In this document: piece after piece, positions 1 to 64,000 of the stretch
Position numbering within the stretch: position 1 is the first letter of the stretch
How the letters are laid out: each line of letters begins with the position of its first letter
Assembly: GCA_951406725.2 (NCBI GenBank)
Contig: OX597819.1
Coordinates: 116,560,001 to 116,624,000, forward strand
Source of the DNA: Octopus vulgaris
Taxonomy: Eukaryota
Length of the DNA: 64,000 nucleotides
Direction: 5' to 3'
The notes under the pieces: model-generated
The model's input: only the letters and a program-made list of their open reading frames with translations
Databases searched by the model: none
What the model was told of the DNA's origin: nothing
Position numbers and translations under genes: made by a program

Positions 1-185
1 TATGGGTAGTAAAAACATAGGTATTTCGTCTGTCTTTACGTTCTGAGTTCAAATTCCGCCGAAATGACTTTGCCTTCCATCCTTTCGGAGTCGATAAATT
101 AAGTGCCAGTTGCGCACTGATAACGGTCTAACCGACTGGCCCCCTCCCCCAAAAGTTTTGGCCTTGTGCCTAGAGATGAAAATAA
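1..185 (+). mobile_element. tRNA-derived SINE family A, 3' part (end of tail-A unit, then core plus tail-B unit)
   Basis: B-box-like GTTCAAATTCC and core GCCTTCCATCCTTTCGGAGTCGATAAATTAAG; reverse complement of the copies at 1422-1821, 12240-12642 and 27180-27779. Confidence 0.85.
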
Positions 186-1421
186 TATAGATAGAGCTTT
201 GTATATAATACATATACAATACATATATATCTACACGCGAAGTTGTGGTGATCTGGGAGTTGTCCTTATCCATATGTCGCGCAGTGGCTAGATTTAACAA
301 ATTGAGATATGTTCCGAAGTGCTGGAGTTGTGATATTGAGCATCACGAGAAAGAATGTGGCATATTTTTTGTTAGTAAAAGTAATGCAACCATTTTCCAC
401 GAAAATATATATAGGTCTATCAATATGAAGCAACAACCGCTCCTTAAATATCTAAGCTGAGAAAGACATTAATGTATTTTTAGCTGAATGGTTTGGCTCT
501 ATTAAACTAGAATGCTCCATTTTAATCTTCACGGCTTTTACTCACAATCAAATATTAATATATAAACTAGCACAACACTTTTAATAATCATATTTTTTCT
601 TTCTCCAAATGATGATGTCATAAAACATGTAAAATAATTTCTGAAGATATTTCTTTAAAAAGGATGCAAACTAGCAGACACACCGTGATGACTGAATGTA
701 GACAAAAATTACTTTTTTTTTTACTAAAATTCATATCCAAAGTGGTCGAGAGATACACCGGGCTTTAAAAGCAAAATATTACAACAAGCAGATGGAAAAT
801 GCAGCACAAAAATATTTTGCGGACCACAATGGACAAAAGGAGAAAGAAATGAATTCTAAAAGATATTATTTCGCACAACCTAAGAAATAATTTGAAAATA
901 TCTGTAGCAGCAACAACACACGCTCGGATATTTTAAATCATACATGTGTTATTTGTGTTAAGTATAGTTTTGTTTCTCTCGTGACACATAGAAACATTGT
1001 ACATTTAGCATTGATCTAGGAGAAAGAAAATTCTTCAGAAAATTTATTAAAAACATTGTCTCTTGGCAACATGGTTTCATCTGCAAGAGATAAAAAGTAA
1101 TAGTAATATCCTAACCGTGTTGTATAAAGGATAGTGTCCTTATCGAATTACATAAACGTCCAATAGTTAATTAAAATAAGAACTAGATGGGGAAGTGTCT
1201 AACAGGCGATTTAAAGTCTATTTTCTGTCAAAAGCGACGCTTCAGCTAATACACACACTCAAACTATTATGTTCAACAGTATCTATATCATTCGGCTACA
1301 GTGTATAGAAGAGTAGCGACAGGAGATAATCAAAATCATGTGTATCCGAAGTTAGTTATCATTTATTATCGCACTATTGATGGTTTATTAAAGTAGGGCC
1401 TAAAAATATATTTCAAATTAT

Positions 1422-1821
1422 AATCTTTTCTACTCTAGGCACAAGATCCGAAATTATGGGGGAGGGGGCTGTCGATTACATCAATCCCAGTACGCAATTT
1501 GTACTTGATTTATCAACCTTGACAGGATGAAAGGAAAAGTCGATCTCGGCGGAATTTGAACGCCGAATATAAAGACAGACGAAATACCTATTTCTTTACT
1601 ACACACAAGGGGCTAAACACAGAAAGGACAAACAAGGACAGACAAACGGATTAAGTCGATTATATCGACCCCAGTGCGTAACTAGTACTTAATTTATCGA
1701 CCCCGAAAGGATGAAAAGCAAAGTCGACCGCGGTGAAATTTCAACTCAGAACGTAACGGCAGACGAAATATAGCTACGCATTATCGCCCGGTGTGCTAAT
1801 GTTTTTCAGCTCGCCGCCTTC
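1422..1821 (-). mobile_element. SINE family A dimer (head + core/tail-A + core/tail-B)
   Basis: Minus strand starts AAGGCGGCGAGCTG and has two core units joined at GAAATACCTATTTC (1581-1594); flanked by a TSD-like ATATTTCAA(A/G)TTAT at 1408 and 1822. Confidence 0.88.
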
Positions 1822-4800
1822 ATATTTCAAGTTATTATAAAACCTTCTTTTTCCAGAATATGTGCATTATATCTAACCGACTAAATATATTTAGTTAAAA
1901 ATCCAAACTTTATATAAATTAAATAGTGAGTGTTAAACGATTAGAGACTCAATCCAAACTCTAATGAAACTATTTAATGCATTTTAGTGTCAAATTATAT
2001 TTGGTCATTTCCATGAGAAAATATTAAAAGGAACCAGTGAAAACGGATTTTCACACACAATACGCAGATATATACACATATACAATATCATATACTTAAG
2101 TATAACTTCTTTTTTTAAAGAATCTGATCTTTCTCGTTCCATGCGTGTTTTTTTTTTCTGTCTTATGTAATTTTATTTCTAGTTAAACATTTTGGCTTTT
2201 GCTATTTTGGTTAGTAAACGGCACCTTGATTGTTTTCTCTTTTGCTGTTAGACTATATTCTACCTACTCCACACACTTCATCCGTATAACTTCTTTTAGA
2301 GTAAACTTTTTATGTATACCGAAACATATAACTCATATATGTTTATATTTATGTATATGAGTGGGTGACAGTGAACATCAGTAATAATATCAGGTAAAAA
2401 GGATTGCATGACTGCTTGGGTTGAAGCTAAGAAACTTTGCTTTTGAACGAATATAATGCATTAGGAATGGTTATGGACCACATTAATATACATACTCACA
2501 GTTCCGTAGTGGCTGAAGTGGTAAAAATGTGGGCCAAAATAAATGAAAAACGAGAGTACGTTACTGTTCATCAAATACGCCCTGATCAATGCACTTGAAT
2601 TCTAATTAAATGACCAATTCAACAGTATAAAACATTTGCTGCGCAGTAGAGAAAACTAAACGCGTTAACCAATGAAAGATTTCGGTCTTGCTTTTTGTCA
2701 TAAGTCACCTATCTGCTTGACAAGACATATGGTTCAAATTCATCTCAAAACCCGTCTACATACGCATCACAGCAAATATTTCAATGTTCAGTGAGCCATC
2801 TTCTCCCACATTGTTAAATATGATTTAAGGAACTATGAACATCTTCTTCTACCAGGGAATTATGAACAACCTCTTCTACCAGGGTTGATAATAGTGCTTC
2901 GAATCGATTGACGCCAATAAGATTGAAAACAATTGCCTCTCTCATAAATATATGGCATGACTCACGAACTGAGGATACGATCTCTATCTGGCAATGTAGG
3001 AGTATTTCAATTGAAGCTAAATAAGGTTTTCATGAGTTTATGAGCACAACGAACAGATGCACTGTGTATTAAAACGGGAGATATATGCGCTTTGATTGCA
3101 GATTTCGATTAAATTCCTTATTTCTTACAGTACAAACATTTTAAACACGGAAATAGCTATTTGCATTTTTCTACGAAGTGTAAATAATATGAATGAGGAT
3201 TTATATTGAATCCTTATAACGAAAATTAAAAAAAAACAGCGTGGAGTGTACAATGATATGGAGAAATCGTATATTACTTGCATTCGTGTTATTGATGTAG
3301 GAATAAACACTGTAAGCTTTCGCCTGGTGAATGTCGAACTCATGACGCTTCTAAACGACACTAAGAAAATTGATACGTTTAATCAAACTATCGTCTATGT
3401 ATAGCAGCCTTTTGTAATATCTATATTATGATTGGGTCCAGCATCAGGAATATCGCTATGCAGAAACTATATACAAAATTGATATTTCACTTTTTACACA
3501 TATATTTGATATAATGCATTATGGGACTTGATGCGTGACTTTTCCAAATTTAATGTGAATCAGAATGAAAAGAATAATGAGGAAATGTGTAATATGCTGC
3601 TGATATGAGATTTGGGGAAAACTTTCAGAAGTTAACATATAATTGTAATGTGCTGTGTAGTTTTTAGGGGATTTTTTTTACTGTTTTTCTTTTTTTCTAT
3701 TCCAGTATGTTCGAAAATAAAATCTGGAAAGGAAGTAAAATTATTATAGGTAAATCAGATGAAAAAAGCGTAAAAAAAGCAATATCCGTATATGAAATCC
3801 CAAAGGGGCTTTTTGCGAATGAGGTAAAGTAAAAAAATATTTGTAGGTGATGTTTTTTCTATTGTTATTACAATATAACATATACACATTAAATACAACA
3901 CACAAAACGCAATAAACAAACACACAAATATAGACACATTGCTGGATATGTCTTTCATTTTATATTTTTTTTCAAAGTAGTTTGTACATTTACACATGTA
4001 TTTCATGTATTTGTATCGTAGCATATCTCCTGAGATGGCATTATTATTTATATATTTTAACATGGCGGTGTAACTTGAATATTAATAATTCAATAAGTGG
4101 ATATAAGCAGCATACGCTAAAGTAAAATAGCTGCAAGGATAAAAATGTAAATCTGCTGACATATATGAGGCGAGTTCACGTCATTGTATCTTCTAGCAAG
4201 CTAATGAAAACTGACCTTACAATCCATTACTTTAATGTCGATAGCGCAAAGAAAGTAATACCTCTATTGTACCAAACAATAGAGCCTAAATAATATCAAA
4301 TACTGCATCGTTGTAACATTTTTTTGAAAATTCGTATCATTGTTTGATTTCCTCATTATTTTTACACCCATTATTTAAATATAGGTCATGACTTTAACAT
4401 TGTGCACTATGAACAATGGATACTGTCTTTTATCAGCGTTCTTTTATTGTTTCTTTTATAAGGACTCCATTCAAGATTCAAATTATTTTATGAAATGAAA
4501 GATTTGTTTTTACTAATTTTAGCTATTGATGTTTAATAGAATATCTAAAACATCTAAGCAAAAACAAAGTACGAGAATACAAAGTATATACTTGCACTGT
4601 GAGAAAGAGACAAAAGAGCATTAACCGTCGTTTCGGACTGTAGTGCTTTGTCGTAGGAAAGAGAAAAACGAATTTAAATGGGGTAAAAGGTTACGTGCAA
4701 AGGAGACAAAGCAGAAGCATCTATGAATGAATGAAGAACGGAAAAGGAGAGGCAGCAGCGTGTAAAATGGTGCTTCGCAGCTAAAAGACGACAAAATGGA

Positions 4801-5098
4801 AGATGAGAAAGATGAGTAAAGAACTGAGAAAGTGTGAAAGGCTTGTATACGCATGTGCGTGGAAATGCGTATATGAGAATAAGAATGTGATTTGTGTCAT
4901 CTAATGTTAGTGCACGCAGGTGTATCTACCTATCTTGTTTCTTGCTGCAGGGTGTTTCTCTCTCTCTCTCTCTCTGATTCTCTGTCTATTTCTCTCTACC
5001 TTTCTCTCTCTCTATGTGTTTTTACACGCACATGCACACACATTATATATATATATTTATATATATATATATATAAATATATATATATATAATTTTAC

Positions 5099-5139
<41 letters not shown>

Positions 5140-6089
5140 TATACATACATATATGCGTGTGTGTGCACGGGTTATTTTTTCTCTATGTGTACGCATGCAA
5201 AAAGCATGCTGTATGATAATATCCATAGATAGATACATTATATTGATATTTATGGTATGTAATCATTGGAAGAGATTGTGAATGAAGACAAAGAGATGAC
5301 GACGGCATGCGTAGTTCGTGTCATGAACTCAGTAATGCAACTGCTTTCATTGACAGTGGAACCACCAAAGCTGTTAACGTTATAGATGATATAGGAAGTA
5401 TATAGCAGAGGCACGTGGAGTTGAAAATATGTGATTGGCTGAGTCAGGAGAAAACAGTTAAATCGACGTATGATCATGGAAAGCTGAGTCGTGCTAAAAT
5501 ATGAAGATTCGGATTGGAGGCGCACAGCGACGGCATGCCACAACAGCATCGCCATTGATGCAAGGTTGAGGTTATTAGTCAGTTATTTAAATACTGGACT
5601 AAACTATTGATCTTTCCATAAAGCAAAGAATTAAATCCATAAAACCGAAGATAACTAAAACTACTAACGCATTCTCTATGTACCTACGGAAAAGAACACG
5701 CATAAATATTCACACATACCTACAAGTTCCTACATACATGAATAAATTCTAAACAATAGCATAGCATAAATTTAATAAAAATTTTTCCGAACTGCCCCTC
5801 TATAACAACCCCACCCAAAACCTAAGTTCTAATCCTCTCAAACATATATGCCCAAGGAAGATTTTAGGTCTACAGAGACTATAGAGTGCCAAGATTAACT
5901 TCAATGCGCCGCATCCGTGGTTCGCTTGAATGAGCAAAACTTTGAAATTACGCTCAATAATACCCCTGCTTAAAAACAATGTGTTTATGAATGTGAGTGG
6001 TGTGCATGTATGTGTATGTGTGTATGTGTGTGTGTCTGTGTGTGTGTTTGTGTGTGTGTGTGTGAGTGTGGATGGACGGATGGTTGACT

Positions 6090-6121
<32 letters not shown>

Positions 6122-8160
6122 TTCAGGTTTGTTATGTCCGTAAGCATTAATTCATCTTCCTTTGTTAGGAATGTGTAAAAAGAAGGAAATATGTGTGCAA
6201 AAGCATTGTTGGATTTGGTGGATATTGTACGTTAAAAGTTGGCTCCTAGAAGAAGAATTATAAAGTAGATTGAGCTGACATCACACCAGCAAGCTAGATG
6301 GATAAATGTATTATGTGGTTTCAAGACAATTAATCCCATATAGTTTCGGTTTATTTGTTATGTCAGCACTCTTTCTTGAGTTACAGCAATTATAAGGATA
6401 TCATGTATAGATAAATATAAACCAACATATATGGCTATAAACCAATAGTAGGCCGACATAAATCCATTAATACAAAACATTAAAACCATAATAGTTATCA
6501 ATAGATACGTGTAAATATTATTCTAATAAGGTTGAAGTAAATGTAAGAAGCATCAGCTACTACGCAACAGGTCGCAGACAAAATAAAATATGCTACCAAG
6601 AGAATAATGAATAGTAAAAAACACGTGTATATTTCTATGGATAGTTGTTGACATATATGTACACACACACACACACAAAGACATACACACAATCTCACAC
6701 ACACATACATTTATATATAATTGTGCGTGCGTGTTCGTGTGCGTGTGTGTGTGTGTGTGTCAGAAACATTACTTTTAATTTGAAACAACGTTGTATTATA
6801 CTCCCATTCCTCTCTCTTAGAATGTCGGAAATTTTCCGTTCAGGCTAATATAATTATATTTTATATTATTATTTACAAAGTTATATGAATTATATTGAAT
6901 GATTCGTATGATACAAATTCAAAAAAATATCGACATTTTTCATGCAGCGTTTGAGAATTTTAATTAAATATGCATACTTCAGACTTTTGTTCCAATACAT
7001 TCAGTTTTTGCATATTAAAATAGGAAGCTCATTGAGGATTACGCATCTCGTATCTGCTAAAACGCTTTCATGTCTCTAAGAAACGAGGATTTGTTCTAGA
7101 CTAGAACAACTCTAGAAATGACAGGAATGAAAGTTCTACCATTTACTTACCTGTTGTTCATCGAGTAGACAAAATATTAAATCACTACTGCTGTGATCTG
7201 ACAGTCATTAATTACCTGCAGCATAATGTACAAATGACTACACAGCCAATGTCATTTTTATTTTTTTTAAAAATTGTTTGTCATTTGAAAGAGACTTAGT
7301 CTTTATTCTGAACACGCCGAGTACATAGATGAACAAGGATAGATTCCTAAGCCTGATGCTGGTCTCGTTTCATAGAAATCTAAGATTTCAATCCATTTAA
7401 TAACCTATTAGCATCTATATTTTCGATGTGCCATAAGCATAATATAAATGGAGAGTGTGATACATATCGTAGAGTTTTAGGAATGAAGATAAAATGCCAT
7501 TACTATTTTCTGTAAATAGAAGTAAACATAGGTGATAAATTTAACGAACGTTATCTATATATATACAGAGATAGATAGACACACTCATGCCTGTACTTAT
7601 ACACACACACACGCACACACACACACATATACACACACACACATATATATATATATACATATATATACATATATACATATGTATATATATATATATACAT
7701 ATGTATATATACATATATATACAGGGAGAGATAGACACACACATGCCTGTACTTATATATACACACATATATATATACATACATACACACACACTCATAT
7801 ATATATATATATATATATATGCATGTATCCTGCCGTTCTTCTTGTAGATATCTCAAATGTCATATCCATAACAAGTCTTTTGAAGCTTAGAAGGAAACAA
7901 GCAAATGGCCATGTGTAAACATGGAATTTTATAACGCACGAGTACTTTGGAATATGTTTTTTATGCATGTTGTTAACAAGCTACTTTGCCTATCTTAATG
8001 TGTTGTGGCTTACGATTCGGATAATGCAATTTTATGATACAAATAAAGCTATTTTCCAAAAGCACTAACTTCAAAAAGGGTTAAAATATATATTTTCCTT
8101 CTGATCTCTAAAATTCAATATCACCATTACTGTCATAGTATTATTATTGTCATTAAATTT

Positions 8161-8189
8161 CATTATTATTATTATTATTATTATTTTTA

Positions 8190-8235
<46 letters not shown>

Positions 8236-8240
8236 CATTA

Positions 8241-8281
<41 letters not shown>

Positions 8282-8345
8282 GTCGGTGGTGGCGGTAGTG
8301 GTAGTGCTGTTGTTGCTGCTATTGCTGTTGCTGTTGTTGTTGTTA
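8161..8345. repeat. (ATT)n followed by (GTT/GCT/GGT)n trinucleotide microsatellite
   Basis: Directly visible; source of the poly-Ile ORF artefacts. Confidence 0.95.
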
Positions 8346-8444
8346 TAAAACGTAAATATATTGTAGAAGAAGCTAGAAGATGCATTTACATATCTTTACA
8401 CATAAATCTCTTCTTTCCCTATCTCCCATTGTATCCAATGTATA

Positions 8445-8489
<45 letters not shown>

Positions 8490-8596
8490 GTGTGTATATG
8501 TTTATATATACACACACATATATATTATATATGTGCAGATATAAATATGTATATGTGTGTATATATATGTGTATGTATATATATATATATAAGTAT

Positions 8597-8660
<64 letters not shown>
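8445..8660. repeat. (TA)n/(TG)n compound microsatellite
   Basis: Directly visible. Confidence 0.95.
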
Positions 8661-8661
<1 letters not shown>

Positions 8662-8893
8662 GAAAGTGAGAGGTAGAATCATTAAAACATACATGATGTA
8701 TTATGCATTGGGTATGTATATTTGTGTTTTTCAGGTTTTCAGGGTACTTAAATTTGTTATATACTTATACGTTGATAGATGGGAACCCTTATCTTTACCT
8801 GGATACATGTGATGAGAATCAACATGTAAGAGAATAGTTTCATGAAATATTCTATAACATCAATAAATAATAATAATGATGATGATGATGATG

Positions 8894-8932
<39 letters not shown>

Positions 8933-10267
8933 GAAGTTTTAGGGGAAAAACATCAGTTGAAGGAAAGAGAACAAAAATTGCCCTGCATTCCCTACTGAGT
9001 AAAAGTTTCGTGATTGCTGAAAGATATGAAATTCGTTTGAAATATGCGAAATACATTTTGAAAAAATTCATGCATTATTTATAAACATTTAGTTTTATAG
9101 TAAAAAAGGGAATTGGATTCATTTAATATTTCATGCCTTTCCTCGTAACAATAACTGCAATACACCAAAGGAAATTTAAACAAACATACACAAATTTATG
9201 TGCAAACGATTCTGCATACTGTGGTTTATGTGGTTATGCTCATACATGTCAAAATGCGAAGAATATACAGATGGAATTTATTAGAGTGAAATAACCTGGA
9301 GATGTACACGAATATGAGTATTGAATCGATGGATACATAACAACCGAATAAGTTTGCACTTTCCAGGTAATGCATTTTTCAAATACGTTTGAAAATGATT
9401 TATTTTTCTTTTTGATGACTATAAACAAATATTGAAAGAAACGTCTATCATTGCAATTCTGGATAATGTTCATTATATTACTACGTTTTGCGTTAGATGA
9501 GTTCTCATAAAGTTGACCTTAGATCAATGACATTGCGAAGACCATATAAATATATAATATATATACGTTTACGTATGTCTCTACGTTTACATAGGTACAT
9601 ACATATACTCACAAATATATATATATATACATGGTTTCGCTTAGGCATATTGATACTAATAACCCGCTGTTACATCTCGATGTACATGTGTTTCAAAAAG
9701 GTATTAGTCAAGTGATAAGATTTTAAATAAATGGCCGGGGAATAAGAAATCATGGCATGCCCTCCATTAGTTTATATGTTTTTCTGGTCTAAAAGGCATT
9801 GCACTAGTATTATATATGTAAGTCTATATATAAATATATAAGTATATATATACACACGCACACACCCAGCTACACACACACACACATATATATATATACA
9901 TACATACATATATCCATACATAATACATACCTACACACACGCATACACGCAAATCAACACATATATAAAAAAAAACCTTTACCATTGACAAAGTTTTAAA
10001 CCTATGTAGGGAATGAATTAAAGAGAAGCCCCAACTAACTAGGACATTATACAAATGGTGTTACGAATTATCATGAAATTACTTAAGTTAAGGAGGAAAA
10101 AAGTATACATTTATTACTACTACTAGTAATAATACTCCATAAGTATATTTTTTCATAAACATAATATTCATATGATATTAAATATCACATGAGATATTTA
10201 TTACTTTTTGCTTGTGGGTGTGACTGTGTCTGTGTATTTGTGTGGTGTGTGTGTGTGCATGTGTGTT

Positions 10268-10311
<44 letters not shown>

Positions 10312-10502
10312 CGTGCGTGTGTGTTTGTGGTTCATTATTTGAAAGTCAAGAGATAATACAACAACTCTGCTTGCAATAGCAAACTGATTATAAGTGACTA
10401 TAGAACCTGCTTATAAAATGAATATTGGATGTATTATTATGAATGAATGAATATATGTATATATACATATACACACACACTTACACAAATATATATATAT
10501 AG

Positions 10503-10545
<43 letters not shown>

Positions 10546-10599
10546 GATAGATAAATAGATACATAGATAGATAGGTATGCGTATGTCAAATAAAGGAAT

Positions 10600-11145
10600 T
10601 ACTGCTTTGTTGCAATCCGAACTAGGTGAGGACCTCAGCGCGGTACCGCCGGAGGTCGGCGTAACTATCGGGCGCAAGGGAACTTCTCATGCCGTTTGAC
10701 AGTTTTTCGCTGATTGTCCTACTGGGCAGACATCGAGCGAAACTAAGCACCGCACTGTGAAGCTTGACATGACGATCGCTTTCAACCGGGACCGTTTCTG
10801 CCTCAGCCGCGAGTATCTGTGCCTCTGCCGCGAAAGTCTGCCTACCAACTGGTTTACTTTTCTTCCGGGACTTCGAACACGCTCCTCAGGGTAGATACGG
10901 TCATGCTATCTTCGACCGGCGTCCAACAGGGCGATCCATTGTGCACCCTTTTGTTTGCTCTTAGGGTAGACGGTATTGCCCGGAGCATCACGGCTCCCTT
11001 CAACATCTGGTACGTGGACGAAGCGGCGAAATTTGGGCCAGTAGAGAATGTCTATCACGTTCTCCGATTAGAGGTCCCCGCGCTATCGAGAATCGGCCTC
11101 GAAATAAACTCGTCGAAATCGGAGGCCATGAATTCTTGGAATTGA
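10600..11145 (+). pseudogene. Decayed reverse transcriptase fragment of a CRE/NeSL-type (RLE-class) non-LTR retrotransposon
   Basis: GC-rich island; motifs VKLDMTIAFN (xLDxxNAFN), SSTGVQQGDPLCTLLFAL and WYVDEA (degenerate YLDD), then L..IGLEINSSKSE. Confidence 0.75.
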
Positions 11146-12239
11146 AGGGAAAACAATGTAATCACCGTAAGGGTGAATGCAGACAAAACTGGTAGGGGTT
11201 ATAGGAGGGCAATATTATATCTAATATGTAATTTACTACACTAGATGGTATGTTATGAAAGATATAACACCCCATATAATTTCTTCCATCAAATTCAAAG
11301 TATACTATTATTTGTTTCCAAAATATTTAAATGTGCGGGTGATGTTATGCACGCAGGATACAATAAGGTCTAATCTATTATTAATTAGGTTATTTTAGTC
11401 TCTGTACTTACAAAATCTCATAAATTTCCATAGAACATCCGTATCTGCTCTCTTTATATGTTTGCACTCTCCACACTACATTCCGTTTAAGGCTGAATCT
11501 ACAATGTAAACGGTTTATTTGGAATTATGAATTGATACGGAATTAAGCTTATTCTCTAATGTACGGGATGGAAATGACAGAAACAGCTTGAATTGTTTTT
11601 TATATATTAAATGAGTCACTAATCTTCTGGTCAGCAGCCGTTAGTAGGACTATTTGACATCAGAGTAAAGAAAATATAAAAAATGAACGTGAAAATTTAT
11701 ACATATACAGGAAGAATGGCATCGTTAAATAAAGAAGTGAGCAAGATCATGGTCCTGCCAATTAGCACTTGGTTCTTGGGAATTATGACAAAGTATTTGA
11801 GAGCCAACCCTGGAAATCTTTATTTTAATCTGGAAGTAAGAGCATTAGAAAAACGTGTATACAGGACTCAGAAAGAATCAGTCAGACAACCTTTAATACA
11901 GCATGTGAAGAAAAAAGTGAATATAAACGCTTATATAGAAGGTACAAAATGTTTCTCATCATAGCTCACGAGTCGTGGGTCGATAGAACGTATAATTAAA
12001 CCGGACTCAAGAACAAAGCCGTGAAGCAACATAATAGCAACAACAACAATTATACCAAACCACTCTAATTTTGAAATAATACATGCATTTTGATAAGAGG
12101 TCAATTAATTTAGGTACTTGACTGATACCGTATTTTATTAAATCAGAAAGTCATAGTTGAAATCGATGGGATTTGAGCGCAGAAAATACAGAACCGGATG
12201 TAATGCCGCTAAGCATTATGTTAGTTCACAGCCTTACTA

Positions 12240-12642
12240 ATAATGGTTTCAAATTTTGCCACAAGGAAAGCAATTTTGGAGGAGGGGATAATACGATAAC
12301 ATTGACCCTAGTGCTTTACTGGTACTTAATTTATCGACCCCAAACGATGAAACGCAAAGTCGACCTCGGTGAAATCTGAACTCAAAACTTAATGACAGGC
12401 GAAATACCTATTTCTTTACTACCCACAAGGGGCTAAACAAAGAGGGGACAAACAAGGACAGACAAACGGATTAAGTCGATTATATCGAGCGCATTGCGTA
12501 ACTGGTACTTATTTAATCGACCCCGAAAGGGATGAAAGGCCAAGTCGTCCTCGGCGGAATTTGAACTCAGAACGTAACGGCAGACGAAATACGGCTACGT
12601 ATTTCGCCCGGCGTGGTAACAATTCCATCAGGTCGCCGCCTT
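12240..12642 (-). mobile_element. SINE family A dimer
   Basis: Same head, core and tail organisation as 1422-1821; junction GAAATACCTATTTC at 12401-12414. Confidence 0.88.
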
Positions 12643-13456
12643 AAACCGCCATAATAAAAACAACAACAGTAATGTTAACAATGGCACTAGTATATTTCTA
12701 ATCATGGTATATATATAAATCTATGAAATAGTAATTTGTTTCCAAATCTATATCAAAGATTTCAAATATCTTGCAATATCACTTTTTAAATAATTAATGC
12801 AATAATTACTTTACTTAACTAATTAATAATTCAATATATTCCACTAATAATTAATAATTGACTATTTACTTCTCTGCACGACAGTACAGAAGTACAGGAG
12901 CAAATTTGTATCGACAGATAAAAATATACTTTTTACAGTACTACATTTTTGTAGGCAAGATATGAGTGCAGCTTAGTATTCAAGAAGTAAATTATTGAGT
13001 ATTCCATAGTCATTTATTTCAATGTCAGTTGAGAATATGAAAACGTCGTTTAGCATTCACTGTCACATTTCTAACTTCAACTCTCGTAATTACAGATATC
13101 GTGAGAAACAGTATATCACTGCTTCTTTGTTTAAATAAAATTTATCCCCAGTGTATGTTGAAGCTAATTTCGTTTCCTTTGTGAGCTTATAGCTTCCTAT
13201 TTTATAATCGTCAAAAGAAAACAAAAAAAAACGCCATTTTGATATTATAAAACTTTGTGAAATCTCAGTACATGGGGAGGTTTATATGTGTATACGAGGG
13301 TAAATTTAGAAGCGAAAATCAAGTACAAGAGAGTGCTAAAAACCTCCTGGCTTTGGGTAAAAGAAACCACTCTGGTTCCGTCGACTTCGTTGTCGTGTCA
13401 TGTTCCATCAAATTTACTGTCATCGCATCAAGCTACACCACGCTCCATCATCTCAC

Positions 13457-14227
13457 CAGATGTTTTTTATCCGGCTCGGACGATGACTCGGAGAACGAGT
13501 GTTTTCGTACTTCAGAATCAGATGATTCCGATATCGATGATGATATTGTGGTGAATCGAAGGGACAAGCGAGCAGCAGCGAATGGCCCTGGACACCAGAA
13601 TGTCGTGTGGCGAGCGAGAGACAATTTCGAGCGACGGCATGGGTTTACTGGTACGCTTAGCATAAAGACAAACCTTAAACATGGAAGTTCACCATTGGAA
13701 ATCTTCCATGAGTTTCTGACAGATGAAATTTTCCAATATATTGCGGACGAAACGAAAACCTATGCTGAAAACAATCCCCAGCATGTCAAACCGAGCATGA
13801 CAGTGATTGGTCTCCAACTACAGTGAACAATATCAAAATTCTGCTTGCCCTGCTGATACTGATAGGCATCGTAAAGAAACCTATCCTGGTATCATATTGG
13901 AATCGGGATCCAGCTACGTGGACACCTTTCTTTCCGGAAATGATGCCACTTGATTGATCTTTGGCGCTTCTTCCAAATCTACGTTTCAACTCAGGCGAGA
14001 ACTAGGTAACAGGCTGCACAAAATAAGTCCTATTGTTGACGAAGTGGTTGAAAATTTTAGAACGGTGTATGTCTCCACACAGGACATTTATAAGGACAAA
14101 AATTTGTGAAAATTCAAGGGAAGGCTCCGATTCAAACAATACAACCCGACCAGCAGTCCCCGCTTTGGCGTCAAGGTTATATCTGGAATTACAAAATATT
14201 GGATCTTCCTGCATCTACTCTAATGTC
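13457..14227 (+). pseudogene. piggyBac (PGBD4-like) transposase pseudogene, N-terminal half
   Basis: Acidic N-terminus SDDDSENE..SDIDDD, then SPLEIFHEFLTDEIFQYIADETKTYA. After a frameshift: IKILLALLILIGIVKKP..SYW, RLHKISPIVD, KFKGRLRFKQYNP, FGVKV. Stops and frameshifts present; C-terminal part absent. Confidence 0.85.
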
Positions 14228-15566
14228 AACTGATCTCGTGATGTCGCTGAATGAAAACTGTTTTTCCAGTCCACACTTTTTGCTGCAGTTGCAGGCGAGG
14301 TGGCCTTCTCGTTGAGACCGATGCCTTAACGACTTCCGCCGTTTCTCCTTGCAATGGAAGAGCGGAGGACACTTTCACCTTTCCCTGCTCTGGGACCGTA
14401 CCACGACCCCGGAGGCAGTCCTTCTTAATGTGGCCTGACTCCAGGCACGAGTGACACATGGGGGTGGGGGCGACCCTCAAGTATCACTGGATACCTTGAG
14501 CCATCCATTTTTAAAAAGTCAGGGAAAGTCATTTCACCCGCGGGCACTGGGGTCCATAGGGTCAAAGTGGCTTTTCACCCTCCCAGTCGACCGCAGGCTT
14601 TGTCTCTGTATTTAAAAGCCTGGGCCCGCTATCCCCCAGGCCACGCCGGATGGCATCTGCAATCCACCTCGCTTCGGTGCCCGAGGGAAGACCACATACC
14701 CAGGCCCTTATCACCTTCTTCCCACGATACGTGGGGAAGGAACAAAATCTCCTCCCCTTCCAGGGGCTGGCCTGCAACAGTGGAAGCCTTCTCAGGAGTG
14801 TCGAAAGTAGCCACACCGTGGCGTATTTGACACTCCTGTTTACGTAATAATTTTTGGATGGCAAGCATTTTGCCAGCCCTTTATTAATAATACCTTTGTC
14901 GAAGAGGGCGATGGCGTCACGACCTAGAATAGGTTCGTAGTACCACGTCCTTCTCTCAAGGCTTTCAATCCATTGCTTAGGTGGGACCACCTCCCATTCT
15001 AATGCACTTCTTGCATTTGTCATGTTAAAAGTCAATTCAAAAGAAGAAGAAAAGTCCAAATGAATTAACAAGTCCAAAAAGGAATAAATAAGTCAGTTAA
15101 AAAATAAGAATAAAAATAAAATTCAAAAGAAACGCAAAAACAGCACCAAAAAGAAAGAAAAAAACAGAAGGATAGAGAAAAGAAAAACAGTTCACACAGC
15201 AAACATCAATGGCCAACAGGTACTCCTGGCCAACTTCGTAGGTTCAATGGTAATCCAACAAGTTTCAATGGCAAAGTCCAGTAAGTTCGGGAGAGAATAC
15301 GCCCCCTTTATTTCCCAATACAACATAACAACAAACAGCAGCTGCCGGCAGCAGGCAGAATTGCCTCGGAGCTGGGTGAAATTTATCAACAAACAAACAA
15401 TTACTATTTGACGAATTACACCCAGCTCAAACGAAAACAAAACCACCTACCTCGACGAGCTTATGCTGCTTTTGTTCTTTTTTTTATTCAGTTCAATATT
15501 GGACGGAGCCAACACACTCACGTCCACCTCGGTTCACTGTAATAAGCAACACCAACGCGAACGTGC
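14228..15566 (-). mobile_element. 5' portion (5'UTR + ORF1, gag-like zinc knuckle) of an L1/Tx1-like LINE, 3' part lost
   Basis: GC-rich; ORF 15077-14562 followed by ORF 14480-14226 with CHSCLESGHIKKDC (CX2CX4HX4C); no ORF2 present. Confidence 0.6.
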
Positions 15567-16060
15567 GGGAAGCTAGCTACTTACCACAGAGCCACTCCTA
15601 GGGTTTATACATTTTGAGATTTTAGTTTTGTTGGTTTTAAATTTTTCATTTCAGTTTGCTAAATTACTCTATTTCCAGTCTTAAAAAACAACTTTACTTC
15701 TATGATGAACAAAAGTGAGCTGATGTTTTAGTGTCAGGTTTAAAAAGAATAAAATTATGAAAATCTAAGGAACTGTAGTAATTTGTATTTTATATTCATA
15801 TATTTTGTGATCATTTTATTGGGAATTTTTATATATATTTCTATATTTTCATTCTTAGAAAACGTCGCCTTTATGTTGAACAGGGGTGAGCAGGTTTGTT
15901 TCTATGACAATAGTTATATCAAAGACGCCAAAACTTTATATAAGAGATTATAAGCACAAATTTACCCATGCTGGAACCTCAACTTTATCATTTACACTTT
16001 GAATCATATACGACAACTTTTTTACCATAAATCAATTATGTAATTTTAAAGACATTTTAA

Positions 16061-16252
16061 GGCGCAGAAGTGGCTCTGTGGTAAGTAGCTTGCTAACCAG
16101 CCCCATAGTTTCGGGTTCATTCCCACTGCATGGATCCTTGGGCAAGCGTCTTCTACTATAGCCTCGGGCCGACTAAAGTCTTGTGAGTATATTTGGTAGA
16201 CGGAAACTGAAAGAATCCCGTCGTATATATGTATGTATATATACACACACAC

Positions 16253-16308
<56 letters not shown>

Positions 16309-16490
16309 TTGACAACCGATGGTGGTGTGTTTACGTTCCCGTAACTTAGCAGTTCGGCAAAAGAAACCGATAGAATAAGTACTAGGCATCCAAAGAATAA
16401 GTCCTGGGGTCTATTTGCTCGACTAAAAGGCGGTGCTCCAACACGACTGCAGTAAAATGACTGAAAGGTGTAAAAGAGTAACAGAGTAAA
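16061..16490 (+). mobile_element. tRNA-derived SINE family B with an internal (TA)/(TG) microsatellite
   Basis: Head GGCGCAGAAGTGGCTCTGTGGTAAG..GGTTCATTCCC, CORE-like CCTTGGGCAAG, and tail GGCGGTGCTCCA..TGACTGAAA; many paralogues in the window. Confidence 0.9.
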
Positions 16491-17502
16491 ATAAACTTTA
16501 CATATCATACAGGTTGAGAAGCATCTTTTCAACTGCGGTCGCGCGGTGTGAACCAATCAATATCATCATGGTAACAAAAGTAACTCTGTAAAATATAAGT
16601 TCCATAAAGACACCGTTATCACCGTCCTAACATCACTAGCTAATATGAAACGAAAAGCTAGAAGTGGTGGTTTTTGCTACAACGTGTATATCCGCAATAA
16701 AATTTGACATTTACTGAGCGCTTGGAGGATAAACAATTTTAGTATTATAATGTGTTTGTTTTTGTTCACAGTACAAAAAAAAAAAAAATATATATATATA
16801 TTAGTTATATGTAATATCTATATACGATACTGATGGACTTGCAAGAAATAAACCTTCAAAAGCACATGAAATTAAATCGTTAAATATGGCCGTTAAAAGT
16901 TAAAATTTGTTATGCGAACAAATCACCGTGACAAGAACTTACGGCAGGAATTATTAACAGCAAAGGCAATAATAATTGATATATTTTAACAATGTTCTAT
17001 GTTGGAGAATGTTAGTGTGCAGACGTACCTGAATGTAATGTCTTCCTGGTAATTTAACTATCTGTGTGCTACAGAGTACATTTATATTAGAATTTACAGG
17101 GACCTCTGTGGAGATATATCATAAGTCAGTATAACGCCAGTATGATTGGTATCCTAGGTTTCAATAGATATGCGCCTCATATACGTATGTTATTTATCTG
17201 ATTTACGATCCTTATTCAAGCGAAAATATTCTTCGTTTCACTCGTCAACATTTAATGCGGTGCCCTGAGGATAAGATCCGAAGGATTTAGCTGATTTCAC
17301 ACGATAAATATGTTATACAATCCAACTTTGCAATTACACTTATTGTCTTGAGATGGAACGATAAACAACTAAATAAATCATAACGGATTGTGGAGAGACT
17401 TGCATTATAAACGCAAGCACAAATTTAAACTGGCCTTCACAAAAAAGATATTCGTACATACATTTATAGATATGTGTATATAGATGCGTGTGTGCACGCA
17501 AG

Positions 17503-17750
17503 CCTGCATGCTTGGCCTAGCGGTAAGGGTGTTGCATTCATGATCGCTAGATCGTGGGTTCTATTCTAGGATTGGATGGTGCAATGAGTTATTAACCAAC
17601 ATACTACATTCCGCGTTGTTCTCCAGTCATTTCGATAACAGCTGACGTGTGGCACACTTGAACCCCTGTACAAGCAGTGTCGATTTGATGGAGGGAATGG
17701 GTTAATGCGCAGGACGCTACATTTGATCGCTCTACGTTGCTCATAAGTCG
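17503..17750 (+). mobile_element. Old tRNA-derived SINE (family E)
   Basis: TGGCCTAGCGGTAAGG A-box and GGTTCTATTC B-box; similar to the minus-strand copy at 42322-42546. Confidence 0.65.
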
Positions 17751-18372
17751 TTTATATATTCTATGTGTAAACTTTGTTTTTTAACTACTAATTCCTATCA
17801 TCAATTATGCAACGTTGCAATATTTGAAATGTTTATTTAATATAAATGCTAACTGATTAAGATTCAATGAAATGCTTTCCTAAATTGCTACAATACATTG
17901 CTAAACTACTGAGCGTTCAATTAAACATCCTTTTTTACGTCTAAATTGTAGCATAAATTGACTTAAAATCATCACTAAGCTGTTTGATAAATGATCTTCT
18001 GATCTGTGATTCAATGACGGATTAGCGTAGAGAACTTCAAACTGGAAGACATTGAGTGTTGCAACATATATAGTTTTTAAATGCTCTAGCAGCAAAAATA
18101 GAAATAAAGCATAGGCACCACTACGGGATAAGAAAATGTTAAACTTGATGCTTCTGCTCCATAATATCATATTAAATATAGTATTACAAAAATCATAACA
18201 AATTTCTATCAAATCAAATATTTCAAACTTGACAAGTTTTTGGTAAATTCCTGTAATAAGTTATTTCAGATTTCAAACATTTAACAGCTGAGAGAGAAAA
18301 AAAATCTTCATAAAACATAGAAACTTTTAAAAATAGAACTGAAGAAGGCGGTTTTCAATGCAATGAATTAGG

Positions 18373-18468
18373 GAAAAAATTATAAAATTATCTTTGTGAA
18401 AAATAGTAAAATTATTTTTGGTAAAAATAGTAAAATTATCTTGGGGAAAATACTGAATTTATCTTTGG
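18373..18468. repeat. ~24-bp minisatellite, 4 degenerate copies (GAAAAATAGTAAAATTATCTTTG)
   Basis: Directly visible tandem units. Confidence 0.7.
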
Positions 18469-19723
18469 AAAGCTACGCTAATAAACACAACATGCGAAAA
18501 CCAAGATTTTTATTTTTACAAAAATTATGACGTTATGATAATATGTGATATTTTTAAGATAACAATTTATCATTCACAATCATGGAATGTTAACCATTCC
18601 TTGAAAATTAAACATAATACCAGAAAAATAAAGTTACATCAATGATCAAAATCTTGAAAAATCATTTCGTTTTGCATTTGTAAGGATTATATTAATATAA
18701 TAATCCATTTAAGAACACGTGATGTATATTACATGTGGATGTAAAAGTAAAATATCGGAGATATAACTCTCGCTCGTTTCTATATAAATGATAGTAATTA
18801 TGTCTTGCAAAGAAAATACTAAATTTGTTTCCTATTTTATTCCTAACACATCACTAGATCATACAACAATCCACCCCTTCATTTTCATTTTCCAGGCCTA
18901 TTACATCACACCGAGCATACACAGCTGCCAAATAGCGATTACCTCTCACCTATATAAAAGTTGTACCTACGTAACTCTTAAATCTTTCACTTTCAGTAGA
19001 TATCCATTGTCCTCTATTGAAGCAAGTAATGGCTTACACTATCGTTAGAGAAAGAGAAAACTGCCTGTTTCTTAGATAAGTTGCATAAATTCCATTGACG
19101 CGAATAAAAACGTTAATGATTCATAGACTCTTTCCTCGACTGAGTCTGTGAGAGAAAAATTGATGTTGTTGCCACACATGAAGAAAATCATCATTCCTCA
19201 TGGTTATTGAGCTTAGGAATTTATATTCTTCTATAATTTTACTGACAAATACTGCAGTCTAAAATTTTGGTTATAACTCCCACAGTATTCCGTACACTTG
19301 CTAATCTTTACTTGTAACAATCTACACTCCTATACAAAATTCATCTCCATTCAATTGTCTTTAATCTTCATTCTGCCCACATGTAAATAGATAAATTATG
19401 CAGAACAAATGCTCACTTTACGAACGTCAGCTTTCAACACTGTCAACAGGCAAGTGACAGCGCAGTCAACGTTACGTACACCTTGTGGTTATTATAATTA
19501 TCAGGAAAACAGGAGATCATACATGTCCTACGGAGACGATTACTGAATATGAACTCGAGAAGGAATACACACGATCTCGTGTCGTATTCGTGCTGAGCTT
19601 TTTTTTTAAATTTTCGACTGGGTCAAAAATTTTTCACAAAATAGTGTGTGTGGGTTTTTTTGTGTGTGTGTGTGTGTATGTGTATGTGTGTGTGTGCATA
19701 TGCTTATTATTCTTAAACAAGTA

Positions 19724-19878
19724 GGCGCAGGCGTGGATGTGTAGTAAGATGCTTGCTTGCCCACCACATGGTCCCGAGTTCAGTTACACTGCGTGTCACA
19801 TTCGGCAGGTATCTGCTACTATAGCCTCACTCCGACCAAGCCAAATATTTGGTAGATGTAAACTGAAATAATCCCGTC

Positions 19879-19882
<4 letters not shown>
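19724..19882 (+). mobile_element. SINE family B 5' half, ending in (TA)n
   Basis: GGCGCAGGCGTGGATGTGTAGTAAG..AACTGAAATAATCCCGTCG matches family B. Confidence 0.8.
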
Positions 19883-19939
<57 letters not shown>

Positions 19940-19948
<9 letters not shown>

Positions 19949-20360
19949 TTAGAGACAAAACCACTATTAGGCAAATCATACAATGAAAAACTTAAGCCAA
20001 TACATAAGATTATTTAATTTATATTATTTAAATATATAACAAAATTATTAAAAAAATATAATCAATATATCACTACGATCGTTTCATGGCTGTTAATTTC
20101 TTTAAATTTTCGAGTTACAGTCATTCATCAGGTGGTTTAAACCTCGCCAAGATAAATATTTAAACCACCTGATGAATGACTGTAACTCGAAAATTTAAAG
20201 AAATTAACAGCCATGAAACGATCGTAGTGATATATTAATTATATTTTTTAAATGATTTTGTTATATATTTAAATAATATAAATTAAATAATCTTATGTAT
20301 TGGCTTAAGTTTTTCATTGTATGATTTGCCTAATAGTGGTTTTGTCTCTAATTTAATATA
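19940..20360. repeat. Long inverted repeat (202-bp arms, 17-nt spacer), probable inverted Penelope-like pLTR
   Basis: 19940-20141 is the reverse complement of 20159-20360 with 3 mismatches; each arm holds a hammerhead motif. Confidence 0.92.
20166..20229 (+). ncRNA. Minimal type I hammerhead ribozyme motif (mirror copy on the minus strand at 20071-20134)
   Basis: CAC-CTGATGA-ATGACTGT..ACAGCCAT-GAAAC-GATC-GTA-GTG: intact core, helix II, palindromic helix III (ACGATCGT), 3-bp helix I. Confidence 0.72.
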
Positions 20361-20556
20361 ATATAATATTTTACTATAAAATTGGATTCAATCCTAAATT
20401 TGATTTTTCCCTGTAAGTTTGCATTTATTCCCTAATGTTTATTATTATTATATATATATATGGCGGTGCCATATATATAAAATTATATATAAAATGGCGG
20501 TGCCCCAGCATGGCCACAACTCATAAGCTGAAACTTGAATCAATCAATCAATCAAT

Positions 20557-20639
<83 letters not shown>

Positions 20640-20680
20640 TATTTAAAAAAGGAGATGTGGAACATGAGTTGTGATATATA

Positions 20681-21001
20681 AAAAGGAAATGAAGAAAATG
20701 CTGACAAAATAATTTAAGTAATTTAAGTAATTTAATTAGATGAAAGTTCTTTTTACCGGTTGCGCATTTGTTATGCTTATCAAAAGATGTTTTTTTTAAG
20801 AGAGATAGAGTTACTTTCTGATAGATTTTTTCCTCTTATCAGATAAGAGGAAAAAATCTATCAGAAAGTAACTCTATCTCTCTTAAAAAAAACATCTTTT
20901 GATAAGCATAACAAATGCGCAACCGGTAAAAAGAACTTTCATCTAATTAAATTACTTAAATTACTTAAATTATTTTGTCAGCATTGTCTTCATTTCCTTT
21001 T
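20681..21001. repeat. Near-perfect palindrome (160-bp arms, 1-nt spacer) with a degenerate hammerhead motif
   Basis: 20681-20840 is the reverse complement of 20842-21001 with 1 mismatch; centre at 20841. Confidence 0.93.
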
Positions 21002-21059
21002 ATATATATATATATATATATTATTATTGTTTTGCAAAATAGTGGTTTTGTCTCTAATA

Positions 21060-21096
<37 letters not shown>

Positions 21097-21374
21097 CTTT
21101 ATGTATGTCTGTATGTATGTATGTATGTATGTATGTATGTATGTATGTATACACGTATGAATGTATTTCTGCATCTGTGTTCGGCCAGTTTAATCATCGT
21201 GAGACTATTTAAGAATGATAAATTTATACTCTACAAAAGTATGAAAAAGTAATCTAGACACAAGGCCCGAAATTTGGGGGGATGGGGCCAGTACATTAGA
21301 TCGATCCCAGTACACAACTGTTATTTAATTTATCGACCTTGAAAGGATGAATAGCAAAGTCGACCTATATCCGG

Positions 21375-21545
21375 ATATAGGACGTTGGTCCGGGCTTTTT
21401 GACGTTGGTCCAGGTTTTTTGAAAAATTTGTCCAGTGAAATTTTGAATTTTGTGGGATCCGTTTCCGTTTTGACGTAGTTTGGTATGGTGTTAAAGAGAG
21501 CTGAACCGGTTGAATCAATTGTCATGTAATGTTGCTAGGTGTCCT
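21375..21545 (-). pseudogene. CR1-like LINE ORF2 C-terminal fragment
   Basis: GSALFNTIPNYVK..DPTKFKISLDKFF resembles the typical LINE RT C-terminus; abuts a SINE A fragment at 21255-21367. Confidence 0.55.
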
Positions 21546-21554
21546 GAGCTTGAT

Positions 21555-22356
21555 TGTCTCCAACAATAATAACTCTTTGCTAGAGTGGGCCATGGGGCCC
21601 CATATATGACTAAAACACTTCGCCAAGTGGTGCTATTAAGTTAGACATGGCCTGGGCCTATACTAGCCGAAACCTATCTAAGTTATCTAAGTTATCAAAG
21701 TTAACATTCCTTCGCCTAATTAACACCTACTTATTTGAGTTTGTGTACATACGTTCGCGCACAAACACACACACAAACACACATATGTGGACACATACAC
21801 ACACGCATTTAACAAATATAAGAGAATGATGCTTACCGTATAGGAAATAGAATGCAAAATTTACCTTCATAATTTCTTCTTCGGGAACACTATTTCATAT
21901 ACACAGCTCTCTCTCCCTCTCTCTTACTCAATCTGCATCTGTCTGTCTGTCTATCCCTTCTCTCACTCTTTCATTACCTACCTGACTTTGTTAAATATAT
22001 TTGTTAAATGTTATTTCGTCTGCCGTTACGTTCCGAGTTCAAATTCCGCCGAGGTCGACTTTGCTTTTCATCCCTTCGGGGTCGATAAATTAGGTATCAG
22101 TTTCGCACTGGGGTTGATGTATGTGTGTGTGTGTGCGTGTGTGTGCGTGCGTTTGTGCGCGGACGTATGTACATAAAATCAAAAAGGTAGGTATGAGCTA
22201 GACGAAGGAATGTTAACTTTTTTAATAACTTCGATAGGTTTCGGCCAATATAGGCCTAGGCCATGTCTAACTTAATAGCACCACTTGGCGAAGTCTTTTG
22301 GTCATATATGAAGCACCATGGCCCACTCTAGCAAAGAGTTATTATTCTTGGAGACA
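21555..22356. repeat. Diverged inverted repeat (~220-bp arms) enclosing a microsatellite and a SINE A fragment
   Basis: TGTCTCCAACAATAATAACTCTTTGCTAGAGTGGGCCATGG.. (21555-~21775) is the reverse complement of ~22135-22356; the SINE A core lies at 22010-22118. Confidence 0.85.
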
Positions 22357-23393
22357 TATCCGTGTGTAGGACGTTGTGCATGTGTGTGACTGTGTAATGC
22401 ACTTATGTAGCGTGAATGTAACGCATGCACGATTGTCTAAGTCCATATATGTATGCATAATATGTATTCATATTTACATGCGACCATTCTACTGTTGTTC
22501 TTATATGTAGTACTATTGCTGTATATAGCAAATAGCGGGTATGCATAGCCAGTTTTGCTACTGTATCCTGAGCTGCATCGCTTCATTGAATATCAGATAT
22601 ACATCGGTAGTGACAGCCACCGTAAACAAAAGTATTTTGTCTGAAAAGAACAAGTGGAATATTAAATATGTTAAACTTAGTTCCATCTCGAAATGCGCAT
22701 TTATGTGTATGTTGGTATAAATGTGCGTCTGTTATTGTTTCTTTACGTGTGTATGTATGTGTATGTGTATGTGTGCGTGTGTTTGTGTGTGAGTGTGTAT
22801 TTCTGCGTGTGCGCATATCTGTAATTTTTTTTTCTAAACCTGTGTGTGTTTTAGATAAGTTCATCGTGAAAACCGTTCATGTGTGATTTAATACGATTAG
22901 AAAACAACACAGATTTAAGCAGCGAACTATCCTATAGAGACTGCTAGAGAAATAGACTTGTTAAGCAACAGACAAGCAGATAATAAAGCCCTCTCAATAG
23001 CATTCAATAAGGAAGAATGTACATATATTTACATTATATCCACGTACGTATATTGATAGGCAGTCCAACACACACACACGCTTAACCGTCTGAATACATA
23101 TCTTAAAACTCTCTCTTTATTTTCGCACACATTTTTTCTTGCAGTTTTATTATGGACGCGAACGGACATACACCCTCAAATGGAGTTTATAGCTGAAAAG
23201 GGAACGAGACAAATTAGAATAAATGCATAAAGATTATGGAGATCTTGATAAGAGAAAATTGAGAATTAGGAATTACTCCCAGTAGCAATCAAAATGCTAA
23301 TAACAGAGTATGTATAAATGTATTCAGTGACTGTACAAGTTGGTCAATGGTTCATAACATTCGTGTATTTATAGGAACCTATTTACAAAATTG

Positions 23394-23702
23394 TGGAGGC
23401 GCAATGGCCCAGTAATTAGGGCAGCGGAATCGCGGTTGTAGGATCGCGGTTTCGATTCCCAGACCGGGTGTTGTGAGTGTTTATTGAGCGAAAACACCTA
23501 AAGCTCCACGAGGCTCCGGCAGGTGGTGGTGGCGATCCCTGCTGTACTCTTTCGCCACAAATTTCTCTCACTCTTTCATCTGGTGGCCTGCTCGCTTAGC
23601 CAGCGGGGTGGCGTCATTTCAAGGCTAAAACAATGTGAAGCTCATTGTGACCAGCGATGTGTAGCAACATCTGATAGCCTGGTCGGTCACAGTGATCACG
23701 GT
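23394..23702 (+). mobile_element. tRNA-derived SINE family C
   Basis: GGCGCAATGGCCCAGT A-box and GGTTTCGATTCCC B-box; near-identical copy at 36588-36890. Confidence 0.88.
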
Positions 23703-24434
23703 TATTTACTAAATCAATGAGTATCAGAATTTAGACTTAATGAATTCGATTTCTTCAGAAATGCGGCAGGGATAACATATTAGACTATTTGGAAGGTAGT
23801 GGGTAGCGGTGTTCATCAAGGTACTGAGCAGTCGACGAGTAAGAACCCAACTTAGAACAGCTATTGAAATGAAAAAAAAAAAGAAAACTTTGAAATCCAC
23901 GACTTTGTAAACAATAGGCGATACAGCTGACTGTGAAAGGGAAAATAAATTAATATACCGTGTGAAGAAACAAATAGAAATTAGCAGTGCCTGCAAACAC
24001 CTCAAGATTAGTTTTAAACTCTACGATACGAGCAATTTATTGAGAACACATACCCCTGATTTCACAACCAATATTTCCTGTTTTTTATAAATAAATTGAT
24101 CTCACAGATTCATACTTTCTCACACGCCCGTTCGCACTCGCCCATAGACATTCACGCTTTTTTTTTCTTCCACTGACATGTATCAACGTCATACTGTCAC
24201 ACGGACTCCTGCATACACAACACGTCTACAATAAACAAATGTGGTTTAAGAATGAAATCAACTCAGAAATAGTTTTGTCTTTCCCAGACTGAAAACATAG
24301 ACGCTTCACGTCTGAATTGTATTGTCAAAAGAACTGTCAAACTGTTCAACAACCTATCGGAGAAGTAGATCACGTTTAAAATAATTCCCAAGCATTTTCA
24401 GAAACTCCAGCATGTATTTCCGCCTACTACAGTT

Positions 24435-24498
24435 GAACAACAAGAACAACAACAACAATAGCACCGACGCCACCGACGCTGCCACCACCACCACCACC

Positions 24499-24530
<32 letters not shown>

Positions 24531-24590
24531 CGACGACGACGACGACGACAACAGTAACATCAACAACAGAACCAGCAACAGGTACAACAA
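24435..24590. repeat. Compound (CAA)/(CAC)/(GAC) microsatellite
   Basis: Directly visible. Confidence 0.9.
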
Positions 24591-24649
24591 TACCTTAACC
24601 ATCAGCAATGGATACTCCTCAATATTACTTCAAATGGCAATCTGTTAAA

Positions 24650-26580
24650 CATGACATTCAACAGCCCTCTGAACCGAAGAAACTTTGTTAAGGGAACACT
24701 GAAATTCTAAAATCAAATCTTAAGTTCTTTCTCTAATTTGCAAAAACAAAAATCATCTGCACATAACCAGACTGGCCCTCTAATAGATCAAAATGCATTA
24801 TATTCTATTGACTCATTACAAATATGCGCACCCATGAGCCAACATTATAACTATATTAAACATTATAACTTATATTTAGCAAAATAGATCATAAGCCAAA
24901 TGAAGTCTTTGATCGTCAAACCTCAACTGCAGAGGCACATCGAGAAATTAACAATATTATAGATGATGATATACACACAGCTGTTGTTGACCTAGATTCA
25001 AACTCAGCATTTAGACCGGATGGTCCCGAAGACATACTGGTAAAACGAACAAAAACAGCCTCGGGAAATCATTAAAGATACTATTTCCCAGAACTCCCGA
25101 AAGACGCAATAGTAACATCTATACAAAAAGGAGATAGCATGGCTGAAGCTAAAAACTACGGAGCTGTTTCGCTCATATCTTACACATACAAAATTATCAA
25201 ACCCATTGTCCGAAAAAAATGATAATTGCATACAGTTGGTTACACACAACATGGTTTTCGGACTGGACAAAGTTACCTGCCACAACTGATACACTACCAT
25301 GACACTACCCTCAATAATCACTTGAGAGAAAAGGACACAGACTGCCTATACGCTGATTTTGCTAAGGCGCTTGGAAAGTTGTCCATGGAATCACCTGTCA
25401 TATTTTAAGAGATCTTGGTATCACAGAAACTCAGATAGTGTCTCTTTGACATCCAATGTAATAGGATTTAATCTGTTGCTGCGAATACTTTTTCTCTGTG
25501 CTAAGTCATCTGCAACATCTGCTATACCTTAGGGCACGATTCTAGCACCATTATTATTTATCATCACCTATCAGTGTCACATCTGCAGTCGTCCAACCTA
25601 AATAATTATACCGACGATACAAAAAAAAAATCGATGGCTCTCTAAACACCAGAAGACAACCTCACACTTCGAAATGAGCTGAACCCCGTCTATCAAAGGG
25701 CAGATGAAAATAATATGAAATTCAATATGTATCAAACTTTCAGATTCTTAACTACGAAGGGAATACAAACAGATCACACTATTTGGCACCAGACAATACA
25801 ATGATTCTGAGCGCTAATGAACTCTGGGACTTCAGAGTAATTATATCAAATGATGCCTCTTTCATCAGCCGCAAGCTGATCTTCTAAATGCAGACATCTC
25901 ATAGCTTGGATCCAACGAACCCTCGTGGTAAGAGAACTGGCATTTATGCGAGAGCTATGGAAAACACTTGTTCTGAAAAGATTAGATTACTGCTTCCCAA
26001 CACATCCAGTTTCATACAAGAAATTGAAGGATTATAATGAACATTCGCTACTAATTACGGTTTAAAGCCTTAATTACTGGGAACTTCTCTACTCAGCGTA
26101 TCTGTTCACTCGAACGCCGAAAAGGGAAATATACCTATCATATACATATAGAAAATCCTGGAGGGGCACGTTTGAAGATCCAGCATCAGAGATTATTTTG
26201 GTGCACGAACTGGTAGATACTGTGTGATTCCAAACATACCACCTTCAAGATCACAGCAAAAATACAATTTTGTAGTAGTTCAAAATCAGAGCAAAACGAC
26301 TATTTTGTAGCAGTCTGACATGTAATGGTCCGCAAATTTGCCACTGCTGACTTAAAGAGATTAGTTTTTTAAAAGGAACATCTACTGAAACATACAAAAT
26401 CACATTCTATAAGCTCATAACAAAGATAGCGGACAAGCCAACCATTTAGGATGTATTCAGAGATGGTCAGCTGCTACAAATTCAATCATAGACCAACTTC
26501 AACGGCAAGAAAACTGAAAGTAGTATAAAGCGGTGCTCCAGCATGGCCAAAGTCAAATTACTGAAACCGATGAATGAATA
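24650..26580 (+). mobile_element. Decayed 5'-truncated CR1-group LINE (RT remnant and 3' tail)
   Basis: QHGFRTGQSYLPQL, YADFAKALGK, a P*GTILAPLLF-like segment and YTDDTK; ends GCGGTGCTCCAGCATGGCC..CTGAAAC-(ATGA)n. Confidence 0.8.
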
Positions 26581-26680
26581 AAAGAATGTATGTATGTTTG
26601 TATGTATGTGTATATATACACTATATATACAGAAATAGAGATATAGCTAGATACTGGGCATATATATATATATATATATC

Positions 26681-26730
<50 letters not shown>

Positions 26731-27179
26731 GGTGTGTGTGTTATTCACAGTATGTTGCACCATTGATGTAATATATGAATCAGACCGTGTATTATTTTTA
26801 GATCTTTCTTTTATCGCTTCACATTTCTTCTTTGATGACATTTGCATTCTTTGAAGTATTACGTTTGTTGGAATGCTCCAGCTCAAATACTACAATCACC
26901 CTCACTCTGGCTATGAGCTTAAACATACGGAGTGAACTTTATGCTCATCTGATTATTTCTCATCTATTGTGTTTTCTTTTTACTTGTAGCCTGGATAGCA
27001 ATAATACTACGGTTCCTGTTTCGAAGTGTTTAGTCGATGAACTTCTTTTATGCTTGGTACGTATGTTTAAGGAAATTTTTGCCAAACCGCTAAGATATAA
27101 AGACACAAGCAAACAAACACCGGTTGCCAAACGGCGAAAAGCAAATTCAAAATGAGCACGCGCACACACATTGTTTCTT

Positions 27180-27779
27180 AATTTTTTACTGCCCACAAGG
27201 GGCTACACAGAGAGGGGACAAACTAGGATAGTCAAACGGATTAAGTCGATTCTATCGACCCCAGTGCGTAACTGGTACTTATTTAATCGATCCCGAAAGG
27301 ATGAAAGGCAAAGTCGACCTCGGCAGAATTTGTACTCAGAACGTAGCGGCAGACGAAATACCTATTTCTTTACTACCCACAAGGGGCTAAACACAGAGAG
27401 GGCAAACAAGGACAGACAGACGGATTAAGTCGATTATATCGAACCCAGTGCGTAACTGGTACTTATTTAATCGACCCCAAAAGTATGAAAGGCAGAGTCA
27501 AGCTCGGTGGAATTTGAACTCAGAACGTAGCGGCAGACGAAATACCTATTTCTTTACTACCCACAAGGGGCTAAACACAGAGGGGACAAACAAGGAAAGA
27601 CAAACGGATTAAGTCGATTACATCGACACCAGTGCGCAACTGGTACTTAATTTATCAGCCCCGACAGGATGAGAGGCAAAGATGACCTCCGCGGAAGTTG
27701 AATTCAGAACGTAGCGACAGAAGAAATACGGTTAAGCATTTCGCCCGGCGTGCTAACGTTTCTACCAGCTCGCCGCCTT
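27180..27779 (-). mobile_element. SINE family A trimer (one head + three ~184-bp core/tail-A units)
   Basis: Junction GAAATACCTATTTC at 27355-27368 and 27539-27552; head at 27725-27779. Confidence 0.9.
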
Positions 27780-28808
27780 TTTCTTCTCACTGTTTCTTCC
27801 TACCAATTTTATTGGTATAATGTATTCTATGAATCAATGCTGCTCTAGTAGAAAGGTGTCCAATACGCTGTGCAATGAGCTGGACTTGTAATCGGATACT
27901 TTCGAAGCGAACGTCACATCCGTGGGCATATGTTCGGTCTTGCTCAATTTTTTCAGATAATATTTTAGATGAAATTTGATCATATCGTTCCTTCGTGTTA
28001 TTGCCTTAATATCATACAGGGTACCAGACAAGCCTTTGAAGTAAATCTATATCTATATTATCTTGTTAAGTATGGTTATAAATAATATATGAGTTTACTG
28101 AAAGAATATATTTGACTATTATTTACTTCTGTATATGTAAGTGAATAAGAAAACTTTATAGATATAGATATATGGGCGTGTGTGTACGTGTGTATGAACA
28201 TATAAGTAGGTAAAGCTACCAATCATTAACTAATTTACTCCCCATTTTCACCATGAGTGCCCTCTCACTCATTTATCATAGTTAACTTATACGTTTCTTT
28301 GAACTATGAGAACTTAGATAGTTCAACTTCTTTTCTTCTAAGATATCAACACCACATGATTCCTCTTAATCTATTTTTCTCCTTATTTCACTGATAACAT
28401 AAAAAACATTAGCTCTTCCTTTTCTTAATTGCTACAAAGATAATTTTCTTTTACGTATATACTCAGTTTTGTCGACACATTGTTAACCAACCTATTCTGA
28501 TACATAACAGTGAAATGAATTACAATATCCACTGAATATCTGAGGTTTCAACACTATCATTACAATCATTTAGGGTATGTTTACCTCATAATGCACGTGT
28601 ATTCGTTATCGGAACATATGCCAAATTAATGGATACATCATGTAATAAAAGCACTTGAATCAATTCTCTTCTGTAATTCTCTTAACTATATGTTTGTGTG
28701 TGTGTGTGTGAGTGTAGGTGTAGAATAGCTGTAGCTGCCACGCAGTGGGACTGAACCCGGAATATCTGGTTCAGAAGCAAAATTCTTACGAGAATGCTAC
28801 GCCTTCAC

Positions 28809-28843
<35 letters not shown>

Positions 28844-29556
28844 TGCGTTGCTTCCTTTAAACAGCAGTATGCTAGATAGACTCCAATACTGGACTACATA
28901 TATTGTACTGTTTATCTTATAAAGATACATTAAATCTATTTTTTATGCCGTTCTAACTTTAAGTTTCATAATAATTTGTTTATAATTAGGATTTCATTAT
29001 GAGAAGTATTCATTCCATTACAAAATATATTTATGATGCTGTCTGGTTCTAGATGAATCCTGATGTAGCTGACGTCTGATAAAATGTATTGAAGCATTAA
29101 GTACCCCGTTAATTGCTGCAATGTTTAAACCTTCATTATCACATGTAAATTTTACCTTTATTGAGAAAATTACAATCTCAAATATTGTCAAGGCAAACGG
29201 AGCCAAATAATCTGTTTCCAATATATATGCTGTGATTAAGTGACTTCATTGTGTCCCTTGATATAAAGGTATCTCCACAGCGAATCGACTATCATTAGAT
29301 TTGTCGACACTTCAACAAGGGTTGCATTATAAAATTGCGATTCACTTATCACTTAATTTATTAACTTAATTCTGCTCGAACCATTTCAAAATTCAATTTG
29401 GAACATTTTGTGAACGTGTTTATCGAGAGCTTATTTATTTTGAAATGGTTAAGATGTAGATAAGCAGGTGAACGGACTGATGGACTGGTGGAACTTTCGC
29501 AGACAGATTGTTAGGAAGGCAGGTAAGTAGGAAGGCAGGTAAGTAGATAAATACAA

Positions 29557-29597
<41 letters not shown>

Positions 29598-29790
29598 GAG
29601 AGAGAGAGGGAGAGGTCGATAGACAGACAGAAAGGCAGACAGACAGAAAGATAGATAGACAGATAAACTCAAGCGATAAATGAATACATAGGTATATATG
29701 TATGTACACATACGCACACAAATGTATATGCACCTATGTGTTCGCATATATGAATAGATTCAGAAATATATACATACACATACTGACTCA

Positions 29791-29866
29791 TGTATGTATG
29801 TATGTATGTATGTATGTATGTATGTATGTATGTATGTATGTATGTATGTATGTATGTATGTATGTA
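29791..29866. repeat. (TATG)n tetranucleotide microsatellite
   Basis: Directly visible. Confidence 0.95.
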
Positions 29867-30477
29867 TCTATATGTGTGTATGTATGTACGTATGTATGTG
29901 GCTGCGTAGCGTGAATATAAATATCTATTTACTCAGAAATTTGCTCGTATCCTAGTTGTGAGCAACTATATGTTTACGACATCTCTATGATCTATATTTC
30001 GGAACAGTTATCTGAAGTGAAATCAAGAGATTGGTAACATAGACTACGTTTGCAATGTATCGCAAGCGTAAACTATGATACGAATTGTCTCTCAGATACG
30101 AAATTTTACGAGTTTGAGCGATATACTTGAATTTCTCTGTTGCACACTTTTATTTTCACTTTAGTAGTATTGATTCTGTTATTGTCTGTTGATTTAAAAA
30201 GATTTAGTCCTTATACCACAAAGCTACATTCACATTATGGCTTCGTTCGTTATATTAGAGTTTGTATATACTTTCACCATGAAATCTCAGCTAACACCTC
30301 TCCTTTTTCTGAGCTTATCATTATATACTCATTGAAAAGCTGCTCCACATTCGTCACTAATTTCCTCTTCAGAAAGACAAACATGTCGATTATCTCTGAA
30401 CAAGTAGTCTAGACAATCCTTCAAATAAAGCCATTCAAAAATGTCAACGTGATCTTTGATAGCTTGCAGAGGACATG

Positions 30478-30781
30478 AGTACATGGCTTAGTGGTTCAGG
30501 CTTTCAGCTCATGATTGTAAGATCGTGAGTTCGATTCCCGGCGACGCGTTCTGTCTTTGAGCAAGACACTTTATTTCACGTTGCTCCAGTCCACTCAGCT
30601 GGCAAAAATGAGTGTACCTGTATTTCAAAGGGCCGGCCTTATCACACTTTGTGTCACGCTGAATCTCCCTGAGAACTATGTCTGTGGATTGCTCAGTCAC
30701 TTGCACGTTACTTTCATGAGCAGGCTGTTCCCTTGATCGTATCAGCTGGGCCCCTCATCGTCGTAACCGACAGAGTGCTCC
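30478..30781 (+). mobile_element. tRNA-derived CORE-like SINE family D
   Basis: TGGCTTAGTGG A-box, GAGTTCGATTCCC B-box and CTTTGAGCAAGACACTT core; paralogue on the minus strand at 41949-42250. Confidence 0.85.
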
Positions 30782-30869
30782 TTATATATATGTATAAATT
30801 AGATATTGGCCCAGGCTATGACTAACTGAATAGCCAGTATTTTGTATGCCATTACGTACTGAGTTCATA

Positions 30870-30924
<55 letters not shown>

Positions 30925-30946
30925 CGTATATATGTATACATATAAT

Positions 30947-31015
<69 letters not shown>

Positions 31016-33030
31016 TATGTAAATACATATATATATATGCATATGTGTGTGTAAATATACACACACACACACATATATATATATGTATATATATTTATAT
31101 TATTATATTTATATTTTTATATGATCGAACACCACGCATCCTTTTCCAAGTTTTATCTTAATAATTACGATGCGCACTCTTCTTCTCTACTATCTCTTCT
31201 CTGTCTATATCTCTCCCTCTCTTGTTCTTCATCTTTTCTGGCTTTCTCTCCCACCCTTCCCTATTCTTCTCCTCTCCCCTTCACCGTTCCCTCCCTCTCA
31301 CTCCTTCTTCTCGACTCTTTCGTGGCTGACACGTGATGAGAAGGAATCTATCATTCTGACTACTACGTTCAGAATAATTTTTCAATCGCCTTGGCTTAAC
31401 AACCCTCATCGTTTGTTTTTTATGTTTTGTTCTCATTGTTCTGACTTCTTTTTACGTTTTTATTGTTTTTACTGTTTTGTTCTCACTGTCCTGTTCTTGT
31501 TACCACTTTCAGCCTCCGCAAAAAATCCCAAATTTTATTTAATTTGCTTTGCGGGAAGGACTGTTTCAACGAAGCCGCGTCTTGTCCTTACCTTCGAAAT
31601 GTGGAGTAGTTGAAACAGGGACAACTGAAGAAGGGGAATATTCTTTATCTTGTATGTCTCGTTTCTCTGTTTGTTTGTTTTTCGTTCTCCGAAAAAAATG
31701 CGTTTCTTTTCTTCTTTAGTTTTTATGGTTTCGTTTCTCATTGTGTTCAACGTTCTTTTGGTGACCTGTATCCATATATGTATGTATATATACATATATA
31801 TATATATGTAGGTATGTACATATATGTATGTATATATGCATATATTTATATATTATTTATATTATACATATGCATAACTACCACAGAACAGAATAGAAAA
31901 AGCCAGTGCCTAGGTTAGGATATTAATATGTACGACTCATAACTTTTGGACAGTCAGATCATCTCCTAAACGTTACAGACACAGGGATTTGTAGTTGCGA
32001 ATTACAAACATTGTGCTAGCATTTCAAATGGGCAGCGCAACGCTACAATTGATACATCTTGCAAAATCAGAAACCGTATGGGAGAATTGGCATACCATTC
32101 TCTAACAGGCTAAGTGTTTAGAAAAGTCTTGTGTCTATTGTGTTAGAGTCGCTGCAAGAAATTCTTTGCTTGAAGATTATGGAGCAAAGAGATGCTATGC
32201 CTATTGAAAGCTAGTGTAAGGGAAGTTTTGCTTTAATCTGGGGTGGATTGGATTTAATTCATAATTTAGACTGAATAACAGGAATGAAAGATTGTCTGAA
32301 TGAATTCTTTACGAGATATCTGAAAGATATTGTAGTCATTTTCCATTTTCTTCATAAAAGTTCTGACAGCAAAACAGGAGCCAGTAAAACCTACCAGAAC
32401 TATGTTTCTTACAATTCGATATCATCAAGGAAGCGTTTCAAAGTAGCCTAATTAACCTAACAGACTTTGCCAACAATTTATATTTTGTTCCAAAAGGAAG
32501 TTCAGTAGATTGATACGGCATTTCTCAGAGTATTAATGAAAGCATTATACTGAAAGGTGATGACGTCAATGAATATAGTGTGATAGGCCAGATGGAATTT
32601 GTGTCACTACGTGATGAATTAGTTTCCTATTTTGCTGATATTAATGAATTTTATCATCAACTCATGCAAACAACTATTAGAATTAATCTTACCTAAGGTA
32701 CAGACAATATTCAAAATACGTTTGTGGTACATATAAATGACTTTAGAGACTAATTCTTCTTCTGGAAATCTTCACTAATAAAATCCAGTGATCTAGAGTC
32801 ATATGTTTCTAATCTTTGTCTAAAACTTTGCTTGGTAATTTGGTTTGTTGTTGTTAAATAGTTTACAAAATAACGAAGTTTTTTATCTGGGACACGAATA
32901 AACAAAACAAAATTTCTGCTAATCTGGCAACAGGGAATCATGAAGTGTTTTGGGAGTAGATTACAGATAATGACTACAAAAATATAATTGTTTTACATGA
33001 AAGCGAAATTTCTTGTCAGAAACAACCACG

Positions 33031-34253
33031 TAATGGTGTAAGGAAATTGAAGGAAGATGTTGAAACTTCCCCACTGCTCAACAGCAAAGGGAGTTATTTT
33101 TCTCTGAGAGAAAAGCTAACAAAGCTCCTTTATTCTATCTTCCCACATATCGTGCACATAAACTAACAGCGAATGCTGCATAAAGTTAAATTGGTATGGA
33201 GCTTCCTGAAAGATACGTATAGCTTTCGCTAGTTGAAGTGAAACCCTTATTTAAAGGTTGATTTTTTGGGACGAATTTGAGTGTTTAAAAAGGGCTAGAA
33301 TGACAATTCTAAAACCTATTTGAAACAATGGACAGCAGTTAAAGAAGCCTCCTTAAAGTGAAACAACGGTATCAAAGGTAAAAAAAGGTATCAACAATCA
33401 GAAGAGAGGGAAGGGAACATCGCCTTTCAAGTAACTCAGAATAGGTAAAGGTAAGCTTGCCAAAGTTTAATGCAGTTTCGATAGGTAGATTAAGATAGTT
33501 TGGTATTGGATATTCGCACGTATAGTTTTCCTAGTTAACTGAATCACCGTCGTAAGTGGACAGTAGAAATAAATAGACTAAATCCTTTCACTTTTATAAG
33601 AAGATTAAAAAGAAAACAGGGCAAAAAGCATTCACGTCACACATAATGGTGTAAGGAAATTGAAGGAAGATGTTGAAACTTCCCCACTGCTCAACAGCAA
33701 AGGGAGTTATTTTTCTCGGAGAGAAAAGCTAACAAAGCTCCTTTATTCTATCTTCCCACATATCGTGCACATAAACTAACAGCGAATGCTGCATAAAGTT
33801 AAATTGGTATGGAGCTTCCTGAAAGATACGTATAGCTTTCGCTAGTTGAAGTGAAACCCTTATTTAAAGGTTGATTTTTTGGGACGAATCATATGTGAGT
33901 GTTTAAAAAGGGCTAGAATGACAATTCTAAAACCTATTTGAAACAATGGACAGCAGTTAAAGAAGCCTCCTTAAAGTGAAACAACGGTATCAAAGGTAAA
34001 AAAAGGTATCAACAATCAGAAGAGAGGGAAGGGAACATCGCCTTTCAAGTAACTCAGAATAGGTAAAGGTAAGCTTGCCAAAGTTTAATGCAGTTTCGAT
34101 AGGTAGATTAAGATAGTTTGGTATTGGATATTCATCACGTATAGTTTTCCTAGTTAACTGAATCACCGTCGTAAGTGGACAGTAGAAATAAATAGACTAA
34201 ATCCTTTCACTTTTATAAGAAGATTAAAAAGAAAACGAGGGCAAAAAGCATTC
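33031..34253. repeat. ~605-bp tandem duplication (33031-33633 and 33644-34253)
   Basis: Two near-identical copies, differing at about four sites (mostly indels), separated by 10 nt. Confidence 0.93.
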
Positions 34254-34269
34254 GTTTTTTCACAAATGG

Positions 34270-34445
<176 letters not shown>

Positions 34446-35229
34446 ATGTTTGTGTATGTGTCTATGTACTTACGTGTGTGTGTGTGAGTGTGATGTGTGT
34501 TCACACGTGTGTACGCACGTGGGTGCGTGAATGTACACGTGTGCTAAATGATTATTTAATGGAACATATAAGAAAATAAGTTCTGGTAATCGAAGCACGT
34601 TTAAGTAACTCTGGGGATAAAAGACCAAAAAGGAATGGAAGAACAGGCGATAAAAATGAAAACATGAAAAGGAAGGAGGCAAAATATATAATTACATATG
34701 AATACGAATCAAAATATTTCATTTCCACACGAAATAAATTGAAATAGTTTAGATCTAAGCAAGTACTTTTGCGAAACTGATTATAAATAGATTTTACTGG
34801 TCATGATCATTATAAAATATATTTAGTTTGTTTCGCATCTGGCGATATAGAACGTGACTTTGGCTGCCATAAAATTATATCGAATTCGAATTAGGTCAAC
34901 ACTACCATAATATGTTTTCCAAGCACGTGCTCTTGGTAGTTTTCTTTCAATTATTTTTGTTTACCATTCCTTCTTGTAACTCCGTTTCTTACTCTTGGTC
35001 TCCACACGTTATGTCTCTTCATCTCTCACACATTAAATATTTATATTTTCATTCGATATTCTTACATATTAATTTCTTTTTTATATGCAAACGACACGGC
35101 TGTAAATCACACATATGTGAATCAAGGAATAGTGATCGACAAAAATGTGGCAGAAAACTGGACAGTAGACAATAATGCTGCGCAAGAACGCATTACAACA
35201 TCAATCCTTTCATCATATTAGAAATATCA

Positions 35230-35628
35230 GGCGTAGGAGTGGCTGTGTGGTAAGTAGCTCGCTTACCAACCACATGGTTACGGGTTCAGTCCCAGTGCGT
35301 AGCACCTTGGGTATGTGCCTTCTATTCTAGCCTCGGGTCGACCAAAGCCTTGTTAGTGGAATCGGTAGACGGAAACTGAAAGAAGCCCGTCGTATATATG
35401 TATATATATATGTGTGTGTGTATGCCAGTGTGTCTCTGTCTGTCCACCCAACATCACTTGACAACCAATGCGGTGTGTTTACGTCCCCGTAACTCAGCGG
35501 TTCGGTAACAGAAACGAATAGAATATGTACTGAGCTTACAAAGAATAAGTCCTGGGGTCGATATGCTTCACTAAAGGCGGTGCTCCAGCATGGCCACTGA
35601 AATAAGTAAAAGAGTAAAGAGAGTAAAG
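35230..35628 (+). mobile_element. SINE family B, full length
   Basis: Head GGCGTAGGAGTGGCTGTGTGGTAAG; tail GGCGGTGCTCCAGCATGGCC..GTAAAAGA repeats. Confidence 0.9.
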
Positions 35629-36275
35629 TGTATATCGATGTACTTTGCACAGTAATTATATATGCATGAATGTGTGTGAGCGAATGTATGGTTGTGTTAT
35701 GTGTATGTGTGAATGTGTATGTGTGTATGTTTGTGTACGTGTGTGGTGCGTTTGTGAGTGTTTATGTGTGAGTGCGTGTGCATGTGGGCGCGTATAAGTT
35801 CGTAGTTATATAAAGGTTGAGAGGAGTATTTAATTATCAGTATATTACTCTCTTCAAACCAATTAAAAGTTTAATATTTCTTGTAAATCACCCATGTGCT
35901 GATAAAAGGCTAACACAAGAAATTAAAAGACATGTTACCCTAGTTGTCAAAGGTGCAGAACACCCCGATTTAGAGATTGCAAACCTTCTAGATACAGCAA
36001 GATGTTTTGCTCACGATGTTCCGATGAAAATGGAGGACTCCTGTGGGGAAGTTTTAAAGAGGAAAGCCACTCTCAATATTGGGATACTATAAGTAACTTG
36101 CAGTTTCAGCAACGGGTTTCAGACATTTTCGGTGGTATTCACGGAGAAACAATGGGGGCCACCGCTAAAGAACTTCAGGCGTTGGATTAGACTAATAGAA
36201 ATGTAGTGCAAGAGAACATTCGATACAAGCAATAAGTCTTATGAACCGGGGGAAGGTTAGGAGATGTTTGAAACG

Positions 36276-37271
<996 letters not shown>

Positions 37272-38330
37272 GTTTCACTGTTATCGATGGGAAATAAAGA
37301 AGAGGGGTAAGTCTAGGCTGATTTAAAGCTGTAGCTTCATCTAAATAACAGAAAAAAAACCCCAAACATTGACTTATTTGCGCTTCTAGACCGCCGGGAC
37401 ACAGGAAATTTGAATACATCAATGACGAGCAGTTTAGATTTGTTAAAATATGTTTATGACATACTTGAACTTCGAAAGGCAAAATTCATTACTATTACCG
37501 TTGAGAAGGTGCTTTTACACCTTATTACGATAAGTGTATTTGAAGTGTATTCGCCTTTAGAATTTGGAACATATCGCGAACACATTTTAACTAAGCTGAA
37601 CTTCGCATGTATTTATATGTACGCATTCACTCATAAGCATAATCACACATAAGCACATTCACAAAAGATATACATATGCACAAAAACCACACGCACGTAG
37701 ACAACCATACACACGCATATACGCACGCACACACACTCACACACAAACGCAAACAGACGCATAATTAACAGATTAACAGATTATTGTTTCCGTATGTTGA
37801 GTCAGTTTCACCTCAACATTCCTATCAGACAATCTCAATGACCTTTCCATTTGTTCAGATATTCCTCTTGATAAATTAAAAACTTTGAACTAAATTTCTT
37901 CTTTTATATCTATGACAAGAATGTGAGATGACATTTTCTGGTTTCTGACGTTTTTGCCCACACAATACCATGTGTCGTTGCGGTTAAATGTTGTTGGTTT
38001 TTGCCTTATTTTGTCCTTATTCTGGATTAGGCACTACTGTGAATGCATTAAATTTTTCTATCGAGTACGAGTAAGGTACATAACAAGCGGCGACATGGAT
38101 TTCTACAGACAGCGTAATCTCTCTTAATACTGCGGCACATGTATGTCTTACATAACATATATTTATCTCTCGTGTTTACGTACAGTATATTGACAGAACG
38201 TGAATCGTGGATCTGTGCATTGTCTTCTTGCCAGCTCTCAGGAATAGGTTCGTTCGTATAGCGGACCATGTCACCTATATGGTTTGTGGTAGCATCTTCA
38301 CATGTATTATATTAAATGGTGTAACTGTAA

Positions 38331-38372
<42 letters not shown>

Positions 38373-38392
38373 TTGTTATATATATATATATG

Positions 38393-38424
<32 letters not shown>

Positions 38425-38829
38425 TACTGGATTGATTGGATACATCACGAGATATATCTGTGAAACTCCGTAAGTCTGCTGAGAACCAAAAACTACTTGT
38501 TAACTCTATAACTTTATCACACTCAATACACATTGACTCACCCATTGTCAGTGGAAAGAAGTTGCATACAGCTGAGTTTTCAGTCAGTTGATAATTACAA
38601 TCTTTGAAATGACTTTCTACACTTGCAGCACCGTGTGCTATCTTTGATGTTCTAATGACAGCAGTTCCACAAAGGTTTCGAGTCTGCTTGAGAGTTCTAC
38701 CTTCTGTTTCTCCAGGTAAGCAAGCTAAAATGTCAGAAATTAGTTTGAGACCTCGCCAGGGGAAGTTTTAACGTATTGAAATATGTAACAGAAATATATT
38801 ATTAACGTAAAGTTCGTTTATGCTACATC

Positions 38830-40030
38830 ATTGCTTAGCTTTGATACCATTGTGTTCTCAAAATCCAGGAGCACATCTTGCGGGTCAAGTCAATGTTGTT
38901 GTTTACGTGGGGTCTCCAGCTTAGATTGTTATCAACAATTACTCCAAGGCCTCTGGTGTTGATGGATGGCACTAGGGAGTTACCCAAGGGGAGCGAATAT
39001 AGTAGTTTCAGAGTATCCAATTAAACTTATCTTCATTTAGAAGCATATTGTTCTCTTCCGCCCAATGGACAACAGCAAACAGATCAGATTGAAGGCATGT
39101 TCGGTCTTCTATACGGTTTCTGGCCTACTGGTGCTTGGAACCATCGGCAAAGATTTTCGATGTACAGTGTTTGATATAGATAATGAAGAAGAGTTGGTCC
39201 AACACAGTACCTTGCGGGACACCACTACTGACTTGGGCTGAACCTAATGGGATTACTTCAACCGCAACATGTTGGGTTCTATTCGTCAGTAGCTTTCCAC
39301 GGACTCCAATGTTGGACACTTTCTTCGGCAGGATTTTGTGGTTCACTCTGTCAAATGCCTTGCTGAAATCAAGACATATGACATGACTCTTGGAGCCTTC
39401 TCTCACAACTTTTAAGTTGTCCCCAAAATGGTGCAGAAGCTGCGACAGGCAGTGCCTGCCATCACAGAAACTATTCTTTCGCTCTCGAGTACGTTAATGA
39501 TATGAGAGGTGAGTGAAATCGTACTGTAGTTCGCTGCAAGAAATATGTTTCTCATTTTGAAAATTAGAACGACAGACTGGGAAAGAAATGATCAAGTGAG
39601 CTCCTCCAGATCTCATCTAGAGGTGTCGACACATCTTTAGGACAGTTTCCAGGAACCTCTCGGGACCTGCATCTGAGTTGTGCTTGATCTTTTTTAGTTC
39701 TGTTAGGATATCAGGAGCACCAAAACGTATATCAGATATAGTTAGTTGAGGGCTTACATCACTGATAGTAGCCAGATCAACCGCATTAGGGTTACTGAAA
39801 ACAGAACAGAATTGTTTCTGCTGCATCCCGCGCATGAATGTTGCATCATCATGTAGAGTGTTGTTCTCATCAACCAGAGAACCAAGTGTGAAACAGCGAC
39901 TTAATGATTTTTTGCAAATGAAAAGAACACCCTGGGGTTGTTTTATCTTCTCAACGGCCCATTTCTCTTCGTCTGTTCTGGTTGTTAACGATGGTCATTA
40001 TGAGTTTTTTTAGAGGTCTTGTTTTTTGAT
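38830..40030 (-). mobile_element. Decayed CR1-group LINE RT region
   Basis: LDFSKAFDRVNHKIL, SGVPQGTVL..LFFIIYI, IFADGSK (FADD), RGLGVIVDNNLSWRPHV; many disruptions. Confidence 0.85.
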
Positions 40031-40519
40031 TCGAGTGATGCAATGGAAGTCAAATGGATTTGTTGTTACTGACAGTATTGGTCGATTTTCTTGCTAATTC
40101 TTTTTATTTTTCTTATAATTGCTCTTCTGTTTCTAAGAATTCTGCACTTAATCTTTTTTTACTGATTTTAACGGGGTATGTTTTGCGAATATATTTTTTA
40201 CAGGTAATACAAATGCCTGGCACGATCTATTTATGTGGGTGGGGGTGCGGGCGCGAAGACCCTATCAACTTGTGAAAGATCATGATTGGTCACATCGAAG
40301 ACTACATTATGAAGATCTATAGTGTCAAATGAATGGGTTGGAGAGAGGTCATTGGGTTTGAGGATGGTAGAATTCCAGATCACGGAGAAACATATCATGA
40401 TCTGAGAGTAGTGGTGCATTTTTCACTACAATATTGTAGATGGTGTTAGTACTGTGTTTACTGTATGTATGCATATATACAAGTATATTATTCATATTAT
40501 TTAGATTATATATATGTTT

Positions 40520-40803
40520 GTTATTGTTGTTCGTTCCTTCTTGAGCCATGTCTGCATCATAAGCGCCGGTTTCCTGGTTAATTTGGACCAGGCGGACAGA
40601 GTCCGTGGATATATGTAGAAGGAAAGAGTGAGGGAAAGTTGTCGCGAAGGAGTCAGTAGAAGTTCGCTTATTATATTCTGCCTGATTCATATGGAGCTTA
40701 GTTGTTTCGCTCATAAACACACGCATCGCCCGGTCTGAAATTCGAACCAGTGATCCCTTGACTTCGAATCCCCTGCTATAACCACTAGGCCATGTGCCTT
40801 CAC
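40520..40803 (-). mobile_element. SINE related to family C with a different tail ending in (AAC)n
   Basis: Minus strand TGGCCTAGTGGTT..GGTTCGAATTTCAGACCGGGCG..TTTATGAGCGAAAC shares the family C head and core; ends GGCTCAAGAAGGAAC-AACAAC. Confidence 0.75.
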
Positions 40804-41434
40804 AGATTAGATATATATTTTATATAAATTCATTTTCTATGTTATAAAACCAGTATTGAAATCATGTACTGTCTACAATTTACATATCATTAACTCCACC
40901 TCAATGGCGTTCAACTCAACAAGATTCTCTCCACAGTGTTGACCAGTATACATGAAGTTAATTGGTAATTATATCGTCAAGTCATATCTATTTAATAAGA
41001 TGACGATTAAACGAAATTCAATTATTTTCCACATACACCTTCTAATGGCATATCAACTTGTAATTTTACCTGTGGCATGTAATATCTTACAGAACGTGTG
41101 TGAAATAGCAATGTCGGCTTTGAGCTAATACTTTCTTTCTTTCATATCTAGTTTAATGCGTTGCGTAGTAATATTTTAACATTATAAGCCAGATGCACAG
41201 TTATGAACATGATATATGATATCTCTGTCTATCTCTGAACGGTGGGCTGTGTGTGAATAGATTAGGACCAGGAACAAGTTATTGGCCGATAATATATTTG
41301 CACATGTAAATTCTCGAATATATATGCTAATATACATATACCCAGTCATATATATTTCCATGTATGTATGTATATATACGTATGTATTAACACAGACATA
41401 CACACACGCACATATTTGTGTATGTATATACTTC

Positions 41435-41928
41435 TATTCTTTCCTTTATTTGTTTCAGTCATTTGAATGCGGCCATGCTACAGCTCCGCCTGTAGTCGAA
41501 CAAATCAACCTCAAGACTTATTCTTTGTAAGACTAGTACATATTCTACCGGTCACTTTTGCAGAACCGCTAAGTTACGGGGTCGTAAACACACCAACATC
41601 GGTTGTCTGATGATGTTGTTGAGGAAAAACACAGACACACAAACATATACGCAGACACACACAGACAGAGACACACACAAACACACACAAACACACACAA
41701 ACACACACGCACATACACACACATATATATGTATGCATGTATGTATGTACGTATGTATATATATACGACGGGCTTCTTTCAGTTTGTTTCCCACCAAATC
41801 TACTCACAATGCTTTAGTCGGCCCGAGGCTATTGTAGAAGACCCTTGCCCAAGGTGCCACGCAGTGGGACTGAACCCAGAGTCATTTGGTTGGTAAGCAA
41901 GCCTCTTACCACACAGCCATTCCTGCGC
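41435..41928 (-). mobile_element. SINE family B, full length
   Basis: Reverse complement of the family B consensus. Confidence 0.88.
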
Positions 41929-41948
41929 TTGATATAAATATATATATA

Positions 41949-42250
41949 GGAGCACTCCGTCGGTTGCGACGACGAGGGTCCCAGCTGATACGATCAACGG
42001 AACACCTTGCTCGTGAAATTAATGTGTATGTGGCTGAGTACTCCACAAACACGTGTACCCATAATGTAGTTCTCGGGAAGATTCAGCGTGACACAGAATG
42101 TGACAAGGCTGGCCGTTTGAAATACAGGTACAACTCATTTTTGCCAGCTGAGTGGACTGGAGTAACTTGAAATAAAGTGTCTTACTTAAGGATACAATGC
42201 ACCACCGGGAATTGAACTCACGAGCTTACGATCACTAATCACGCATCTTC
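41949..42250 (-). mobile_element. SINE family D
   Basis: Reverse complement matches 30478-30781. Confidence 0.85.
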
Positions 42251-42321
42251 ACACACACACACAGATGTCGTTAAACGGCGTATGAGGGTTCGATAATTTC
42301 TTACCGAGCAACCACACAGAT

Positions 42322-42546
42322 GATTTGTTTATAGTGATCAAATGTTTGTGTAAACATAAGCTCACTCCCTCCATAACATCAACGTTACCAGTAATGGTGC
42401 AACGTGTGCCCATGTCAGATGTGAAAATGATTGCAAAAATGAAGTGAAATGAAGTGCTTTGCTCAAGAAAACAACGTAACGCCTGGTCTGAGAATCGAAC
42501 CCACGATCTCGCAATCGCGAATGCAACGCCTTAATGACTAAGCCTT
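42322..42546 (-). mobile_element. SINE family E
   Basis: tRNA-like head (GGGTTCGATTCTC) and CTTGAGCAAAGCACTT core; tail resembles 17640-17740. Confidence 0.7.
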
Positions 42547-44279
42547 CGAATTTACAGAAAACAAAAGAAGGCATGTGAAGGTGCAAGCAGATGTATTAGT
42601 CTGACGCTCGGGAAGATTGGAAATGTGTTTGATGGTTCCAGCCTACGCTCTTCGACAGAAAGGACTGAAACGAAAAAGACTCGAGAGAGAATTAATAAAA
42701 AGAGAGAGAGAGAGAACAAAATATGTAGGGATTAACGTTTCAACCTTATGAAATGACCAGAAGAAAGAGGCTGAATCAAAGGTAGATAATAATGCGTTTC
42801 CAATTGAGATAATTATTTCACATTATTTGTATCCTAAACAAAAAGCCTGGGTTTATTCGCTATTACCAAATCGAATGGATTCCTTAAATTATCTTACACA
42901 CCCATGTTAATAGAAATATGAAACTTACACTCGCAACAAAACAAGTAAACCATTTCTCTATTAGCTATTCCGACAATCTGTTGGTTATATCGCATGGCGC
43001 AGTCACAGAAGTAACAGATCAACAAAAAGTTGTGTACTGATGGCAACATGTATACAATTAATCCCACAGTTAAAACAGACAATTTCAAACTTCATTCAGG
43101 GTTGTGACAACTACAGCAAAAATCTGGATACCTCCATCTCGCATTAATTTTGTGCATCATAAAATTGCAAGAAAAAATGAATAAGATTGTTATGTGTCGT
43201 TTCGTTCTGATGGGTGATGGACAACTCAATTGAAGGCATATATCGTCTTATGTGTTTATTCGCTTTGCATGTTACACCAACTGTCCGACATTCAGTGTAG
43301 TGATACTTATATACCTTAGACACAGCGTAGTAATACTTATAAAATAGTGCCAAAAGCGGGGACGCATTCCACACACGTACGCCCACCCATACGCATAGAT
43401 ATGAATGTGTAACAAAGATGAATAATTTTAAAGATTGTAAGTGCATATTCAAATTCTTTACATATCTCTCTACCACTTCCACTGTACCCAACTCGTCCCA
43501 CAAACACACACACACACAGGTGGGTTGTGTGTGTGAGAGAGAGAAGATGCTAGTATAAGCGTAAAATACACAAACACCGGATATGCTCGGGCTGATCGAG
43601 ATTATTAAAGCCAACATTCTAGTTAAGGTTAAAACAATCCTGCAGAACAAGTGCTTATAAATGATATATAGCTGGAGCAGTCTATTAAAGCCACACAAAA
43701 GATTCAAAACAACTATGTATTGTAAGGTTATGTGTGTGTGTGTGTATACAATGCAATAAATATCAACCAAAAAAAAAGAGCAAATACAGATACAAATAAA
43801 TATAAACATACAGGCTATACATAAACCTATTCAAATTAATAATAGCTTTAATAGAAATAACACTAATACCAATAAAAAGTACTAAAATGGATGGCATATA
43901 TAAGAAGATGAAGAGAGGCATTCATCGGAAATACTACCGAAAGGTAAATTATTATTTTTTTTAGATCAGCCTATTCTAGTAAGGTGATAACATTCAAATT
44001 CGGAGATTATATTTCCGTATCCAAAACTCATTAATGTAATTAAAATCTTTCGGAAGTTTAATAAGTACTCGAAGAGAACTCATAATTCTCTTTTCAATTA
44101 AAAGGAAAAAATATATATCAATTATGGCGTTAAGAATTTTTCTATATTTATATTTGTTCAGCATCTCCTAAATTCTGAGTATTGTGTAAAGAACTGTAGT
44201 TTTGTCTATGTATCGGATTGTATAAGTATTATGGTGAATGGAACGGTATATGTATTTATTTCATTATGCCTAAGTGAAA

Positions 44280-44280
<1 letters not shown>

Positions 44281-44329
<49 letters not shown>

Positions 44330-44342
44330 GTATGTATGTATG

Positions 44343-44379
<37 letters not shown>

Positions 44380-44514
44380 CTATATATTTATATATATATA
44401 TATATATTTATATATATAAATATATATTTATATATTTATATATATATATCTATATATCTATATATCTATATATATATATATATATATATATCTATCTATC
44501 TATCTATATATATA

Positions 44515-44567
<53 letters not shown>

Positions 44568-44610
44568 CTATATCTATATATATATATATATAAGTATATA
44601 TATATATTAT
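44281..44610. repeat. Long degenerate (TA)n microsatellite
   Basis: Directly visible. Confidence 0.95.
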
Positions 44611-45097
44611 GCTTATATATCCATATATTTAGCCAAAGAGAGAGTCAGTGGGAGAGTGAATAATAGCTAGATAGAGAATGAGAGTGGAGAGATGATCTGC
44701 TTAATGCTTTTAAATGTTATTTAGCAGAGTAGATTTTTATAAGCGAAGTATAAAAAAACCCAATGATTGTGGTATTTTGAAATTTTAAATACGCGGTTAT
44801 AGTTCTGAAAACATTCAGTTAAAATTTAATTTCGTATTTCTCTGTGTTTGTGTGTATATATGTGTGTGTGTGTTTGTGTGTTCGTGGATGTGTTTATTTG
44901 TGCTGTTCTGCCATGTGCTTCTATGCATATATGTATGCGTATGAACCTACTCAGAATTATATATATAATATGCATACGCACGTGCATACATACATCCATA
45001 CATATATGTATACATACATGCATACATACATGCATACATACATACATACATACATACATACATACATACATACATACATACATACATACATAGACAG

Positions 45098-45138
<41 letters not shown>

Positions 45139-45757
45139 AGTATCTGTTTAACGGGATGTCAAGTCACGGCGGTTGATATAGCATTGCTTTCTGGCACAAG
45201 ATTACGCAGCTTGTGAGAAATAGGTATGTCTCAGGTCTTGGCCGATAAAGTGCATACGCTTCCAGAACAAATGATAACAAAGTCACCATGAGCGAAATCT
45301 AGATAAGTGGTAAAGACAAAGGCACACTCGAATGTATAAGATATGAATGTATGCGTGCACAGACACGCAAGCAAATACACACAGGTACACAGACACACGT
45401 ATACGCACAAATATACATATACATAGACACACATATGCTTACACGCACACGTATATATACAGGTATGTATAACATTTAATTATATATATATATATATATA
45501 TAATATAAGGATAGTACGATCATTTAAATATTTGTTGTACAAGATTTATTACGTCAATTAAAATCGTTTGTTGAAAACAAAGGACCACTGATGCGGTCAC
45601 GGGCCAGTGTGACGCAAGAACTTTAGTCGAAAATAACCCCGATTATTCTTTGTAATGCAAAAAACTAAATAACACTGAAGCTAAAATAACACCAAATATA
45701 TAGTGCGTGTGTTTTTAGGGGCAAACACAGACAATATGACCATTCCGACACACACAC

Positions 45758-45796
<39 letters not shown>

Positions 45797-45800
<4 letters not shown>

Positions 45801-45957
45801 GCTTCTTTCAGTTTCCGTCTACCAAATCCACTCACAAGGCATTGGTCGGCCCGGGGCTATAGCAGAAGACACTTTCCCAAGTTGCCACGCAGTGGGACTG
45901 AACCCGGAACCATGTGGCTGGTTAGCAAGCTACTTACCACACAGCCACTCCTGCGCC
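45797..45957 (-). mobile_element. SINE family B 5' half
   Basis: Reverse complement of the family B head and core. Confidence 0.85.
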
Positions 45958-46182
45958 TAATTGTAACCATTAGGACACATTAATATAATTGTTCTAAAAT
46001 ATCTTAACAGAGCAAGAAGAAATATATAAATCGCATGAAGCCTATTGGGGTCAGAGTGTTGTAAGGGATTGTGATTCATTTCTAATTCGCCTATCTCTTT
46101 ATCAAATACGAAATTTAAAACTAGAAGACTGTATCCATTTTGAATAACGGTCAAGAGTGAGTTGATACCGCGCGGCTAGGTA

Positions 46183-46589
46183 TACTCTTTTACTTGTTTC
46201 AATCATTTGACTGCGGCCATGCTGGAGCACCGCCTTTAGTCGAGCAAATCGACTCCGGGACTTATTCTTTTGTAAGCCCAGTACTTATTCTAACGGTCTC
46301 TTTTGCCGAACCGCTAAGTGACGGGGACGTAAACACACCAGCATCGGTTGTCAAGCAATGGTAGGGGGACAAACACAGACACACAAACATATACACACAC
46401 ACTTATATATATATACATATATATATATATACGACAGGCTTCTTTCAGTTTCTGTCTACTAAATGCACTCACAAGGCATTGGTCGGCCCGGGGCTATAGC
46501 AGAAGACACTTGCCCAAGATGCCACGCAGTGGGACTGAACCCGGAACCATGTGGTTGGTTAGCAAACTACTTACCACACAGCCACTCCT
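46183..46589 (-). mobile_element. SINE family B, near full length
   Basis: Reverse complement of the family B consensus, including the tail. Confidence 0.9.
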
Positions 46590-48447
46590 CATAAATATTT
46601 TCATATATATCCCTTTTCCTCAGAGAAGAACGAATAAAGGGAGGAAAGAAGTAAAAGACGCACATACGCATGCTCACACTCACATGTATATATTACCTAT
46701 ATGTGTGTGCGTGTGTGTGTGTATGAGATTGAATAATAAACATACTTTAGGGTACTTCAAAGATGTTTGTAATATATTTTAACCAGTAATAGCAATTAGA
46801 TTGCAATTTACCGTGGGGGATATTAATAAGCTCTTACTGTACCATATGGTAAAAGGTTCAAATGAACAACTATCAGCTCAATGGCGCCCTCTATAGGGAC
46901 ACTAAATGCATTTCTATTTCATTACGTCATCTTCAGTTGCGGTTACCTAAGAGAGGCAACTCTACGCTCACAGAAAACCTTAGCTTTATGATTAATCATT
47001 CAGTACTTGCGCTCTTAGACTGCCCGGTTTCATCACATACATAAGCGATATTTGAATTCCAGTCTTTGTATTTAGTTAATTCACGCTATAGTAAATTCGT
47101 TGTACTGACTCGCTGCTTAATGACATTTTATGTGCTTTCTCTGCGTAAATGCATGCATAATATGAACAAAATTTTCGCTTGTGTATTTTGCTATACAAAA
47201 GCATAAATAGTATGTCTTACCTTTCATAAAATTTGGTCACCAAATTCTCGTTTTGGTCTCACGCTCTCGGTTTGTTTATTGCCTTGTGTTTACAAGCTTG
47301 TGTACCATTTACAACAAACTGTTTCAATATCACATATATACTGAGTTTGGACATATCCAATAATATTTTAAATATGTGAGAACCTTGATATCAAACGAAA
47401 TTTTTTAAAACCATAAATGTTATCCTGCAAGAAAAGCCTAACTCTAGATGCCCATAACTAAAACTTCTCTTTGCAAACCAATGGTGAAGTGCGTCGATTA
47501 CAGTAGGTTTACCTCCTAAATATAGATAGTAGAATTGACATTATATAGAGCATATATAGATTATATAATGCTTAATGAATCAGACAATAATGGGAATGAC
47601 GCTGCTGAAATAGACTTTGAAGCTATGATTTTGTATTTCAGATCTTCGGTGGTTAGACAACTTTAACTAACTGTAAATAACCTAACGCTATTATATAGTA
47701 CAGTCGCTTGCTATCAAGCTTCTATCTAACCTATTGACTTGATATGTCTATGCTGCCCAGAACAGCTGTATCAAAATATGGTGCAAAAGTTTAATACAGA
47801 ATTGAAACGAATTTTACTACTTTGATGAATTAGCAGAACATTTTTAAAGTGTAGATAACTTTGAAGTCAGGTATTCTGTGTCTTTCATAATATTTCCAAA
47901 ATTATTGATGGTTTACGTGAACATAATTGTCATCACATCACATCGTTAATATTGGTTATCAGACAATATTTGAACATTGAATATTGATGTACATCGATAA
48001 TGCACAAGGCCAATTACTGCAAGAAAGATGTATATATCTGACTGGTATATTGACAGCATTTTATTATCTCCAAATCCGAATTTACAAAACATAAAGAAAA
48101 ACATATGTAATTATCTCCTGACTTGATCGTTTCCACAAAATATAACGTGACATTTTAATTAGATACTGGCGATTGTATCGTATTTGTAAAAAAATACTTA
48201 CTTTTCATATGTAAACTTACTTCAACATTTAGCAACATTTTTCAAATAGCTAGCGATAGAAGAGGCCAATTTTGATAATTTCTCCACACAAACTCAATGT
48301 AGCTGTTGCTGTTAGACTGCCAAGTGTAAATTTTTAACACCCCGGGTGAGTTATTTACTGCATACTCATTAATCAGAACATTTCTACAAATAAAGTTTCC
48401 TTGACGAAATATAAAACTATATTCAGATACGGTTGTTTCAATACATA

Positions 48448-49296
48448 CGAGGGGCGTTCAATAAGTAATGCCCATAACCCACTTCCTATAGCAGTAGAGC
48501 AACGAAACTTGGCACAGTTATTAGTCTTTTTCTACATAGGAACCACCCAGAGTTACGCATTTCTCCCATCGTTTGATGCAGCTCTGGAGACCGTTTTTGT
48601 AGAAGACTCCAGCTTGGTCCTCCAACCACGACGTGACTTCAGAAATCAAGGCTGCATCATCTGGGAGACGCTTTTGAAAAAGTTTGACTCATCTTCTTGG
48701 CACATCTCCAAATTCATCCTCGAGCACTCGACGCGTTCTTGCTTCTGGAAAGGTGTGAGTAGCCTGGGAATCCATCTGGGAGACACCTTTTGTACATGCA
48801 AATGGTCATGAATGATAGTTTCCACAGACCCGGTACTAATCTTGACCTCATGGGCTATTTGACGAATAGTTATGCGTCGACCTTCCAAAATCGCAGCCTC
48901 AACTTGACGGACAGATACCTCATCAATGGCAGAAGGGGGGGCGACCAGATCTGGGAGCTGTTTCCACAGAGTTTCGACCATGTTTGAATTCACAATGCCA
49001 GCGTTTTACAAGGTCATATGATGGGGCATCATCACCATAAGTTACTTTCATTTCATCAAAAGTCTCCCGTGGTGTGCGTTCTTTCAAATACAAAAACCGG
49101 ATCACTGCTCGACACTCAACAGGCTCCATTTCACACTTGACTCAGTCCAAACACATGTAAATCAGGAACCACAATTAGTGCAGAGCTGTAACTTGCCACT
49201 TAATTTATAGAGATAAAACTAATTGCACATGCAAAATTACATCAAGATCAAACTACTGCAAGTGGGTCAGGGGCATTACTTATTGAACGTCCCTCA
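48448..49296 (-). mobile_element. Internally deleted mariner (Tc1/mariner) transposon
   Basis: 26-bp TIRs CGAGGGGCGTTCAATAAGTAATGCCC (48448-48473) and 49271-49296 (24/26 match), flanked by TA on both sides. Confidence 0.93.
48521..49129 (-). pseudogene. mariner transposase pseudogene (HTH region fused to the C-terminus, catalytic DDD core deleted)
   Basis: MEPVECRAVIRFL..RSGRP, a frameshift, then WIPRLLT (WVPHEL motif), jumping directly to DDAALISEVTSWL..FYKNGLQSCIKRWEKCVTLGGSYVEKD*. Confidence 0.9.
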
Positions 49297-49574
49297 TATA
49301 TTAAGTATATGATCAACTATAAGTTTACTGAAGAATATTTAGCATATAAGTATATTTAGTGCTACATTATCTAGAAAGGAAACAGCCCTTTTAACAGTAG
49401 CATTTATGTTGACATCATTACTGTCGAGAAAACCAAAACTACAAGTAATTGTTAATAGGATCATATGAACATTTCTCTCTATGAGTTGCATTTTCTGCCT
49501 TTCTCCTGATATGATGCCTTTCCCAATTTCTGTTAGCCATATGCTTTACGAAAACAGAACCTGCAATTTAAACC

Positions 49575-49698
<124 letters not shown>

Positions 49699-50958
49699 CT
49701 AAAATCGAAATATTTAGTTGATATTGGATTTGTTAATCGAATTAAAGATCATACTTCCATAAAACTCGACACACAATCCTGCCTATGGCATGATGACATG
49801 CTAGAACATCGGTTTGAAAATTACCGAACCCATGCCGGGATTCGTGACAGCATCCAATGTCTCTCGCCTCCCTCGAGCCAATTTTCTGAATGTTGAGGGA
49901 GGTACGATCGATTTTAATTAGACCCAACAACTACGTAGCTTTTCAATCATCTAACAAACAAAAAGTAAAAAATAGCGTAATATTTAGAGAAAATCTCAGA
50001 TAATATTCTACAAAACATAAGATTATTGTTTATGCATAAGCAATGATTTAAAACTAAGATATAATTATTTTTGATGAATTGCTATATAATATAATTACTA
50101 ATAATGAACTGCAATTTATCTTCATGTTATCCATCTCACATCAGCATAATTATTTTCTTTCAAGTTTGACAGAGATGATATGGAACAGAAGATTCCATAA
50201 CAAGCCATATAAATAATTTCCACCCCATCATAAACTTAAAGATAAACCCATTAACTGTTGATATTTTATTTTGTCATGCAACATAATTATATTCCCTAAT
50301 TAACATTTCACTCTCAATAGGTATTGATCAAAATCTAATATATCTCGTGTCACGCGAGTAATCAGAAATCTGCTGTTACGGGTTTAATATTAGTCCAATG
50401 TAATACAGTTACTTATTCACAATTTTAAAACAATTATCTACGTATGTTACTATCTAATGGGATATAGAGATACAGACAGAAAAATCTGCTAAAATGTTCG
50501 CGTCTGTTTCCTTGATGATATATGATACGATATATGATAAGATACGGCGCATAAGCATTATAGTCCCGATAAAACAACGAGTCAGTAATTATATGAAAAT
50601 ATGTGTGTGTATGTATGCATTATGTATGTATATGTATGTACGTATGTGTATGTTTGTGTGATTTGATTATATTTCCGAAATAAACGTATTTGGGTATATC
50701 TATATATCATATATTTCATCGCACTATGCCTGTTAATTTTCAATTTTACTTAAGCATCTTGCTAAGAGTTGGACACAAAATTATTTTCGATATAATTACA
50801 AAAAATATATATTTGCTTAATTGAAAGAAGTGCTAACATTCAATATCTTATCATCTCGGTAACACATGTCTCATTTATACATAATTATGTGTGCTCTGTA
50901 TATATTTGTGAATATGTACTTATTTATATGTGGACATGTATATTGTCTATATTAATAA

Positions 50959-51214
50959 TTATCGCCAAGATAACATGGCAGTCCGGAAAAATAGGACGAA
51001 TGCTGCCGTTGATTAGCTCCAAGAGGCCATCGCCTCTAGCTAGCTATGTGACACACAAACCTGTGTCCATTATAACCTTCGAACAGGTGAGGTCAGCAGC
51101 TTCCCCTTGCTGTTCTGGCATCCACAGACTAGTTTCGAGGTGTTTGCCTCTTATCAATGTGGAGTACCCAGACCCAGCAGGCGTCGCTGTTGACCGACTG
51201 TTCGAAGGATTATT
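50959..51214 (-). mobile_element. Small non-coding, highly structured insertion carrying a hammerhead ribozyme (retrozyme-like)
   Basis: GC-rich island flanked by a ~20-bp TSD: TATATTGTCTATATTAATAA (50939-50958) and TATATTGTCTATACTTATAA (51215-51234); multiple hairpins. Confidence 0.7.
51114..51172 (-). ncRNA. Type I hammerhead ribozyme with U3:A8 core variant
   Basis: Minus strand: TCTGG-GTAC-TCCACA-TTGATAA-GAGG-CAAACA-CCTC-GAAAC-TA-GTC^TGTGGA-TG-CCAGA; predicted cleavage between + coordinates 51127 and 51126. Confidence 0.85.
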
Positions 51215-51499
51215 TATATTGTCTATACTTATAACACTAATTAAACTTATACATTTTTCAACCAGTTTTAGTCCAAGGTCGAGCCTAAATTAATGAGACC
51301 ACCAGGGAGTTTTTTACGTCTTGATTAGGTTATATTTTGTGTCACTACACATTCTTCAAATGGGGATTTGCTGTTAGTCTAAACTATCCAAGTATAGGTG
51401 TTTGTTTGGAATACATTAGAGATATTTATACAGGAACTGTTTGAAAGCTTTGAGATATTTTAAGATATTTTTACTTCGTTCATGTGTTTCAGAATAAAT

Positions 51500-52000
51500 G
51501 TTAAATGTAGCTGGTCAAGCTAGGCGAAAAATAAATGTGTTGTAACATTTTTTGCACTGTATGGCTGATTTGTTTAAGGGGACTGCGGTACGTGTTCCAA
51601 TCTTGGATGATTGTGAGTCATGATGATCATATCATTTGGGCTACGCTGTTTATATTTTCCACATTGTGCAGATGATGCAGCGCTTACGACATCGCTTGAG
51701 GGAATCATGTGTCTGTCTTTGATGTGTTCTCAATTATCAAAGAATGGTATGCTATAGTTATAACATCATGATAGACGAGATGCCTAAATAATAATGATTT
51801 TTCTTCTAGTTTGGTAAGTAATCAGGGCACCATACTCCATGTGTAACAATACAAAGGACGACAAGAAAATGATAATGCAATTTGACTCCGTGAAATTAAA
51901 TTTCTGAGTATCCACGTATTCATTCAGCGCACCACCCTAACATATTGAGTACCCAAACTGATCGTGTGTCATCAACAATTACTCCTTGATCTCTGATAAA
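51500..52000 (-). pseudogene. Ancient CR1-like LINE ORF2 C-terminal remnant
   Basis: The minus-strand translation SLKRCRKRCIICTMWKI resembles the SLxRRRERYxIIYxWKI motif of LINE C-termini; heavily decayed. Confidence 0.4.
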
Positions 52001-53209
52001 GATAGATGCTTCTGGGGGAAGAATAGCGTGTCCATTTAAGCACATCTTTCTCCCCAAAATGGAGGATTTTCCTGGGGTGAAAAGCACTTGGATAAACTAC
52101 TATATTCCTGACAATATTTCACTAAATGCGACGCCAGCTTTCGCATACATTGCTGTTCGAGCAGAAGCGTAGATTTCGGAAGCCTATCTCAAAATATTGC
52201 GCAGTGTTGCTTCCAAAAATCTATAACAGTACTACAATCAATAAAATCTACGTTGACCCACGCACTTGTCTCATATTTTTTGTATATCGCTTATTAAAAA
52301 AAATTAATCGGAATATTTTTACATGAAAAATCTTAGAGATAGCAAACTCATCTTGTTTATAATGCAGTATTCCTCTTTTCACTACAACAGAGTCTTGAGA
52401 ATCCTTCGTCTCGAATAGTTCAGATAGTTTATGTATGTAACAAAACATTTTCTATATAACTTTATAATGTTTATTATTATTCACGTTTGATATGCATTAA
52501 CATACTTTTTGCCGAATTCATTCCATTTGGAGTTACCATAGTTTTTTCATTATGCACTCTTATTTTCATTTGGAAAGTGTGATGTTTAATGTTATTCTAT
52601 TCTCTCTGGAAATTTAAACTTCAATATCTTTTATGAACAACTTCAATCTGTTAAGAACAACTTGGAGAACAGGATATTTTACAGTTATATTTGGGCTTCT
52701 TTTAATAAACAGGTTGTTATCCAACGGCCGTCTACGGGTGCTTTTCAACAACAAACATTTAAATATTACAAATGAAAATAATCTGAGCTGTTTATTTATA
52801 TTAGCATTATTCCATTTAAATTTGTGTTCATTTATGAACACAAATACTTTTATTTTTGGTTGGAACATTACTTCACAAGAGTGCTTGAAATAAAGAAAAC
52901 AATATTAAGTGTACAATTATAAAATTAACTTATACAAATTAGCTCTTCTTTTAATTATATGAATACATTTTTTGCAATTATATCGAAGATAATTTTGTGT
53001 CCGACACTTAGTAAGATGCTTCAGTGAAATTGAAAATTAACAGGCAGAGTGCGATGATACAAATGATACATAAATATATTTACGTACGTTCAATACGGAA
53101 ACCACTTCAAAATATAATCAAATCACACAAACATACACACACATACATATAAATACATAGTGCTTGCATTCACACGCGCACGCACGCACACACACAGACA
53201 CACACAAGT

Positions 53210-53240
<31 letters not shown>

Positions 53241-54323
53241 AATATATCGTTTTTGTATGTTTGTATTATATATATATATATATATCATTAATAATAAAGG
53301 GTAAAATTAATTGATTAATAATTAATAATTTTACCAAGTAGTTCGGTATGTTAAAAGAGAGGTTCTTTTATATATATATATAAAGGTTATATAAAGGTTA
53401 AAATGTTCTTTTATATATATATATGCACACATTATCCAGAGAAGTATTTCGTATAGACAAGCGTAAACAGTAGTACAAAATTGTGTTTCACATGTAACCC
53501 GAAGCGAAGCCGAAGGTGATATAAGGAAAAATGTTCAAAAATAGAAAACGCTTTAAATGCCCATTACAAAATATATCGCATGCATTCGATCATTCGAAAT
53601 ATACACTACTACGTCATTTTCAAGCCATAAGTCTTTGATTAAAGTTCTATTGGCTTCCATGTTCTACTAGGGTGGGCGAATAAGTAAGTACTCATTCGTC
53701 CTATATTTGAAACACTGGAGCATAAATGTTGTTCTTTAAGAACAACATTTAAATCGAAAATTCAAATGCATTAAGACAGAGATCGTGTAGAGGAACTTAC
53801 GAATAGTACTTCATAAAAACATAATGCTGTCCTTCCATATGCATAAATATTAATTTAAACTGCGATATATTAACTCTAGATGAACATCAATTTATCTTCA
53901 TCTTTCATAAATCATATCAACATCATTAGCAGCTTCCACGAACAGCGTATATCAAACTTATGCAGCAACATTCACAGCAGGTTATACTTTTGCACAGTCA
54001 TGTATTTCTCCATAACTCCATTAGCTTAGAGCAGAACCAACTATATAATGCCTGCATGCGTTGCGCATATTAGTAATACTAATCTATTTAAAGAATATAC
54101 GGCTGTGTGTTTCAGCATTTATCGGTTCCATGCAGAGATGCGTGGTGGACATTTTGCGACAATGTCATGAAAATGACCAGCTGCATATCGAAAATAGTAT
54201 TTGATCTCGTTTGTTAGATATAGGAGACATTAGTCATACACGACACAAATACGCACGCACACACATACACGCATACATACACACACAAACACGCATATAT
54301 ACATGTAGTTATATGTATGCATG

Positions 54324-54366
<43 letters not shown>

Positions 54367-57258
54367 GTATATCGATCCATCTAACGCTCTGCCTGACTCT
54401 CTGCCCACCTCATATATATACACATATATACATATATATATACACCATGCTGAAAATTCTATATATCAATATCTTTCATAGAATCAACCATCTTACAAAT
54501 AAAAAGGTGAACCACTCGTCAACGTGAGTATAAATCATTTATGTAATTCACTGCTTTTCAGAATCAGCAGTGAACTAGATGCAACACATATTTATTACCA
54601 TTTTATATAAGGAAGCTTAGTTCTGCTCCTCTGAAACCAAGTCAGATTTATAATAGTTTCAACTAGTCCAAAGATTTTACTCCACCATTATATTGTATTA
54701 AAGTTTATGTATTACTGTATCTCATACTGACTCAAAACATGCCTCTTCCTCACACTGTCCACTTGCGTCCGACAGTTGCTATATCACTATATATCAGAGA
54801 TGAATAACTGATTGAACTATTTGTAGGAAAGTGTACACAAAGATTGCATGTATACTGCAGCACCTGGCATCATATTACAGATAGCGTTAAAAGACGTTCA
54901 ATTTTTAATGATGAATTTGCTGGCTTCTTGGCTGAAATAACATAGCGTTAGACTATATATTTTTTAATATTTATTGATTATTGCAGAAAGGATAAGTAAT
55001 ATAACATGGGTCAACATAATTAAATATATGCTGTTGACTGATTGCAAAATTAATCGACTACATTATCTTCAGTCGCAGTGAGATGAAATGTCATCCATAC
55101 TTTTCATGAAAAGTGTATTTAAGAGCAGTCATTATTCTACATTTTCTCAAATTACTCGTAAAAATCAAACTGTAGCAACGCCACCTAAAAATGCTAACTA
55201 CAAAGCCCTGCCTATTCGTACAAAATATCTTTCTTCAGCTTAAATCTCTTAAGGTGAGATTATCACACGCCATATAAAATCATTGCTTTGTAAATAAAAA
55301 TCATATTTATATTCAGAGCTTTATCTTTATCCAACATATTATCATGGGCAAAATAATGGATATTTTTTTTGTGTGGTCTTCCCTTATAACATGAGTTATA
55401 AAATAATACTATTAAAAATCCCTTGACTGAAGTCTGGCAAATAACCGTTATCGTCAAATATGTTTCGGTAATGTTTTTTGTTGTTATTCTTATTGTCTGA
55501 CTTGTACGGCAACACACTGTAATCTAATGTACTATATATTGAATTCAGGCGATAAAACACTCACTCATTTCATTTCCTAGCTACACTGAACGCAGAAACT
55601 AGATAAAATGTTGTGTCATTCAATTTTAAATCTTCAGGATATAATTTCGTAAGGATGTGCGTGTAATTTCTTTCAGGTCGACATAACAGATAATTTCAAT
55701 TATGGCAAGTTTTAGTGAATTTAAATACTGCTGTGCGTCATATTTAACATTAGAAATCCGGAATGAACAGAATATTAGCTCAATTATTTATATTAGTGCA
55801 TGCTTTTTCAGAAAGCAATGGAGGCTACTCCGGATGTATTTCGTCCTAGATCTCACCGTGTGTACTAAAACTGTTATATTACTGTCATCCCAGTAAAAGT
55901 TATTTAGCATAATTTAACAGTAAAACAAAAAGAATAATTACAGAGAGACACCCATCGCATAAAGATCGAGAGTTAATTAGCAATAAATATATTTATTGCA
56001 GAGCGTCAAAAAGTCTCCAGTGAGTTGAGATTAGAAGAATGTTAGCACAACAACCTAAATATATTTGAAGCATTTCAGCAAGTAAGAGGAAATAATCCAG
56101 GAGATTATCTGGGTTTCGTTGCAAAAGAGCTACATTTCTTAATTTGGTCATTTTATTTTCTGAGCCCTAGTACTACTAATGTCGTTTATCCGATTTTGAA
56201 GACATATAAACGACCGCCATCAGAATTATTTAACTGGTCAGGATAGCGGTCAGTTACAGTATTCAAGTTCAGACGTTTTGTGAAGAAGACTAGAGTCTAT
56301 TACATGACACTAGTACTTGAGTGGTACTTTATTGTATTCGAAGAGATGAAAAGCAAAGTGGTCCTGGGTGGGATTTGAACCCAGATAGTAAAAGGATGGA
56401 AAAAGCGACGCTTATCAGTTTCTCTGATGCGCTAACAATTCTACGAACTCGCCGTCTTTAGCTTTGTGACACTATACTATTCATATAACTTCTATTATGA
56501 CTGCTATACATTATTGTAGGACCCTGAATAATTTACTGTTATTATCAAATGCTGAAGTTTTCATAAACACTGCAGTGTATGTTTTAAAAGTATTTTGCAA
56601 TATCTATAACAGGGGGATCAAATATATAGGCAGATCTTCGTTGATTCATTACAAATATTTAATATTTACAAACTGTATCGTTTATTTCAATCGACTTTTT
56701 ATTGTCAGTGTAACTAAAAATCAAGAGGACCAAACAGTAGCCCCGGTCAATAAATACAAACTTCAGACCTGAAGTAATGTTATTTTCGCACCTGAATTGA
56801 ACGACCACAAACTTTTGACTCTAATATAACATATAGAAAATATATACCTTCTAACATAGTTTCTGAATTAAATCAATATAAGATTTAGAAGTGAAGTAAA
56901 ATAAAAAGGAAGTGAAAAGGATGTTAAAACAACACAGCTATGAAACAACTTGTAGAAATAAGAAAACAGAAAAAAATATGATAAAAAGGGGAAAACAACT
57001 AAAAAATCTTAGAATTACTTAAAACTTCAGAACCACATTTACATCCAATATATGGTACGGCAATCTGCCAAAAGATATATAAAAACCAAAATGTCTCACC
57101 ATCACTAAAATACAAATGTAAAGTGATTGTCTGTTGGTATAACTCCAGGCTAAAATTTAAGCACGAAGTTTACTCGGTGCAGAATTGACAATAATTCTTC
57201 AGACCTCGGGGATATTACTTGTATGTCTTGTTCTCTTGTCATATTTCATCTTAGGTTC

Positions 57259-57261
<3 letters not shown>

Positions 57262-57312
<51 letters not shown>

Positions 57313-57372
57313 TATTTATATATATATATATGTTATATATATATATATATATATATATAAATATGTGTATAT

Positions 57373-57416
<44 letters not shown>

Positions 57417-57551
57417 TATATATGTTATATATATGTTATATATATATATATAAATATGTGTGTGTGTATCAATATATTTACATATATATATATATATATT
57501 AATCAATATAGGGTAGCAAAAAATTCAATAGAAACCATTCCTCAATTGTTG

Positions 57552-57612
<61 letters not shown>
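57262..57612. repeat. (TA)n-rich microsatellite block
   Basis: Directly visible. Confidence 0.95.
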
Positions 57613-57613
<1 letters not shown>

Positions 57614-58119
57614 GCGTGTGCTGATGCGTGTGCATATGAATATATTAACACGTATTTATATATCTGTATGTCAATGCTTATCTATATATTCATATTTATG
57701 TGATTGTATATGTCTTTTGTCTATGTGTTATATATGTCAATATATATGACGGAAGGAATAATATGTTTGTGTGTAGAATTGGATAGATGCTTGTGTATGT
57801 AATTATATGCACGTACATATACGTATATTTAATACATCTTTTCCTACTAGATAATTCCCTAAATGTAAAAAGCACAAATGTACGAAAACTTTGTAATGAA
57901 ATTTTTGGAGTTGATGTTTACATTAGCTTTTAAAGTTTCCAACTCATTTATTTATTTCTTTTGGCAGAGCCAACTTTTAAAACGAAAGCACAATTCATGC
58001 CTGGGTAAAGGAATATATTTACATACAAAATATTAAAAATATATACACTTTGTTACCCAATAAAAAATAAACTCACACACACACATATTTGTTTTATAGA
58101 TAATCGTAATTGTAACTGT

Positions 58120-58120
58120 G

Positions 58121-58197
<77 letters not shown>

Positions 58198-58315
58198 CTT
58201 CTCTACTATAGGCACAAGGTCTGAAATTTGGGGGAGGGGACTATTTGATATTAACAATAACAACAATAACAACAATAACAACAACAACAACAGCAACAGC
58301 AATAGCAACAACAGC

Positions 58316-58402
<87 letters not shown>
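58120..58402. repeat. (AAT)n/(AAC)n microsatellite with an embedded SINE A tail-B fragment (58197-58250)
   Basis: Directly visible; GGCACAAGGTCTGAAATTTGGGGGAGGGG matches the SINE A tail-B. Confidence 0.9.
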
Positions 58403-58408
<6 letters not shown>

Positions 58409-61400
58409 TAGACGAAACAATAACACCAATTATAAACAACATAAACCTAGCCGTCACGGAACTAATAGCCACTGAAACAAAAAGTGATATCACTGAGATA
58501 AATGACTTAATATACGCAGCAACCACTGCAGCCACAAAAGAAGCTGGAAACTCACTCAAACCCATCCAAACAGGAGTACCACCACTCAAACAAACCCTGT
58601 GGATAAATAACATCCAAAACAAAATACAAAAAATGAGAAAAGATCTGTCGATTCTTAATGAAATCAGCAAACAATCAACGCAACTGAGCAACAAAAAGAA
58701 AACAAAAATACTCCGCAAATATAACATCACAGAAAAAGATTTACCTGAGATAAAAGAAAAGCTGAAGCAAGATATCCTTGCCAAAGCACAAAGGATCCGC
58801 CGGTACGAGAAACGCTAGCGCTTCTTTGAACAAAACAAAAAGTTCAACTCCAACCCCAAAAAGTTCTACCAAGAACTTGGCAAAAATAGAATAGAAGTCA
58901 CTGCAGCACCAACGGCAGAATAATTGGAAGAATTCTAGAGAGAAATATGGTCGGCGAACGAACAACCAAAAAAAAAGGAGTATCAAAATAACAAACTCGG
59001 CATCCGAACAACTTTGGACCCCCATAATAACTGAAGAGGTTACCCAGGCACTGCAAAGACTAAGCAACTGGAAGGCACCTGGGCATGACAAGATCCCCAA
59101 CTTCTGATGGAAATATCTAACAGGAATGCACAAATAGCTGGCTGAAAACTTTAACAACATACTAGCAGAGCCAGAGACAATGCCTGAATGGCTCACGAAG
59201 GGGAAAACCATATTAATTCCCAAATCAAACGAGACAGCAAAACCAGAAAACTACAGACCAATAACCTGCCTCCTTACAATGTTCAAGACATTTACTGCAG
59301 TGATATCGCAAAGATTGAACAAGCACCTGGACGAAAACAAACTGTTCCCAGAAGAGCAGAAAGGATGCCGCAAAGGCTCATATGGCTGTAAAGATCAACT
59401 AATGATTAATAAAGCCATAACTGAAGACAGCCACAGAAAGAAGAAATGCCTCAGTATGGCCTGGATTGACTACAAAAAGGCGTTTGATAGCATCCCCCAC
59501 ACATGGATCCTCGAAACACTAGCCATTAACAAAGTAGCACCAACAATCATAAAATTCATAGAGCACTCTATGAATAAATGGCAAACAGTCCTACACCTCC
59601 AAACAAAAGAGGGACTCATGAAAACCAAAGACATCCCCATTAGAAGAGGAATATTTCAGGGAGACACGCTCTCTCCACTCCTTTTCTGCTTGGCACTGTC
59701 ACCTCTATCTGATATACTAAATAGAACTGGATGCGAATATAAATGTTACGGCAAAACGATCAGCCACCTTTTATATATGGATGACCTAAAACTATACGCT
59801 GCAAATGACAAACAGCTGGAAACACTATTAAAGATAGTTCATGGATTTACCAAAGAAATAGATATGAAATTTGGATTAGAAAAATGTGTCAAAGTAACCA
59901 TGAAAAGAGGAAAACTAGTTAAGAGTAGCAACATCACACTAGATAAAACCAATGAAATAAAAGAATTAGACCAAAGCCAAACTTACAAATACTTAGGAAT
60001 CCATGAACTAGATAAGACACAACACACACAAATGAAAGAGAAAATAAAAACGAATATTATAGACGAGTTAGATCAATACTAAAAACAGAGCTCAATGCTA
60101 AAAACAAGATAATAGGTATTAACACTTTAGCTGTCCCAGTTATAAGTTACAGCTACAATATCCTTAACTGGACACGAAATGAACTGAGCAAAATAGATAG
60201 GAAAACAAGAAAAATAATGACAGGATCTAGGATGCATCACCCAAAATCTGACATAGAAAGACTATATATACAACGTATAGAAGGTGGTAGAGGCCTTATA
60301 CAACTGGAAAACTACTATAAAATAACCACCATAGGACTGCAAAAATATCTACTTCAGAAGGAAGGAAAACTGATACAAATAGCGGCAAAACACGAGCAAA
60401 ACAAAAAACTGTTCTCAGTATTTAAGGAAGCTGACAAATACAAACAAGAAATCATACCACCTAATAAATATGAAGAAGAAGAAGAAGAAGAAGAAGATGA
60501 AGAAACAACAAAATCTATAAAACAAATGAAATCCGAACTAAAAATAGAACAGCAACGAACCATGATAAAACGATGGCAAGAAAAGCCCCTTCATGGTAAA
60601 TACTGGACTAAACTAAACGCAAAAGAAATAGACAAAGAAAAATCCCAGCAATGGTTGAGAAGCTCAGGACTCAAAGCAGAAACAGAGGGATTTTTAATTG
60701 CAGCACAAGACCAAAGCCTCCCCACCAGAAATTACCAAAAACATATAATGAAAAGAAATATAACAAGTAACTGCAGAATATGTGGAGATGGACAAGAAAC
60801 AATAAATCATATTATCTCTAGCTGCCCAATCCTGGCTAAGAAGAAATATATTCACAGACATGACAGAGTTGGAACCTACATACATTGGAAGCTATGCCAA
60901 CATTATGGAATAACAACAGAAAAAAGATGGTATAGGCACACACCAGAAAAGGTCACAGAAAACGAGAAAGCAACCATACTCTAGGATATGCCGATACACA
61001 CAGATAGAGAAATTAAGGCCAACAGGCCAGATATAGTTGTCAGAGATCATGAAGAAAAAAAATGTTTTCTAATTGATGTATCAATACCGGCAAATGACAA
61101 CGTGTCTCTAAAAGAAATGGAGAAACTCTCAAAATACAATGACCTGGAAATAGAGGTAACTAGAATGTGGAATCTGAAAACAGAAACAATTCCTATCATA
61201 GTAGGTGCATTAGGCACGATAAAAAAATATTCAGTCAAATACATAACAAAAACACCAGGACTTACAAACACTTATATCATACAGAAAATTGCACTTCTAG
61301 GCACTGCACACATCCTACGCAGAACACTTTCCATACAATAACCATCAGAGCATCACAACAAATCACAACACATACCTTAGGCACACAGAGCTGCGCTCGG

Positions 61401-61440
61401 TAGTGAAGTGAAAGCACGCTATAAAAATAAAACTACTGAA
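58403..61440 (+). mobile_element. 5'-truncated R4/Dong-clade non-LTR retrotransposon (RT + CCHC + RLE endonuclease), disrupted
   Basis: RT motifs NYRPITCL, EQKG, WIDYKKAFDS, GIFQGDTLSPLLF and LYMDD; CRICGDGQETINHIISSC; RHD; RPDIVV..LIDV..KLSKY. Several stops (e.g. 58816, 60982) and a frameshift near 60050; flanked by (TAA)n on both sides. Confidence 0.93.
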
Positions 61441-61544
61441 TAATAATAATCATAATAATAATAATAGCTACGCTATTATTTAAACATTTTAAGTTTTATA
61501 TATACATTCGGCCACACGCTGGAATTTGTTGAGATTACCTGCTT

Positions 61545-61547
<3 letters not shown>

Positions 61548-61594
<47 letters not shown>
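61548..61594. repeat. (CT)n microsatellite
   Basis: Directly visible. Confidence 0.95.
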
Positions 61595-61597
<3 letters not shown>

Positions 61598-62879
61598 CAT
61601 TCTTCCAATGGGTTCTCGGTGCTGCTGAAATCATTCAAACGCTGACATGGTCACTTAACAGCTCCCACCAAAAATGTGTAAGTTTTTTCTTGTAATTTCT
61701 GTTTGCTAACACTTTGAGATGGTTACGTTTAAAGAATTTTATATCTTAAATACGATGGAGTGTTTATAGATAGAATACTATAGCTTCTTATAGAAAGAAT
61801 ATGACAGCTTCTTAAAACTGTGTGATGTTGTTTATAAACTTCGATATCTTAATTATGATAATCCCAATGTTTACGATACTCTTAAAATCCCCGCCCACGA
61901 GCCCTTAATCGACTCTCACTATGTCAACTAGCATTCCAATCAAACAGCCTGTATTAGTAGTCACCAACCAACACCTACATTTCACGCCGCAGCATCAGCA
62001 GCAGCTAAACCGACAGTCGTAAATCTGCCATCATTTGGTGTCTAAAGAAATCAGGGGAGAAATATTAAGACTCCTAGGTCTTACAGTAATAATATAATAA
62101 TAGCAATAGTTGTGAAACTGTAGTAGTGCACTAGTAAATACCATAGGACTTATAGTAGTAATACATAAATTATAATAATGAACACGAATGATTTAACTCA
62201 AAATGATTTGAAAAGTTATAGTTGTGAAACCGTCGAGTCGCTGGCAACTCCACTGATCTTGCTTGGTGAGCAAAGTGTATTTTCGACACCCTGAAAAACC
62301 GTAATGGGCAGAGAAACAGAAAAGAGTCAATGGCCATTCCGAAAGCGGGCAGACAGTTCTGGTGAGTCTTGGTTGGCAGTCTGTCTAGAAGAATGTCTCT
62401 GATTTAAAAACTGAGGTATATAGGACGCCTTAGTCACAATGGTGACAATCTGTTCCCTGACAATCAAGCCCGGCTTCTTCACAAAACCAACAGGAGAAAA
62501 GTGGGAAAAGGAGACGGAAACTCCAAAAAAATGAAACTAATATTACAGGAATCATATATCCTAGGTTTTGAGATCCTGTCTGGGATGGTGTCATGAGAAG
62601 TAAAAATACTAGTTGTTGTGCAACCTAAAATTCACTGCCCCTTACCATGAGTGCTGAAATGTCAAATAAAAATAAAAATGAGAACTGCGTGAATGAGGCT
62701 GGAACACCTTGTGAAGACACTCAAAGCGGAGAGTGGAGAGCATTATTAGTAGGTTTTGAGAATAGCTGAGGGGATTATTAGAGATCACCGAAGGAAAATT
62801 CCTAACTAGAAAACGTCTGCCCCAGATGGGTTTCAGGGCTTTTGGCTTAGAAACGTCACAGTTCTGCACTGGAGAATTC

Positions 62880-63345
62880 CGAGACAGCTAGGTAAAATAC
62901 TAAATAGTGACGTTCGAGTACCGGTCTGGATGACAAAAAGAAGAATTTATTTACTGAGAGATGTGTGTGGAAAACAAACTATTGTATTATGGAGAAATTT
63001 AACGGATTGTTGAACATGTCACTAGTCGTTTTGTGCAGTTGTGCTTCATCACAAACATCGAAACCGCCTTTCAGTGCCCATGTTGAACTGGCATCAGTAA
63101 ACAGTAAATTTCTTGATGAGCGCAAGTCTTTATCAAGCAGAACAAGTTGATATGAAGCACAGAAAGCAACGTTCATTGAAATATCGTTATACAAAACTAT
63201 ATTTAACAGGTGCATTTATATTCAGACATGGAAAAGTTTCACTCCCGAAAATATCCTGTCTCGAGGGAAAACATCTTATAGAAAATATGCGTAAAAATAT
63301 ATCCCAGGGTTTTGTATGACATCGCCGAAACGTTGGACATGTATT
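62880..63345 (+). pseudogene. Decayed Penelope-like element 3' end (GIY-YIG endonuclease remnant and degenerate hammerhead)
   Basis: Translation CVWKTNYCIMEKFN..SKPPFSAHV..DERKSLS..IEISLYKTIFNR loosely parallels the PLE GIY-YIG pattern (YIGxT..ERxxEH..SAxxxH..EAIEI..NRD); followed by GCCGAAACGTT at 63325. Confidence 0.4.
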
Positions 63346-64000
63346 TCCGTTTGTTTACCATTTGTTACCTACAAATGCCTAACCTGTCTTCACTGATAAG
63401 AACAGCTGTTCTTATATTTAAACATTAAGTATCAAATTTTCTGTTGCTTTGTCGAGCTAGAATTGATTAAAGAGACATGCATTAAGTACAGTCGCATTTT
63501 CAGCCCATCATATATCATATAAAGCTGAAGACTCGCCAGTTTGTTACAATCAAGTCTGCGTACAAAAGATGGGTATTCATTCCTTGTGAATGTGCAACGA
63601 GTCAAGATACGTATCAGATTCATCAGTTTTACTGCCTACATGGACGTTAAATGAAATAAACCACTAAAAGCTACGTTAAATTGTATGTTTATTAAAACGA
63701 AACAGCTTCCATTTTAAACTCTCTCTCGCTCACACACCACACACCCACAATCTTCAAAGACATAGGCATGTATATAAAAATATATACCATTTTGTGCTTG
63801 ATGTGTTAAGATGATTTGAGAGAATTCACTTTAGGTGAAGAATCATCTGTTTGATTTTTGATTAGCAGAACACAAATACGTATTTGTAGCTTATGAATAG
63901 CTTCGTTCAAAATGCAACCCCTATTTAGTTCACTATACTCACCCATTTTTATATGATAAATGAATTATTCAACGTTGCAACTCCATGACATCTCGCGTGA

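What the first reader, a model, noticed from the sequence alone, without database searches (positions are those of the whole stretch)
50939..51234. TSD-flanked, rod-folding ~256-bp element with a complete hammerhead ribozyme (U3:A8 variant): candidate cephalopod retrozyme-like mobile RNA
Seen in sequence: the minus strand at 51163-51121 reads UCCACA-UUGAUAA-GAGG-CAAACA-CCUC-GAAAC-UA-GUC-UGUGGA. That gives a 6-bp helix I, a 4-bp helix II with G10.1:C11.1, a palindromic helix III (ACUAGU) and a GUC cleavage triplet. The core departs from CUGAUGA only at positions 3 and 8 (U3, A8), which keeps the tertiary 3:8 Watson-Crick pair, so the change looks compensatory rather than random decay. Helix I continues through a GUAC/UG internal loop into TCTGG/CCAGA, CTTGCTG/CAGCAGG, GGTCAGCAGC/GCTGTTGACC and CCTTCGAACAG/CTGTTCGAAGG (51076-51208), a ~130-nt rod with the ribozyme at its tip. 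The rest of the element (50959-51070) is further hairpins. The unit is bracketed by an 18/20 direct repeat and has no ORF or tRNA head. Established knowledge: a GUAC bulge with a CAAAUA-type loop II is the tertiary contact of Schistosoma-type hammerheads. Short palindromic helix III allows dimeric cleavage in PLE/retrozyme hammerheads, which make circRNAs from tandem copies. Inference: this is a solo retrotransposed monomer of a non-autonomous ribozyme-bearing RNA family, possibly with a circular intermediate.
Basis: partly seen in the sequence, partly recalled or inferred. Interest (0 to 1): 0.85.

Follow-up and report, generated by a model that had tools for sequence, protein, structure and literature searches.

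The report
Hammerhead repeat family, U3:A8 core
A short non-coding insertion carries what is very probably a real self-cutting hammerhead RNA and belongs to an abundant repeat family shared by several related animals; such ribozyme repeats and this core variant are already known from other animals, and neither cutting nor RNA circles have been shown here.

Summary
The hammerhead is real. It is the only descriptor hit in the 64 kb, and 0 of 40 shuffles gave one as strong. Two copies fold into the dimeric form through the palindromic helix III. Rfam misses it.

Public runs show a very abundant dispersed family. Five coded organisms hold its words. 3,621 and 1,918 contigs were laid from two DNA runs, and 268 raw RNA reads. 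Helix II changes compensatorily, and U3:A8 is shared across copies.

The family continues past both ends, so this is a truncated solo copy, not a whole monomer. No empty site, tandem array, circle junction or cleavage end was seen. The cephalopod host is unverified.

The architecture is the canonical metazoan type I hammerhead of non-LTR retrozymes (PMC7229834). U3:A8 is documented in phages and Schistosoma Penelope-like elements (PMC3088659, PMC4209133). Best reading (0.6): a retroposed fragment of a retrozyme-type family, probably mobilised by Penelope-like elements. Rival (0.25): a Penelope pseudo-LTR fragment. New member of a known kind; interest 0.38.

The parts
50939..50951 (+). left copy of the 13-bp perfect direct repeat (probable target-site duplication; its last 2-3 letters overlap family sequence)
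   Evidence: 13/13 identical, mismatch at letter 14; table 7 (family aligns from 50949/50950)
50949..51216 (-). inserted piece of a high-copy repeat family, GC 0.48 against 0.28 and 0.34 in the flanks; truncated at both ends relative to the family
   Evidence: GC; tables 1, 2, 7; X2 records 9 and 16 span the left and right junctions
50950..51075 (-). part 3' of the ribozyme in ribozyme sense: a run of short hairpins; most of it (from 50990) is the most deeply covered part of the family
   Evidence: z -2.3 minus, -3.7 plus; table 2
51076..51208 (-). 133-nt rod that extends helix I, with the ribozyme at its tip
   Evidence: -63.8 kcal/mol, z -6.1; outer-rod covariation not established
51121..51163 (-). 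type I hammerhead ribozyme, canonical metazoan architecture, U3:A8 core pair; predicted cut between 51127 (C17) and 51126
   Evidence: activity not tested
51128..51133 (-). palindromic helix III (ACUAGU); forms a 6-bp intermolecular helix in a predicted dimer
   Evidence: cofold -38.6 kcal/mol against 2 x -16.5
51137..51150 (-). helix II and loop II; pair 10.2:11.2 changes from A:U to G:C in many copies, and loop II is mostly CAAAUA in the family
51164..51167 (-). loop 1, 5' side (GUAC), opposite UG at 51120-51119; putative contact with loop II, variable in the family
   Evidence: table 3; likeness to the Schistosoma contact is recalled, not tested
51215..51227 (+). right copy of the 13-bp direct repeat

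Best explanation
The insert is a solo, end-truncated, moderately aged copy of an abundant non-autonomous repeat family of the non-LTR retrozyme type. Shown: the hammerhead fold, high copy number, compensatory change in helix II, a shared U3:A8 core, a 13-bp flanking duplication, and low-level RNA of the family. Inferred from known retrozymes: master copies lie in tandem; two neighbouring hammerheads pair through the palindromic helix III and cut after GUC; the released unit (longer than the ~263 bp here) can be ligated into a circle; and the reverse transcriptase/endonuclease of an autonomous element, most likely Penelope-like, copies part of it into AT-rich DNA. This solo copy has one hammerhead only, so it cannot release a monomer and should cut poorly without a partner.
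For: Only descriptor hit in 64 kb, 0 of 40 shuffles as strong. Helix I 6 bp, helix II 4 bp and a short palindromic helix III are the 'canonical' metazoan form, distinct from the minimal form of most animal Penelope-like elements (PMC4209133). The dimer is the predicted minimum for two copies. 3,621 contigs of X2 and 1,918 of X9 lie on the stretch; X2 depth is 1.6e4-8.7e5 inside against 48-80 in most flank bins. The two sides of pair 10.2:11.2 change at matching rates in all 4 runs: 0.78/0.89, 0.50/0.48, 0.69/0.72, 0.66/0.56. 0 of the 40 variant rows shown fall on core positions. X23 loose-end consensuses (30 and 13 reads) keep U3 and A8 while helices I and II change in pairs. All 6 A>G places counted for X2 and all 6 for X15 are matched by other shown rows, so U3 to C3 seems below 5% there (my reading, tables 1 and 3). 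Copies ending at 50948 against TA or CA runs (19 X2 contigs, 1 X15) and three single-contig 'goes back' joints fit Penelope-type targeting and partial tandems. Solo monomers and TSDs longer than 4 bp are described for retrozymes.
Against: No tandem unit in the window. Several longer contigs appear to run 350-900 letters past the element without a listed return (records 10, 12, 14, 22; 12 joints not shown). The three 'goes back' joints have different breakpoints and unknown letters between. No circle junction and no pile-up of molecule ends in raw RNA (tables 5, 6). RNA is scarce, about 21 reads per million, with first mates about equal on both strands, unlike the abundant circles of coral and mussel. 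The helix I changes at 51123/51161 do not match in the three contig runs (0.35/0.07, 0.90/0.34, 0.87/0.29). 6 of 16 variants at paired rod positions break a pair. A8 is not confirmed in X2: 2 of 5 T>C places are not shown, and 55 variant rows were hidden. In Xenopus only 1 of 9 predicted dimers cleaved in vitro.
Confidence: 0.6

Rival explanations
1. The insert is a fragment of the pseudo-LTR of a Penelope-like element (autonomous or a deletion derivative). The hammerhead processes the element's tandem precursor, and most genomic copies are truncated single ends.
For: The family continues on both sides (table 7). Copies look dispersed and variably truncated, and some end at TA runs. U3:A8 was found in about 1,300 mostly single motifs related to Cercyon Penelope-like elements. 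24 of 57 Xenopus retrozyme families match known elements, nearly all Penelope-like, at their ends. One X9 contig has telomere-like repeats at a joint (table 5c).
Against: The helix sizes and the lack of an extra base between 9 and 10.1 are those of canonical, not minimal Penelope-type, hammerheads. No Penelope ORF was found in the window: 153 frames scanned gave only non-LTR RT, mariner-type HTH and piggyBac-type DDE hits plus one weak Rpb5 match. This rival and the best explanation overlap, since retrozymes are proposed to derive from pseudo-LTRs.
Confidence: 0.25
2. A SINE-like linear retroposon whose hammerhead is now vestigial or only trims the 5' end. Copies spread by target-primed reverse transcription from the 50950 side, and there is no circular stage.
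For: Depth over 50990-51117 is roughly 10-50 times that over the ribozyme in both DNA runs, as 5' truncation would give. RNA is low and shows no clear strand bias. G10.1:U11.1 wobbles occur in 11-66% of depth.
Against: Loose ends show that many reads and contigs continue into a diverged but intact hammerhead, so part of the depth drop is the 80% likeness cut-off. Paired changes in helix II argue for past selection on the fold. No tRNA head and no A or B box by my patterns.
Confidence: 0.12
3. A chance hammerhead-like string inside an ordinary hairpin-rich repeat.
For: No Rfam hammerhead match; the plus strand folds at least as well.
Against: 0 of 40 shuffles give such a hit; core constant and helix II changing in pairs across two organisms.
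Confidence: 0.03

Closest known systems
Metazoan non-LTR retrozymes (Cervera & de la Pena 2020, PMC7229834; parts 2 and 3 of 6, Discussion and search passages read; supplement too large to read)
   Same: Canonical type I hammerhead in a short, protein-free, self-paired repeat under 50% GC; TSD longer than 4 bp; thousands of copies; weak palindromic helix III as in axolotl HHR_Amex1; known from a mollusc (Mytilus).
   Different: Core is U3:A8; tandem arrays and circles are not shown here; this copy is truncated; RNA of the family is scarce in the one raw run laid; the main text has no mention of octopus or cephalopods.
U3-A8 minimal hammerheads of Cercyon Penelope-like elements of Schistosoma mansoni (Cervera & de la Pena 2014, PMC4209133; parts 1-2 of 4 and part 1 of 3 of the supplement read)
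   Same: The same core covariation fixed in a large family (about 1,300 motifs), mostly single copies; dimer-type helix III.
   Different: The S. mansoni minimal motifs have a longer helix II, a shorter helix I, an extra unpaired base and lie in pseudo-LTRs; this one has canonical helix sizes and no linked ORF was seen.
Natural U3-A8 core variants (Perreault et al. 2011, PMC3088659; section 8 and search passages read)
   Same: C3:G8 covaries to U3:A8, stated there to be active in vitro.
   Different: Described for scattered examples, not as a trait of an animal repeat family; the activity data are in a cited paper that is not held.
Retrozyme monomers derived from Penelope pseudo-LTRs (Li, Clavereau & Pollet 2026, bioRxiv 10.64898/2026.07.22.740005; parts 1-3 of 5 read)
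   Same: Solo copies dispersed along chromosomes; proposed mobilisation by Penelope-like elements.
   Different: No mollusc was sampled; their definition of an active element needs two consecutive units with complete hammerheads, which this locus lacks; bioRxiv supplements are closed.
Newt satellite 2, Schistosoma and Dolichopoda pDo500 satellite hammerheads (PMC2837043, passages read; newt and schistosome as summarised in PMC4209133 and PMC7229834)
   Same: Type I hammerhead within a repeat, with compensatory stem changes among copies.
   Different: In pDo500 C3 and G8 are nearly invariant, and those repeats are satellite arrays.

Membership tests
Type I hammerhead ribozyme | core 3-9, G12-A13-A14, A15.1:U16.1, NUH site, with a Watson-Crick 3:8 pair | tested here: met
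   U3:A8 accepted as a natural covariation
Type I hammerhead ribozyme | helices I and II form; helix I is the open stem | tested here: met
   pair probabilities 0.80-1.0; paired change at 10.2:11.2 in 4 of 4 runs
Type I hammerhead ribozyme | self-cleavage after C17 | not testable with these tools
   needs in vitro transcription; no molecule ends piled up in X23, which fragmented libraries would hide
Rfam hammerhead families | covariance-model score at the gathering threshold | tested here: not met
   no hammerhead match at E up to 10 in 3,001 or 161 bases, none at gathering in the window
Non-LTR retrozymes | canonical type I hammerhead (helix I 6 bp, helix II 4 bp, short palindromic helix III) | tested here: met
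Non-LTR retrozymes | short (150-450 bp), protein-free, GC under 50%, no LTR/PBS/PPT | tested here: met
   263 bp held, GC 0.48, longest Met frame 72 codons within a frame without Pfam hit, no tRNA; full unit length unknown; PBS/PPT not searched separately
Non-LTR retrozymes | head-to-tail tandem copies with two or more hammerheads | tested here: inconclusive
   not met at this locus; for the family only three single-contig 'goes back' joints, with 12 joints not shown
Non-LTR retrozymes | many genomic copies | tested here: met
   3,621 and 1,918 contigs laid; five coded organisms
Non-LTR retrozymes | target-site duplication longer than 4 bp | tested here: inconclusive
   13-bp perfect repeat, but no empty site seen
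Non-LTR retrozymes | expressed as abundant linear and circular unit-length RNA | tested here: inconclusive
   268 of 12.9 million reads in X23, no circle junction; library selection unknown
Penelope-like element pseudo-LTR | linked to an RT / GIY-YIG ORF | tested here: inconclusive
   none found in the window; the family's extensions could not be followed (no genome)
Penelope-like element pseudo-LTR | minimal hammerhead form (long helix II, short helix I, extra base between 9 and 10.1) | tested here: not met
   canonical forms do occur in some non-animal Penelope-like elements
tRNA-derived SINE | tRNA-like head with A and B boxes | tested here: not met
   (box patterns recalled); only the part of the family held in the window was tested

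The most novel reading that the evidence does not exclude
A lineage-wide, thousands-of-copies retrozyme family (cephalopod, if the host guess holds) that has fixed U3:A8 in an otherwise canonical hammerhead, and so escapes Rfam and CUGANGA-based scans. It would make viroid-sized rod-like RNA circles, and some copies would have become able to cut as monomers through a 5-nt duplication that lengthens helix III (seen in 30 and 10 raw RNA reads). That would imply a hidden class of variant-core retrozymes in animals. In a host with heavy A-to-I editing it would also offer a ribozyme that editing of A8 could switch off; this last step is speculation with no support here.
Probability: 0.25. Interest if true: 0.6.

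Novelty: new member of a known kind. Interest (0 to 1): 0.38.

Why it matters
It adds a very abundant hammerhead-bearing repeat family from a lineage for which my searches found no report. It also shows that Rfam can miss a whole family after a two-base core swap, so counts of animal hammerheads are lower bounds. With many natural copies, the family offers a test of how the 3:8 pair, the 10.1:11.1 pair and helix III length trade off in cleavage. It does not establish a new mechanism.

Tried and rejected
No whole genome is held, so copies, arrays and empty sites could not be counted directly. Rfam found no hammerhead. BLASTN of the element against the window found no second copy, and a motif from the family's left extension had 0 matches in the window at up to 2 mismatches. 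Pattern scans found 0 matches in metagenome contigs, viral contigs and prokaryote genomes. Empty site: no joint skipping the element among the 15 shown (12 hidden); organism E's run gave no continuous flank coverage. Host identification failed: the neighbouring RT's best hit has 56% identity and no cephalopod name appears among 120 hits; earlier scan notes had no look-alikes. RNA editing: X23 shows A>G at 9 and T>C at 9 places against G>A 21 and C>T 15, so no excess. A DNA-transposon (MITE) reading was rejected because the 11-bp inverted stem (51076-51086/51198-51208) is internal, not terminal. Literature: searches joining hammerhead, ribozyme or retrozyme with octopus, squid or cephalopod (top 20-30 rows each) listed no paper that describes a cephalopod hammerhead; the Octopus vulgaris repeat paper PMC13282606 has 0 occurrences of 'hammerhead' or 'ribozyme' (passages). 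Subscription journals, Repbase/Dfam, the PMC7229834 supplement and bioRxiv supplements were not seen and could hold the family.

Full report
The observation. The minus strand at 51163-51121 reads as described. Helix I has 6 bp, the core is U3-U4-G5-A6-U7-A8-A9 (51157-51151), helix II has 4 bp closed by G10.1:C11.1, then come G12-A13-A14, the palindrome ACUAGU and C17 at 51127. All ten pairs of helices I and II have probabilities of 0.80-1.0 in the unconstrained ensemble. A descriptor that accepts six 3:8 combinations found only this site on both strands of the 64 kb; shuffles gave 0.2 hits of any kind each, and 0 of 40 gave one as strong. The rod 51076-51208 folds at z -6.1 on the ribozyme strand and -8.6 on the other, so folding does not choose the strand. 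Rfam gave no hammerhead match at E up to 10 and nothing at gathering thresholds in the window.

Helix III. A 2-bp helix III would need a 2-nt loop, and even the single A15.1:U16.1 pair raises the energy from -13.0 to -7.4 kcal/mol. Two copies fold together at -38.6 kcal/mol, against 2 x -16.5, with intermolecular helices I and a 6-bp palindromic helix III. This is the dimeric form described for canonical metazoan hammerheads (PMC4209133) and for axolotl HHR_Amex1, which cleaved 6% as a monomer and far better as a dimer (PMC7229834). It is a prediction; no cleavage was measured.

The family. No genome is held, so I used public runs. Twenty of 24 listed rows, from 13 studies and five coded organisms, hold words of the stretch. 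I laid four runs on 50670-51600 at 80% likeness. X2 (organism A, DNA by the tool's guess) gave 3,621 contigs, X9 (organism E) 1,918, X15 (A, RNA by guess) 166, and X23 (E, raw RNA) 268 reads. X2 depth is 48-80 in most flank bins, 5e5-8.7e5 over 50990-51085 and 1.6e4-4.3e4 over the ribozyme. The tool warns that this is no copy number; thousands of copies is my inference. X2 records 9 (50670-51009, 1 difference) and 16 (51152-51600, 6 differences) span both junctions, so organism A carries this filled locus. No joint skips the element among the 15 shown, so there is no empty site in hand.

Boundaries. The perfect direct repeat is 13 bp (50939-50951 and 51215-51227); 8 of 3,000 random 40-mer pairs at this spacing reach 13. 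Loose ends show a conserved continuation before 50949/50950 in all four runs (21 reads; 36+21, 17+22 and 4 contigs) and after 51216 in X2 (17 contigs). The window therefore holds a piece cut out of a longer unit, whose length I could not determine. Other copies end at 50948 against TA or CA runs (19 X2 contigs at 0.6 agreement, 1 X15 contig).

Selection on the fold. Of the 40 variant rows shown (55 hidden), none falls on a core position. I tested the 25 that lie in the rod: 9 are unpaired, 4 keep a wobble, 6 form three double changes and 6 break a pair. Pair 10.2:11.2 changes from A:U to G:C with matching rates on both sides in all four runs (0.78/0.89, 0.50/0.48, 0.69/0.72, 0.66/0.56). The helix I pair 51161:51123 matches in raw reads (0.73/0.87) but not in the contig runs (0.07/0.35, 0.34/0.90, 0.29/0.87). 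Loop II is CAAAUA in 55-95% of depth. C11.1 becomes U in 11-66%. Loop 1 is not constant. U3 and A8 are both kept in two X23 loose-end consensuses (30 and 13 reads, agreement 0.98 and 0.95) that differ elsewhere by paired changes in helices I and II. In X2 and X15 every counted A>G place is matched by another shown row, so reversion of U3 seems below 5%. A8 could not be checked that way in X2. U3:A8 is thus a family trait in two organisms. No C3:G8 copy was seen, so covariation of this pair within the family is not shown.

RNA. X23 holds about 21 family reads per million, with first mates nearly equal on both strands over most of the element. The bins 51150-51213 lean to one side (19 against 7, 11 against 1), but on few reads, and the library's strandedness is unknown. 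No circle junction and no common start or end was listed. This fits read-through from many dispersed copies. It does not exclude circles that a poly-A library would lose. In 30 and 10 reads the five letters at helix III are duplicated, which by my reading would allow a 4-bp intramolecular helix III; this may be a single locus.

Tandem arrangement. The window has no second copy. Three single X2 contigs go back from 51111, 51136 and 51154 to near the left end, with unknown letters between. One of them (317 letters) leaves at most 75 letters for the gap, too few for a full unit with both extensions. These may be partial tandems. Several longer contigs appear to leave the element without returning. 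Tandem arrays are neither shown nor excluded.

Context and host. The window is AT-rich animal-like DNA crowded with microsatellites and transposon remains: a non-LTR RT at 59138-60984, an RT fragment near 39125-39493, a mariner-type HTH at 48926-49141 and a piggyBac-type DDE fragment near 13769-13954. No host exon or Penelope ORF was recognised among the 153 frames scanned. The repeats look like those of octopus to me, but that is recalled; one search did not confirm it.

Mechanism. Shown: fold, abundance, paired change, flanking duplication, family RNA. Inferred from PMC7229834 and bioRxiv 10.64898/2026.07.22.740005: tandem masters, dimer cleavage, ligation to a circle, and copying by a Penelope-like RT into AT-rich targets. 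I give this 0.6, a Penelope pseudo-LTR fragment 0.25, a linear SINE-like element with a vestigial ribozyme 0.12 and chance 0.03. The first two are close, since retrozymes are proposed to arise from pseudo-LTRs. Only 1 of 9 predicted Xenopus dimers cleaved in that preprint, so activity should not be assumed.

Novelty. Hammerhead repeats of this build are known from cnidarians, mussels, arthropods and amphibians. U3:A8 is a natural variant reported active in vitro (PMC3088659) and found in about 1,300 Schistosoma motifs. What I did not find in print is a cephalopod family, or a canonical retrozyme-type family with U3:A8 fixed (searches; PMC7151607, PMC8557442, PMC10886601 and PMC13282606 seen as passages only). 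Repeat databases and two sets of supplements were not seen. It works like a non-LTR retrozyme; membership is open because tandem copies and circles are untested. Verdict: new member of a known kind, interest 0.38.

Noticed in passing
window 51128-51132, run X23 (loose ends behind 51110 and 51132): 30 and 10 RNA reads carry a 5-nt duplication at helix III that could form a 4-bp intramolecular stem, i.e. a hammerhead able to fold as a monomer; their loop II is one base shorter.
   Followed up: partly
window 51026-51091, run X9 (table 5c): One contig has 16 letters of telomere-like TTAGGG repeats between two parts of the element.
   Followed up: no
window 51216, run X2 (table 7): The family's continuation beyond the right end holds a further 7-bp hairpin with a 5-nt loop.
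   Followed up: no
window 27179-27729, 12240-12642, 1420-1820, 3-189, 22012-22121: A dispersed ~184-bp repeat family that occurs as short head-to-tail runs (3, about 2.2 and about 2.2 units) and single pieces, 80-90% alike; no hammerhead by my scan. It resembles an octopus SINE from recall only.
   Followed up: partly
window 58405-61341 (+): Broken non-LTR retrotransposon in several frames: RT (PF00078), zf-RVT and a C-terminal frame that looks like a restriction-like endonuclease (recalled motif); best relatives about 56% identical.
   Followed up: partly
window 33027-33633 and 33640-34253: A ~610-bp tandem duplication at 98% identity; may be recent or an assembly artefact.
   Followed up: no
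window 50605-50836 and 52939-53175: The left flank of the element is part of another repeat, with an inverted 79%-identical copy 2.3 kb away.
   Followed up: no
window 48350-49207 and 13251-14001: Remains of a mariner-type (PF17906) and a piggyBac-type (PF13843) transposase.
   Followed up: no
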